From: Neophaeotheca triangularis | Taxonomy: Eukaryota | NCBI GenBank assembly: GCA_054600435.1 | Contig: BAAIJX010000001.1 | Span: 806,001-870,000 of the forward strand | Length of the DNA: 64,000 bases | Direction: 5' to 3' | In this document: positions 1 to 64,000 of the stretch, piece by piece | How positions within the stretch are numbered: the stretch's first letter is position 1 | Layout: every line of letters begins with the position of its first letter | Notes under the pieces: generated by a model | The model's database searches: none | Told to the model about the DNA's origin: nothing | Seen by the model: only the letters and a program-made list of their open reading frames with translations | Translations under genes and position numbers: made by a program

Positions 1-2083
1 CCTCAGCCCTCCCACCAAACCACCTACTAAGTCCACCCGACTGCGCCCCAGCACTCTCCTGCCGGTCATTCTGCATCCACTTCGGCGTCTTGAAACCCGC
101 GCTCAGATTCTGCACCCACTCGGGCCTCTCCACAGTATCAAAGGTATTGCGCACTCTCTCGGTGAAGTCCTGGTAGAAATGCCGGGCCCCGTCATCCTCT
201 TCCTCTTCTTGGTTGGTAACCGAGTTGAAAGTCCTGCGCGCCTGCATTGTACCCTCGCTCTCGCCGACGGTGTTGCGGGTCTGGTTCGCTCTTTGGGGGA
301 CCCCCGTGCGCGATGGGCTGGAAGTGCCAGCCGTAGAGCTGACGGGGCCACGGCGGTCGTAGTCAAGAGACTCGCCCCCGCGCGAGGCCAGCCCAACGTT
401 GCCGCCGCCTTCGCCGCCTTGCTGTAGTTCTCGATCTATAAGGGCACGGCCTTCGCGCCAACCACCCGTGCCGAAACCGGAAGGATTATTCTCGCTTTCG
501 TCCTCGAGGACGCCGAAGCCGACGACGCTTTTGATCTTGCCGTAGACGTTGAATAATGTCATTAGTACGGGTATTAAGAGGAAGCAAGGGAAGAAGGCGC
601 TGAAGCCCGTCCCGAGCGGTGTGAGGTTGATGAGCTTGCCTAGGAAGGCGTAGAAGCTGGTGTCTTTGTAAACGTCCCTAGGCATCATCGTGATAAAATT
701 GTAGGATAGGGGCACAGTGAGTTTGGCGACTTGCAGGCTGTACCAACAAGCGCTTTCGGAGTATGTCTGGCGTTTGACCAGCGCACGGTTGCCCCAGACC
801 TTGACGTCAGCAATGGCGTACAGAGCGCAGGCGTCCATGTAGAAGAGCCAGGCGGCCGCAATCACTTGCCCAGCTAGTCCTACTCGGCCCGCTTCGGAGT
901 TTTTGTGATGTACGACGGTCAAGCCAATGACGCTGAGCTTTGAGGTGAAAGAGCTGGCAACTTCGCTGTAGATCACCAAAGCCGAAGCTACCGCGAAGAA
1001 GGCCGCAAGCGCGATGCGGAGCGCCGGTACAATCCGAGCGTAGATTGTGTAGCGCATGGTCGGAGTCAAGAAGTTGTGTTGTCCAAGCAGGGAATGGGAG
1101 ATGGATCTCTCGCGGCCAAAGTCCAATTGTTGCGACGAAGCAGCGTCCAGTATCGTCTGGGTGTCCTGTGCCCTCTGGCATAGAGTGGTCCACTCGTCGA
1201 TGAACCTCGTCTTCTTGTGTTTCGCGCGTTTGAACTTTCTCGTCAAATCGGCCAGATAGCGCTCTGTTACCACAGCCGGTATGTTGACGTTTGTCGCACG
1301 TACGGCAGCTGTAGCCCCTGGCCTCGATTCTGGCAGTGCTGCCGTATCAGCCAACTCATCGATCCATTCCTGTAGATTCCTGCTCGTTCCGTGCTTCCTC
1401 TGCTTAAGTTGCGTAATCGTATTCTCCAACTGCTCCAACTGCTCAGTCGCCTCGTCCAGCTTCTCCCTTGTCCGCGGCGCCTGAGCCTGCAACCTCCTCA
1501 ACCTCTCGCTCGCGTGTGCATTCTTGAACAATCTCCTAGGAAGTGCCACCATGCCATGTCCCATCAAGCCGAGACCCAGTATCAACCCCCAAGCATACGC
1601 CAGCGCCATGACCAGCCCCTTGATGCTCGATCCGTGAAACCCATTCTGCAGGATGAAGTAGACCAAACCTGCGGTGCCCGTTCCCAGCACGATCAATTGG
1701 TATCTCAAGTTACTCCTAGCCGAGTCAATGACCCTGCTGCGAGTATCCCTATATCCAGAATCACAATACTCCCCCAGCAGTGGCAGCATGAACCACGTGA
1801 GGAGAAACGTGAGCCAATAAGTGATGCGCCATGTGACCAGCAGGACTCGCTCGTTTAACCAGATGCCTCTAGTATGTTTGTTGCCGCTATCGATTGAAGC
1901 GAGGTCGATGGGGACGAGAAGGATGATGCTACAGGGGAGAGCTAGGGCGAGGAAGACAGGGACCAGGAGGTAAGCTGGGGTCGAGCGCAGGGGGAGGTAG
2001 TGGCGCAGTAAGAGTAGCACTGTGATTGAGATGGCGAAGAGGGCTCCGACGGCGACTATGTCGGAGACTACGCTGCCTGCCAT
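1..2083 (-). CDS. LMBR1-like multi-pass membrane protein (3' end runs off the window)
   Basis: ATG at 2083 reads MAGSVVSDIVAVGALFAISITVLLLLRHYLPLRSTPAYLLVPVFLALALPCSIILLVPIDLAS, later WRITYWLTFLLTWFMLPLLGEYCDSGY, typical of fungal LMBR1/LMBRD2 proteins. Probably missing from the ORF track because no stop falls inside the window; I spot-checked the frame rather than translating all of it. Confidence 0.85.
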   Translation of the reverse strand, partial: MAGSVVSDIVAVGALFAISITVLLLLRHYLPLRSTPAYLLVPVFLALALPCSIILLVPIDLASIDSGNKHTRGIWLNERVLLVTWRITYWLTFLLTWFMLPLLGEYCDSGYRDTRSRVIDSARSNLRYQLIVLGTGTAGLVYFILQNGFHGSSIKGLVMALAYAWGLILGLGLMGHGMVALPRRLFKNAHASERLRRLQAQAPRTREKLDEATEQLEQLENTITQLKQRKHGTSRNLQEWIDELADTAALPESRPGATAAVRATNVNIPAVVTERYLADLTRKFKRAKHKKTRFIDEWTTLCQRAQDTQTILDAASSQQLDFGRERSISHSLLGQHNFLTPTMRYTIYARIVPALRIALAAFFAVASALVIYSEVASSFTSKLSVIGLTVVHHKNSEAGRVGLAGQVIAAAWLFYMDACALYAIADVKVWGNRALVKRQTYSESACWYSLQVAKLTVPLSYNFITMMPRDVYKDTSFYAFLGKLINLTPLGTGFSAFFPCFLLIPVLMTLFNVYGKIKSVVGFGVLEDESENNPSGFGTGGWREGRALIDRELQQGGEGGGNVGLASRGGESLDYDRRGPVSSTAGTSSPSRTGVPQRANQTRNTVGESEGTMQARRTFNSVTNQEEEEDDGARHFYQDFTERVRNTFDTVERPEWVQNLSAGFKTPKWMQNDRQESAGAQSGGLSRWFGGRAE

Positions 2084-2683
2084 GGCGGGGGGGTGTTATT
2101 ACTGAGGTCCAAGAAGGGCGATGCGATTATTGTGCCATGCGAAGGGGATGTGATGGGCAGCGAGCTGTACTGTAACGTCCCGAAGGAGTAGTAACGTCGA
2201 GAAAGACAAGGCAAGGCTAGGGTATCTATCCGATGCAAGAAAGTGTACCTTTGTAGTGCACTTCCTATCCGTTTGTGAGTGATGCTCGTCGTCGCTCCCG
2301 GGGCGGCGTGAAACAACGGCGGCAGCGATGACGCCCGCCTCCCGCCGGCCGGCTTCCACGTTGACCTCGCTCGCAGTCGCACCACGGAACAGTCTCGGCA
2401 TTGACCCGGCCTCTACGTCAAGCCGACTGCGACTTATTACCAGTATGACATTGATTTTTTGTGTCTAACTTACTCAGGGACCCAACATCTGTCATGGCGA
2501 GAATAACGATTATCAATCAAGCACTAACACCACCTGCCCCAACTTATCACCATCGCCATCGCTATCAAAGTCCCGTCTAGGTAGGTCTGAAGAGCTCAAC
2601 TTCAATCTTTCTCTCCTACAATCTCTTCTCCCCAACTCTTTCTGTTACTAGAAGCAAACCCGAAGCACATAATCAAAACAACC

Positions 2684-3745
2684 ATGGCCCAAAACGAGAT
2701 CAAACAATGGGTAACCGCCCAAGACGGACTAGAAAACCTCAAGCAAACCACAACGTCTGTTCCGACCCCTAAGGAAGGCGAAGTCCTGGTCAAAATCAAC
2801 ACCGTCTCCCTCAACTACCGCGACACTGAAGTCTGCATGGGCCTCTACGGCCACCACAAAGCCGTTTCCCAAAACAACTCCAGCATAGTCCCCTGCTCCG
2901 ACATGACGGGCACCGTCGTCGACACCAACAACACTTCTTGGACCCCCAATGCCCGCGTCGCCTCCATCTTCAACCTCTCGCACCTCTCCGGAACCATCAA
3001 GGAAGCCGACCTCGCCACCGGTCTCGGCCTCCCACTGCCCGGCGTGCTGAGCGAGTACCGCTGCTTCCCGGCAAAATCCCTCGTTCCTGTACCTGAATAC
3101 ATGTCTGACGAGGAAGCTTGCTGCCTCCCCATCGCCTGGGTGACGGCGTGGATGGCTCTCAACGGCATGCGACCATTGGGCCAACCCCTCAGCAACGGCG
3201 AAACCGTCCTGATTCAGGGTACTGGCGGGGTGGCGATTGCAGGGCTGATCCTCGCTCACGCTCTGGGATGTAAAACAATCGTTACGAGCTCATCCGATGA
3301 GAAGCTTGCAAAGGCGAAGGCTCTCGGGGCGGATTTCGGCATCAACTACCGCTCGACGCCCGATTGGGAGCAGGAAGTCATGCGGTTCACCGGTGGCGAG
3401 GGCGCCGATGTCATCTTGGAGAACGGAGGCGCGGGCACGCTGAGGAAATCGTTCGAAGCCGTGGCTTTTGGGGGCTTGATTAATTGTATTGGGTATTTGG
3501 CCGGCAAGGAGGATCCGGCTGGCGACAGGACCAACACCAACCTTTTGGCGCTGAAGCGAACCGTGACGTTGAAGGGTATCCTCAATGGGCCAAAGGATCG
3601 TTTCGAGGAGATGATCAAGCTTTGCGAGGCGAAGAAGTTGCATCCTGTCGTTGATCGGACTTTTGAGTTTGGGCAGGCCAAGGAGGCGTTGCAATATCTG
3701 TTCAGTGGGAGTCATTTCGGTAAAGTGGTGGTGAAGGTGGCTTGA
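2684..3745 (+). CDS. Zinc-type alcohol dehydrogenase-like / NADPH:quinone reductase (MDR superfamily)
   Basis: 353-aa intronless ORF with EVLVKINTVSLNYRD, VPCSD, Rossmann motif VLIQGTGGV and C-terminal HFGKVVVKV. Confidence 0.9.
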   Translation: MAQNEIKQWVTAQDGLENLKQTTTSVPTPKEGEVLVKINTVSLNYRDTEVCMGLYGHHKAVSQNNSSIVPCSDMTGTVVDTNNTSWTPNARVASIFNLSHLSGTIKEADLATGLGLPLPGVLSEYRCFPAKSLVPVPEYMSDEEACCLPIAWVTAWMALNGMRPLGQPLSNGETVLIQGTGGVAIAGLILAHALGCKTIVTSSSDEKLAKAKALGADFGINYRSTPDWEQEVMRFTGGEGADVILENGGAGTLRKSFEAVAFGGLINCIGYLAGKEDPAGDRTNTNLLALKRTVTLKGILNGPKDRFEEMIKLCEAKKLHPVVDRTFEFGQAKEALQYLFSGSHFGKVVVKVA

Positions 3746-4299
3746 AAAAAAAAAGGGAGCAAGCTTCATCTTCAAATTTTTCGATAGAGCGATACATGAG
3801 AGCGTAGCGACACCTTTTCCATCCTCGTCGCACCCTTCGCCCGTGAGACGTTTTGTCGTTCCAGTATATCGATTGTCTTGCGTCCGTCTTATCGATCATC
3901 GTCAAAGTTGATCACGATAGTAGCGTTCTGGCTGACGTCTCTACCTCCGTGTCCACCTGCTACGTACATCTTCTCGGTGTGCGGTCCAGAAAGCGAATAG
4001 ACACAACTTTTAAACAACGATGTCAAGTGCTCGTTGTATCCCTACGTCGCAGCATCAGCATCATCCCCACACGAGCCACGCTTGCGAGAAGTGTGGACCT
4101 CACCTCCTCCACGGAAATCCTCTTCCCTCCACTTAGCGACTCCCCACGCAAAGTATACTCCAAAGGCGATCACCCATTGGTATATCAATAGTAGCGTATC
4201 CCCTTTTTCTAGGTAGGAAAACTTTCTCCAATTTCAACAACTCGTCACTTTATTTTCCCTCCATCTATCCATCGAATCGTCGTTTTCAAACAAGCAGAC

Positions 4300-5588
4300 A
4301 TGGCGCCCATAGCAAAGATCGAGCACTTCCGGGTGATGCCTCGAGTAAGATCAACCACCACTATACCATCACAACAACACAAAGCCCCTACTAATACCAC
4401 CGCCACCCCAGTGGCTCTTCGTCAAAATCACCGACACAGAGAACAACACCGGCTGGGGCGAAGCAACCCTCGAAGTAAATCCACCCACCCCCTCCCCACC
4501 CCCAAAAAGAACGCAAACCCTAACCAACCCACCATAACAAACAGGGCCACACCGAAGCCATCGAAGGCACACTCAGCGGCTTCGCCACCCGCTTCACCGG
4601 CCTCGAAGCCGACGACATTGAAGAAATCTGGCAGCAAGCCTGGCGCAAGTCCTTCTACCGCGGCGGGCCCGTCTTCATGTCCGCGCTCGCCGGCATCGAC
4701 ATCGCCCTCTGGGATCTCAAAGCCCGCAAACTCGGTCTCCCCATCTGGCAACTGCTGGGCGGCAAAGTGCGGCAGCGGGTGCGCGTGTACGCGTGGATCG
4801 GGGGCGATCGGCCGGCGGACGTCGGGGCCGCGGCCGAGGCGCGCTGGCGGCAGGGGTTCAGGGCCGTCAAGATGAACGCGACCGAGGACGTCGGGTGGTT
4901 GGACTCGCCGGGGGTTTTGGAAGCGAGCGTGGAGAGGCTGAAGACTGTCAAGGCGGTCGGGATGGATGCCGGGTTGGATTTCCACGGCAGGTTGCACAAG
5001 CCCATGGCCAAGCAGCTGGCGAGGGCGTTGGAGCCGCACAAGCCGCTGTTCATTGAGGAACCGTTGCTTTCCGAGCACCCGGAGGGGATTGCGGAGATTA
5101 GGAATCTGGTCGCCACGCCCATTGCGCTGGGGGAGAGGCTGTATAGCCGGTGGGATTTCAAGCGTTTCTTCCACGACGCCAGCGTCGACGTCATACAGCC
5201 GGACATTTCGCATTGCGGTGGGATTTCCGAGTTGAGGCGCATTGCTGCCATGGCGGAAGCGTACGACGTCGCCGTGGCGCCGCACTGTCCGCTGGGCCCG
5301 ATTGCGCTGGCGGCATGTTTGCAGGTCGCGACCGCTACGCCCAATCATCAGATTCAGGAGATGAGTCAGGGGATTCATTACAATGTTGCCGCTGGAGACG
5401 AGGACTTGCATACTTATGTCAAGGATGCCGGGGTTTTTAAAGTCAAGGACGGGTTTGTGGAGAATTTGACAGGGCCGGGGTTGGGGATTGAGATTGATGA
5501 GGATAAGGTTAGGGAGGTGAGTAGGACGGCTGTGCCTTGGCCGTTGGGCGGGTTTGTTGGTAAGGATGGTGGGTATAGGGAGTGGTAG
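4300..5588 (+). CDS. dgoD: D-galactonate dehydratase-like (enolase/mandelate racemase superfamily), 3 exons
   Basis: Exons 4300-4344, 4412-4474 and 4545-5588 (GT-AG introns 4345-4411 and 4475-4544) give MAPIAKIEHFRVMPRWLFVKITD..GWGEATLEGHTEA..SALAGIDIALWDLKA..DFHGR..FIEEP..GERL..QPD..APHCPLGPI. Confidence 0.9.
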
Positions 5589-6221
5589 GCTGTGAAGTCG
5601 TGGCTCTGGTGGAGTTGCTCTAGAGTGCTCAACTGTCTGTTGCAAGTCGACGTTTTACAGACGAAAGATGGGCGATGATCATACTGCCGATCACGATGGG
5701 TAATGAACATTCGGCTATCCAGTGCTCCGCTAATATCATGCCCCGTGATGAGCCCCTTCACGCAACAACGCCTTGTCACTTACCAGCACTGAATCTTGGG
5801 GCACCATACTCCCTCACGCAACCTTCAACCCATAGAAGCAAGCATCTAGCTATCATCCTTCCAAACCCACCGGGGAAGCTTTGATCCCTCTTGTTCAATT
5901 CAGCACAACCCTCTCCTAGCTACAGCTAGCGGTCTCACCCTTTTCAAGTCCCTAAAGTACAAAAGCCCCTTTTCAAAGGTATGAGCGCCCACCCATCCCA
6001 GACCCCCGATTCCCCAATCGCAGCCAAACCCCTTACATCATCCGTACCAACGGCGCCCACACCCACTCCTGCGACACCGACCCGAAAACTAAGACGCCCG
6101 CAAACACGTCCCCTCCCAGCGGCTGAGTAGAGCAACGTCCCAAACCAGCCCGGCATGCAGACGGTAGCAGCAGCGGTGAGCCAAAAACCGCACTAAACCT
6201 CAACCCGCCCATGCCCCGTAG

Positions 6222-6345
6222 CAGGATCCAGGATCCAGGAGTCAGGAACCAGGATCCAGGAACCAGGAGACAGGAGTCAGAAGCCAAGAAGTAGAAGTAG
6301 AAGTCAAGAGCCAGAGCCAATGCCAAAGCCAGACTCTCGAGTGCC
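6222..6345. repeat. Degenerate minisatellite (CAGGANC 7-mer, then AGAAGT/AGCCAR 6-mers)
   Basis: caggatc caggatc caggagt caggaac caggatc caggaac caggaga caggagt, followed by agaagt and agccag repeats. Confidence 0.75.
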
Positions 6346-7076
6346 AACAGAAGCCAAAGAACCAGGCCCCCTAACCAGGACCCCAAGAACCACCGCCAAC
6401 CAAGGCCAAGAAAGCAGCCGCATGCCAGAAAAAAAAAAAAAAAGAAAAAAAAAAGAAACGAACACCCCAACTTGAAGCGTCCGCCGAAGCTTCCAGCTTT
6501 TGGATGGAAGAGGCATAGACGATACTTGATGATACTTGACGATACTTGACAGCGGCGAAAATGGCGCGACAGCTTCACCCACCAGCCCTCGCGCCGGTCA
6601 ATACCATATCGAACTGCCCATAGCCAGGATTAGAAAATGGGAAAACTGGCGAGGAGAGCAAGGAGAGTTGGAGGAAGGATGGAAGGAAAGGAAGCAAGAT
6701 GGTCAGAGTGGTATCATTAAACATGTTCTCGTAAGCCTAGTACCCAGTAATAGTAGTAGTAGTAGTAGTAGTCAGCTTCCCAACCAGCCAAAGTCGGTGT
6801 GAATGAAGTTTCTGGTTCTCCTCCCGAAAACGAAGTAAAGCGGAAAACTTCGCTGCCCTTCGCTGAGGTGCCGCATAGCGGGAAAGATGGTTTGGTTTAG
6901 TCTGGTGTGGTCGGTTGAGGGATGAAAGTTGCTGGTGAAAACGTTGGCAATGAATGCGCCTGCCGAGAGGGAAAGAGAGAGAGAGAAATGTGCCGTACGC
7001 CCGCCCAAAAAGCCCTCCTTCGAAGTCCAGTGTGCTAAAGACCATCAGAACCCATTGCCATGGGAAAGCTAGATGC

Positions 7077-9140
7077 TTAGTAGCTGGGGACCGGCTGTCG
7101 AGTGTATGAACTTCCCCTCCCACTCGAATGAAGCGACGGCCTCGTGCTCCCCCTTCTCTGCCCATATCCAGTCTGATACTTGATATCCTTCGGCTGGATT
7201 TCCGGTTGATACTGCACACCGCCCTCATGGCCGGGAGGGGAGTAGCGGCTCTTGGTCTGATTGGGCGAGCGCGGCGAGGGCACGCCGTTGCCGCCGCCGC
7301 CCACTTCGCCGTAGAGGGAGCTGGATGGTTGGCGGCTGCTGGTGCTACGCATGCTGTCTTCGCGGGCGAGTTTGGGGCGCGATGGAGCAGAGGAGGCTGA
7401 AGGGGGGGTTTGCTTTGGGGAGTAGGAGTCTGGTGAGGCTAGGGCCTCGACGCCGCTTGGGGTGTATTTGTAGCTGGTAGTGCGGGTGTTGGTGTCAAGG
7501 CGGGGCGGGTGGGGGCGGGTTTCGGGGTAGCGGGAGGAGGATGCGCGGGTGAGTTTCTCGCGGGGATCGCGGTCCCGGGCGCGTGGGTCAAGAGGTTCGG
7601 GGCTGCGATTGATGACGCGGCTGGGGTTGGGTTTGCCATTGGCGGGCTCGATAACCTCTGTGCGGTAGCCGTCGGGGGTTGGAAATTCGCGGTCGTCGGC
7701 GTACTCTTTGCCGTAGTTGTATTTGGAGGGTCGTGTGTTGGGATAGTCTGGGGTTGCACTGGGGGTGGGTAGACCGCTGTCGTTGATTTCGGTTTGCCGG
7801 AGACTGGAGCCCTTTGCTGGAGCGGTGGACTCTTTTCTCCGAGCGCCGCTGTTGTAAGCTTGGTTTGGCATGGTCTCGGATCGCTTCATACGTGGCGGCG
7901 GAGCATCGTCTTTGTGGTCAAAGTCGGTTTGTAGCGACTGCGAGCGCGCCTTTTCATTAGGCATGCGAATTTGATCCGGCGAAGACCGGGATTGCGTGAG
8001 AGGAGGTGCTCTTCGCGGTGGCTCTTCGATGATATCCGCGCTTGCTCTACGAGAGTCCCTGGTGGAGGCGCGTCGCGGAGACTCTGACGGACGAGGACGA
8101 TCGGAACCTCTCCGGACCATGACCGGGGGTTTACCGTCACCTCGCTTGATGTACTCGACAGGATCCCTCGAAGACCCTTTACGTTGCGGTGTTGGCCTGC
8201 TCTCCTCAATCTCCTGCGCTTGCCTGCTCCCCCTGGGACGCGCTGAGCGATCAATGTAGTCCCTCGCACCGCTCTCTTGTGATGACACCTTCCTGGCCCT
8301 ATCCTCTGCAAAATACGACTCGTCTTGTCTCCTTTGCTGCTCGTAGAACCTCTCACGCTCACGTGCCTTGATCTCGCGCTCTCGTTCCCGCTCCCTCTCC
8401 CTCTCCCGCTCATCCTCTTGCCTCCGCCTATTGTTGAACCGCTCGCGTTCATAGAAAGAAGTATTGTCGTCAGACTCTGAATCCGAGTCATCCTCGTCCA
8501 TCATAGAAGACGGCGCATATCTCGCAGACTGCTTGACGTCACGATCTCTCCGGGTATCTTTTGTACTCCTCCTGTCCTTCTCCCTCTGATTCATCCTCGC
8601 GTACTCCTTGGCCTCCTTGGCTGACAGTTTGGATCTCTCGCGGTCAGTGCGAGGGGGAGGAGTGCGCCTAACGTCTCGCTCGCGGTCGTACTCATAAGGA
8701 TCTTTTCGCGACGAAGCCCGCGGAATGTCAAAGTAGTCGTTACCAGGACCCGGTCGTACTTCTTGCGCCTGGAACGGCCGATCTGTACGTCCAGCTCCTC
8801 TAGATGTGTAGCTGGTCGTCCTTGGCGGCATGTTCGATTCCTTTCTGGGCACACTGACGGTGGAACTGCTGCCCTGCCTGTTCATGACATCCTTCCTCAA
8901 CTCGGCCAGCTTCACTTGCGCATCATAGCGTGCCCTTCTCTCCTCATCACCAATGATTTCGTAGGATGACTGTATTTGATGGAATTTGTCCGAGGCGGCT
9001 TGCTTTTGCGACTCATCGGTGACCTTGTCCGGGTGGAACTTGAGTACGGCTTTGCGATATACTTGCTTGATTTGGGCGGCAGTGGCATCCTTGGGCACGC
9101 CCAGCGCGGCATACGGGTCGGGAGGTAGTGGAGAGCCCAT
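7077..9140 (-). CDS. DnaJ (J-domain) protein with long disordered Arg/Ser/Pro-rich C-terminus
   Basis: 687-aa ORF; N-terminal DPYAALGV..IKQVYRKAVLKFHPDK..FHQIQSSYEIIGDEERRARYD is a J domain with the HPD motif. Confidence 0.9.
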   Translation of the reverse strand: MGSPLPPDPYAALGVPKDATAAQIKQVYRKAVLKFHPDKVTDESQKQAASDKFHQIQSSYEIIGDEERRARYDAQVKLAELRKDVMNRQGSSSTVSVPRKESNMPPRTTSYTSRGAGRTDRPFQAQEVRPGPGNDYFDIPRASSRKDPYEYDRERDVRRTPPPRTDRERSKLSAKEAKEYARMNQREKDRRSTKDTRRDRDVKQSARYAPSSMMDEDDSDSESDDNTSFYERERFNNRRRQEDEREREREREREREIKARERERFYEQQRRQDESYFAEDRARKVSSQESGARDYIDRSARPRGSRQAQEIEESRPTPQRKGSSRDPVEYIKRGDGKPPVMVRRGSDRPRPSESPRRASTRDSRRASADIIEEPPRRAPPLTQSRSSPDQIRMPNEKARSQSLQTDFDHKDDAPPPRMKRSETMPNQAYNSGARRKESTAPAKGSSLRQTEINDSGLPTPSATPDYPNTRPSKYNYGKEYADDREFPTPDGYRTEVIEPANGKPNPSRVINRSPEPLDPRARDRDPREKLTRASSSRYPETRPHPPRLDTNTRTTSYKYTPSGVEALASPDSYSPKQTPPSASSAPSRPKLAREDSMRSTSSRQPSSSLYGEVGGGGNGVPSPRSPNQTKSRYSPPGHEGGVQYQPEIQPKDIKYQTGYGQRRGSTRPSLHSSGRGSSYTRQPVPSY

Positions 9141-9617
9141 GACTAGGAAGGGGGGGAGTGAGAGGGAGAGTGTGCGGGAGTGGATGTGCTTCAGTCGAGG
9201 AGGACTGAAGTTGGTGTACTACTAATGTGTCGCAGGTGGTGGAAGTCGATAAGCCGTGGTCATGAATAGTCCAAATGGTGCTACTCGATATGTCGTGATG
9301 ATTGTTGTTGTGGTGGTGGTTGTGCTCGGCCGGGGCCCCCTTAATGTCTCATAAATAGGATGGACCGTACGACAGCACGGATATGGTAGGTAGGTAGTAG
9401 TCGGTCGGCGGTTGGCGGTGAACAGGCCCAGAACAGCGGAGGACGTGCGACCGACTCTAGAACTGCCTGGCGTTTGCAGCGAGCGCGTCGTGGAACGGAA
9501 CAGCAGAGTCGACGATGGCGGCAAGATGACAACGACAGCAACAGCACCAGCACCACCCTCACAGCAGAGAAGCGATGAGGAAGTAATAAGACTGTAAGAT
9601 GGAGTGAAATTGTGTAA

Positions 9618-9640
9618 AGAGAGAGAGAGAGAGAGAGAGA
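9618..9640. repeat. (GA)n microsatellite
   Basis: Run of about 11 GA units upstream of the DnaJ gene. Confidence 0.9.
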
Positions 9641-12495
9641 GGTACCTTTCGCGTTCTCTCTCTCTGCTCCAGGTCAGTCCCGTCTGTCTCCAGGTCCGAA
9701 CCAATCGCTGTCGGAGGAGGTTGGAGAGAGATGGACGGGATCTTGGCGGCGCTTGAGCTGGTGTTGGCTTCGGCGGGGGATTCCGGACCCGCCGGCTCTA
9801 CCTGGGAGGTAGACCTAGCCTAGCCTAGATAGGTAAGGTGCGACAGGGAAGTCGACGGGTGACGTAGCTTTGCTATGTACCTAGGTAGGTACCTCACGGT
9901 CCTCTCCTATCACGATGGAGATGGAGATGGAGGTGTAGATGGAGATGGATGCGGGTAGAAGGCAAAAGAACCTGGCCTCTCAACCAGCCACCAACTTATC
10001 GACTTGATCGATAGGTAGTCGCTTTGGTAATAATAATGTCGACTTGGAACAGTTCAGGATGTCTGACTACTACCTCCTGTCGAAGCCACAGGTCAAGTCT
10101 GATTTTGTCGTTGTTCTGTCGTTCCGGTCAAGACGAGGACGAAGAGCGTGTAAGTAGTGTTATGATGATATCGCTGTCGTGCTACAGTACCTATAATCGA
10201 GCCACCATGGTGAGTTACGTAGCAGATATAGAGCATGCACGGTAACGTAATTGGACTTTCAAGGTGCCTAAGTATCAATAGATGTCTTCCTCGCCAAACA
10301 GACGGATGACAAGAATCACAAAAGCATCCCAGGTACTTTGGGTCGTATCAAACATGCAAGTCCGGCCGACGGCGTGACCAGTCACCATGTCCACGCCGAT
10401 TTGCTTGCTCATCATGTATTGCTGCCCCGTCCATACCAAGGTAGATACCTTATCCCTATCACTCACCAAGCTATTAGTAGTACAGAAGTAGTACTATAGT
10501 ACTCCATCTGACCATAGACAACTCCCTCCCTCGAGTCGATTGGTCTTCACTTGCAGTAGCTCTGCAACACTTCAGACGATTGGTCGGGCTGCGTCGGCAT
10601 CGCTTGTGAATGGTTCAAGGTTGCTTACATGGACCTTCCATACATAACCAACAGATTCGACGAACCCAACCAAGAATAAATGAATATTATAATACACTAT
10701 TATTGTCGTGCCTACGCTCATCAGATCGATGCTACACTTGCAGCTGACACACATTAGCAAAAACATCCGATTCGCGCAATAAAGCGACGCAAGGTTACGA
10801 ATAGGTGCGGTCCTGCGCTTATTCAGCGCTGTAGCAATCCCATCACATCACCACCTATGTAACCTGTCAGGACCCATCATCAAGCAGCAAGGTGGAACCT
10901 TCAAAGAAAGAGGAACCTCATACGGAAGGCCGCATGACAGGCCTCCTCCCGGCACCAGCAACCTGCTGCTGTGCCACGAGCACTAATAAACGCACCAAAC
11001 ACGATCTTTAACAGCCACTGGCGCTTACGGACCAATCGATGCAGCTGGAGCTCCACGTCCTCCTGCTACCCAACGGCGACGGTTGCGTGCATGCCTTTGT
11101 GCATCATCGTGGGGCTACTTTCGAGCTGCTCCTCTCTCAGGTACCGTGGCTTTTGCTGAGGAGGCTGCCTGCTGCGGTAGGCGACCTGTCAGCGATTTGC
11201 GAGGCGACATGGCAAGGCATCTATCGTGACACGTTGACAGGCCTACCGAGGAAGACAGACAGACAGACAGACAGACAGACTTGGTCTGGACCGAACTACT
11301 CGTTTCCAATAGGTAGGTGCTATCTACAATCCACCAGCTGACCGCCCGAAACCCTTTGGAAAACCACACCTTCAGCAGTCATCTGAAACGCCGACTTCGA
11401 CGACAAACACCCAACGTGACCGAACCCAATCACACTCGTGAACACGCTCGGATGCAGAAAAACCAGAAAACCATCCTCTTACCCTATCTCACCACATCGA
11501 AGGAAGGTACTAGTAGGTACCGGTGCAGTAACGAACCACAACCCCCACGAGCTCTCCAGCGGTAAAAGCGGTGCCACCATAAAAAAAAAAGCCCACGCGA
11601 GAATCCCTTTGACTTTTCTTCGCTCCCGCAGGAAACTTGCAGGCAGCCTGTAGCGAGCTCTGCCGTCCAGCTCTAGCGTCAGGTACGCTTGCAGCTTTGG
11701 GTTGGACCCGTGGTGGGAGAGGTAGAGAGGTACCCTGATGCGATGATCTCACGTGGGAGTTTGGAGCGCTGTGTCAGTGATTGGGGATGGGGTGGGATGT
11801 GATGGGTATGGAGGAGTGAGTGAGGCGTGCTGGGGTGGGTGGATCCGCTGGCTGGCTAAGGGTGAAGAGCCACTAGCACAGTTGCCTCGGTCGTTCGTGG
11901 TTTTGGGGAGGAGAGGTAGGCGTTAGGCTTACTACTTACCTAGACGTGGATGGCTGGAGGGACCGACGCCTCTGGCGGTCTCTGTTGGCCTCAAACAGCG
12001 ACCCTCCACCGCTGCTGCTCATCGCCACGGCGGCAGCATTTCCCGGCGGAGTTTGCTTTGCATCTTTTCAGCTACTTACTGGTTGACGAGGACTCGACAG
12101 GGGGCCTTTGAGATGGCAATTTGGCCTTTCGAGTACGGTATAGCTGTCTACCGGTGGTGAATGCTCGAGGTTCATGAGCGAGTAAGTGAAGGCGGATTCA
12201 TAGTAAGGGTAGGTAGGTAGGCTCGCGACGGCTGAAAATTCACAAGGTCGCTCTACTACTTCGGTCAAGCGTGTCGTTTATGAAGAAGATAGGTGTAGTC
12301 GAGGCCGGTGGTTCTGGCATATTTCGCCGAACAAATCAATCAGAGGTTTGTTAGCCATGAGTGATAGTCGCGTTATTTCGGCCAGCTGTGATCAGGCACA
12401 TATCTCTGTTGATAAATCCGATCGCTGCGCACGCACTTGCACTGGCAAGGCCATAGACAGCCTCATCCGAAGTTAAAAACCAAAGCGCAGTAGCA

Positions 12496-13425
12496 TCACT
12501 CACTATCCACTTGTATCACAGGCAAATCAATATCAACAACGATCGGCTTATTGTACTCTTTCCTCCCCCTCCCAAAACTCTTCGCCATAACACTAGCATT
12601 AACAACCACAGTCTCCTCCCCCTTCCTCAAACCCACCCCACCCCTCTTCCCGGTCAAATCGAAAACCGACAACCTCTTATTCCCCACCCCAGGATCCTCC
12701 CACTCCACCACCTCCCCCACCTCCCCCACCTCCCCCCGATCCCCCCACCTCACAACCACCGCCCCCCTCCCTTCATGACAATGCCCACAAACCAGCACTC
12801 TCGGCCTGACCCTCCCCAAAACGCCCCTCAAAACCCCACAACCCCCTTCACCCCAAAACCCACTCCGATCACACAACCCCTTGGGCGGCGTATGCGTAAC
12901 CATCAAATCCAAACCCGTGGGAACACGGTCCCACACCCCCTCGGCCTCGGCCTCAGGATACTGAAACGCCCAACGCCCTGCCCCGGACCTCGCAGGAGAA
13001 AGCGGCGAGCCCCAAACCCTCACCTCGACCCTTCCGCCAGGAACCGCCAGCTGCAAAACCCGCACTCCCTCGTCGTGCTCCAAGAACACTAACCCCTCAG
13101 TCTCCCCACAAAGCCGCCTCACCGCCTCCCTCGCCTCCCCACCCCCATCCCCTTCCCGCCCGTCAAAAGCGGCTTCCAGACATCCATCATGATTCCCCGC
13201 CACCACGAGCACTTTGCGGAATTTACATGTCAGTTCTCCCAGCCAAGCGAGGGTTTTGGTGATTTCGCCCGGACTGCCGGAGTTTGTGAGGTCGCCGGCG
13301 TGGATGAGGATGTCTCCGCCGAGGGGTGGGAGTTTGATGGCGCCGGAGGAAGGGTCGGTGTTGTGGGTGTCGGAGATGCAGACTAGGCGGAGTTTGGCGG
13401 TGGATGTTGAGGGGGTGGGGGGCAT
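12496..13425 (-). CDS. Calcineurin-like metallophosphoesterase (MPPED/239FB-like)
   Basis: Motifs VCISDTH, IHAGDLT, VAGNHD, VTHTPP and CGHCHEG. Confidence 0.9.
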   Translation of the reverse strand: MPPTPSTSTAKLRLVCISDTHNTDPSSGAIKLPPLGGDILIHAGDLTNSGSPGEITKTLAWLGELTCKFRKVLVVAGNHDGCLEAAFDGREGDGGGEAREAVRRLCGETEGLVFLEHDEGVRVLQLAVPGGRVEVRVWGSPLSPARSGAGRWAFQYPEAEAEGVWDRVPTGLDLMVTHTPPKGLCDRSGFWGEGGCGVLRGVLGRVRPRVLVCGHCHEGRGAVVVRWGDRGEVGEVGEVVEWEDPGVGNKRLSVFDLTGKRGGVGLRKGEETVVVNASVMAKSFGRGRKEYNKPIVVDIDLPVIQVDSE

Positions 13426-13931
13426 GGGTTTGTGGGAGAGGGGGTTTGGTTGTTGAGGGATCTTGGGGCAGTTCGTTCTAGGTATAGGGGGTTTTATCTA
13501 TTTGGAGGAGAGAGGAGAAGAGTGGAATGGCTGCTTTTGTCGTCGGCACGTGTCTTTTCTGCCTCGACCTTGCTCACTTACATTGTGCCTTTTTTTTTTT
13601 CTTTTTCTATCGCAGCTGATGAGGCAAGTGTAATGGACCGGAGGTGGTTTGGATATTAGTGTCTGGTCTGAGCGATGGGCTCAAGCCAGTGTCATGTAGA
13701 ATGCTATGCGAAGGGAGGAAGAGACCAACGAGAAATGTTGTTGCTTGTTGTACTGTATTCTTATGGAAAGTCGCCGCGAGCACAGACCAGCTGGTACAAT
13801 ATTGACGTCGTCGTACGACTCGACGCGTCGGACTGGCCTTTTTGTTTGCGCGTGTCAACATCATCACTCCTACCCCAGTACCCGCACGACCTCGACCTCG
13901 ACCTCGACCTCGACGACCAAGTTTTCTTGTC

Positions 13932-15493
13932 ATGGCAGACTTGCACCAATCCAAGGCCAAAAAAGGCGCTGCCTCGACAGATGCTATGGGCGAGAAACAC
14001 GGCTTCGAGTTTGGCGGACCGTAAGTGTCGCATCCTAGACGACAATGTGGACCTTATCGCTAACCACCCATAGGTACCTCGTCGGCTTGATGAGCGTCGC
14101 CCTCCCTCTCCTATGCTATGCTTTTGCCTTCCTCTGCAACGATGTCACGGGCTGCCCGGCCCCCTCGCTTACCTCCCCATCCAAGCTCTTTTCCCCTGAA
14201 ATCGTCATGGGCGTGCAGACCAAGACGGGCTGGCAAAATGGTCTGGAGACGCTGAGCCGCGAGATTGGATGGCCAGGCGTTGCTGGTTTGATCAATGTTG
14301 AATCGATAATCGGGACGATTGGGTGGTACGGATTGAGCTTGGTATTGAACGCTGTCCTGCCGGCGCAGGAAGTCCAGGGCACTGAGCTGCGCACAGGAGG
14401 CAAGCTGACTTATCGTTTCAACGCCTTCTACTCGGCCGCGACCATCCTCGTCGTTTGCGCGGCCGGCACTATAGTACAGGGGCCTGACTTTGCCGTTTGG
14501 AGCTTCATCAACCGCAACTACGTCCAGCTCCTGACTTGCAACATCCTCGTCTCCTTTGCGCTCTCGACATTCGTCTACCTCAACTCCTTCAGCGTCAAGC
14601 CCAACAACGACGAACAGCGCGAACTCGCGGCAGGCGGACACAGCGGCAACATCACCTACGACTGGTTTATCGGCCGCGAGCTCAACCCCCGCGTCACCCT
14701 CCCCTTCCTCGGCACCATTGACATCAAAGCCTTCATGGAACTCCGCCCGGGCATGCTAGGCTGGATGATGCTTGACTTCGCCTTCATCGCCAAACAATAC
14801 AAGACTTACGGCTACATCACAGACTCGATCCTCATCGTCACCGCAACCCAATCCATCTACGTCCTCGATGCCCTCTGGATGGAACCCTCCATCCTCACAA
14901 CCATGGACATCACCACCGACGGCTTTGGCTACATGCTCGCCTTTGGCGACCTCGTCTGGCTGCCCTGGACCTACAGCATTCAAGCCCGCTATCTCTCCGT
15001 GCACCCGGTAATGCTCGGCCCAGCTTACGTCGCCCTCATCCTGGGCATTTATGCAGCAGGCTACTCCATTTTCCGCGCGACGAACAACCAGAAAAACCGC
15101 TTCCGCACCAATCCCTCGGACCCCCGCGTTCAGCACCTCGACTACATAACCACCGCTTCAGGCTCCCGCCTCCTCACCTCCGGCTGGTGGGGCAAAGCCC
15201 GCCACATCAACTACCTCGGCGACTGGGTAATGTCATGGGCCTACTGCCTCCCAACCCTCGCCGCGGGCTACAAACTCGTCCCCTCGGTTGCATACCCGGG
15301 CTCGAGACTCGTCTCCCAGGACGGCATGAGCGGCGCCGCTATCCCCGTGACTTACTTTTTCATGCTGTATTTTGCTATTCTGCTCGTGCATCGCGAGAGA
15401 AGAGATGAGCTCAAGTGTCGGCGCAAGTATGGCCGCGACTGGGAGAGGTATTGTGGGATTGTTAAGTCGAGGATTGTGCCGGGGGTTTACTAG
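13932..15493 (+). CDS. ERG24: C-14 sterol reductase, 2 exons
   Basis: Exon 1 13932-14020 (MADLHQSKAKK..HGFEFGGP), intron 14021-14073 (GTAAGT..GCTAAC..TAG), exon 2 to 15493 with DWFIGRELNPR, ELRPG, TTMDITTDGFGYMLAFGDL, LLTSGWWGKARHINYLGD and CRRKYG. Confidence 0.93.
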
Positions 15494-16755
15494 ATGGAAG
15501 ACTGGGAAAGGGGGTTGAGGGGGCAGTAATGTTTTTAGTGAGATTGTTTTCAGAGAAGCAATGACGCGAGATGGTCATTGCGAACGCGAGTGTAGATTCC
15601 GTTTGCGATTCCCGCATCTTGGTTTGTAGTTGAAAGCAGCGAGTTTCAAGTGTCTGTCGGCGAGTAGCGCAAGGCGATAATACCAGACGATGGGGTCTGC
15701 TTCCCTTCCCGACACTTTCCCCAATGGATCGCCACTATAACACGACAAAAGCAAGCAGCGAGACTTCTGATTCCCAACCTGCCTCCAACACCCCAACGAC
15801 ACGAGCACATCTCTCTCCACCAAGACCCCCACCCCTCTCGCACAAACCCCAGCATCCCTATCCTCGACCTCGACAACATCGCCCCTTTATCGCCCTCACA
15901 CCGAACGACCCAAGTCTAGCCAACCGACGGCCACAGCAGCTCAGAGACCAAGGCCGCGGCAAAAAAAACCTCCCAAACCCCAACCCCACCCCGTAAAAGG
16001 GCGGAAAGAAAACTAACTCCCAGGGGAGAAATCACTTACTACTCAAGCAACAACCCCGACCGACACCTATCCTTACGCAGTACAAACCGGTTCGTCTTCT
16101 TGCTTAACCCGTTTCCCAGCTCTGGCTGTGCTGTAGAGGAGTAGTCTGTGGCGCTCGAACACACGCACTTTGCGTCGACGCGGGACACGGTCGTGTGCTT
16201 TGGGTCAGAAGTGAGATTTTCTGCCGGGAAGGAGGGAGGAGGGTAGACTGTATGTAGCGTTGCGGTATTGGTGGCGCGGGTTTCTGGCGAGGAGGACTTG
16301 GGGAGGGTTTGGAATTTCAGGCTTACAGGGTTGAGGCGAGGATGCTGGAATCTTCCCACAGGGGGGCGGGCTGTGGTGGCTCTCGGATTTCCCGAGGCCG
16401 GCGAGGCCTGATGGGCTGAAGATGTGGCGGTTTGGCAGTTTGGCCCTGGCGTTGAATGTCAAGTGGTTTGAGAGTATCCGGCACACTCCCACTGGGTCCG
16501 ACAAGGTGCTACAGGGAGCCTTGATGCGTGAGCTGCTGGAGACCAGATTGGCGCTGAGGGGCTGTGATGATAGTGTCTTCGCGGCGAAGCCCACCGACTT
16601 TCGGTCTATAGTGTTACAAAATACTCAGGATATCTCTGACAATTAAGAAACCAGCGGTCTATACGGAGTCGGAAGCAATAGCTTTGCCCAACTTCCAACA
16701 CCATCAGCAGACCCAGCCTTTATTTTAACGCCACAAGCGTTCTATGAAAAAATGC

Positions 16756-18042
16756 TCAATCCTCCCACTCTTCGTTCAACTCATCGATGAGCCGATTCTC
16801 CGCTTCGCTATCCCCCCTTCCCCTCCCCCTTCCAAGACCCCCATTCATACCACCACTACCAACGCGATTGTACCCTCTTCTAGACGGCAAGAACCTCGCG
16901 CAAGAGGACGTGAGAATGACGAAAAGATCCTACGCAAAAGAAACGCAAAGGGAGATTGTCAGCAGGGCATTCTTTCAAGATTCAACTCCACCACCTGGAC
17001 ACGAGCAAGGATAGCCTTCTCACCCTGAAGAAGCCGAAAATGCCGCTCCACAGCTGATAGTTGGGCAGCTGTCGCCAGCCGCGTTGCTGCAGCACCATGC
17101 GGCTGTACACGCAGCCTCCGACCACGTAGACGGCAATGGCTATGATGGCGATAACGCCGAAGACGCCCCCTGGGGAGAGAGTTTGCGTGGCTTTCTCGAT
17201 GCCGCCACAGGCTGCTGAGCTGCGCGCTTCGAAGAAATAGGTGCATTCGTCCTCGGAGGCGGCGACGAAGGAAAGCGTGAGTAGTGGCGCGAGGGGTTCG
17301 CGATCGCAGAGGAAGGAGATGATGCTGCTTTTTCGGCGGACGGAAGACTTGGGTTTCTTGGGCTTTTCGTCCTCGTCCTCGTCGTCGTCGTCGTCGTCCT
17401 CATCATCGTCGTCGTCGGGGTCGATGATCTCACGCTCGTTCAAGAGGTTGGTCGCGCGTCTTTTGTCGGCGTCCGAGCCGCAGGGCGAACCATTGGTATA
17501 GTTCATAACCAGCTTGCGACCCCGAAAGACCGGCTCATCGTTCTGCATACTATTCCACTGTCAGCCTTCCATCCAACCAAACGTAGCCTTCGGGGCAAGC
17601 ATCATCAGCGCCAGCTCCTCCAGCGCTCCCTCCACCTAACCACACAAACTCACCCTAAACTAACAACCTTATCCCCCTCCCGGTAGAACGCGCTCACATT
17701 CCTATAATCCTCCTTATCCACGCCAACAACCCCACCGAGCTCCTCCAAATCCTCAATCACGCCTCCACAGAAATTCAGCGTGAAATTCCGCCCATAATCG
17801 TATCCGAGCGTCTGATTCCAGCTGTGCAGCCGCGGGTGCTTGGCCGAGGAGGTTTCGGGGTCTTCGATGTGGAGTGGGTTGAGGTCGAAGAAGGCGCCCG
17901 AGGTCGGGGATCGGATGGTGCAGGGATGGCGCGCGGGTTTGTCGTCGTCGCGCTCGTTGGGCTCGGCGTCGGGGAGCGCGTGGGTGTGGGCGGGTCGGAA
18001 AAGGGAGAGGTATATTAGGGCCGAGTGGTAGAGGAGGTGCAT
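16756..18042 (-). CDS. MRL1: Mannose-6-phosphate receptor-like vacuolar sorting receptor, 3 exons
   Basis: Exons 18042-17654, 17549-17024 and 16929-16756; signal peptide, CTIRSPTSGAFFDL, YGRNFTLNFC, YTNGSPC, ISFLCDR, CTYFFEARSSAAC, one TM helix, RGWRQLPNY and acidic tail ENRLIDELNEEWED. Confidence 0.85.
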
Positions 18043-18808
18043 GGTGGATTGCGCGCCTGGCGCGGAGTGAGGATTATGGTGTGGTTATTGCAACTAATGG
18101 AAGATGTGACAGCGTGTCGGGAATGAGGGAATTCTATCAAAGAGTGATGTGGTGGGAAGGGGTAGAGGGCGAGGTAGAGATATAAACGTTAGCTGGCATC
18201 AGCCTACTCCTAGCTCCCAGCTGCATGGAACTTGGAGCCGAAGCTAACACTACTCCCTCATAACCTGGCTGGCACATTGGCGGCTGTCTGATCTCATTGG
18301 CGCCTTGGACATGTCATATCTTTCTACCCTGCATAGGTACGCACAGCAGTCAATTTGCTATTTGATGTTGAGACCTCAGATACTGAACAGTAGTATCGAG
18401 GCGTGAAAGACAGAGCGGTGGATAGAGTTGGGCCACGCATGGGCGAAATCATACATGTGCCCATGAGCCGGTCTAACAAAGACGTGATGAGAAACGCGGC
18501 GCCAGGCGCAGTGGCCTACATAGCAAGGTAGGTCCGTAGAGTCAACTGCCAGGTCACTGGTATCGACGAGGCATCGACATTGAACAGCATTGAGGAATAA
18601 TAGTCCCAGCCAACGGACTTCTTTTTGTATTAGCCAGCTACTACGTATTGCAGTGGCTGCATGGTGAAGAAGACTATTGTACACCCTCGAACGACTCTCC
18701 GCTAACCCCACGCTGAAACCTGCTCCCTTCACAGCCGACCGTGGGTATGCCGAATTATGAATGGTGCGATCGGTCGAGGTCGTAACGGGAGGTGTCGTCG
18801 AGATGCGC

Positions 18809-19507
18809 TTATTGCTCGGTCTGGAAGTAGTTGAGGAGGATGCTGCGCTCCTGCGACTCCTCACCCCAGTCCTTGACGACGACGCAAGAGCAGTTGACGA
18901 CCTTACGGGCGTTGCCCTCACGGTCGATTTGGCCTGATTATGAAGTCAGCAAATCTGTGTCTGAAGACATCCACCCCCCAGAGGTAGCTATGTATAGACT
19001 TTGGGTCGAGAGAACATACAGAGACCAGCCCACTCGCCGAGCTGCTTGCCATCGGGGACCTTGATCAAAGGAATCTTGTGCTCGCCGCAAAGGGCAACGA
19101 CCAGCTTCTTGTAGGCCTCCTCCTCGCATGCCTCGTTCAACACGCACATGTGGGCCTGGCGACGGTCGAGAGCCTTGGAGGCTTCGCGGAGACCACGGGC
19201 GAGACCATCGTGGATGAGGGCGATCTTGAGGACACCCTTCAAGGCGTCAAGGACAGACATGCTGCCGCCGGAGCCGCTGCCGCCCTCGGCGGGCACTTCG
19301 ACCTCATCTGCTGCCTGGACCTCCTCGACGTTGGTGGGCTCTTCTCCGTCCGACTGAACATAACTGTTAGACTTGTACTGCTGATGTACGATGGTGGCCC
19401 AATGGCATTGGCATTGATGGTGCTGGACCAGCGACGGTCGCACATCAAGACCAGCGGTCCAGCCATCCCACAACCCGCACCACGGAGACTGTCGCGCGAC
19501 TCACCAT
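18809..19507 (-). CDS. RPS12: 40S ribosomal protein S12 (eS12), 3 exons
   Basis: ATG-only exon 19507-19505, intron 19504-19354, exon 19353-19020, intron 19019-18934, exon 18933-18809; [60 protein letters not shown]. Confidence 0.96.
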
Positions 19508-20595
19508 TTTGAATGGCTTTTCTGGATGCTTTTTTTCAGATGTCGAAGTTCCTCAAAGGGCCCGGACGGTGTATGTTTGGCGAAAGTTGATAATAGTCGC
19601 TGAATCTCGGAAAGAGAAGGTATTCAGGTACCGCAAATTATCATCGCCGAAGCTGTATTTGGAGTGTGGGCCAGGCGCAAAGTTTTGCCAAGGATTTATG
19701 GCCTGTGGACGGTCGTACATATGTACCTACAAAGATTGCGCTTCAGTCTCGTTTCCGAGTCCGATATCGACTGGTCACGAGTTAACATGGATTCAACAAC
19801 ATGGGAACATGATGCGCTCATAACTGCTGGCGATTACCCCTAGCGCATGAGAAGGGACCACAAAAAGTAGAGGGGACTCGGATGTCCTACTAGGCGTAGC
19901 TCAAAACCATGGACCGAGTTCTCCAATTCAACTTTGAAAAGGAAGTGAAGCTCGACAGCGCCATAGGTTGCTGGTTGCTGAACTGGCAACAAAACGTCGG
20001 GAACGACCACCGCTTGGAATACAGCCACGCCGCTACTGATGGCCACACTATCGACACAGTGTTCATCACTCACCAGCGGCTAGATAAGCCATTGGATTTC
20101 CAAAATCACGTCCTCTTGAAGGGAAACGCAAAGCTAGAGGGCGTGGAAACGGTGCTCAGCTCCTTGCTGAGACTTAGAGCGTACATGACTATTATTTGAA
20201 TGTGTAAATGGGAGCCATCTTACCTAAGTGTGAGATTGGGACTGCTATATGACAGAACAATGTGCCCTCGTGTCGAGAGGAGTGTTGAGCACGAAGCCCG
20301 CCACTGTAGTCGTTTCGCTTGCTGCAGCTTTTCCCGAACTGGAGGCGTCAAATCAACCCGACAGTACAGAGGCAAGAATCAGACGATGCATAGGAAGTAG
20401 TGGGATGGCCTATGCATGGGAGAGCCTTCCCGGACCCGGGACTCGCCTAGGCGCGAGAGGTGCTCTAGAGCACCGCACCCATTGAGTGAAGCTTGATTGT
20501 CTCTGGCTCTGCGTTTCTTAGCCGACTTCATCGTCGAAGTTGGCTGTCTGTGGTACACTCCCGTCTCGTTTCTCGTCTCTTGTCGCCTTCTCCTT

Positions 20596-21456
20596 CTATT
20601 GCCGCCTCCGAAAGACCAACGTAACAACAGTCTGCCCCTTCTGTCCCCCAAAACTAAACTCCCTGTAGTGTCCTTCCTTGACATATTCCAAACCACCTGC
20701 GCCATCTCCCACGAGCCATTGGATCAGCTCTTGCTTCGTCCAATTGCAAGACGTAACGATCAGATAGCACCCTAACTTAATAAGTGGCACGACCTTGTCC
20801 CGATAAACTTCGCAAGGGTGATGTCCACTCTCACTCCTCGGCATAAGCGAAATAGCATCAAATGTCCCCTTATCCAGCACGACGTCAAAACCATTGCCCA
20901 ACCACGCTCCCGGCTCAGCGCTCAAGAGATCCCACTGCTCGAACGTGATAGCTCCAGCCCCAGCATCCCCATCACCTTCGCTCATCAACTCCCTAGCCAC
21001 GCCAATTCTCCTAGCCAACTCCACACTCGCTTCGCTATAATCCACACCCACCATCTCCCCGAGCCAACAATCCTCAGGCTCATCAGTGCTAGCCTCCCTC
21101 TCCCTCAGTTCAAACAACATATGCCCATTCCCAGTGCCCAGATCCAGAAACCGCGAAACCAGTTTCGAAAGCACCCCCTCCTCTTCCAAAGCTTCCAGCT
21201 CTTTGATCACGACGTTTTCCGCATCGCTGTCGTCGAACCAGACTTCGCCCTCGTCGTTGGCGTCGTGGGTGAAATTCGTAACTTCGCGGGCGTAGATGTC
21301 GTCCCAGCTGTGGATAATCGCGTGAGTGGGTTGTTCGGATGGCCGGCTGCCGTGGTGTGCGCGTGGTGTGTGCCTTACATACTACTCTTTCGTGCCGAGT
21401 TTGCTGGGGTCGAGCAGTTTTGGCCCGGCCGAGGCGGTTTCGTTTGGGCTGGCCAT
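20596..21456 (-). CDS. EFM4: Protein-lysine N-methyltransferase (eEF1A), 2 exons
   Basis: Exon 21456-21383 (PSKLGTKE), intron 21382-21308, then YWDDIYARE..GEVWFDD..FLDLGTGNGHML..GVDYS..VLDKGTFDAISL..VTSCNWT..FSFGG. Confidence 0.9.
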
Positions 21457-21782
21457 GGTGCGTGACGCTGCCGAAGTTTGGGCTGATACGTAACTTTCGA
21501 TTTGATCTTTGGCGTTCAACTCCAATCGTGGAGATTGAGAGCTGACCTGGCAGAAAGTGGCTGTTTCGATCCTTGAGAGTAAGGTAGCGAGGGTTGTCGT
21601 TTGATTTGTTATCTTATCATCACCAACGCCTTATCGATAGGTACCGTCGTGAGCGTCATGCACGTGGGCATGCAAGATCTCGACTTTACATCGAGGACTT
21701 GTCTTCGACACATAGAAACCTTTTGTTAGGTCAAAGTGTAAAAAAGCAAGAGGAGAAGTACACGGCTACTGCCTATCGACCA

Positions 21783-22694
21783 ATGCTACCAGCGCTGCGT
21801 CCACTCCTCCGCCCTTTACCCCTCCTGGGCCTCTCGACCAGCGGCCTGCTGCTCGCAGCAACCCTCAACCGCGCTTCCAGCGCGCAACACTCCACAATGA
21901 GCAACGCCACAGCCCAAACTTCCTGGTCAATAACTCCCTACACCCCTCGCCACGAGAAGTGGCCCTACAGCCCCAGCGACTTCAGCCGCCAGGACCCATC
22001 TTCCGACGACTCCTTCTACAGCTCCCCTCGCTTCGTAACCCACATTGACGATGCCGCCATAGCCTCGCTGCGCGAATACTACCACGCGAATCTCCCCCGC
22101 AAAGGCAGGATTCTCGATTTTTGCAGTTCGTGGGTGAGCCATTATCCCCCGGAGGTCGAGCGAGCGGCGGAAAGCGGGGAGCTGCAAGTGATGGGCATGG
22201 GCATGAATAAGAAAGAGCTCGATGCGAATGAGGTGCTGAATAGCGGTCGCATGTTGGTGGATCTGAACGTCAAGGCTAACGTCGCTGCGGCGCTCGAGGA
22301 AGCCGGCGTGGAACTGGAAGAGGGTGGCTTGGATGCGAGTACTTGCGTCGTGAGTATCGATTACTTGACCAAGCCTGTGGAGGTGCTATCCTCCTTGAGA
22401 GAGGCTACGAGGCAGGGTGGGAGTGTGCACTTGGCTATCAGTAATAGGTGTTTTCCTACCAAAGCGGTTGGGAGGTGGTTGAGGGTCGAGGAGGAAGAAA
22501 GGCTGGCGATGGTGGGCGACTACCTTTGGTTTGCTGGGTGGAGAGGTATTGAGATTGTTGAGCTTAGCAACGGAAAGATCAGCGAGGAGGAGAAGGAGAG
22601 AGGGCAAGCCCAAGGTGGCCTGCAGGGATTTATGAGTATGATGGGAATGGCTAGTCGGGATCCAATATGGGTCGTGCGAGCGGTCAAGGAGTGA
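21783..22694 (+). CDS. Class I SAM-dependent methyltransferase-like protein, possible mitochondrial presequence
   Basis: First in-frame ATG at 21783; DDSFYSSPRFVTHIDDAAI, ILDFCSSWVSH, CVVSIDYLTKP and SNRCFPTKAV. Confidence 0.85.
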   Translation: MLPALRPLLRPLPLLGLSTSGLLLAATLNRASSAQHSTMSNATAQTSWSITPYTPRHEKWPYSPSDFSRQDPSSDDSFYSSPRFVTHIDDAAIASLREYYHANLPRKGRILDFCSSWVSHYPPEVERAAESGELQVMGMGMNKKELDANEVLNSGRMLVDLNVKANVAAALEEAGVELEEGGLDASTCVVSIDYLTKPVEVLSSLREATRQGGSVHLAISNRCFPTKAVGRWLRVEEEERLAMVGDYLWFAGWRGIEIVELSNGKISEEEKERGQAQGGLQGFMSMMGMASRDPIWVVRAVKE

Positions 22695-23076
22695 TTGCCA
22701 TGCCCTTCCTGAACTCTATTTTCTTGGTATTGCTACCTTGCGCATGGACAGTCGATGAAAGCTGCAGGCTGTCCGCCACGCTCCATGCAGTCGAAGTCAA
22801 ATAAGCCTAGCTAGGCCCGCAGTCCAGAACTCGAGAGTAGAAGAATGTGAATTGCACGTTGGGCAAAGCGGACTTGTAGTTGGCAGCGGTAAGCCGGGCG
22901 ATCTCCAAAAAGGCCCCATCCGTTGACCTTTGCGAACGCGATTGTCTTCGTACAGCTTGTGCAGAGACTGCGACTGCCTCTTATAGCTCCTGACCCGTAA
23001 CATGAAGACACGGATGGTCAATGCAAAGTACCAGGCCTGCAGCGCATGGGTGGTATAATCGACGCCGCTTTCCCAC

Positions 23077-23877
23077 TCATTCAAAGAACCCCCCATCGCT
23101 CTCATCATCACTCTCCCTGTCAGCCGTTTGATTCTTGACTTTTTTCTCGACCTTGGGTTTCGTTTTGGTCTTCGCACTCTCTGGAACCGGCTCCGGCGCT
23201 TTGGAGGTGAGCTTCCCATTACGAAGCGATTCCAGAGTGCCATCTTTTGTACAATTCTTCACTAGCTCCCACATATTCTCATCGCCTTGCCTTGCCTGTT
23301 CCTTCGCTATGCCTGTCTCGAGATCCAAGTCGGCCTCCAATTTTCCGATTCCATCCTCGTCCTCGGTTCTCTTCTTGCTAGGGAACAAAGCAGAGTAGGG
23401 CTCTTCCAGAGGATAGTAGATCGCATAGTTGATTTCAATTTGCGCTTCCTCGACAGCCTTCTTCAGCTCGTCAATCTTCCCTTGGTCCTCGCCCTCGTCC
23501 TCGGCACCTTTTAAGACCTTTGTGAATCTCTTCAATCGTTTGGTCGCCTTCTGTCTGTCGAAGAACCGAACTTTGTGGTAGCGCCCTATCATATCCTTCT
23601 TCCGCTTGTCCCTCTGTGTCTCCTCCAGCTCATGCTTAGCCGACTGCAACGCCCGTTCCTTCTCCACTCTCACATTCGCAGGAAGATCTGCAGTTTCGCT
23701 GTTGAGCAGGCGAGTAAGTGACCGGATACTCGATTTCAGATCGTTGACCGTATGCGACTTTTTGAAGGATTGTCCTGAAGGGTGTGGGTTCGGTTTGCGG
23801 CGCTTGGCGGAAGGCTGATTTGGGACCTGAGATACCCGCGAAGGGTGCACGCCTGGTGCGGAACGCTTTGTAGCCAT
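23077..23877 (-). CDS. EFG1: rRNA-processing protein Efg1
   Basis: LKSSIRSLTRLL..LPANVRVEKERAL..RYHKVRFFDRQKATKRLK..NYAIYYPLEEPYSALF. Confidence 0.9.
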   Translation of the reverse strand: MATKRSAPGVHPSRVSQVPNQPSAKRRKPNPHPSGQSFKKSHTVNDLKSSIRSLTRLLNSETADLPANVRVEKERALQSAKHELEETQRDKRKKDMIGRYHKVRFFDRQKATKRLKRFTKVLKGAEDEGEDQGKIDELKKAVEEAQIEINYAIYYPLEEPYSALFPSKKRTEDEDGIGKLEADLDLETGIAKEQARQGDENMWELVKNCTKDGTLESLRNGKLTSKAPEPVPESAKTKTKPKVEKKVKNQTADRESDDESDGGFFE

Positions 23878-24408
23878 AGTTGCGCTATGCTAAGAGTTGC
23901 AATGTTGAAGAAATCCAGAATCTGGGGAGGTCAAAGGAAGTCAGTCCCGTCCCGTCTTCTGCGAGGAAGTCGCGATGCTGACTAACCAAGCTTTTGCTAG
24001 CGCCATCTTCCAGCAAGACGACAACGACCTCAGGCTTCCAATAATGAGGCAATGTCTTCGCGTGCTCGCCTCGTTCACGCGTGTGTTTCCACGCAACGAC
24101 ATGGCTGGGATCAAAGCTCGTTGATCGAAGGTGAGCGGTACATCGAAAGCAGCGAGCAAGCTGATGATCTACTCACTGAAGATCCTTTTGGCTGTATTCC
24201 AATCTACTAGAAAAGGAGTCCCTCTGCGATAACCCAACGTGATCTTTGGGAGCATTGCTGATCTGCTTCGCCTGTCACGTCGGATGATAGACTCTCGCTG
24301 GGTTTGAACCTAGCATTGCTACAATTGACTGGAATGTCCACGAGTCAGTCACATTTGCGCCGAAGACAATGAGCCGCCAGGCATCCACCGATAACTCCCA
24401 ATAAGTCA

Positions 24409-27286
24409 ATGGAAGCAGCATTGCGATGGTCGCCACATTCGGCGGGCGACAAAGGCAAATTTCTTCTCGCCAATGCCAGCGACCCGAGCATTACACTCAA
24501 TCAACTCGACTCGCTTGAACAATCGTCAGTATCCTATCATGCCATTGCGCGAAGCGGCAAGCTCCCTAGCTTCGGCGCGTTCGATCAATCCAAGACCGAC
24601 GAGTCCAAAGTGGCGCTGGGTCTTTCTACCGGCAATGCAACTGTCGTCAAGCTGAGAAGTGATGCGAAGGGCTCGCAAGAGCCGGAAACCACCTTCCGTA
24701 TCAAACAGCAACGAAAGTGTAACTCGATATCTTTCAATTCTGAAGACTGGCTCGCTGTGGCACTCGACAGGACTCGGTCAGACGTTTCGTTGAACATTTA
24801 CGACGCAAAGACCGAGAACCAGGAACCTATCAGAAAACTTTGTGCTGCTGAGTTGGTGTCAAGCGTGCGTTATCTTCCTAGTCAGCCGCAACAGCTGGTG
24901 GCTTCGGTTCAACGGTCTCATATTCGCCTTTACGATCTAAGAGGTTGGTACAAAGTCGTCCAAAATCCATATTGATGCGCACGAGCTCACAACAACAGAT
25001 GGCCACGCCAGTAGCGGGGCTAGTGTGCAAGTTGCGACAAGGAACGTCAATAACATCGCCATTGATCCACTTGATGAGAATTACTTTGCTTCCGCAGGAT
25101 CGACCGACGATCCCTCTGTTACGGTATGGGACAGGAGATGGATCGGTCGAGCATCCCAATATCTCTACCCGAGCCTGGACGGTGGCAGCAATGGTGAGGT
25201 CTTCCACTTTCGACCCGCTGTCGACAACGCCGCCAAGACAACCATCTGGAGCTTACGTTTCTCGGGCTTGCAACGCGGCCGTCTTGCCATTTGCTCAAGT
25301 ACAGGTCAATTGAAAGTTGTTGATGTGGCCCGTGGGTCTCCAACGGGAGCTGCAATCTCGGAATATCGACCCCATAACCCATATGGCGGCAGTGCTTGGG
25401 CCTCTAACCGCTACGTATCAAAGACGCAAAGTATCGAAATTCCCGCGGACAGACCGAAAGATTCGCGAATAGTTGCTTTTGACTGGATACCGCAATTCTC
25501 GGATAGCAGAAGCCAGCCTTTGCTGGCCTTGAGGAAAAACGAAGAGATAAGCTCTGTCTGGCTCGGAACCGACAACCCAAAGGCGGAAATCACTGCAAAG
25601 CAGGAACTATGTATTGTTTCGAAAGATGTTACTATTACGGAGCCTCACACACGTTCCGGGCATCGACCATCTACAATCTCGGAAACTCATCCATTGTACC
25701 AAGGCTTGAGAGGAAACAGCGATGCGGCTCCTCACCTTGAGGATGAGGATGAGCCACTCAAATTGAGACCAGGATCAGCGCCCCTTGCCCAGGTTCTCTC
25801 GAAATCAACCATTCAACATCGTCGCTGCCTCAAAGGTTATCTCCTCGACTGCCAGAAGAATGAAGAAATCGTAGCGGGCGATTGGATGCTGGAACGCTTG
25901 TGGGAAATAGTCAACCGCTTCAGGATTCAAGCTCAAGACGATAGTATGGTATGCTCGACACTCGATCTTAGTTTTGTCGGCGTCGCGGGTATTTGGCTTG
26001 AGAAGCCTGGAAAGAGTCCAAATCGTCACGTCGGTGGCACCAAGACATCTATGTACGACGCCGTTGTCGGGCTGAATGCCGCACAAGAGCTACCCCCTTT
26101 CGAAGGCGAACGTACCGAATACCCAGAGCACAGGCAACTATGCCTCGCTGCCTGTGGCTGGAAGTTTACCCCCGAAACCCTCGAGGCAGAATGTCAGGAG
26201 CTCATTGACCGCGGCCTACACTATCAAGCAATAGTGCAAGCCGTCCTTCACGAAAGGAAACACATTGCGCTCAATCTCCTGCGCTCTCTCATTCGGAGTA
26301 AGACTATTCCCAACATTGGCTTGGGTGCTCTGCTAGCCGCCGACCACCTCAACGATGAGCAGCGTGAAATGTGTCAATGGATGCAAGCAGATACTCACGA
26401 CACTCCTCTAAAAGCCCTCCTCACCTTCCTATCGAGCGGCAACTGGCGCGATGTCATGAAGACCAACTACCTCCACCTCGGCTACCGCGTCGCCCTAGGA
26501 CTAAAGTACCTCAACGATACCGAACTCAGCGGCTTCATCCAGTCCGAAACCGCGCGCGCCGTCAAAAACGGCGACCTGGAAGGCATCCTGCTCACTGGCC
26601 TAGAAGAGCAAAGCATGGACCTCTTCCAAACCTACATAACCAAAACCAACGACCTCCAGACCGCCGTGCTCGCCACGGCCTTCACAAACCCCCTCTACGT
26701 CCAAGACATCCGGTGGCAAATGTGGAAAGAAATTTACTTTGAGCAAATGCAGCACTGGCGCGCTTTCACGCAGCGCGTGCGCTTCACCACCCAGCACGCC
26801 CGCATGGCGCGCTCTCGAGACGGCAAAAGCCTGCAAGCGCCGCCGCAAAAGCAAGTCCAGTTGCGCTGCCAGCACTGCCACGCTTCGCTCGCGCGAGACC
26901 GTTCGCCGCAAAGAACCCGCATCGGTCCCTCGAGCTTCCAAGCTTCCTCTACCCCCAACCGTCCCGCGACCGAAACCAGCTGCCCGCAGTGCCACCGCCC
27001 GATGCCCAGGTGCGGGATCTGTTTGCTCTGGCTGGGGACTCCGTATCCCAAGGAAAGCCAGACTTCACCCCGGGGGAGCGAGACCGCGGAAACCGGGGAC
27101 GACGACGACGCCCCGACGCCCTGGAAAGTTGGCGGCGGGAGTCTGGAGAGTTTTGCCACGTTTTGCATGGTTTGCAAACATGGCTTTCATGCCGAGCACG
27201 CCCAGTTGTGGTTTGCGAAGCACAGGGTCTGTCCTATACCGGACTGCTCGTGTAAGTGTGGGGTTGGGTATACAGGACAGGCGTGA
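24409..27286 (+). CDS. SEA4: SEACAT/GATOR2 subunit Sea4 (MIOS-like), WD40 plus C-terminal RING-like zinc finger, 2 exons
   Basis: Exon 24409-24943, intron 24944-24998, exon 24999-27286; WD repeats (IRLYDLR, VTVWDRR), GDLEGILLTGL, CPQCHRPMPRCGIC and CKHGFHAEHAQLWFAKHRVCPIPDCSCKC. Confidence 0.88.
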
Positions 27287-28236
27287 GAGCGAGAGGGACA
27301 GTCATCGGGAGGGGGTTGATCGAGACGGAGGATAGGGCGGTTTCTGACTGTTCAGTTGCTTTTATGGGTCCGAAGGTGGGATTGGATCTCCTTGCAGGAG
27401 GCTCCCGCTGAAGAAGGCTTCTTGGAGTTGCTGGGATATCTGGATTTGTAGCCAGACAGGCTTGCGAGACCTTTTAAATCAGGAGTCATGTCCACAATGG
27501 AGAAAGTGGACTTGGCCGAATGAGCTTGCCATTATTCTACTCCCCAACTTCTCCCTGATCTCGTCTTTCAGACATTACCACGACAGTTGACACGCGGGCC
27601 GGAGACTTTGAATCGCCTCGTGTGTATGTACGTACCTCTGTCTCTTCACTCTTAATGAGTCGTAGAATAACTGGCAGCAGCACAACACAAGACCAGAAGC
27701 GGAAAGACACGCTGGCACGCACCAATCACACCAAACCGCTCACCGGTGAGCATTAATCGGGCGCGATGAATAGTCTGGGAAGCGGAGCGCGATCAACAAC
27801 AAGCCAGTCAGACTCGGTCCCAAGACCTGCTGTGGTATCACTTGTGCTACGAACCCAGACCCAGCACCCCCGGCGAGAGCTTTGTACACTACCTCCTGTA
27901 CGGCATGTGCTGTGACAACCAAGTCCACACCCAGCCGTACCCCTTGGCAACTTCTCTCGTAGGGCAGAGCAGAATAGGTAGACGACGCGAATCATGACAA
28001 TAATCGTTCGCTAATAATAAGACGCCGCACCGTTACCACGCGGCCGGAACGGCAGGAGCGGAGACCAGACGTTTTTTCTCTTCTCCCAAGAAGAATGTTT
28101 GCGTCTATGCTGACGTTGCTGTGGTGTTTAGAATTTTGCGGAAAATTCTATCACTGTCGCGGTTTGTTGAGGCGGCGCGGTAGTCGCTGTAAAGACGAAC
28201 CGAGGGGCCAGATGCCGTTGAATGCCTAAATACTAC

Positions 28237-28270
<34 letters not shown>
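28237..28270. repeat. (AAT)n microsatellite
   Basis: About 11 perfect AAT units. Confidence 0.9.
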
Positions 28271-28271
<1 letters not shown>

Positions 28272-30185
28272 CTCCATGGAAGATGATAAATGGAAAATGG
28301 AAAATGTGCTGAGGTGTCTTGGCCCTCTTGGGATAGTAGCGGAATTTTCGGGACATGCGGAATGTGAGCCGGAATGCTGCTCGCCTACATATGTATCATC
28401 AGTCAATACCTGGGTACCGTTCGCGAGCCTGTTCTTGGCCGATCTACCAGAATCAAAATCAGAAAGTCGAGGAAGTACCTAGGTAGTATGGAAGAAATGC
28501 ATCTCATCTTGCACAGCCATGTCGCTGCGCCTTGCGCTTGCCACGCCTGCATGTTGCCAGGTAGGTGGTACACGGTGGTACACGGTGGTAGGTTACAGGT
28601 AGTCGAAAAGAGGGGCAAGATAGCCAAGCACGACAAGCTTCTCCCTATGCAAGCCCCCATATAGATCAGGTACACGCCATGGGGAAGGTCATGAAGCTCG
28701 CTTGGCGTCGGGAGTTCAGGTTCTTTTCGTGCTAGGTACTAGGTACTGCCGACTGCCACGTGAATGCTTCGCGGATGCAATGCGTATAGTACTTTGCGGT
28801 GACATGGAAGCCATCGAGGGCCAGAAAGGAGAAGACTAGTACGAGCCGACATCGGCGAGGTCAGTATCTACCTGTACCTATCTGGAATACAATTTAGACG
28901 ACGATAATGATAGTAATAACGATAAATACTAGCGCTGCCCGGGCACTACTAGAAGAGCCATGGCCCATGTTGCACGACCACGACCTCCGTCGCAAGGGTC
29001 TGGCCGCATGTGGTCTAGCGTCTCTTGGAAGGCTGAAGTGGATCTCCGGGATAATAACTAATGGACCTACTTTACCTTACCAGGTGCCCGTTGTTGAAAT
29101 TGATGAGTGAGTCTCTATCCATCGGGTAGACCGATGTTGAGCGATTCATGCGCCCACGCTTTTGCGTCGTCGGGCAGATACTTTGGGAGTTCGAATCAGG
29201 CGGCGTGTAATCCAAAGATACCGGCCGAGTCTAGGGCGGAGGGCTTTCCGCGGAGCTGCGAAGGAATTTTCTTTGATTGGCGCAGGGAAAACCCGGCTTA
29301 CACACCTATACCTTGGATATGTATACAGGTACTCGAGTGAAGCAGAAGCAGTATGGTATCACGACTTGAAAGCAAAATAAGCAGCATGGTGGTATGCCAG
29401 TCAGCTAACCAACCAAGCGAGTTGCTCGGGAAACGTCTACATCTTTGTAGTTCGTACTGCCACCTCAGCAGTATCATCTCATCTCGTCTCGTTTAGAGCT
29501 CGCATTTGGTTTAACAAGCTGCAGCCCAAAGGGTAGTGACGTGACTAGTGTGGGGATGGGGATGGACCTGTTCCGTCTCCGTTTTCCTTGACTCTTGAGG
29601 TGGTAGTGGTGCTCTTTCTGTCATGATATCGTATCGTATCGTGGGAGGAGTAACGTTACCCCTACTAACACCGTCTTCGTCCCCCCGACACCGCACGTCG
29701 AACCAACACCCAACGCCTGCATAACCTTTCACTCTTCCATTGTTGTCCGTCCTCTTTCACCTAGTACCTCTCTCACTACTACCCAACCCTACCTACTGCT
29801 ACGGAACATCTCCCAGTAGCCAAGACCGGTCTACTGCACGTCTTCTGCCCTGCGCCTTGACATCCACTGCTATACAGCACTTGGCGCGCGTGCCTCAATC
29901 ATCATCTTCTCCATCATCATCATCATCATCACAGCCCTGGAGTGTCGCGGCTGCGCAAAGCAAATACACTGCATTGACCCCCTCACTCATTATTGTCGCT
30001 CTGTGACGAAAAAATTTGTCCGTCTTGACTCTTTCTTCGTACCAATTTGACTCGCTTGACTACCTGACCCTCCGCAACACGTCCCTCCCTACTTAGTACC
30101 TTGGCTTCTATCCTGGGCCACGCCGCCTCTTCCCCAAAGGCTTCGTCCTTGACCTAAAACCAGGCATTGGCCATCACTACGGCGG

Positions 30186-33100
30186 ATGAACAGGGAAATG
30201 GAACATGCTCCTCCCCACGAGTATGCCGACTCGGCCAGCGATGCCGATTCTTATGATGGCGACCACGATATCAAGCCCGACTTGAACTCACCGGCCGCGA
30301 CTGGATCCAATGGAAATCGGGCGATCAAATCAAACTATTCGCTGCAGAAGAGGCGGCGAGTCAGTCGTGCCTGTGACGAATGTCGCCGGAAGAAGATCAA
30401 GTGCGATGGTAAACAGCCATGTACCCATTGCACTGTCTATAGTTATGGTAGGTCAACTGCTTGATATAACTGAAGCGTTCGCTGCAGACACAATCAGCTG
30501 AGACAGGTCTCCAACGCAGAATGTACCTATGACCAGCCTTCGAACCGACGTAGAAACCCCGCTCCAGCCTATGTCGAAAACCTCGAGCACCGTGTCCACC
30601 GCGCCGAAGCCCTGTTACATATTCTCATACCCAATCTCGACCTGAACGATCCTGGAATCGATGCTGCTGTGGCCCAAGGATGGATACCCGGCGCCCCGGG
30701 CAAAGGCGATCCCACAGCAGCGGCTCGGCAGCAGCAGCAACAGCAGAGACAAGCCCAGCGTATGGCTTCGCAGCAACAGACGAGCATGCATAGACAGCAA
30801 CAGCAACAGCCGGCGCAGCAACAGCAGGGTGCGCCAGTCGAAGGCAACAAATCCGACACCAACCTCGAGAGCATGATGAGAGCTGTTGCGCAGCTTGACA
30901 TGGACGAGCAAGGCCATTGGGACTATCACGGCCACTCGTCCGGACTAAGCTTTGTGCGCCGCATGAGGGAGGAATTGGGAGAATTGATGGGCCCGGATAC
31001 CAAAGCTACGCCTTTTGTGAAATCGCGTCCAAAGTCGAATGTCATCGATTCGCCGAGATCAAACGCTGAATCTCCAGAGGACTCGGACATCTTTGTACCT
31101 GGAGCAGAGCTACCGGGCCGAGACATTGCTCGACAGCTCTGCTCAAATACCTTGGATGATGCTTCTTCCCTACTCCGTGTAGTCCACCAGCCTAGCTTCT
31201 GGAGTGCTTTTGATCGTATCTACGACACTCCTACCGACCACTACACCAACGACGACAATAGATTCCTGCCTCTGCTCTACAGTGTGCTTGCTCTGGGTTC
31301 GTTGTTCGGGAAAGACGAGACTAGCCCTCTAGTAAGAGACGGTTACGAAAGCGCGATTCAGCAAGGGTTCGCTTACTTCAGATCAGCGCGCCAGCTCATG
31401 GACATTGCAGACTGCAGAGATATGGAGTCAGTTCAGGCCGTTGTGTTCATGATCATCTTCATGCAGTCGACTGCCAAAATGTCGCAGTGCTACGCTTACG
31501 TCGGTGTGGCGCTTCGATCATCGTTGCGGATGGGACTTCACCGTGCCTATGCTGGCGACTTCAGTCCAATCGAAGCTGAAATCCGCAAACGACTGTTCTG
31601 GGTGGTCAGAAAAATGGACATATACGTTGGCGCACTGCTGGGGCTGCCACAGACTCTCAGCGACGAGGACATTGACCAGGAGTACCCAACCGAAGTGGAC
31701 GACGAGTATATCACAAAAGATGGTATACTGCCAATGCCGGAGGGGTCTGTTTCGAAGATTACAGCATTCAACGCGCACACCCGCCTCGTTCACATCATTC
31801 AGAAGATCGTACGCAAAGTCTACCCGATCAAGATCCCCGGCAAGGCAGGCAACACCGACAAATCGTACTCTGTGCCCTTTTCCACCATAAGAGAGATCGA
31901 GGGCGATCTGGAAAAGTGGAAGAATGATCTCAACCCCGCTTTCAATCCTTCGGACATACCCACCAAGTTCACTCGGATCCAGCAACTGCTACGTTTGGCA
32001 TACGCCCATGCCCAAGTCATGCTGTATCGCCCCTTTTTACATTTCGTGGCGACAGACAAACAATCGCAACCGGTCGATCAGAGGGCGTACGCGTGCGCGG
32101 CCTCGTTCGTCAACGTCTCGCGCAACATCATCCACATTACTGTACAAATGAAGCAGAAAGGGCTTTTGAACGGCGCTTTCTGGTTTATCATGTACACTGC
32201 GTTCTTCTCCGTTCTTTCTCTGATATACTTTGCAGCAGAGAACCCCGAAAATTTAACGACAGAGGCAGTTATGAAGGACGCTTTGGAAGGGAAACAAGTG
32301 CTCTCGGCGCTTGCGACTCGCAGTATGGCGGCTGATCGATGCACAGCAACGCTGGATGTTGTGTTTGCCCGTCTGCCTGACTGGATGCGCGAGGGGAAAC
32401 AGAACCCTAGCCGGAGCCGCAAAAGGCCACACGACGTCGGGCCATCCCATTCCTTGGGCAGTGACCCCAAGTTCTCGCGCAGCCACCCAGATGTGTCCGT
32501 GGTAGATGGAGACCCTCAAGCACCCAATCTACAGCGCCGCGCCAGCACTTTCCCAAAGCACAGCGACCCTGCCCCTAAAGTGGAGTCGCCGACTTCGTTC
32601 GACATGCCATGGACGCCTTACGGTGCTCCCGCGTTTGGACAACAGCCGCAGTCCGCGAACGGTTATCAGTCGAACCAGTTCCACAACTTCAACCCTACGA
32701 GTTCCATGTCCAGCAATATGTCCTTTCCTATGCCACATACGTCCAACAACCCGGCACTACCCGATCTTTCAGCCATGATGTTCCCGTCCGAGAACGAACC
32801 CCTGGTGTACCCCCATCAACCTCTGACGACTTTCGAAAACAACCAGCAAAACGCCAGACAAAACAACCAGTTCATAAACACCCAGCACCTCAACAACGGC
32901 ATGGGCAGCACGAGCCCAATGTCACAAATGACTCCTCGTGGAGACGACATGGAAGCGCAATTCTTTGCGCTGCCGCCTTATATCGAGCAGCAACGCCAGC
33001 AAGCACAGCACCACCAGCAGCAGCAATCCGGCATGAGAATGCCACCGGAAACCATGTACAGCAGCGCCTCCAACTTGGCCGGCATGAATGCGGTGCAGAT

Positions 33101-33245
33101 GCCCAACGGCAACGGCAACTGGCAAACGCAGAACACGATGCCACAACAGCAACCAGATGTCGGCGGTAACATCAACATTCAAGATTTGTTCGGGGGTACG
33201 GAGTGGAACCCTATGATCATGGACCTGGGCTACCGGCAGCAGTAG
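30186..33245 (+). CDS. ASG1: Zn(II)2Cys6 transcription factor with fungal TF middle-homology region, Asg1-like, 2 exons
   Basis: [33 protein letters not shown], intron 30448-30519, [16 protein letters not shown]; later [31 protein letters not shown] and YRPFLH. Confidence 0.88.
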
Positions 33246-33942
33246 GATGCGTCTATGCACGGGCTGGATCAACAGGGCGTAGCAGGGGAGCCATATCAGG
33301 GGTGGTATGGCGGAGTGTATGATGGTTATTCGAAGCAATAGCAGCTCGAATGTGAGGAGAACACGGGTGTCAGCACACTTTTACGCGTCGGAAATAAAGA
33401 TACCCCCGAGGGTTAGGCATTAGGTGTAATGGGGATGGCGCTGGGGTGGCTTTTCTTGTTTGGCTCGAGGGAGCATACTACGGATGGTGTTAATACGAGC
33501 TTAATGACCGTAGATGGTACCTGTAATGATTTTTGCACGATCAAGATTGTTACTTTTGGCGGATAACCTTTTGACATCTCAAGACCTCTTTCTATCTCCT
33601 TCATAATGTGATTGTTCTACTGATAGCAAATGATCTCAAATCTCGATGCTTTGAGTTTAAGAGCCTACACTACGTCAGTCCTCCAGCTTGCAGCACCTCA
33701 GCTGCCCGACCTCGACGCCAGCTTCAACCTTAATAAAGCTTCAAGCTCGACGGCATTTCCCTCTACCCAAGGTAAGTCTTCTCATCTCCTATTATTACAA
33801 CACCGCCGCTGCAACATGCCGCTCAAAACTACCAGCACCAACTAACCCAGCAACTCTCAAGAAAGCACACAAAAGCCGCCCCGCCCACCGCACCGCTCTC
33901 GCCAGGCGGCCCGCCACCTAGCCAACCAAACCCGGGGCCACC

Positions 33943-36900
33943 ATGGCGCCCAAAACCTCCTACAACCCCCTCGCCTTCCTACCAGCACAAGTCACTCTCA
34001 TCGCTTCGGCAATCTACCTCGCTCTCGGCGCCGTCCTGCTCTGGAACCACCACGTCGTGCCGCCGGCTCCCACGAATCCAGTGCCTGTCGAGGGTATCAA
34101 CTTGACGACCGCCTGGCTGGATTTAGGGTTCGTGAGCGATGGCTTTCATCCTTGGGGCAGTCGGCGGAATGAGGTCGTGAGAGAGTTCCTCATCCGGAGG
34201 GTGAGGGAGATTGTTGATCGGGTGGGGATTGTGCAGGGGTTGGGCAAGAAGGGGGGCAGGGAGGAGCAGGAGGAGGTGGTGCTTTTTGTGGATGATGTCG
34301 GTAATGTTACGTATACTTCGGCGGTTCCTGGGTTGCAGGGGGAGATGGTGCGGTATCAGGAGTCGACGAATGTTATGGTTTATATCCGGGGCGAGGAGGA
34401 TGAGGGGGGCAATTGGTGGGAGGAGGGCGGCAGGTATCCTGGGAAGCATGGCGGGGTTTTGGTGAATGCGCATTTCGACAGCGTGAGCACTGGCTATGGT
34501 GCTACGGACGATGGGGTGGGTGTTGCGACTGTGCTGCAGCTTATCAGCTACTTCACCGCCACGGGCAACAAGCCGAAGCATGGTATTGTTATGCTGCTTA
34601 ATAATGGCGAGGAGAATGGGCTTTATGGCGCGCATACTTATCTGCAGCACCCGGTCTCCTCTTTCCCGCGGACGTTCCTCAATCTCGAGGGTGCCGGTGC
34701 TGGTGGTCGAGCTACGCTTTTCCGGAGTACGGACGCCGAGGTCACGAAGTTTTACGCAAGCAGCCCGTACCCTTTTGGCTCTGTTGTGAGCGCTGACGGG
34801 TTCAAGCGTGGCTTGATTCGCTCTGGTACCGACTACTCTGTTTTCACCGAGGACGCCGGGATGCGCGGACTGGATGTTGCGTTCATGGAGCCCAGGGCTA
34901 GATATCACACAAACGAGGACGATGTCAAGGATACTTCAGAGGACAGCTTGTGGCATATGCTTAGTGCTGCGCTTGAGACCACGAAGAAGATGACGGAATA
35001 CGATGGTGACGAGTTTGATGGGAGACCCAATGACAAGGGTCGACTGGGTCTGCGAAAGGGGAGCGAGGGCGTCTGGTGGGATCTTTTTGGTCGTGCCTTT
35101 GCTGTTCTGGAGTTACCCACGCTATTCGCGCTATCCGTCACGCTCCTCGTCGCTGCTCCCATCATCCTGATAGTGGTTGAGGTCATCTTGGTGCGCAGCG
35201 ACAAGTGGTACCCATTCTCGCGGAGACAGTACTTGCATAATTCGGACGACGATGAAGCAGTTCAGCTGGGAGGATTTCGTGGCTTCTTCAGGACGCCAAT
35301 TGCTTTCATCTTCGCAACAGTGGCTACAGCGGCATTGGCATTCCTAATGGCCAAAGTGAACCCGTTGATTGTGTATTCGTCCGAGTACGCCGTCTGGGCC
35401 ATGATGCTCTGCGCGTGGTTCTCGATCGCTTGGTTCATCCTCGCCGGCGCCGATCGAGTGCGACCTACGGCTCTCGGAAGACTCTTCTCGCTGCTCTGGC
35501 TGTACGCCTTCTCCTGGGTGCTTGTAGTCGGCGCCACCGTGGGAGAAAACAATCTCCACATTGCGAGTGGCTACTTTCTCATCGTCTACAATTTCGCCAC
35601 GTTCGTCGCGCTACTGATTGGGTATCTTGAGCTCTTTGCTTTGCCCACCAAGACCCGATATGTCGAGCATGTTGCCGGACAACCTGACAATTTCGACGGC
35701 CAGTCAAGACGTAGTGTGTCTTCTAGCCGCCGTCCTGGCCATGCTACTGATCGCCAACGCGGCAGTGGAGAGGATGCCGACGACGCCAATGAACGTACTT
35801 CGCTCCTCCGTGGTGGAGATGAGAGGAACCAGAACACTTTCTCTCGGTATGGCAGACGCAGACATCCTGAGACTGATGGAGCACCGGAAGACACGCTCGA
35901 CCCTCTACTCGATGCAGCTTACGGCGAGGAGCAGGCCTGGAGTAGCTCGCTCGTGCAATGGACGTGGCTGATCCAGTTCTTGATCGTTATTCCGATCAAC
36001 ATCATCCTCATCGGGCAACTGGCTCTCCTCATGACCTCAGCGGTCCACCAAACGCCAGCAGATGGCAACCCGATATTGCCGATATACCTGTTAATGACGG
36101 CTATGGGGGTGTTCTTGCTGCTACCACTCATGCCGTTTTTGCACCGCTTCACCTACCACATCCCGACATTTCTCTTCCTCATCTTTATCGGCTGCCTCGT
36201 CTACAATCTCCTCGCCTTCCCGTTCTCGCGAGATGCACGCATGAAATTCTACTTTGTCCAATCAATCGACGTCGACACGGGCATGAACAAAGTCGCTCTC
36301 ACCGGCCTCGACGGCTACCTCCAAGACATCATCGCCGAGCTGCCGTCCGCAGCCGGCCAGAGCATCAACTGCGGCGAGACCGACTGGCCCACAGCAAAAA
36401 GACCCGGCCTCGAAACTTGCACCTGGTCCGGACTGACCCCAGGTATCGCCCCCTGGGGCAACGCCTCAACCTCGCACCTTCTCCCGGCCTTGGCCAACAG
36501 CACCAAACCCACCTTCCACCCCCTCAAAATCACCACCCCCGCCCCTTCAACTCCTCAAGATAACTCCACCGCGCTTGTAACCTTCTCGGCCCAAAACTCC
36601 AAAATCTCCCGCCTCATCTTCCCGCCAGAAACACCCATAACTCATCTCCACATCCTCAACGCCAGCGGCCCCGACCCCCGCTATCCGCGCATCTCCCCGC
36701 AACATCCCGCGACGGAGGTCCGCCTCTTCAGCCGCGATTTCGAAAAGCAATTTTCCATTGAAATCGGTTGGGAGGGCAAAGTGGCAAAGGGCATGAAAGG
36801 CCGCGTCGAGTATCTTTGGGACGACGTGGATTTGCCTACTGAAGGCGGGGGGAGGGCTATACCCGCTTTGGAAGAGGTGTGGCGATTCGCGCCGGTTTGG

Positions 36901-36960
36901 AGCACGCCTAGTAAGGCTGGTGATGGGTTGGTGGAGGGGAGGAGGGAGTTTGAGATTTGA
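33943..36960 (+). CDS. PFF1: Vacuolar membrane protease (peptidase M28, FXNA/ERMP1-like)
   Basis: VLVNAHFDSV, GATDDGVGV, NNGEENGL, FLNLEGAGAGG, TDYSVF and PRARYHT, followed by multiple TM helices. Confidence 0.92.
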   Translation: MAPKTSYNPLAFLPAQVTLIASAIYLALGAVLLWNHHVVPPAPTNPVPVEGINLTTAWLDLGFVSDGFHPWGSRRNEVVREFLIRRVREIVDRVGIVQGLGKKGGREEQEEVVLFVDDVGNVTYTSAVPGLQGEMVRYQESTNVMVYIRGEEDEGGNWWEEGGRYPGKHGGVLVNAHFDSVSTGYGATDDGVGVATVLQLISYFTATGNKPKHGIVMLLNNGEENGLYGAHTYLQHPVSSFPRTFLNLEGAGAGGRATLFRSTDAEVTKFYASSPYPFGSVVSADGFKRGLIRSGTDYSVFTEDAGMRGLDVAFMEPRARYHTNEDDVKDTSEDSLWHMLSAALETTKKMTEYDGDEFDGRPNDKGRLGLRKGSEGVWWDLFGRAFAVLELPTLFALSVTLLVAAPIILIVVEVILVRSDKWYPFSRRQYLHNSDDDEAVQLGGFRGFFRTPIAFIFATVATAALAFLMAKVNPLIVYSSEYAVWAMMLCAWFSIAWFILAGADRVRPTALGRLFSLLWLYAFSWVLVVGATVGENNLHIASGYFLIVYNFATFVALLIGYLELFALPTKTRYVEHVAGQPDNFDGQSRRSVSSSRRPGHATDRQRGSGEDADDANERTSLLRGGDERNQNTFSRYGRRRHPETDGAPEDTLDPLLDAAYGEEQAWSSSLVQWTWLIQFLIVIPINIILIGQLALLMTSAVHQTPADGNPILPIYLLMTAMGVFLLLPLMPFLHRFTYHIPTFLFLIFIGCLVYNLLAFPFSRDARMKFYFVQSIDVDTGMNKVALTGLDGYLQDIIAELPSAAGQSINCGETDWPTAKRPGLETCTWSGLTPGIAPWGNASTSHLLPALANSTKPTFHPLKITTPAPSTPQDNSTALVTFSAQNSKISRLIFPPETPITHLHILNASGPDPRYPRISPQHPATEVRLFSRDFEKQFSIEIGWEGKVAKGMKGRVEYLWDDVDLPTEGGGRAIPALEEVWRFAPVWSTPSKAGDGLVEGRREFEI

Positions 36961-37355
36961 TTAGAGGTTTTGAGCTGATTGTGGGAGATCGCGAGTTGGG
37001 TTGGGGTAGTTGGTGCTGTGTAGATTACTTGCTGGCTAGGAATAGACCTCTTTTTTTTCCCCTTCCGTCCGTGCAAGTGAGTAGTCTTTCTTTGCTCCTT
37101 TTTCTTTTTCTTTTTTTTTCCTTTTTTTTTTTTTTTTAGGGTTGGGGCGGCGGTGAAGAGGCATCCCGAACGCAACAAAACACAGACAGCACTTGGATGA
37201 CCACGTCTCCGTCTCTAACATCACCATACCGTGATGTTCACCGACCCAAGTACCTAGCGTCAACAATGCCAGTCAATATATTTTGCAGAAAAAAATCATT
37301 CGGACCGTCGGTTTCGGATTTAGGCTTTCGATCCCACTTCTTCAGCTACGGCCAC

Positions 37356-37437
37356 GCCTCGATAGTATAACGGTTAGTACAACAGTCTCATAACCGTGAG
37401 AAATCTGTGGATGACAGTTCGATTCTGTCTCGAGGCA
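37356..37437 (+). tRNA. tRNA-Met(CAT), elongator type, with 10-nt intron (37393-37402)
   Basis: Acceptor GCCTCGA/TCGAGGC plus A; D arm; anticodon stem ACAGT/TCTGT with the U31-U39 pair typical of elongator Met; loop CT-CAT-A; T arm GACAG-TTCGATT-CTGTC; T-runs downstream. Confidence 0.93.
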
Positions 37438-37992
37438 CTCTTAAATGTTGAAGGGAATGATCAACTTATTTCCTTTTCTTTTGCTTTTCTTTTGACCCTA
37501 TTTCGCTTTTTTTTTTTTTTTTTTGCCCTATGTAGTTCAATGGAATAGTATACTGACTCTACAGATTGCTCCTAGCCGGGTATCAGATAGTGCACTCAAA
37601 TGCCTAGTCTCGATTTATTACCGAAGAGCTACCTACGTACACCACGCAAAGAGACGACTTGCCCGTTGAAAGAAAGCATAGAGAATGGTGAACACGAGAA
37701 AAAGTTTGAAACATTTTTCCTACAAGGTCGCTGCGTTTGAAACAGACGTCGCTACTTCTTTATCAGATGATCTCGCAGACCCAAACACGCATGTCAAACC
37801 CAGCAATAATCGCCCTAGGATTCGATACCATGACTGCTGTTGACCGCGCCGTCAGTTTCAAAGGTTGAATTCTGTTCGCCTTAGCGGGGCTGTTGGCTCG
37901 GGCACGGACTCTATCAAAAAGGCACGGCCCCTGTCAGCGGAAAAGGGCACTGTCCCCCCCCCCTCTCCCCCCCGGCTGCAAAAAGCCCAGTC

Positions 37993-38003
37993 AAAAAACA
38001 AAA
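37993..38003 (-). terminator. Pol III oligo-T terminator of the 5S gene
   Basis: Minus strand reads TTTTGTTTTTT, 17-27 nt after the 5S 3' end. Confidence 0.7.
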
Positions 38004-38098
38004 GTCCAAAGAAGAACATACATACAACAGGTGGGATTCCCACGTGGTCACCCACCGTAGTACTAATCACCCGCTTTAGTGCTTGAATTTGGCAGAGC

Positions 38099-38179
38099 TA
38101 AAATGTGAGGGTACAAATTGTACGTATTTTACCTAAGCAACGTTGTGTTACCACATGTTCTGGCTTTAGAACATGTAGC
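38099..38179. other. 81-nt palindrome-rich insertion in the 5S gene, with a GCT duplication
   Basis: Minus strand: GTCC-GCT-ACATGTTCT AAAGCC AGAACATGT-GGTAACA-CAACGTTG-CTTAGG-TAAAAT AC GTACAA T TTGTAC CCTCAC ATTTTA-GCT-CTGCC. Confidence 0.75.
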
Positions 38180-38184
38180 GGACT

Positions 38185-38211
38185 GCAAAAATCGCCTACG
38201 GCGATTTTTGC
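38185..38211. other. 27-nt perfect hairpin insertion in the 5S gene
   Basis: GCAAAAATCGCC-GTA-GGCGATTTTTGC, a 12-bp perfect stem with a 3-nt loop, immediately after 5S position 35. Confidence 0.8.
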
Positions 38212-38269
38212 GGATGCCTTAGATTCACTAAGCTGTGGTCGTATGTGCCAGCCTTTCCAGTTGCAGCAA

Positions 38270-38276
38270 ATATATC
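38270..38276 (-). promoter_or_regulatory. TATA-like element at about -29 of the 5S gene
   Basis: Minus strand GATATAT lies 24-30 nt upstream of the 5S 5' end (38246), the spacing described for Neurospora dispersed 5S genes. Confidence 0.6.
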
Positions 38277-39525
38277 ACCTTTCCGGCAGGGTCTTGTTGC
38301 TGGGGAAGCAAGTACCTCGTGGAGATGGGACGAGGTCGCAAGCCCCTGGCATCCTCAACCGCCAGAAGGCATCTGCGGGCCTAGCGATTTCGGCAGAAGA
38401 TTCGAGCCCTCTGGCTTCGCAAAGCAATCATAAGCTCGCGCTTGGTTCTGCCCAGCCTTGAGAGACCTTCGAGAGGCCTCTTGAGCATCGAAGAGCTCGT
38501 ACCACGGCGGCAGAGGGACTGGTACGATGTCCTAGATACTTTCTCTGTCAAGCAGGGCGCTGGAACCGAAAAGCAAGTCGCCGCGTTTCGGATGAGGTCG
38601 TGTCCCTATCGATCGGAGATTCGCTCATCACGATGAGCTCTAGGTCGATCTCGAGTGTAGGCCCCTAGCAGCTGCTCGAAGACGCACGGTATCAGTCCGC
38701 TTCCGAGTCGAGCGTCATGCAGAGCGGAAACAGCGCGAAATCGCCGTTTCGACTCTTCGAACCAGACGACTAGCGCTGGGAAGCTGGTAGGTACGCTGTT
38801 AAGCATGTATTCCTCCCTGGTATTGGGGCTTTCATACAGCGTACGCGAGGTGGATCCAGCCGGACTACCGCCCTTTATCGACTCGGGCCCTTCGTGACAC
38901 TGTGAAAGCTACGCAAGACGATGGCGAGCAAAGAAAACCCTCCAGGGTGCGGACATAGCACGAGCAACCAGCCTCCAAGGCCAAGGCTGTAACAATCAAT
39001 ACAAGTACAACACGCTATACTACCAAATCCCTTCCAAAGAAACACTCCGCTCCCTTCGCTCACAATCCTCCAAAGCCGTTGATGATGATCCAAGCAAGAG
39101 TGGTGACTTGAGCTAGTACAGATTTGTACAGAAATACAATATAATACAAATACAATACAACGAAGCGAGCAAGCAAATGCATTTTCCGTCCGAGTTGTGG
39201 TGAACAGCGCCATGCAAGCGCGGCAAAGACACAGGGTACCAGGTTGCGTCCCCTTTTTAGGCCTGCACTTGTCTTTTTGCGATCCCTGATAACAATTTTC
39301 CATGTGTACTCCGGGTAGCGCCATCGAGCCGCAGTGTTTGATTTCCAGAAGTCCTCTCTTAAGATGATTCACCAGGTGGTGTACTAAACGGACCTAACAC
39401 ACACACGTTGGATATGCAGGAGCGGAGGGAGAAAAGAAAAGCCGGCTTTTATGATGATACAGCTTCCCAACGCCCATTGAAAGCCATCTTCCCGGAGCGA
39501 GTGAAGTGGGCAGCGGACTCATCGT

Positions 39526-42500
39526 CTAAGCGGCGCCAGCAGTCCTAGACCCACCCCGCATCCTCTTAGGATTGCCCGTCTTCTTCTTCGGCGTCGTCTG
39601 TTTCGAGCCGCTCTCACCGTTAACGTAACGCAAAATCTCGTCGACGCTGCGCTGGTCCATGCCCTGTCTGGCACGCTGTGCAGTGGGGTCCGCGGCACCG
39701 GGTCCCGCGGCGGCGCCGTTGGCAATGGAAGCGGGAGTCTGCGGGCGAGTGCCAAGGCTGGTGCGGCCACCACGTCCGCTGCGGAGACCGAGGAGGCGGC
39801 GGTTGGCGAGGAGTGCGTTGGCTTGCTTGGCCTGATTGACGGCGTTGTGGGTGAGAGTCTCGAGCCAGGTTTCGGCTTCCTTGGTGTTTTGGTTATCGGC
39901 GCCGAGTTCGGTCTTGAAGATGTTGTAGCTCTCGCGCATACGGGTGACGGCGGCCTTGGAGTCGTGGTCGAGGGCCAGGGCCTGCGCGAGCTGGAATAGG
40001 AGGGTGGCGGTGTTGATGCTAGATTTGCCGGCGACTTCTTCGCAGATGTCGAGGGAGGCTTGGAACCAGGCGCGGCTTTCGGGGTATTGCTTGAGGGACT
40101 GTAGCATCACAGCCGCGTTGTTGATGGTGGTGATGGAGTCGGGGTGCCTGATGCCGTAGACGTTCTTCCACATGTCTAGCGCGTGACGCACGTATGACAA
40201 AGCGGTCTTGGTGTTGCCAACGGCGTGCTCGAAAAGACTGAGGTTGAGGTATGAGAGTACCGTCTCGGCGTGGTCGACACCGAGAGTACGCTCGGAAACT
40301 ATGACAGCCTTCTTGGCGAGTTCAACGGCGGTGGCCTTCTCGTCCAGACCGTACCAAAGCGTCGAAAGTGCGTAGTACAGTCGTGCAACTTCCGGGTGAA
40401 GGATGCCGTAGATTTGCTCGTGCAGGCTCAACGATTCGAGCAATAGCTCTTGGCCGAGCTCCTTCTGGTCCTGCTGAAGGCTCATACGTCCAGCGTCGAG
40501 CGCCTCTTCAGCCAAAACACTGCGTGGGGAGGCCTCCTTGACGATTGGGACGACGTTGAGAACGTTGTCTGGGTGGAAGGTCTGCATAGGCGTAGCTGGC
40601 GCAGGTGTTGCTGCCCGGTTCGGAGAGTGATCGGCGGTTTTCTTGTTCTTCTTCTTCTTGCTACCACCCTCCGAAGTGGGGTGCGTGCCGTTCGTTTGCG
40701 GTACGTTGAGAGTCTCGGTAGAAGACTTCTGCTCGACTGACTTAGACGAGGCAGCAAGAGCGTCTTTGCTGAATGGGTAGTCTTTCGCTTCGAGCTGGAA
40801 TCCAAGCTTCAAGCAGGCCTCCCTGAGCATCTGAACTTGCTTGCCTGCTTGCACGAGCTCGCCATCAAGTTGGTAACGGTACCTCAACGCAATCTGTTGA
40901 ACGAGTGCCTCCTTGAGCGACTCCGGCGTTATCTTCTCGTATTCGAAGTCGACATCAGGGTACATCGCTTTCATTTCTTGGTCGGTCTCAGCTGTTGGCT
41001 TGGCATTGAAGTTTGCGCCGAGCAAGCAGTTGAGCAGGTGCGAGATGGCACTCTGAGCGAAGCAAGCTGGCAGTCCACGCATCAGACGGTTTGCAAAGTG
41101 CTTGAAGGCTCTGCTGACCATTTCCTGGTGGCACAGCATCTTCAAAGCTTGCAGTCTCTTGTCGTCCTTTTCGCTGCACAACCGAGCAATCTCGCCGAGA
41201 TACCTCACGTTGATGCCGCGCTTGTGAATGAGCGCTGTCAGGCTGTGACCGTCCATTGGGAAGCCAACATCGCCTTCTCGCAGCTCGTGCATCAAACGTG
41301 GAATCGCCTCGCTTGTGAGGTATTTGCAGACTGCACGTACAAGCTCCTCATCGCGTTGCCACTCTTCTTGTTCTTCCTTGGTCTGTGGTTGCTGTCCGGT
41401 ACAGACATCTGGGTTGAGCGCAAATGAGAAACCGGAGACGTCTACTGTGTCTTGCGGTTGCTGCTTTGGCTGTGCCTCACCGTCCTGAGCATCGTTCTTA
41501 GCCAATTGGGTGTCGGGATCAAGTGTGGGCTCGCCGTTTGTCAGCTCGCTGTTGGGCTTCTTGTCCGTCTTTTCAGCATCGCCATCGGTTTCGCTCTTGG
41601 CTGCCCGCTTCTTCTCGAGCTCTGCGCTGATGTACTCCCGAAGCTTGCCGATCCTGTACGACTCGACAAGTTCAGGCCTCAACACCGTCATGCGGTGTGG
41701 GTAGCGCTTCTCCTCTGGCTGGTCTGACCACCGATGAGCCTCAAGCCAAGGAACGTCCAGTGGCGTAGTACGGTACAAGTCGAGAACGTATTTTCTGCCA
41801 TCAGTGCCGAGCAGCCCTTTGGTCTCCACGGAAGCCTCAAGCTCGTGCTTCTTGTTCTCTTTATCCCACACGGCATGCTTCTTCACACGCATGGCCTTGG
41901 AGAGCTCGCTGAAGGGCTGTGCGAACCCCTCGTGAGTAGCGATGACATCCTTGCCCTCAACACCCCCGTAATCGATTTGGTGCTCCCCCGGCTCCCTCTG
42001 TTTGAAAATACCGGGGACAATGCTCTGACCCACGATACGCTTACCCAAGTAGTCCACGACAACCGTGCCGGCAGTGAACAAGCCATTGATGTCGAGCTGG
42101 TTGACCGCCTTGACGCCCATCACGTCCTTGCCAGTAGCCACTCTCGCAGCCTCATCACCGCCATCGCTCGTGAAAGTGCCAACACCATCCGCACCGAAAG
42201 AGTAGAAGACGTTGTTGTACACGAAGATTTGCGCATCTCTTGCCTCAGTGGGGTTGAGCGGTTGCACCTCGCCTCTGCCAACCAAGACCGCGCCCCTAAC
42301 AGCAGCCTCGTTGTATTCAGCGAATAGCTTGTTTGTCAACCTCTCGCGAAAGACGCGATCTTGCACCGTCTCCTTTGGCAGTTCCCTGGTCGACTGAAAC
42401 TCCTCGTTCCAGTCTCGCAGGGTTTCGGCATTGTCCGCGCCAGATAGGAGGAAAGCCTCCTGCGGTCTTGCCGCGTCGGCTTGATGCTGTTGGGTAGAGG

Positions 42501-43594
42501 TCGGGTTGACGAGCCACGGAGCAGCAGGGATACAGTTGCTCAGCTGGAAAGACGCAAGCGGATCACGCTCTCCGTTGTACTCTTGCAATTTTTTGAAGCT
42601 TGCGTCGAAGCTTGGCGAGATCTGGGCCAATAGTGAAATAAGGGAGTGCGATGCGAACGATTTCGGTGTGGTGCGAGGCGAAGGATCAAAGCGGGCGTTG
42701 GTGCACTTGTTGACGTAGAAACCGGTAATGTGGGACGTGACGTAGTGCTGCTCGCCCTCGTTCGTGGTAACTTGGAGGTACATCAAGTGCCCACGTGTCC
42801 GGAGGTGGTAGGGGGGTGGGTTCCAGTGGGAAAGAGAAATCGACTTGACAGTCTTCGGTGCGGTATCACGGGACTTGGCCAGGAGTGTGGAGACGGATCC
42901 CGGTGCGTTGATGTCGTACTGTGCAACAGGACTGCTTTCCTCCTTGCCATCCTTCGATTCACTAGGCACCTCCACGCTGTCACACAAGCTCAAGCCAGCA
43001 TCGATACCCATGACTAGATCCGTGCGGTCTCCCGAAGCACCGATAAGCTCGCGTACTCTGATCAGATGCATGCGCGCTTGAGCCTCGCTGTAAGGGTCCT
43101 CGACCAAAGTGACCTCGGGGTCAGCGACCACATCAGGAACCTCGGAGAGCTCGACAAAGTCATTGACCCGCTCACCCCTGTGCTCGAGATGGAAGCAAGA
43201 GTACTGGAAGGTATTGGGGGTGTCGACGATCGATTGACGAATGTCTTGGACTTGCTCCTGGGTTGAGACCATCAATTGGGTTTGGCCAGGGGCATGCGGC
43301 AGCTTGACGGTCAGTTGGAACACATTCTCTACTGGCCCGGCACCCTCAACACCTTCAGCACCTTCAGCACCTTCCTCTTTGTTCCCTTCCTCGGCATTGT
43401 CCTTTGTGGCTACCGTCTCATTATTGGAAGTTGATGTCGCGTGATGGGGGGAGGAAGGGTTTATGGTTTGCTGTTGAGCTTGGCCGTTGGGTGTTTTTGC
43501 TACCGCAATGTTAGCGACTGACTGTCCTGTGAAAGGATATCATCTGGGAGGAGATTTTAATGATCGGATACATACTCGAAGCGTCATCGGACAT
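39526..43594 (-). CDS. CLU1: Clustered mitochondria protein (Clu1/Tif31), 2 exons
   Basis: Exon 43594-43576 (MSDDAS), intron 43575-43500 (GTATGT..GCTAAC..TAG), then the long ORF with WNPPPYHLRTRGHLMYL, RDWNEEFQ, VVDYLGKRIVGQSIVPGI, GTDGRKYVLDLYR, HKRGINVRYLG and TPR repeats. Confidence 0.95.
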
Positions 43595-44382
43595 GTTGAC
43601 AATCTACGAGCTTGAGACTCTCAAGCACGAGGGCTTTCAAATTGACGGAGAATTGATTGATTGGTTGATTAAAGGCAACAAGGCGAAAAACCAGATCAGA
43701 AGAAGAGAGAAAAAGGGGGTATAATACAAGGCAAAAAGCAGCCAAAGCTCGTACTGTACTGTACAGGGGAATAGGGAGTGGAGGAGGAGGAGGTGGTGAT
43801 GGTGGTGGATGAGAAGAAACAGACTTCGACAATGCTTGTTGTCGGTGCTCATGACCGAGACAAAATTTGGGCCGAGAGTCGGGAGACGGAGAGGGAAAGA
43901 GGGAGAGAGCACGGCCGGTGCCGCAGACGACCCGATTATTCCCGCGGATGTATGGAAGACTGACTAGTGGCCAGAAATTGATACAGTAGAGGACTATCGA
44001 TAGGGCTTATGAAGGTAGTTAAACTAAATAGGTACGACGTCAAGCTTACCTTTCGTTCACAATCCATGGATGTGTTGTAGTCTTGCGCGTTGGAGTCACC
44101 GTGTAACTCCCTCTCATCAGTTCAGATTGATACTGTAGGGCTGAGGCTCGATTGGGCCATGTCTCTTGGCGCTGCCGTCTGGCTGTTCCTTCTGTTGTTT
44201 CATCTCTTGCAAGTCAACCTCACACCCACTCATTCCTCGGTCGTGTTGAGTAAGTACATTGTTTGCGACTTGCGCCAGGTCTACCACGGCTCCCAGGCGT
44301 TGGTGGCATGACATTTCCTATATCAAACTAAAGAATCTCCCCCTATGAGCATGCGCTGAAGCGCACTTCCTAATCCGGGACT

Positions 44383-46161
44383 ATGGCCCTCTTCTCACGA
44401 TCGTTACCACGCATCCTACTTGCTCCTACGCGGAGCCACACTCATTGCTTACCTCGTGTACATCATGTCTGCGCGACGACCCCCGGAGCGAAGAGGAGCT
44501 TTTCCATGTTTCAGGCTGGATCACAGTCTCCTGACCCCCAGTTCCCTGGCCAAGACAACGATGGCGGCGACGACAAATCTAAGCCCAAGGGCAAAGGCCA
44601 CGAGGGAGAAACCTTTAGGTGGGGTCCGACGCTGTTCAAGATGATGGAAGCTGCCCTTACGACGGCAGCGTCCGTAGCAGTCTTGGGGTAAGTCGCGCCG
44701 CCACCACGTTGTTCCTATACCCAATGCTGATAATCTCCAAGCGCAGTTGGTTTTGGGTACACTCGATACTACAAACACATGGTCCTTGCCAAGATAGAGC
44801 ACGCGTTCGAACCTGGCGACCCTGTTCTCGATCTTGCAGCAACCGCCAAACAGGGTAGTGCCACCGGTGGGAGTATCTTGGTCGACGAGAACAAGAAACG
44901 CGAGCATTGGGTGCTACGCGAAGAGCAAGCTACCCTCGATGCCATTGTCAACGGGCAAATTCGCGGTCAATACCACCTCATCGTGGGCGAGAAAGGTACC
45001 GGCAAGTCTAGCATGCTCATCGACGCCATGGCCAAGATTGATGCTGAGGGCTGTGCCATGTTCGACGCCCATGCTGATCCCGAGATCTTCCGGATTCGAT
45101 TGGGAAAAGCACTTGATTTCGAGTTCCACGAAGACAATATTGGGTCTCTTTTCAGCATCAGGGGGCCGCGCGATGCCAGTGCACTCCTTGACATCGAACG
45201 GGCCTTTAATAAGCTCGAGAAGGTTGCGCTGAAACGACGAGAGAAAGTTGGGAGACCTATGATCTTGATTATCAACGCCATGCATCTTCTGCGGGATGAC
45301 GAAGAAGGGCGCGACGTGCTGGAGCTTGTACAGCAGAGAGCCGAGCAGTGGGCGGCCTCGAATCTGGCCACTGTCATTTTCAACTCCGACGATTACTGGG
45401 TATACGAACGCCTAAAGCAGTACGCAACTCGTATGAACGTTATACCTATCCTCGACCTCAGCAAACCAAAAGCAATCGATGCCCTCCGAAACTACCGCAC
45501 AAAGTATAAGGGCGAGCATCCCTCTAACAAAGTGCTCGAAGAAGTCTACGATATGATCGGTGGCAGGTTGAGCTTCATCAACCGCGTTGCCAAATCACCA
45601 GATATGATGAAAACAGCCAAGGACATCTGTAAGATGGAGAAGACCTGGCTCCTCAACAAGTGCTGGATTCTGGGCATGGAGATGGACGACGACGTGATGG
45701 ACCAGCAGAAATACGCTAGTGCCGCCATGGTGCTGGCCAAAGCACTCGTCGACCGCGAAAAGGACATGGCATCCACTTACTCGGAAGAGAACGGTCACAT
45801 TCTACCACAAATGCCACTGCACGAGGCGAGACAAGTCATGACGCGCGCAGATTTTATCCAAAGCTACGACAGCATCAATGTCTTCACAATCGACTCCAAC
45901 GCCATGGTGCGCGCCGATAGCGTGCCCATGATGAACGCGTTCAGGGAGGTGTGTGCGCAAGAGGGGTTCGATGAGTTCCTCGAGGCGACGCTCCAGCGCA
46001 TAGGAGACATTGAGAGTCTTGGCAGGACGAGGGAGCTCACGATCAAGGATCTTTGGGACGGAGGCAAGTATCACATCAAGATGGAGGATGCTAAGGGCAA
46101 GGAGACTGGCAAGGTGGTGATGGAAGTGGCGCCGAAGCCAGAAGAAGATGAGGAGAAGTGA
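44383..46161 (+). CDS. P-loop (AAA-like) NTPase with putative mitochondrial presequence and TM segment, 2 exons
   Basis: Exon 44383-44687, intron 44688-44741 (in frame only with the AAG acceptor), exon to 46161; Walker A IVGEKGTGKSS; Arg/Ser-rich N-terminus. Confidence 0.82.
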
Positions 46162-46805
46162 AGTTGAGTGTAGAAATACTCACTGTACTAAAGCATTACC
46201 TACATATTTACCTGCTTCCTTTCCAAGTCCGATCGCTGTCCTGTTGCTTCATACTAGTACCTACGCTCCGGCCGTCGCGCCCATACCTAGTTACCTTGAC
46301 TACCTTACCTAAACCCGATCCAAATGTCTTAGTCAGCCGCCTCGCCCCACTTTCGACCTCGCTCCTACCTATACCTGAGGTGCCCACGACTTCGACTTCC
46401 TTACCTTTCCCCCTCTCCCTCTTGCTCAACCGTTCAACCAATCCGAAAATTGGCGCGCACACAACAACACGCGTGCTATTTTGCTTCACTGCAGGTGCTC
46501 TTTCAACTGGTCGTCCAACACCGCCAGTGACAGAGGAGGCACGCCAAGACAAAACCCCCCCCTCTCCTCACAGGTAGGTGTTGCCTACAGCTTAAAGCAC
46601 CGGCCGGCCCAGGCAGAAACCTGCGAACGTGCAAAGTACCTACACCTCATACCTCCCATCCTTCACCACCTGCAGTGTTTGCAGCCCTGCAGCAATCTTG
46701 AGCAAACACGGCGCCCGTCTCCTTCAAAGACGCCTGCAGTCTTTCAACCTCTCTGCTTCTCAACCCCAATTTCGAAGGTCACCTACCACTTCAACAAACG
46801 CAAGG

Positions 46806-48677
46806 ATGACTTCAACCACTACTACTCCGCCTCCGGGACAAGCCAACACCACCATGCAGCCCGCCAAAAAACTGGACACTCTCGAGCCGGAGGTTCTAGC
46901 CCACATCCTCTCTTACCTCCAGGACTCCTCCCCTCACTCGTTCGGCAACGCTGCTGTGAGCTGCCAGTACCTTTTTGCCGTCGCTCGTGACCTGGTCGCA
47001 AACCATCACAAGTTCATCGATCTCGACGAATGCACAACCTTCAAGAACTTCACCGAGCTTACAGCCAAGATCGATGCCTGGGCCGAGGATGGAGCTGTCC
47101 GCCGCAACATGAGGATCTTGACCGTCAAAGGAGAAAGCAAATGGATGGAGGGTTCCGTCACCAACAACGAGACGCCGATTGACATGCTCGATCAAAACAT
47201 CATGAAATTGCTCTCCAAGGCTGGCAACGTTCAACTTCTCATTTGGCGCACGCGCGGCAGCCCAAGCGAGCAGCTCCTCAAGACCCTTCACCTTCACCAC
47301 GCCTCCGCTCATCTTCGAGTTCTGGACTTCGACTGGGAGAATGTAGCAAGCAACGGAACTGAGGCAACGCCACGTCTCGAGGCTCTCGCAAACTCCCCGG
47401 CTCTCACTCAGCTTCGCTGTCAGATCCATCAAACCGCTAGCCAAATCTCCATTTGTGTGCTAGGGTTCCGCTACGTCGTCTCCCGTGCACCCAACCTGGT
47501 CAGGGCCAGTCTGCAGAACCACCATGGTGGTCACATCAGTCGCCATCAGCGAGAGGTTCTCAACAAGCTCTTGCCTCCCGGTCCTAAGCCAAACTCGAGC
47601 CTCCGCGAACTCACTCTTGACGGGTACGATATGGCGAAAACAACTCTTCAGGACTGGGCCAAGCTCGTTGATTTGTCGAAGCTGGAGAACGTCAAGTTCT
47701 TCCGGGGCCTCGTTCAAGAGAGCTACTTCGTCTCCGCACCGACCCTCCTACCTAGCCTGGCTCACTTCTCCATGAATCTGCGTAACTCCCAATACCGCTC
47801 GCGAAACTTCGTCGCGCTCCAGGAGTACCTCAAAGCCTGCGCTCCGCTTAAGACGCTTTCTTTGTGGTCGTGGGGAGACTGTGTGGTCTTGGAGCCTATC
47901 CTCGCCCGTCACGGACCCACGCTCACCAATCTCGGCTTGCACGACCGTGAAAGTCGCTCCGACTATGCCGAAGACCAGCGGAACGTACTTTCAACGGAGG
48001 GGGTCAAGGATCTGCTTGAGAAGTGTCCCAACCTCGAGGCTTTGACCATCGACATGCAGAGACACAGCGATCAGCCCGCGACTGATGGCACCGACGACAA
48101 CACAACGTCCTTCAAGCTTATCGGCGACAGCAAGATCGACAAGCTTGAAATCTACTTCGACGCTGGTATCGCGTACAGTCCGGAGCTCATGCGCCGGCTT
48201 GCCGTGCGTAATGCAAATGTGGTAGAGTACGCTTCCGACGACGAGGATGACGACATGGAGGATGACTCAGATGGCTCAGACGAGGACGATGAGGAGGATG
48301 AAGAGGAAGACGAGGAAGACGTGGACAATGCAGCTGCCCAAGACATAGGAGAGAATGCGGACACCGCAGTCGCCAAGGTCCCACCAACCATCTCCAGCAT
48401 CTCTCCCGAAGGCACCTGGCGTCCGTCCTCCGAGGAGGCCCTCGAGGCCTACGTCGAGTACATTTGGACCACCGTCTTCGGCTCCCGAGTCAACGGCGAG
48501 CGCTCCCTTATCGTCAAGTTCGGCGAGTGGGAGACGTACCACAACTTCGCCACGCGTCCCGGCAACGGCCCCATGGACACGGTCTGGATGTTCCACGCCA
48601 AGGAGCACGAGCGCGACGACCTGCGCGGCGTGCCCAAAATCCACAAGCAGTCCTTCCAGGGCTACGGTCTCGGTTGA
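46806..48677 (+). CDS. F-box-like / LRR-like protein with acidic tract
   Basis: ATG at 46806 (alternative 46854); LDTLEPEVLAHILSYLQ..AAVSCQYL resembles an F-box; LRR-like segments (LRELTLDG, LKTLSLWS, CPNLEALTID); D/E tract near the C-terminus. Confidence 0.7.
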   Translation: MTSTTTTPPPGQANTTMQPAKKLDTLEPEVLAHILSYLQDSSPHSFGNAAVSCQYLFAVARDLVANHHKFIDLDECTTFKNFTELTAKIDAWAEDGAVRRNMRILTVKGESKWMEGSVTNNETPIDMLDQNIMKLLSKAGNVQLLIWRTRGSPSEQLLKTLHLHHASAHLRVLDFDWENVASNGTEATPRLEALANSPALTQLRCQIHQTASQISICVLGFRYVVSRAPNLVRASLQNHHGGHISRHQREVLNKLLPPGPKPNSSLRELTLDGYDMAKTTLQDWAKLVDLSKLENVKFFRGLVQESYFVSAPTLLPSLAHFSMNLRNSQYRSRNFVALQEYLKACAPLKTLSLWSWGDCVVLEPILARHGPTLTNLGLHDRESRSDYAEDQRNVLSTEGVKDLLEKCPNLEALTIDMQRHSDQPATDGTDDNTTSFKLIGDSKIDKLEIYFDAGIAYSPELMRRLAVRNANVVEYASDDEDDDMEDDSDGSDEDDEEDEEEDEEDVDNAAAQDIGENADTAVAKVPPTISSISPEGTWRPSSEEALEAYVEYIWTTVFGSRVNGERSLIVKFGEWETYHNFATRPGNGPMDTVWMFHAKEHERDDLRGVPKIHKQSFQGYGLG

Positions 48678-49730
48678 TACCCTACCTACTCCTTCTACTC
48701 GCGGCTACGAGAGGTTTTCTGGCAGGCGCTAATTTGCTAGACTCTCGCAGGTGTCCGTCTTGTGGTGGGATTTGCTGGTGATTCGGAAGTAAAGATGGCG
48801 TTTTGCGGCGTTGCGGCTTTACCAAGGTATTGCTGCTGCTGTGGAGGGCGGACCTAAAGGTATCACAAAGGGAGTCTCGGTATTGTGGCTTTGCTGCGAC
48901 AGTATTGCTGCTGCTGCTACAACTACTGCACGCTGTACTAAAGGTTTATGGTGATGAAGCGAGGAGGACCCCAAATTTGAAGTCTAGCTTGAGCTTTGCA
49001 AGAAGGTCAAGAGTGATAGTCAGATAGTGTGTCAAACTCGTTCATATCGGCAACTGTCCAGAATCCCCTGCCTCCCACCATCCAACAAAGCTAGCCACCC
49101 CATCCTTCAACAGGTCACGCTCGTCAAGTCTCGCCAACAACGTTACCAACTTCAGTACCCCATCTGCGACCCAGTCCATGCCCTAAACACGCCCCCAGTG
49201 TTGGAGTTGTCTCTAATCCTCCAGCCTTATACTCAACGGCCGTATCAGCACACTTGCCGAGACACTACGGCCGCTTTGCGCCATCGTTGAGTAGAACATC
49301 TAAGTAAAAAGACATCAACACGGATGCCCATCCAGGATCTGGTCTCCGCGGACCGCATCGCCCGTTCCACCAGCGAACCATTCGTTCTGGTTTCTTGCAA
49401 TGCAGGGCGGGATGTCGCCGTTGACAAATCGTTGCGAGAATTGCCCCAAGAGCCCTTTCCGTGACCGCTGCGCGTTTGGAGTCGCGATGGTGGTTGGTGT
49501 TGGGGCCGTCTGAGTCCTCAACGGCTGATGACGAGCTGCCGCCGTGGCAGCCTGTATGGTTTTGAGGTATGCGAGTCTCGGGTGTGAAGGACGGCGTGGA
49601 GTGGTCGAGAAGACCAGGCGCCGTGTCAAGCGAACCCGGCAACCTAGTCGATTTTCTCGTGCAAGAGTGGGGGGAAAAAAAGGAGTGTTGCCGCGTGTCC
49701 TTGTCGAGCCGCCGCGAGAGGGCGCTGGGG

Positions 49731-51710
49731 TTACTTCTTGGCTTTCTTGCCAAAAGCACCATCGAGCGTGCTCTGGCTACGCTCCCTCTTCACGCCCGCT
49801 CCGTCCTTTTTGCTCGGCGATTTCTTCCCCGGCGACCCGGCACCAGCGCCAGCACCAACACCAGCACCCCTCCCCCCACGCTTGGGCGTCTCAATCTCCC
49901 CATCCCCCTCCGCGTCTTCGAAACTCTCCAACCCCCCTGGACCCCCTTGCTCCCCCTCCGTAGGCCCCTCGCCCGCGTCGTCAAAGAGCCGTTTCCAAGA
50001 CCCGTCCAACACCTCCGGACTATCCCCATGCAAACCCACGTGATAAGCCTTCTTCATGCCCTGAAGACAAACCTCCCTCTGCTTCGCAAAATCAAACATG
50101 GGCTTAGGATAAACCGCCAAGCCCCCTTCCTCCTCGGTCCCCTCCCCGCCATCGCCCTTGACAACCACCCCCGCCTTCCTCTGGTCCTGAATCGGCGCCT
50201 TATGCGGCTCATAGATGAACTTCTTATCCAGCCCCTTCAACTCGGGGACATAGCGCCGCACAAACTGCCCCTCGGGATCCCACTTCTTCCCAAAAGCCAC
50301 GGGCGAATAGCAGCGGTAGAATTGCGCGTAAAAAGCCGTGCACGACAGCCACTGCCAATTCCCGACATTGCACGCCGTTTCGTGGTCAATGAGCAACTCT
50401 TCGAAAACTTCCGCGCCCCGCTCCCAGCTGATGTATGCCCCGCCGCGCGTTAGGAAGCACGCCACGCTGTGGCGCGCGAGGTGGTGGATCCAGCCTTCGG
50501 ACCGCAACTGGCGCATGATGGCGTCGATCCAGGGGAAGCCTGTGCGGCCTTGGCGCCAGCGCTGAAATTCGGCTTCTTTAGTCGCGTCGGTGGTTCCGTG
50601 GTCGCCGGTGATGAGGTTGTTGGTCAGGTTGAGTTTGCTGGGGAGGTGCCAGGGGATGAAGCGGCAGTATGGGTTGTTGTGGGTTTGGGCGAAAGACCAA
50701 CCCACGGCTGCTTGCGCGGCGAAGTACATGTCGCGGAAGAGCAGTTGGCCGTGTAAGCTGGTTGGGGGGTCGCTGGCGGGTTTCTTGGCGGCTTTGCGTT
50801 TGGAGATTATTTTTTCCACCGCGTGGTAGAAGTAGCGGCAGCTGAGGGAGCCGAAGTGGAGGTGAGGGGATGTTAGGCAGGTGGATTGCGGTTCGAAGGC
50901 TGCTGGGGAGGTTTTGGGCTTCTCGAACGTGGCCGTGTATTCCTCGTCTGCCAGGATTTGGCCTAGGCTCTCTAGGACGACGGTCTCGCCCCCTTTGTGC
51001 GGCGTCGTGGCTTTGGGCATCCCGAGCTGCTCCAGAGTAGGCACCGAGAAGTCGCCATCAGGTCCCGCCAGGCCTTTGTCGTACGTTTGTTCCTGTGCGT
51101 CCCTGAAATGCTCGTTGAAATCGGGCTTGGAGTCTGGTTTCTTCTGCTCGAAGTTTAGATTCAGCTCGCCGGGATCAGGCAGGCTTTTCGGAGCTGGCAG
51201 TGGCTCGGCGATATCCCCCAGCTTGGCACCGGCAGCTTGGAGTTGCTGTATGCTCATGGTAGGCTTGCTATTGTGCGCTTTGACAATCTCGTCGCTGTCC
51301 CAGAGCGTACGACCGGACTTGACGATAACCTCGACCCCAGCCTTTTTGGCCAATTCCATGACTTGGGCATCGCGGTCTCTGGCATAAGCGTCGGTGTCCT
51401 TCTCAAAGACCAGATGGGTAATCTTCCACGCTTTGAAGAGTTTAGGTAGCACGGATGTTCCGCCTTCTCGGAGGACAAACAGCTTGCTCTTCTTGTTTAG
51501 CTTAGTAATACTCTCGGACAAGTCATTTTGGCAGTCTATGAGGAATTGGAAGCGATTGGGCCCGACACGGGCGCGGTAGACGTAATGAGGATCCCAACAC
51601 CATACGGGGTACAGACATTCTGGTTTCAAGTCGAGTGCTGCAGTCAGGGCGGGGGAATCGTGAAGACGAAGGTCGGTCCGGAACCAGTAGATGACACGGG
51701 GTTTGGTCAT
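49731..51710 (-). CDS. (6-4) photolyase / cryptochrome family protein
   Basis: IYWFRTDLRLHDSPAL, SPHLHFGSLSCR, GQLLFRD, GRTGFPWIDAIMRQL, WIHHLARHSVACFLTRG, GNWQWLS and DPEGQFVRRYVPEL; Lys-rich tail. Confidence 0.93.
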   Translation of the reverse strand: MTKPRVIYWFRTDLRLHDSPALTAALDLKPECLYPVWCWDPHYVYRARVGPNRFQFLIDCQNDLSESITKLNKKSKLFVLREGGTSVLPKLFKAWKITHLVFEKDTDAYARDRDAQVMELAKKAGVEVIVKSGRTLWDSDEIVKAHNSKPTMSIQQLQAAGAKLGDIAEPLPAPKSLPDPGELNLNFEQKKPDSKPDFNEHFRDAQEQTYDKGLAGPDGDFSVPTLEQLGMPKATTPHKGGETVVLESLGQILADEEYTATFEKPKTSPAAFEPQSTCLTSPHLHFGSLSCRYFYHAVEKIISKRKAAKKPASDPPTSLHGQLLFRDMYFAAQAAVGWSFAQTHNNPYCRFIPWHLPSKLNLTNNLITGDHGTTDATKEAEFQRWRQGRTGFPWIDAIMRQLRSEGWIHHLARHSVACFLTRGGAYISWERGAEVFEELLIDHETACNVGNWQWLSCTAFYAQFYRCYSPVAFGKKWDPEGQFVRRYVPELKGLDKKFIYEPHKAPIQDQRKAGVVVKGDGGEGTEEEGGLAVYPKPMFDFAKQREVCLQGMKKAYHVGLHGDSPEVLDGSWKRLFDDAGEGPTEGEQGGPGGLESFEDAEGDGEIETPKRGGRGAGVGAGAGAGSPGKKSPSKKDGAGVKRERSQSTLDGAFGKKAKK

Positions 51711-52244
51711 GGTTGAGTCAGGTTAAAAGGACGGAAGGGGAGAAGAGAAGATGAGAAGGAGTTATGATGGGAGAGAGAAGAGAAGATGGGAGAGAGAGGT
51801 AGTACATCCATGTATAGAGTACTGTACCTCATTAGACCACATTATTATACCCAGGTACTAAGTAGTACCTATATACACAGTAATAAGGTACCGTGGATCT
51901 CTGGAAGTGGTGATGACAAGACGCGCTGCAAATCTGGGGAAGCTCAGGGAAAGCTCAGGGCAAGCTCTCCCTGATAAACACCACCTACCTCACCCGCACA
52001 CCAACCTCGGAAGGCCTCTTTGACCTCCCGTCCTCTTTGACCTCCAGTCGTCTTAGTCAATTGACCGTTTACTCTACCATTGCTAACGTGGCAAGTTCTG
52101 ATCATTTTCTCTTTTCTCTCATTTCTTAGCTTGCCCCGATGCCTATTGCCCATCCCCCAAAAGACGCAGCGTAATAAATAACCACGACCTCCCCTTCTCC
52201 ATCATTCATCCAAAGCTCAACCAAAACCAAAACTTACCCCCAGA

Positions 52245-52781
52245 ATGGCTCCGTGGTACATCTACTGGGCGAACAAAACCCCCACCGACAACGCCTGGCA
52301 CCCTCTCCCAGGCGCAAACCCCTGGTCCCCAACCCTCCCCTCCCTCCTGCACCGCCTCGACCCCGAAGCTCTAGCCGTAGACGCCGCGCCCCTGATCGCC
52401 GGCGCCGGCTCGCTCGCCCACTTCCGCCAACTCCCCAGTCTAGGCTGGACGGCCCAAGCCAACATCTTCAAGAACCCTCGCACCATGGGCGCTATGCATC
52501 TGACTAGCACTGTGTGTCTTGTGGCTATAGCTGGGTGCCAGTTGGCAGGGGTCGAGTATAGGAATTTTATCCCAAGGTGGGCGAGTAATAGGGAGAGGAG
52601 GCGGGAGGAAGAGGTGGTGAGACAGCAGGTCAGGGTCGGCATGGGAGTGGGGCTGGTGGCTTCTTGGCCGCTAGGGAGGTGGAGGCCACTGGGGGCGAGG
52701 GTCAGTCCGCTGGGTTGTTTGATGCTCGGAGCATTGCTAGATTTGGCGCATAGGGAGTACAATAAGGCGCATGGGTTTTGA
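52245..52781 (+). CDS. Hypothetical small membrane protein
   Basis: 178-aa ATG-to-TGA ORF with hydrophobic segments and the C-to-G skew seen over neighbouring genes; no family recognised. Confidence 0.55.
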   Translation: MAPWYIYWANKTPTDNAWHPLPGANPWSPTLPSLLHRLDPEALAVDAAPLIAGAGSLAHFRQLPSLGWTAQANIFKNPRTMGAMHLTSTVCLVAIAGCQLAGVEYRNFIPRWASNRERRREEEVVRQQVRVGMGVGLVASWPLGRWRPLGARVSPLGCLMLGALLDLAHREYNKAHGF

Positions 52782-53852
52782 GAAGGTGATGAGGGTTAGG
52801 ACGGTAGTGGAAGAGTTTGACGTGAGGCTCCTACACCCGGAGCGACTCCGTTTGATCCGACTACGGTTTGCAGATCCGAACCTGATGGAATGCTTAGACA
52901 AGCAAATGTCTCGTCAGGTCAGGTCAAGATCCCCTCTTGAGCTACGAACAACTATGAAACTCCTGGCAATGTTGAAGCTCACTGTCAACGTCGTGATGGG
53001 CTGACTCCAACCTTTGGAAAGCCAGCTACCGCGCAGCTCCGAAAGCAACCTGGCGACGCTTGGTCGGAATCTACACTCGCCCGGGACACAACTTTGGAAA
53101 CGCAAAGCGGCCAGGCTACATCGAAACGCTCTCCCCGGCGACTTCGAGCGCCAATGACATCCCGGCGACTTTCTCACGAAACGCAGTGTGGCCATGCTCC
53201 AAATTCGAACCACAGCCATCTACCAGCGGCGTTTGCAGAGAGCCAACGAGCGAGCGGGCCCTGGTCTCTTCAAGGCACTGCTATGCACTTTGGAGAAGGG
53301 AAGAGGTTATCTTTGGAGAAGAGAAAAGGCTATCCGCCTCGAGGCCTCGAGGGAACTACAGCCTCCCAACACCTGTCAATGTCACGGCTCAAGCGGGCAT
53401 TCGTTGCCGAAGAAGGCTTTGAACCCTGACGAACTGATTGGCCAGTCCCGAGTCACGATGAAATCGAGCCAAGCAAGCAATAGCCCGCCAGGACTCGCAC
53501 GCAACGGCAGTTTGGGGCATTCCGGGGCTTGCCGCGGATTTTGGACGGAAACGAGGCTGAGGCTTCGCTCTCATCTGGACGTGAGGTTGGTCTTTGGCTG
53601 GTGGTAGGTGAGGACAGACGAGGGAGAACATTTCGTGGCGTTTTTGTGGCAGGTAAGTGGGCTTTGCAAAGGCCGAGTAACGGCATTGATTAACTCGACG
53701 GCTTTACGGTTCATCACTCGACTAGAGCTTGTTGCGAAGATGGGTAGATCGTAGAGATTCGGCTAGTACCGCTGAAACTAGCATTGGACATAGTCTACTA
53801 CCTTGGATGAATTCCACTTCTCTCCCCCCGGGGGGTTCTAGCTTGACCCCAA

Positions 53853-55489
53853 TCAAGCACCCGCCGGCACAGCCCTAGGCTTAAACCGAGTATTAAAATC
53901 CAACTGCCTCACAAACCACGCATTGTGCGTCTTCCACTCCTCACCAGGGCGATCGAGCTCAATCTCAAAATTCCGCAAAAAGGTCGGCACCATCTTGTAC
54001 ATTTCCAACAGACTGATATTCTTCCCGATGCACGTGCGCGCGCCCGCGCCGAACTGGAACATGGCCGCCTTCATCTCCTTGAGCCGGTCCGCGTCGGCTT
54101 CGAGCCAGCGCTCGGGGCGGTAGGTGTCGACGTCGGGGCCGAAGATTTCGGCGCGGCGGTGCAGCACCCAGGCGTTGCAGCCGACAATGGTGCCGCCGCG
54201 GATGCTTTGGCCGCAGATTTCGATGCCTTGCGGGGGTACGACGCGCTCGACCGTGAGGCCCGCGGCTGGGTGGATGCGGAAGGCTTCTTGGATGACGGCG
54301 TCGAGGTAGGGGAGTTTTTGGCTCTCGGCCCAGCTGACGATGTGGTGGTCGCGCTCCTCGATGGTGCCGTTGCTGGCGGCTTCGTCGAGCTCCCGCATCA
54401 GTTTTTCGTGGACCCCGGGGTGTTTGAGCAGGTAGTAGAAGACGGCGCTGAGGCTGATGGCCGTGGTTTCGGAGCCGGCGAAGATCATGCTGGTGCACGA
54501 GGAGAGGACTTGGCGGTCTGTCATGAAGTTGGGGTGGTCGTGGTGGGCCATTTCGAAGCGCGTGAGGAGGTCGATGCCCCGACCCGGTGTTGAGTCCGCT
54601 TTGCCCGTTTCGCGGACTTTTTGCATTTCTGGCTCGCGGGCTGCTGAGGTTTCTTGCGCGAATTTGGTGACGGGGAATACGTTCTTGCTAATTCCCCATT
54701 GTTGGAGCTTGAGTTTCAAATAGTTCTTTCTCAGGAGGTTGTCGAGCCATGGTTGTTGGCCGATGGTGCCGGCGTAGGTCAGGAAGCCGCGCAGGAAATC
54801 GATAATGCCATCGACGTCTTCGTCCTTTTCGACGAAGCCCAAGCGCTTGCTCCAGGTCAATTCACCAATGACGTCGAAAGCGAAGAATTGCAGCCATCGA
54901 TTGAAGTTGCAGACCTTGCCTGGCCCAGTGTAGAGTTTCTGGGTTTGCTCGACGTAAACCCGTGCTGTACTGTCGACAAGAGGCTCGTAGTTGACGAGAG
55001 CCGACATTGCAAAGGCTCCGTTGACACATCTACGATACTTTGCATGGTAATCTTCGTCGGTTGTTGAGAAGAGGGAAGGCAATCGACGACCTCCAGCGAC
55101 CGCCTGTATTGAAGTTAGCGAAGGCTGTCGGCTAGAGGGTGGCAAAGAGTTAAACAAACCTGCTGCACGGGGTAAAATTCGCTCTTGGTCATGCCTTTGT
55201 TCAGACCGTATATGGTTTTAATCGCCTTTGGATCCGCAAACGATAGAACGTTGGGACCCAGACGAACGATATCTCCATGTTTGCGATGAAGCTTGATGTG
55301 CGTCTTTTCGGTTTTGTGACTTAGGTTTTCGAAAAAGCGCCACCAATTGGTGTAACCGGCCAAAGCAGGCCCCGGGTATTTGTTCAAGCCATTGTAAAAT
55401 TTGTTGGTGATAAGATGGTAGGCCAGTAAGGCAACGAGAATGTGAGGCCAATAGGTGGTCAAGAGGGGCACTAGTTCGCTTGCCAACAT
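53853..55489 (-). CDS. Cytochrome P450 (pisatin demethylase-like), 2 exons
   Basis: Exon 55489-55160, intron 55159-55104, exon 55103-53853; N-terminal TM, YPGP, VRLGPN, FAGSETT, EAFR (ExxR), PERW and heme motif FGAGARTCIG. Confidence 0.93.
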
Positions 55490-56195
55490 GTTGAATGATG
55501 CGGCAATAGATGAAAGGTTGACAAGGGAAAGGATGGAAGAAGTCTTGGACAATAGCTGAGATGAGATGAGGCCGTTGATGGGATCTTGCTGACCTTTAAA
55601 GGCGCTGGTGGCCTGGTAGATGACCGATTGTAACAGCCGATAGGTACCTTTTAAGGTAGTTAGTTAATAGGGTTGGAGACGCAGTGCTAGGAGGTAGAGT
55701 CGGATGTCGAGAGGCACGGCACTTGACCTATTGCCATGCCGAGTATCTGCAGGATGGCGATTATTTCAGTATCGACTATTTTATTACTGAACAGGGAGAA
55801 GCAAGTCGGCCGTCTCCTTCTCGTGTTGGTTGCCGAGTACGGTAGACTCGCCGGTGCCATTGGATGTTCGAGTCGTCGTCTCGTGTGCGTCGACCTCGAT
55901 CAGATACTTCACGATGAGATGATTGCGGTGCGGTATAGACTGTTGCCCGGCTGAAAGGCAACAAGCTTGGAAGAGTAAGACGCCCTGAACACAACCTTTG
56001 AAGTTATCACAACTGCCGTTCACTTCAACCATGAATTGGAAGTCTGGAGTTTCTCCACGTCTCCACGTCTACTTAAGGCTAAGGTAGGTACTACTGCTAG
56101 GAGGTGGTAGTCGTTGCTGCCGGTCGGCAGTTGGTCAAGATGAATTACCGTTCACGTGATGATCAATCAGTACTTCAACTCTCCCAATCTTATCA

Positions 56196-56278
56196 TACCT
56201 CCTACCTCCTACCTCCTTACCCCTTAAACCTACCTCCTACCTCCTACCTCCTACCTATTTACCCCTACCTCCTACCTG
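56196..56278. repeat. (CCTACCT)n degenerate heptamer repeat
   Basis: About 10 imperfect cctacct units. Confidence 0.8.
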
Positions 56279-56760
56279 CTCAGGGTAAGATGAGTAATCA
56301 TCATGGCAGCCCCTTGGTATACGATCATGACCTGTGCGGACACGACGGAAACACAAACGGCACACGCTGTTTACCGGCTTAATGAATGTGAGTCAGACGG
56401 GAGCAAGGCAGAGCCAGCCAACAAGAATCGATGGAAAAGTTGCATGGGACGGAAATGAATAATGAATCATTTGCATCGCTGTCGCCACCGTCCTTGAAGT
56501 CATTTACTACAGCTATCTAAGGTAGAAGCCACCTTAAGCTCTTGTCTAAAAGATCCAGTGTTACCTACATACTGTAGTTAGTCAGTCAGCGCTCCCGTAC
56601 CTGCACCCTAAACGGTCCAAGAGGTACAGCATAGCAGGTGCGTGTCGGCAGGAAACAACTGATCAGACAATCCCTTTCCTCAGCATTCAGCTCCATTAAG
56701 TTTTTAAACTGAACATCACCCCACTCTTCGCATCATCATCAAAATCCGCACTTGGAGACA

Positions 56761-58506
56761 ATGGCGGACCAGACATTACTACAGCTCGAGCCCACCAGAA
56801 TCACTGCATCGAGAGATATCGGGGTCAATCAAATCGAATGGGCACTGCGTGAAGCCCTCGGACTCGCAGGTGGAACACAGTCCCAGCGACGCCTCTTCGC
56901 AGTGTCTAGTCTTGGTGTCGACGTGTGGCAACCAGGAGACGACGTCAAACTGGTCGCCCAATTCGATATCACGCCTACTACCTTCTGGTTGCTAGTAGCC
57001 GAGAATCTCGACTGCGAAGCTCTCAAGACTGAAACAGCTGGGCTCTTCCGAACTCTGCCTTATTCGCTGGAGCTACTCAAAGATTTGCGACACTTGCGAG
57101 CCACTGGCACCAGGTTCCTCCTCGCCTTCTGCGGATGGCCAAATGGCTTGGGACGCGTGGGTCCACATAGTAGCTTGAGGCCCGCGTACGGCGAACGCTC
57201 ACGCCGTCTCGGTCCAGAAGGCCAGACTCTAAATCTTGTGTGGGAAACTACGCGCATGTCTTCGAGCTTCAAAGTCAGCGGCAGAATGGACGGTTCCGCA
57301 TTGCCCGACTTTGAGGGTGCAAGCCACGCTTACATGCGAATACACGCTTGGGCTTGTCGGAATGGTCTCATGGGTGCTGAATTCGGTCTTTTGGACTCGG
57401 ATTGCTTGATACGCATGTTTTGTTACTCGGTCGAGGGTTTCCAGCCCGACGACACTCGACCGAATAAAGCGCCATGCAACCCTCGTGAGCCTGATCTCCT
57501 GGTACACAACTTCTTCGCTCTGTTCAAGCATCTCAACTGGGACAAACGTGGTGTCTACGGCGACAATACCGAGTGGGGCACAGAGATGGCGATATGGACG
57601 GCCAGCGAACCACCCATCAATGCAGCTCAGCACGTCACGAAAGGTGGAAAGGCTCGCATCTGGGCTGCGCTGCAAGGCCTCACACTCCCTTACGACGGCT
57701 TTTTCCAACCCGAACATAACCCCGAAGACCCCTTGACGCACTTCCTCGATGCCTACGACTACTACATCGTCACCGTTGGCAGTTTCTGGGGTCAAAATCC
57801 AGAAAAGGCCATCGATTTTGAGCTGCGCCTGGGTCGCGAGATAGCACCAGCCACCTGCCGTGCGGTCGACAGACTGCTCGTCCTGCGGACTTTTGCTTGG
57901 CCGTTTCCCCTGTCTCTGAATGAAAGCGACGGTGACAACCCAGACCACAAGCTCCTTTACGTAGCAGGCGTAGCTCCTAGACACCCCTCCACCCTCAAAG
58001 ACAAGAAAACATTCCTCAAACAGGTCGCCAACGCCGCACGAACAGCGGAACAGCAAATCCCACCCACCAGCCTCGACAGCAACTGGGAACACGTCTCGAT
58101 CAAAGTCTGCACCAGCGCCGACTTCGTAAACCCCAATACTAACCGCCCCCGCCCCCTCCAATCCCTCACCCCCCTAGACAAATACCGCCCTACCCCGTCC
58201 ACCCCCCTCCTCTCCAAACCCCCCACCTCCCAAAGCCCACCTAGCACGCAACGCCCGCCCCCAGACGTTTCCAACCTCGCTTCCCAAACCGCGGCGAACA
58301 TGCTGCACAAACTACGCTGGCACCCGTGGCTCAATGGCGCCAGCTACGAAGTCGGGTACCAAGACCGTTTCGACGGGCTCATGTGGAAAGCGCTGGAGGA
58401 GTGGCGGAGCGCGAGGGAGGCGGAGGAGGAGGACTGGATTCCCGAGCATCGGATCCGTGCTTTCAGGAGGGTGGGGGATGGGGTTTGGGTGTGGTGGAGG
58501 AGGTAG
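56761..58506 (+). CDS. Divergent poly(A) polymerase-like protein with C-terminal MJ1316 (DUF504) domain
   Basis: PAP central-domain-like segments AYMRIHAWACRNGLMGAEFGLL, LVHNFFALFKHLNW, MAIWTASEPPINAAQHVT and FLDAYDYYI; C-terminal MLHKLRW..YEVGYQDRFDGL..WIPEHRIRAFRR..VW matches MJ1316. Confidence 0.78.
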   Translation: MADQTLLQLEPTRITASRDIGVNQIEWALREALGLAGGTQSQRRLFAVSSLGVDVWQPGDDVKLVAQFDITPTTFWLLVAENLDCEALKTETAGLFRTLPYSLELLKDLRHLRATGTRFLLAFCGWPNGLGRVGPHSSLRPAYGERSRRLGPEGQTLNLVWETTRMSSSFKVSGRMDGSALPDFEGASHAYMRIHAWACRNGLMGAEFGLLDSDCLIRMFCYSVEGFQPDDTRPNKAPCNPREPDLLVHNFFALFKHLNWDKRGVYGDNTEWGTEMAIWTASEPPINAAQHVTKGGKARIWAALQGLTLPYDGFFQPEHNPEDPLTHFLDAYDYYIVTVGSFWGQNPEKAIDFELRLGREIAPATCRAVDRLLVLRTFAWPFPLSLNESDGDNPDHKLLYVAGVAPRHPSTLKDKKTFLKQVANAARTAEQQIPPTSLDSNWEHVSIKVCTSADFVNPNTNRPRPLQSLTPLDKYRPTPSTPLLSKPPTSQSPPSTQRPPPDVSNLASQTAANMLHKLRWHPWLNGASYEVGYQDRFDGLMWKALEEWRSAREAEEEDWIPEHRIRAFRRVGDGVWVWWRR

Positions 58507-59297
58507 GGGAGGGGAGGGGAGTGCGTTGGATGAGAGTGTCAAGGGTGTGACGTCGGGAGGTTATCGTTGCGGAGGTGTTTGGGCTTGGTTCGGTGAAGAG
58601 GGATAGTGCATGTCGTTTGTTCGCCACAAACGATGACCGTCCTTTTCTATTTACATTCTTTATATCCCATATCCGCCGGTGAGTATCATCAGCCGCCGCC
58701 ATGTACGCCGCAAACGTCGCCACACGGCCTGTCGCCTGCAGTCGCCGACGTGATCAAAGTCATGATACCACCCGACGCTGTGATGATACCTAGCCAAGCG
58801 ATGGACTTTCTCCTCAACGCCTAAGTATCTTGGAGATGTGCAGTCCGTCAGCATGTGGCTTCGATCGCTGAAGCTGCCCAGCATCAGGTAGCTACAAGTA
58901 GCCGATCAATCTTAGGAACCCAAACCGGGGAGCGAGTATCCGCGAAACAGACTCATCAGTCGTACACCTCTTTTCCGACTCGTCTGACATTCGAAGGCAA
59001 AATGCTGTAACTCCTTCAGTGCCACTGAGGGCGGCGGCATGGGCAACTTGGACACCGGTTAGGACATGTAAGGCGATTCTGTAGGGCGACAGGAGATGCG
59101 CTATTGGTTGAATGGATGGCCTCAGTTGAACTGCCAAGCTCCGCCTTCGTCTCTAGTTTCTGCCAATCGTTCGGTTTGCTGGCATACGGCGCGGACAAGA
59201 CTCGTTCGAACCACGCAGACCGTGTGCAGGGAGCCGGCGTACTAACCAGCCTTGTGTATCTCGGCAGTGTCATACGCGATGCTGTCGAGGTTTAGAA

Positions 59298-60002
59298 ATG
59301 CGCCTCGCTCGACAGACGATGCAAACGGGAGTGAGACCAGTCGTAAAGGGGAAACCCAAGGGTCGGCCCTCAAAGCCCAACACTAGCACGGCACAAATAC
59401 CTAGCAGAAGGCCCGTCGCAACTGCACCAAGAGTTCCAGAAGAGACGTGCTCAACTTTCACCGCTGCCATGAATGTTCGAAGGACGAGTTTTGCTTTTGC
59501 AACCCGCCAAGGCCACTCTACACTTTTCGTGACCCCGGTACTGCCCCAACCCGCCGGGCGCACGACCGGTGCGCAATGTTATGGGGCACCTCAGTATTCC
59601 AACGGCCACTATGCACCGCTTGTTCAGAGCAACATGCAGAAACAGGCGAGCAAGCCCCAACATCCCCATGCACGCAGAGCCTCCACCTTTGACGACAGCT
59701 CGTCAATGGGTTCCTACGGGAGTCAATCCTACCCGGCAAGATCTTGCCAGTCAACCTCATACTTCAACGCCGGTGCATCAACCCCGAGGAACTACTCGCT
59801 TCAAGCATGTTTCAGCTCCCCGACACCACAACGCGAGGCAGCCACACCAGCGTACCCTCCAACAAGACCACCAGAAACCCACGGTCCATTTGCAGAACGC
59901 GTACCGGCCCCGTCCAGCGGATGCAAACACGGTCTCCGGGAGGACACTCGCACGCCACAGGGAGCCTTCGATCCGGCCGGTGCTTGTACGGATGATGAAT
60001 AG
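59298..60002 (+). CDS. Hypothetical low-complexity protein
   Basis: 234-aa Ser/Pro/Thr-rich ATG ORF in an otherwise unassigned interval; no domain recognised. Confidence 0.3.
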   Translation: MRLARQTMQTGVRPVVKGKPKGRPSKPNTSTAQIPSRRPVATAPRVPEETCSTFTAAMNVRRTSFAFATRQGHSTLFVTPVLPQPAGRTTGAQCYGAPQYSNGHYAPLVQSNMQKQASKPQHPHARRASTFDDSSSMGSYGSQSYPARSCQSTSYFNAGASTPRNYSLQACFSSPTPQREAATPAYPPTRPPETHGPFAERVPAPSSGCKHGLREDTRTPQGAFDPAGACTDDE

Positions 60003-61388
60003 TATTGTGAACGGGGTGCCAGACCTCATCGGGAAAGCTGCCCTTGCGACGGAGGAAGGCATTGCTCAGAGTTCCCCGGGTCCATGGTCGCCGTGATTGA
60101 TACCCGTTTCTGAGATTGCGTGCAAACACCGCTAGACGATATGCGATGTAAGCATTGACACTACCGGCTCCAAAACTCTAGATCGCGAGTCAGTTGCGGC
60201 GTGGTTGATGCTGAACGACTTTCATCTCGCATCCCCCGGGTCATGAATTGGGAGATTCTGGGGCGTTGTGATTTCTTTTCAAAGTAGCAGTCGAGTTGCA
60301 AGGAGAAAGTTGAAACTCCACGAGGAAGCATCTGCTGGAGATCGTGTGCAGTTAGCGTTACCCGGGCCCAGTATTGAGGCCATGCGCAGACAGACGCCTC
60401 AGGCCGTTTTTCTCATCATTGTCATCTCATGCAAATTGTGGAAAGCGCAAAAAGGCAATCAATGCTCTGGAAATCAAGCGAGGTTCCGAGATTCTCCCTT
60501 TCCCTTTCTTTCCCTTTCCCGGGAAAGTGAAGATGTCTGACACTCTCAGCAATGAAATCAACCTCGCCGATTATTTCTAGCCCTCCCAAAGCCGTACTGA
60601 TGGTTTATCCGCGGATATAGCATGTTATGTATAGAGCATCTGGGAAGGCCTTATAAGCTGCAAAGTGTGGGCAAGTTCCGTTCAATCATGCCTGATGCAA
60701 CCTTGGTAGCGGGTCCAGCTCTCGTCGAACGTAGGAAAGAGAGCAACTAAGAGAAATCATTCTCATACCAAATACATATAGTACACACCCCTCATTTCTT
60801 CCCCTTAGTTCGGCAAATCTCCTCACAAGACCATTCGCGACTAAAGAGATCAGGCGGGGCATCAAGAAAAAGAGACCACAAAAACCAAAACCCCTCGGAT
60901 TAGAAAACCCGCGCTATGCATTTCTAGAAAGTCTCCATTCCAGCCCTTTTCCCCCTGTGTTGTGTGTTGCCCTTGCTCCCCCCAGTGACAGAAAACCGCC
61001 TTGAAAACACCCGACGACAAAAGCTAGACGCACATTGGTATCAAGAAATTAGGAAAGGAAAGGAAAGAAATTTGAGCAGACAAGCAAGCAAGCAGAGTAC
61101 GGAGAGCACGCCCTGCAGGGGCGATTACGAGTGATCTTTTCCGGCGTGGTGATTGTGGAGGTTTGGACGGCGGTCCAGCCGGCTGTCAGGCGCTCCTATG
61201 GTCGCGGGTTTGTGCTCGTTAGACGAGCGGTATTAGTGGGGAGATGAATATGTTGAACCGAGCGCAAGAAAACGGTTCTTCCTAAGCCGTGAACGCCGTT
61301 ACGAGGAACTGAAGCTTATCGGTAGATGGTTGTGGTCAGCGCGCTACTCTTTGAACCGATAACGAGACGAGAGTGGGTGCTGCGATTT

Positions 61389-64000
61389 CTAATACGCAGC
61401 AACCTCCGTGACGTGAGGCGCGAGGGTGCGAGTAGGCGTCTGGTGGTTTGCTTCGGCTTCTTGCATCATGGCATCTTCGTAGCCGATTAAGGCTTGAGAA
61501 TGGAGCTTGAAGGACTCGCCCATGAGTTTGGTGATGCTAGTATTGGGTCAGTCTTGTGTATCAAAACGTGATCGGGGATCGAGCAACTTACCCCCAGACA
61601 ACAACTTCGTCGATCATACTGCCCCACAGTCGGGCAACCGTGGAACTCAACTTTGTACCGAAGCCATCGACAGAGTCATCATCGAACAGATTCCTCAGCT
61701 TCTGATACATGACTTTCTCTTCATCCGTAGTGGGTTCGTCATCATGCTCGACCCTCCAAAGCCAGAGACTGAGGATGACGATTAGGTCCAGTCCGCAAAG
61801 AGGGTGCTCGATGCTCCAGTTGGTAGCAGAAGTGCGTGCGACCCATCTGATGCCTTGTAGAGCAGCGACCTCGATGCAGTCGAAGCAGGCTTGGATGACG
61901 TTGATCATCTCCTGGCTTCTCTTGACCTTGTCACGGGCATTAGTCATGGCTGCGGCAACCTCGTAAGAGTCGTGGTAACGCAAGGCTTCTTGAACCGCTT
62001 TCAGATCGACGAGTAGCCTTGCGCGAGTGTTGCGATACATGGCCATTGCGTTGAAAATCAATGGATGACCTTTGTGCGGCGCACTGAGCTGCACAACAAC
62101 AGTCTCGGGCTCACAAATCTCGAGCGACTTCTCCCAAGTGTCCAGCGCCAACCGGAGCTTGTACTCGGTGACAACATCTTGTAGGGCTTCCGGACTACGC
62201 TTGTGATACCAGACTTCCAAAAAGAGCGCGTTGATCATGACTCTGGTAGCGAAGGCGCTATACCGGGCAGTTTCTCCTTGAAATAAAGCATCGTGTGCTT
62301 CCCGGAATGTGGTGAGTGTCGACGCGTTCAAGCTCTCCAACCAACCTTCGTTATCTACCACCTCTTGATTCCACAGTGTTTCAGAAGACGGCAGCTCCAG
62401 CGTGTCGAACTCGTTGAAGCTTATCGCAGGAGTGTGATTGTAGGTGAGGGTGAGGAGACCGAAGAAGATGTAAACGGCATAGTACGTTCGTCGGCAGCCC
62501 TCGTCCTCGATCCATTCCTCATGGCTCGGTTGACGACCCTCACGCGCTTCGGAGCGCAGCTTGAGCTCATACCTATTTCCGGCTACCATGTTAGCCAACA
62601 GGCTCTTAATTGAGCAAGCCCACTCCAAGCCCTTGGGGTCACCACTCCAGCTAGCAAAGCTCATGTTGAGCAGCGAACTCTGCATCATCCATAGCGGGCA
62701 CTTGCGCGAGCTGAAGTTGTCCTTCTTCTGCAGGAACTGGGTGACAAGAACCTTGGATCCGATGTGAAGCATGTATGCTTGGTCCTGCTCAAAGGTATAG
62801 AGCGCGCCTATCGAGAGTACAGACAGCAAAAGCGGCGCGGAGACTCTAGCCGGGTCGAAAGAGGCAGGGTGCAAGAAGGGGAGATGGTGGTGGAAGAAGT
62901 TGAAGTAAGTCGACATGTACCGATTGAGGACGGAGGTGTTGGGCAGACGGAAAGTTTCGACGAGGGCGCCCTCGCTGTCACAGCGTCTGATGTTCTCCAT
63001 TATGCGGTTGATCTGCTCTTCGTTTTCCACTTGTGGAGCCTTAGCCATGGTGCACTGCTGCGCTGGGCCCGGAGAGCGACGATAGTCGACAGGTGACACT
63101 GGACCCATCATGGAGGGGAATGGTGAGAGCGCGCCTGGGGTAGCCAGACCGCCCATCATCGACGATGAGCCAAAGGACGGCAGTCCATCAGCCGAGGCAC
63201 CCTGTTGACGGTCCATCAAAGGCGGTACGGCATTTGAACCGGTGGCCATGGCATTGCCGTTTCCGTACGGCAACATGTTCTCGTTGTGCATATTGTCGTT
63301 CTGCAAGCTGTCGTTGTGCATGTCCGGGTTCGACGTTATGGACGAAGGCTTTGGTTGGCTGACGTTCTGCGGTAGCATCTGGTCCCAGCCCTGCATCTGC
63401 GGAAGCGTCATGGTGCCTGGACCGTAGTTCAAAGGCTGATCCATCATCTGCGGGCCGTGAGGTGTGATGAGAGGCTCAGCGTGCATTTCGTCTGGCTCTT
63501 GTCCAGACATTGCGGCTTTTTGTTGAAAGTTGGCCATCAGCATGGCAGCTTGCTCCACGCCGAACATCTCATTACCATCACCAAACTGCTCGAGGGCGGC
63601 GTCGTCGAGCTCTGGTAGTTTGGCGGGCGGGTCGTCGGCGGGCGGCGATGACTTGGACGTGTTGCCCGTGTTGCGCCTCTTGGAGTCGCTTTGGAGTGGC
63701 ACGCCGCCATCCTTGGCGTGGACGGTGCGGTCGTGTCGTAGGAGCAGGTCGCGGCGCACAAAAGTACTGCGGCACTTTAGACATTTGAAAGGGCGCTCTT
63801 TGGTATCTACAGTGATGAGAAGATGGATGGGTTAGCTTGGTGCTCTTCGATGCCCCGCCAGCCCACTTTCGTCGCGTACAGAGCAACACCCCACTACACG
63901 ACCGACTTTTTGGGACGAGGGAAAAGGGACGACTTACGCGATCTTTCATGTCTGCTCCTATGTTCCGATCTGCTGAAGGCGCGGTTGCAAAACTGGCACT
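61389..64000 (-). CDS. C2H2 zinc-finger plus fungal-specific TF domain protein (Klf1-like), 5' partial
   Basis: CQFCNRAFSRSEHRSRHERSH, intron 63937-63807, TKERPFKCLKCRSTFVRRDLLLRHDRTVH..FHHHLPFLH..WIEDEGCRRTYY; last intron 61591-61537; stop at 61389-61391. Confidence 0.9.

Follow-up and report, generated by a model that had tools for sequence, protein, structure and literature searches.

A dispersed 5S rRNA gene in the window, the 64-kb stretch of DNA analyzed here, has its loop C interrupted by 113 nt of non-coding DNA, a block of three to four hairpins that takes the place of the five bases CGTCC. The block is real and recurrent, is polymorphic at this locus (filled versus empty), and is one member of a small family of inserts that is spreading and is associated with 5S genes. 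It is a novel form among the known 5S-associated insertions. Giant Starships are known to insert in the dispersed 5S genes of filamentous fungi (PMC11162782). We found no published description of small non-coding hairpin blocks at a fixed site in a subset of fungal 5S copies. As the route of spread we tentatively favor ectopic gene conversion among dispersed 5S paralogues, at somewhat less than even confidence, over a site-specific mini-element mobilized in trans. By analogy with yeast polymerase III, the block probably switches off the genes that it occupies.

The interrupted 5S gene

The gene lies on the minus strand (38246..38020, 227 nt) and is a real nuclear 5S rRNA gene of fungal type, from a filamentous-type fungus. 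Fungal-specific Pfam domains occur among the translations of the window's ORFs, and the 5S sequence presumably resembles the Pezizomycotina type. Instead of ~120 nt without an internal polymerase III stop, the gene has 227 nt with a T5 and a T4 run inside. Deleting gene positions 36-62 and 71-151 yields a 119-nt 5S core that folds with helix I of 9 bp, helix II of 4+4 bp and helix III of 4 bp (GGCA/TGCC). The three-way junction between the 5' and 3' parts forms in this fold, and the same helices appear in the fold of all 227 nt. The earlier note had described a 5S gene of 227 nt split in loop C by two palindromic inserts, with paired helices and intact flanking signals. That description holds: the halves rebuild a 119-nt 5S that an empty allele matches, helices I-III form, a TATA-like ATATATTT begins at -29 upstream of the gene (read from the sequence), and T4 and T6 runs lie 17 and 22 nt past the 3' end.

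Rfam model RF00001 matches 38150..38019 with 40.4 bits (gathering score 38, E 6.9e-05). The 3' part by itself (38098..38019) gives a 5'-cut match to model positions 42-120, and the glocal alignment gains only ~1 bit over it (40.4 vs 39.3) by placing a false 5' half on insert 2. We therefore rejected the degenerate 5S 5' half within insert 2 that Rfam suggests. The true 5' part alone (38246..38212) has no RF00001 match, since its 35 nt are too short for scoring.

Table 1. Parts of the interrupted 5S gene and its flanks (window coordinates; gene positions count from the 5S start)
Feature	Position	Strand	Remarks
TATA-like GATATATTT	38268..38276	-	-30 to -22; read from sequence; putative
5S 5' part, gene 1-35	38212..38246	-	5' strands of helices I-III; pairs with the 3' part after insert removal; contiguous with the 3' part in the empty allele (samples X2 and X4, described below)
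Insert 1, 27 nt, gene 36-62	38185..38211	-	Perfect palindrome; 12-bp arms, 100% complementary; 3-nt loop
Loop C remnant between inserts, AGTCCGCT, gene 63-70	38177..38184	-	CGTCCGCT in the empty allele
Insert 2, 81 nt, gene 71-151	38096..38176	-	Multi-hairpin; other copies in X1 and X2 diverge at 38123, within the last hairpin
Insert 2 hairpin ACATGTTCT/AGAACATGT	38153-38176	-	Inverted-repeat and fold analysis
Insert 2 hairpin AGGTAAAAT/ATTTTAGCT	38096-38134	-	Inner GTAC...GTAC
5S 3' part, gene 152-227	38020..38095	-	3' strand of helix III, helices II, IV and V, 3' strand of helix I; RF00001 39.3 bits
Region corresponding to internal control region	within 38020..38095	-	Inside the 5S 3' part
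Downstream T4 (+17 to +20) and T6 (+22 to +27)	37993..38003	-	Presumed native polymerase III terminator

Insert 1 folds as DNA at -12.7 kcal/mol (z -6.5); of the 43 inverted repeats counted in the window whose arms are separated by 12 nt or less, the 25 longest include no other 100%-complementary pair of at least 12 nt. For the 113-nt block the DNA folding energy is -23.6 kcal/mol, compared with -10.2 +/- 2.27 in shuffled sequences, and none of 200 shuffles folds as well. The register of insert 2 is ambiguous by 3 nt because GCT is present at each end. The short stretch of loop C between the inserts differs from the empty allele; the earlier note had read it as AGTCC against the usual CGTCC. 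On the sense strand, the T5 run lies inside insert 1 (gene 56-60, window 38187-38191) and the T4 run inside insert 2 (gene 144-147), both being additions to the earlier, sequence-only reading. The only other Rfam family found over the inserts is AS-pc01, at chance level (16 bits, E 5.9). A blastn-short search of the 64-kb window returned no further copies: beyond the gene's match to itself and that of the palindrome to itself, it gave two matches of at most 13 nt.

Filled and empty alleles

Four samples were compared as Logan contigs, which break at repeats; 22 of the 204 matching pieces are listed. X1 is the best-matching run, X2 is another isolate of the same organism, roughly 4% diverged, X3 is a run from a different study, and X4 is an air metagenome.

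The empty-site allele sought in other isolates is present in X2 and X4. Both hold the locus with an uninterrupted, canonical 119-nt 5S gene that has CGTCC (GGACG in plus-strand letters) instead of the 113 nt. In X2, a 119-nt contig joins 38284..38212 to 38098 and below with GGACG between (shorter side 41 letters). A 2786-nt contig of X4 has the same joint from 38098 to 38212 (shorter side 37 letters), and right at the 5' boundary of the gene its sequence becomes unrelated, with a loose end at 38248. The filled form occurs in X3, where a contig over 38142-38285 with 6 differences bridges the 5' and inner junctions. It carries 39 nt of upstream flank, which is near single-copy in X1 (depth 166.6 vs 129.7). 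The filled or empty state at this locus is usable as a strain marker.

Among the pieces listed, insert sequence is also found on several other contigs, 5-8% diverged. A further X2 copy, over 38155-38247, shows 9 differences. The contig that holds the window's own insert is at single-copy depth (123.5 vs 101.6-129.7 in the flanks), and the two other copies listed for X1 differ from it at 4 of 74 (38148-38221) and 5 of 66 positions (38154-38219), so that no near-identical donor is seen. This weakens the suggestion that the insertion was recent. Over 38160-38203 the summed depth is 1875 in X1 and 1610 in X2, and over 38116-38159 it is about 806 in both, with flanks at 84-130; the insert thus reaches 6-18 times the single-copy flanks, a summed depth that does not equal a copy number. 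Judged by contig depth, the majority of the genome's 5S copies are uninterrupted.

Other contigs with the block, from this genome and from X2, show the same internal order of hairpin 1, AGTCCGCT and hairpin 2. The two inserts recur jointly with the intervening 8 nt and so act as a single unit, contrary to the idea of two independent insertions. The 3' part of insert 2 is variable: two contigs in X1 and three in X2 diverge at 38123, and one copy skips 38100-38122. With diverged copies on other contigs of X1 and X2 and a polymorphic site, the small 5S-linked insert family proposed in the earlier note is borne out.

Routes of spread

Under gene conversion, the block would be a passive insert haplotype without an enzyme of its own. 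Ectopic gene conversion or homologous recombination would carry it from one dispersed 5S paralogue to another, in either direction, with the flanking 5S homology serving as the exchange substrate. Several features point this way. The block replaces CGTCC and holds an internal 5S-like octamer with one changed base, and its sequence cannot be read as the empty site plus inserted DNA and a duplicated target. Other contigs preserve the composite order, and loop C of the empty allele is perfectly canonical. The listed contigs show no identical donor for the window's copy, whose own contig is at single-copy depth (123.5). The switch to unrelated sequence in X4 at 38248 is what recombination between 5S copies would give.

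A similar route, recombination via pseudogene copies, has been proposed for the expansion segments of prokaryotic 5S rRNAs (Stepanov and Fox 2021, PMC7812874). Like the block, these segments coexist with normal copies, and near-identical inserts occur in pseudogene copies (PMC7812874). Halococcus morrhuae provides a further case (PMC7530397). The prokaryotic segments are transcribed within operons, and some belong to the cell's only 5S rRNA (PMC7812874), whereas the block sits in a eukaryotic polymerase III unit, has an internal T5 stop and cuts the conserved loop motif. No eukaryotic 5S expansion segment is described in PMC7812874.

Gene conversion leaves the origin of the hairpins in 5S unexplained. 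The variation at the 3' end of insert 2 resembles that among deletion derivatives in a transposon family, the GCT at either end of this insert might be a target duplication of 3 bp, and 5S genes are proven targets of fungal mobile elements. In our view it is possible, though somewhat less likely than conversion, that the block, or each insert, is a tiny non-autonomous mobile element specific to 5S loop C whose enzyme is encoded elsewhere in the genome. That enzyme could be a tyrosine recombinase of the Starship type, a DDE transposase of the Dada or another type, or a nuclease whose site-specific cut sets off homing. Such an element would account for the presence/absence polymorphism at an otherwise collinear locus, the multiple diverged copies and the palindrome-rich build of the block. 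Possible traces of it are the terminal GCT repeats of insert 2 and the (A/G)TCCGC that flanks hairpin 1 on either side, and the copies that differ from 38123 on could be longer relatives or deletion derivatives.

The structure of the block argues against such an element. The hallmarks of a MITE are found in part, namely multiple copies and presence/absence polymorphism, but no reading gives a clean target duplication for the block as a whole, which replaces 5 nt. For insert 2 alone, the 3-nt GCT repeat is a possible target duplication. The (A/G)TCCGC repeat around hairpin 1 is imperfect, and a direct-repeat fit needs an extra 5-nt deletion. A terminal inverted repeat is hard to make out: the first and last 8 nt of the block can pair at 7 of 8 positions, a level that an A/T-rich end reaches by chance, and the inverted-repeat list holds internal hairpins only. 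In line with the earlier note, no mobilizing enzyme was found in the window. Of the 21 ORF translations scanned, 16 have Pfam families, all ordinary cellular ones, and none matches DUF3435 or another recombinase or transposase.

Starships are the closest fungal comparison. Those of the Voyager, Osiris, Enterprise- and Arwing-family groups in Pezizomycotina insert, like the block, inside the coding part of dispersed 5S genes and break the copy, are likewise present or absent among isolates, and leave a clean site on excision (PMC9156397, PMC11162782, PMC10104507, bioRxiv 10.1101/2024.06.28.601215). Of 222 curated Starship insertion sites, 23% are in 5S rDNA, at no fewer than five distinct internal sites (PMC11162782), and a cut-down Starship can be moved in trans (PMC10104507). 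Starships, however, span 27-700 kb, encode a DUF3435 tyrosine recombinase plus cargo and have 6-16-bp direct repeats that match 5S, and Voyager inserts 20 bp from the 5S 5' end. The block lies in loop C, is geneless, has no clear repeat and replaces 5 nt. At 113 nt, without a DUF3435 captain and tens of kilobases of cargo, it is much shorter than any described Starship, and short even by MITE standards. An excision scar, as once suggested, fits poorly, as the sole Starship tested leaves no footprint according to PMC10104507. An automated 'TIR' annotation, cggctgagcggacg, in two Aspergillus Starship elements contains the loop C motif (PMC11162782 supplement); we treat it as a lead only because the direct repeat of those two elements (ctgtt) is located elsewhere.

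Dada elements offer a second precedent. They insert strictly in multicopy polymerase III genes including 5S, as the block does, and Dada-5S of fish sometimes replaces target bases without a duplication (PMC8869645). Dada is present in four fungal phyla (PMC5751038). It encodes a transposase, produces 6-7-bp duplications and has its fish 5S target, ATTCCCAGGCGGTC, in a different part of the gene (PMC8869645), whereas the window has no transposase. A more specific version, in which the block is an enzyme-less miniature element that homes into fungal 5S loop C and silences the occupied copy with its own hairpin-plus-T5 stop, for instance as a natural mini-Starship or as a relative of Dada specialized on 5S, seems to us unlikely. 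Gene conversion stays our tentative preference.

Fate, origin and meaning of filled copies

On the sense strand, T5 at +56-60 comes immediately after a GC-rich stem, and polymerase III is therefore expected to halt for the most part near +60. In yeast, T5 causes intermediate release by polymerase III, and an adjacent RNA hairpin reinforces weak terminators (PMC9278858). By this analogy, the hairpin and T5 would act as a stop of intermediate strength, and polymerase III would mostly release an RNA of roughly 60 nt ahead of the remainder of the gene. Filled copies are thus probably pseudogenes rather than expanded 5S rRNAs, and the predicted stop speaks against the expanded, functional 5S that the earlier note had considered.

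It is accordingly improbable in our estimate that the 227-nt gene is expressed, either as an expanded 5S rRNA with loop C hairpins or with the inserts removed like introns. The minimum-energy fold of the full-length RNA keeps helices I-III, with the inserts as self-contained loop C branches (-75.7 kcal/mol, z -4.56), and a read-through product would in this fold retain all the 5S helices. The predicted folds thus have the form of an expansion segment, a self-paired module in loop B, helix III or loop C with the core fold intact, and prokaryotic expansion segments cluster in those three places (PMC7812874). The promoter-like and terminator-like flanks are also intact. Apart from the predicted stop (PMC9278858), however, the block interrupts the conserved loop C sequence and shifts the internal control region 108 nt farther from the start, and the majority of 5S copies in the genome are uninterrupted by contig depth. 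A bulge-helix-bulge intron, in which a 4-bp helix between two 3-nt bulges marks the exon-intron junctions, was rejected on shape: from end to end, hairpin 1 is one unbroken 12-bp stem, and the motif is absent from the folds.

It is very improbable that the hairpins are of foreign or organellar origin, for example terminator-like hairpins from bacteria or mitochondrial hairpin repeats, and were captured in a single repair of a 5S break. Fungal mitochondria contain double-hairpin or palindromic mini-elements, which are short, non-coding, located in rRNA genes and seemingly mobile. They resemble the block as short hairpin units in rRNA genes, a likeness by description only, and differ in being organellar where the block is in a nuclear polymerase III gene. 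The insert depth, only 6-18 times single copy, is lower than would be expected of a close mitochondrial copy. The pattern TCCGCAAAAATCGCC-NNN-GGCGATTTTTGC, hairpin 1 with the same four preceding bases, occurs in ten high-GC soil metagenome loci (L002, L005, L006, L008, L009, L013, L016, L018, L019 and L020) and in one Gammaproteobacteria MAG (L030), the only match in a scan of prokaryote genomes. TCCGC is common to the hairpin and the 5S loop C motif, a microhomology that could have guided capture. The search pattern, however, fixed 22 matching bases, the extra agreement at ~7-8 of 12 positions is within chance by our estimate, and these extra hairpin 1 matches are one of roughly a dozen unrelated match families. 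The metagenome scan with the hairpin 1 core returned 29 loci, all bacterial-looking or unrelated; beyond 35 nt none of the 29 matches the gene, and Rfam on 14 of them found one tRNA and no 5S. Hairpin 2 has no match in viral contigs, nor has the 113-nt block, insert 2 included, in plasmids or phages. The searches of metagenomes, prokaryotes, viruses, plasmids and phages thus bring nothing in support of the captured hairpins suggested earlier, and capture would cover only the origin of the block, not its spread.

An assembly artefact and a private one-off pseudogene, readings with next to no probability, are both ruled out because an empty site, an independent filled copy and other copies exist: X1 may be the sample behind the window's own assembly and no listed X1 contig spans the 3' junction 38098/38099, where contigs break at repeats, but X3, from a different study, bridges the 5' and inner junctions at the locus, other diverged copies occur in X1 and X2, and the empty allele differs by exactly the block. 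With the filled junction present in an independent run and the inserts not unique, the earlier reading of the feature as genuine is upheld.

The block has a practical consequence for the annotation of 5S genes. The default mode of Infernal mis-aligns filled copies, here by building a false 5' half from the insert, and 5S copy counts and surveys of Starship target sites can therefore misclassify them. If the block is mobilized in trans, it would point to an unrecognized 5S-specific recombinase or nuclease with a minimal recognition site, and a mini-element of 113 nt would be smaller than any site-specific passenger so far known in a eukaryotic polymerase III gene. If instead gene conversion, the reading that we favor, is true, the block would be a eukaryotic counterpart of the proposed movement of prokaryotic 5S expansion segments between copies, and a gauge of the sequence exchange that remains among dispersed 5S paralogues.

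Structure of the interrupted 5S gene

The region encodes a 5S rRNA gene whose two halves are separated in loop C by a hairpin block. Removal of gene positions 36-62 and 71-151 (counted along the sense strand) leaves a 119-nt core that folds with a 9-bp helix I, a 4+4-bp helix II and a GGCA/TGCC helix III. This fold and an uninterrupted gene at the same locus in other genomes corroborate the interruption described in the earlier note and identify the short upstream segment as the real 5' part. The end-to-end Rfam alignment (40.4 bits, gathering score 38, E 6.9e-05) is misleading, as its 5' half is made from insert 2 sequence. Scored by itself, the 3' part reaches 39.3 bits over model positions 42-120 (a 5'-cut match), so the spurious half is worth only ~1 bit. 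Scanned alone against Rfam, the 5' part gave no 5S match, being too short to score. The TATA-like element and downstream T-runs reported previously are both present. Beyond that note, the gene lies on the minus strand and the sense strand of the inserts holds two T-runs.

Features of the 5S locus (window coordinates unless marked as gene positions)
Feature	Position	Strand	Remarks
5S rRNA gene	38246..38020	-	227 nt
RF00001 match	38150..38019	-	end-to-end alignment
5S 5' part (5S 1-35)	38246..38212	-	35 nt
Insert 1	gene 36-62	-	27-nt palindrome
Octamer		-	AGTCCGCT, between the inserts
Insert 2	gene 71-151	-	81 nt, followed by the remaining 5S
5S 3' part	38098..38019	-	RF00001, 5'-cut match
T5 in inserts	gene 56-60	-	sense strand
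T4 in inserts	gene 144-147	-	sense strand
TATA-like ATATATTT	starts at -29	-
T4 and T6 runs	17 and 22 nt downstream of gene end	-
Homopolymer tract	37957-37975		length-variable; C run with scattered T (G-rich on gene's sense strand)
Downstream module	37902-37944
tRNA gene	37356-37438	+	Rfam 53.9 bits; ~12-nt intron after anticodon

Insert 1 is a perfect palindrome with 12-bp arms and a 3-nt loop; of 43 close inverted repeats in the 64-kb window, the 25 longest include no other fully complementary pair of at least 12 nt. Its predicted folds have no bulge-helix-bulge shape, which argues against reading it as an intron of that type. Insert 2 comprises two clear hairpins with 9-bp arms each and one small hairpin. 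The 113-nt block folds at -23.6 kcal/mol versus -10.2 +/- 2.27 for shuffled sequences, none of 200 equalling it.

The window is an ordinary stretch of fungal DNA, dense in genes, and contains no second copy of the 5S gene or of the inserts. Pfam families were found in 16 of 21 long ORF translations, including LMBR1, zinc alcohol dehydrogenase, DnaJ, ERG4/ERG24, Efg1, two fungal-specific transcription factor domains, PFF1 protease, CLU, a fungal AAA protein, photolyase and P450. No recombinase or transposase occurs among these 21, in agreement with the earlier claim that no mobilising enzyme is encoded here. The tRNA gene is on the opposite strand to the 5S gene, at a distance of 580 nt; it was unnamed by ARAGORN, and its anticodon reads CAU in the Rfam alignment.

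Filled and empty alleles and the insert family

A run search listed 21 public runs, and X1 is the only one containing most sampled window words (share 0.81). The window was compared with X1, X2 (another sample of the same organism, 0.29), X3 (organism B from another study, 0.17) and X4 (an air metagenome, 0.14), all as Logan contigs; the observations come from 22 listed of 204 pieces. The insert family proves polymorphic at the 5S site, filled in X3 and empty in X2 and X4, with diverged copies in X1 and X2. In X2, a 119-nt contig (record 15) extends from the locus-specific upstream flank (38284) as far as 38212, continues with GGACG and resumes at 38098, and a 2786-nt contig of X4 (record 20) has the same joint. 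The empty allele thus reads GGCATCC-CGTCC-GCTCTGCC on the sense strand, the canonical loop C of a 119-nt gene. The X2 and X4 flanks differ from the window by ~4% and have many variants in common; the homopolymer tract is 11 nt shorter in both. In X4, collinearity with the window covers the downstream flank and the 5S gene and ends upstream, where the sequence is unrelated; the structural break (loose end 38248) falls exactly at the gene's 5' boundary. The filled form in X3 (record 19, 38142-38285, 6 differences) spans the 5' junction and both inner junctions and carries 39 nt of upstream flank that is near single-copy in X1. This independent junction rules out an assembly artefact, one of the two refuting conditions set in the earlier note.

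However the two alleles are aligned, the filled site cannot be derived from the empty one by a clean insertion. What they have in common is limited to ATCC to the left and GCTCTGCC to the right, and CGTCC is thus replaced by the block. An alternative description has two inserts, of 27 and 81 nt, and a C-to-A change in the octamer between them. The two separate insertions proposed earlier are not borne out: both inserts and the octamer are found jointly on other contigs and hence behave as a single unit. GCT is repeated at both ends of insert 2, (A/G)TCCGC flanks hairpin 1 on each side, and the terminal 8 nt on either side of the block can pair at 7 positions; a convincing target duplication or terminal inverted repeat would not follow from any of these.

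The insert is not unique, so the second refuting condition of the earlier note also fails. The window's own insert contig in X1 (record 5, 38147-38219, 0 differences) is single-copy at a depth of 123.5, two further X1 contigs (records 6 and 7) carry 4 and 5 differences over this interval, and a 723-nt X2 contig (record 14) matches 38155-38247 with 9 differences although X2 is empty at the locus. Summed depth over 38160-38203 reaches 1875 in X1 and 1610 in X2, and ~806 over 38116-38159, against 84-130 in the flanks; it is ~7800 for the 5S 5' part and ~21000-22000 for the 3' part. The block is perhaps present in a minority of a large 5S family, maybe a tenth, summed depth not being copy number. 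Among the contigs listed, two from X1 and three from X2 agree with the window to the right of 38123 (plus-strand coordinates) and share different sequence to its left, a break inside the last hairpin of insert 2; 38100-38122 is missing from one X2 contig. Copies therefore differ in the 3' part of insert 2.

Other 5S copies are heterogeneous. Summed depth over the 3' domain (38020-38098) is ~3 times that over the 5' part. In several long contigs the match is confined to 38020-38088/38097, beyond which they diverge, and one contig has a head-to-tail pair of 3' parts separated by an A-rich spacer. These observations point to numerous 5S fragments in the genome that lack the 5' end, though the imbalance may partly reflect a 35-nt 5' part that is hard to align. 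The downstream module has a depth of 386 in X1 versus ~101.6 in neighbouring bins and abuts the 5S 3' end on other contigs (37921->38022, 37928->38028, 37944->38020; 75-100 nt skipped). Some 5S copies thus share the downstream flank, and at the window locus additional sequence separates gene from module. In X2, loose ends at 38098 (agreement 0.6 over six contigs) belong to other canonical 5S copies whose 5' half differs from that of the window gene, and the genome seems to have more than one 5S sequence type.

Origin of the hairpins and spread of the block

The hairpin 1 core occurs at 29 loci in metagenome contigs, 22 of the matching bases being preset by the search pattern. The 14 of these scanned with Rfam contain no 5S gene, and none of the 29 resembles the window gene beyond the hairpin. 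At ten high-GC soil loci and a Gammaproteobacteria MAG, hairpin 1 is preceded by the same TCCG; the extra matches (~7-8 of 12 positions, found in a single family out of about a dozen unrelated match families) would by our estimate be within chance. These loci (L002, L005, L006, L008, L009, L013, L016, L018, L019, L020 and, in the MAG, L030:401-430) share a conserved two-hairpin motif, the first hairpin resembling GGGCGAAAACCACGCTTTTCGCCC and the second being TCCGCAAAAATCGCCGCAGGCGATTTTTGCCAAT, with flanks differing by locus. It matched no Rfam family and looks like a bacterial terminator-type or REP-like repeat. Hairpin 2 had no match in viral contigs, and the block none in plasmids or phages.

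Two routes of spread fit both the presence/absence state and the family. We tentatively favour ectopic gene conversion or recombination among dispersed 5S paralogues, since the block shows no transposon hallmarks, includes a 5S-like octamer together with its linked base change and keeps its composite order between copies, and since the empty allele is perfectly canonical. X4 turning unrelated exactly at the gene's 5' edge (38248) also argues for this route, as recombination between 5S copies would yield such a switch. So does the lack, among the contigs listed, of a near-identical donor for the window's copy, which further implies that the event at this locus was not recent and that loss by back-conversion is as likely as gain; the recent insertion suggested earlier finds no support in a single-copy insert contig without such a donor. 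The same route, by way of pseudogene copies, has been proposed for prokaryotic 5S expansions (PMC7812874).

A tiny site-specific element moved in trans is possible but somewhat less probable. The palindromic build of the block, its internal variation between copies and possible short duplications at insert ends are consistent with it, and 5S targeting has strong precedent. At least five internal 5S sites serve as Starship targets (PMC11162782), Voyager lies 20 bp from the 5S 5' end (PMC9156397), and a cut-down Starship is mobile in trans with clean excision (PMC10104507). Dada-5S targets the 5S gene in fish, sometimes replacing target bases (PMC8869645), and fungi are among the hosts of Dada (PMC5751038). 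The missing transposon hallmarks count against such an element. A Starship excision scar is unlikely because the Starship tested leaves none (PMC10104507).

Predicted fate of the filled copies

In the best predicted fold of the 227-nt RNA, the 5S helices are retained and the inserts branch from loop C. Prokaryotic 5S expansion segments concentrate in loop B, helix III and loop C (PMC7812874), the last being also the site of the block; unlike those, the gene interrupted here is a polymerase III gene. On the sense strand, the T5 at +56-60 stands immediately 3' of a GC-rich stem. With the yeast enzyme, release is intermediate at T5 and full at T6, and a weak T-tract is reinforced by a neighbouring RNA hairpin (PMC9278858). 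The block furthermore shifts the internal control region 108 nt from the start and breaks the conserved loop C sequence. From the stem and T5, the displaced control region and the cut loop C, we infer that filled copies mostly give a ~60-nt product or nothing useful and are predicted pseudogenes, which argues against the expanded functional 5S considered in the earlier note.

PMC7812874 reports 5S expansion segments in bacteria and archaea only, with no eukaryotic case, and full-text searches yielded no account of small hairpin inserts in the 5S genes of fungi. The interrupted 5S feature is real, multi-copy and polymorphic; the block is probably allied to known 5S-associated insertions and probably inactivates the genes that carry it.
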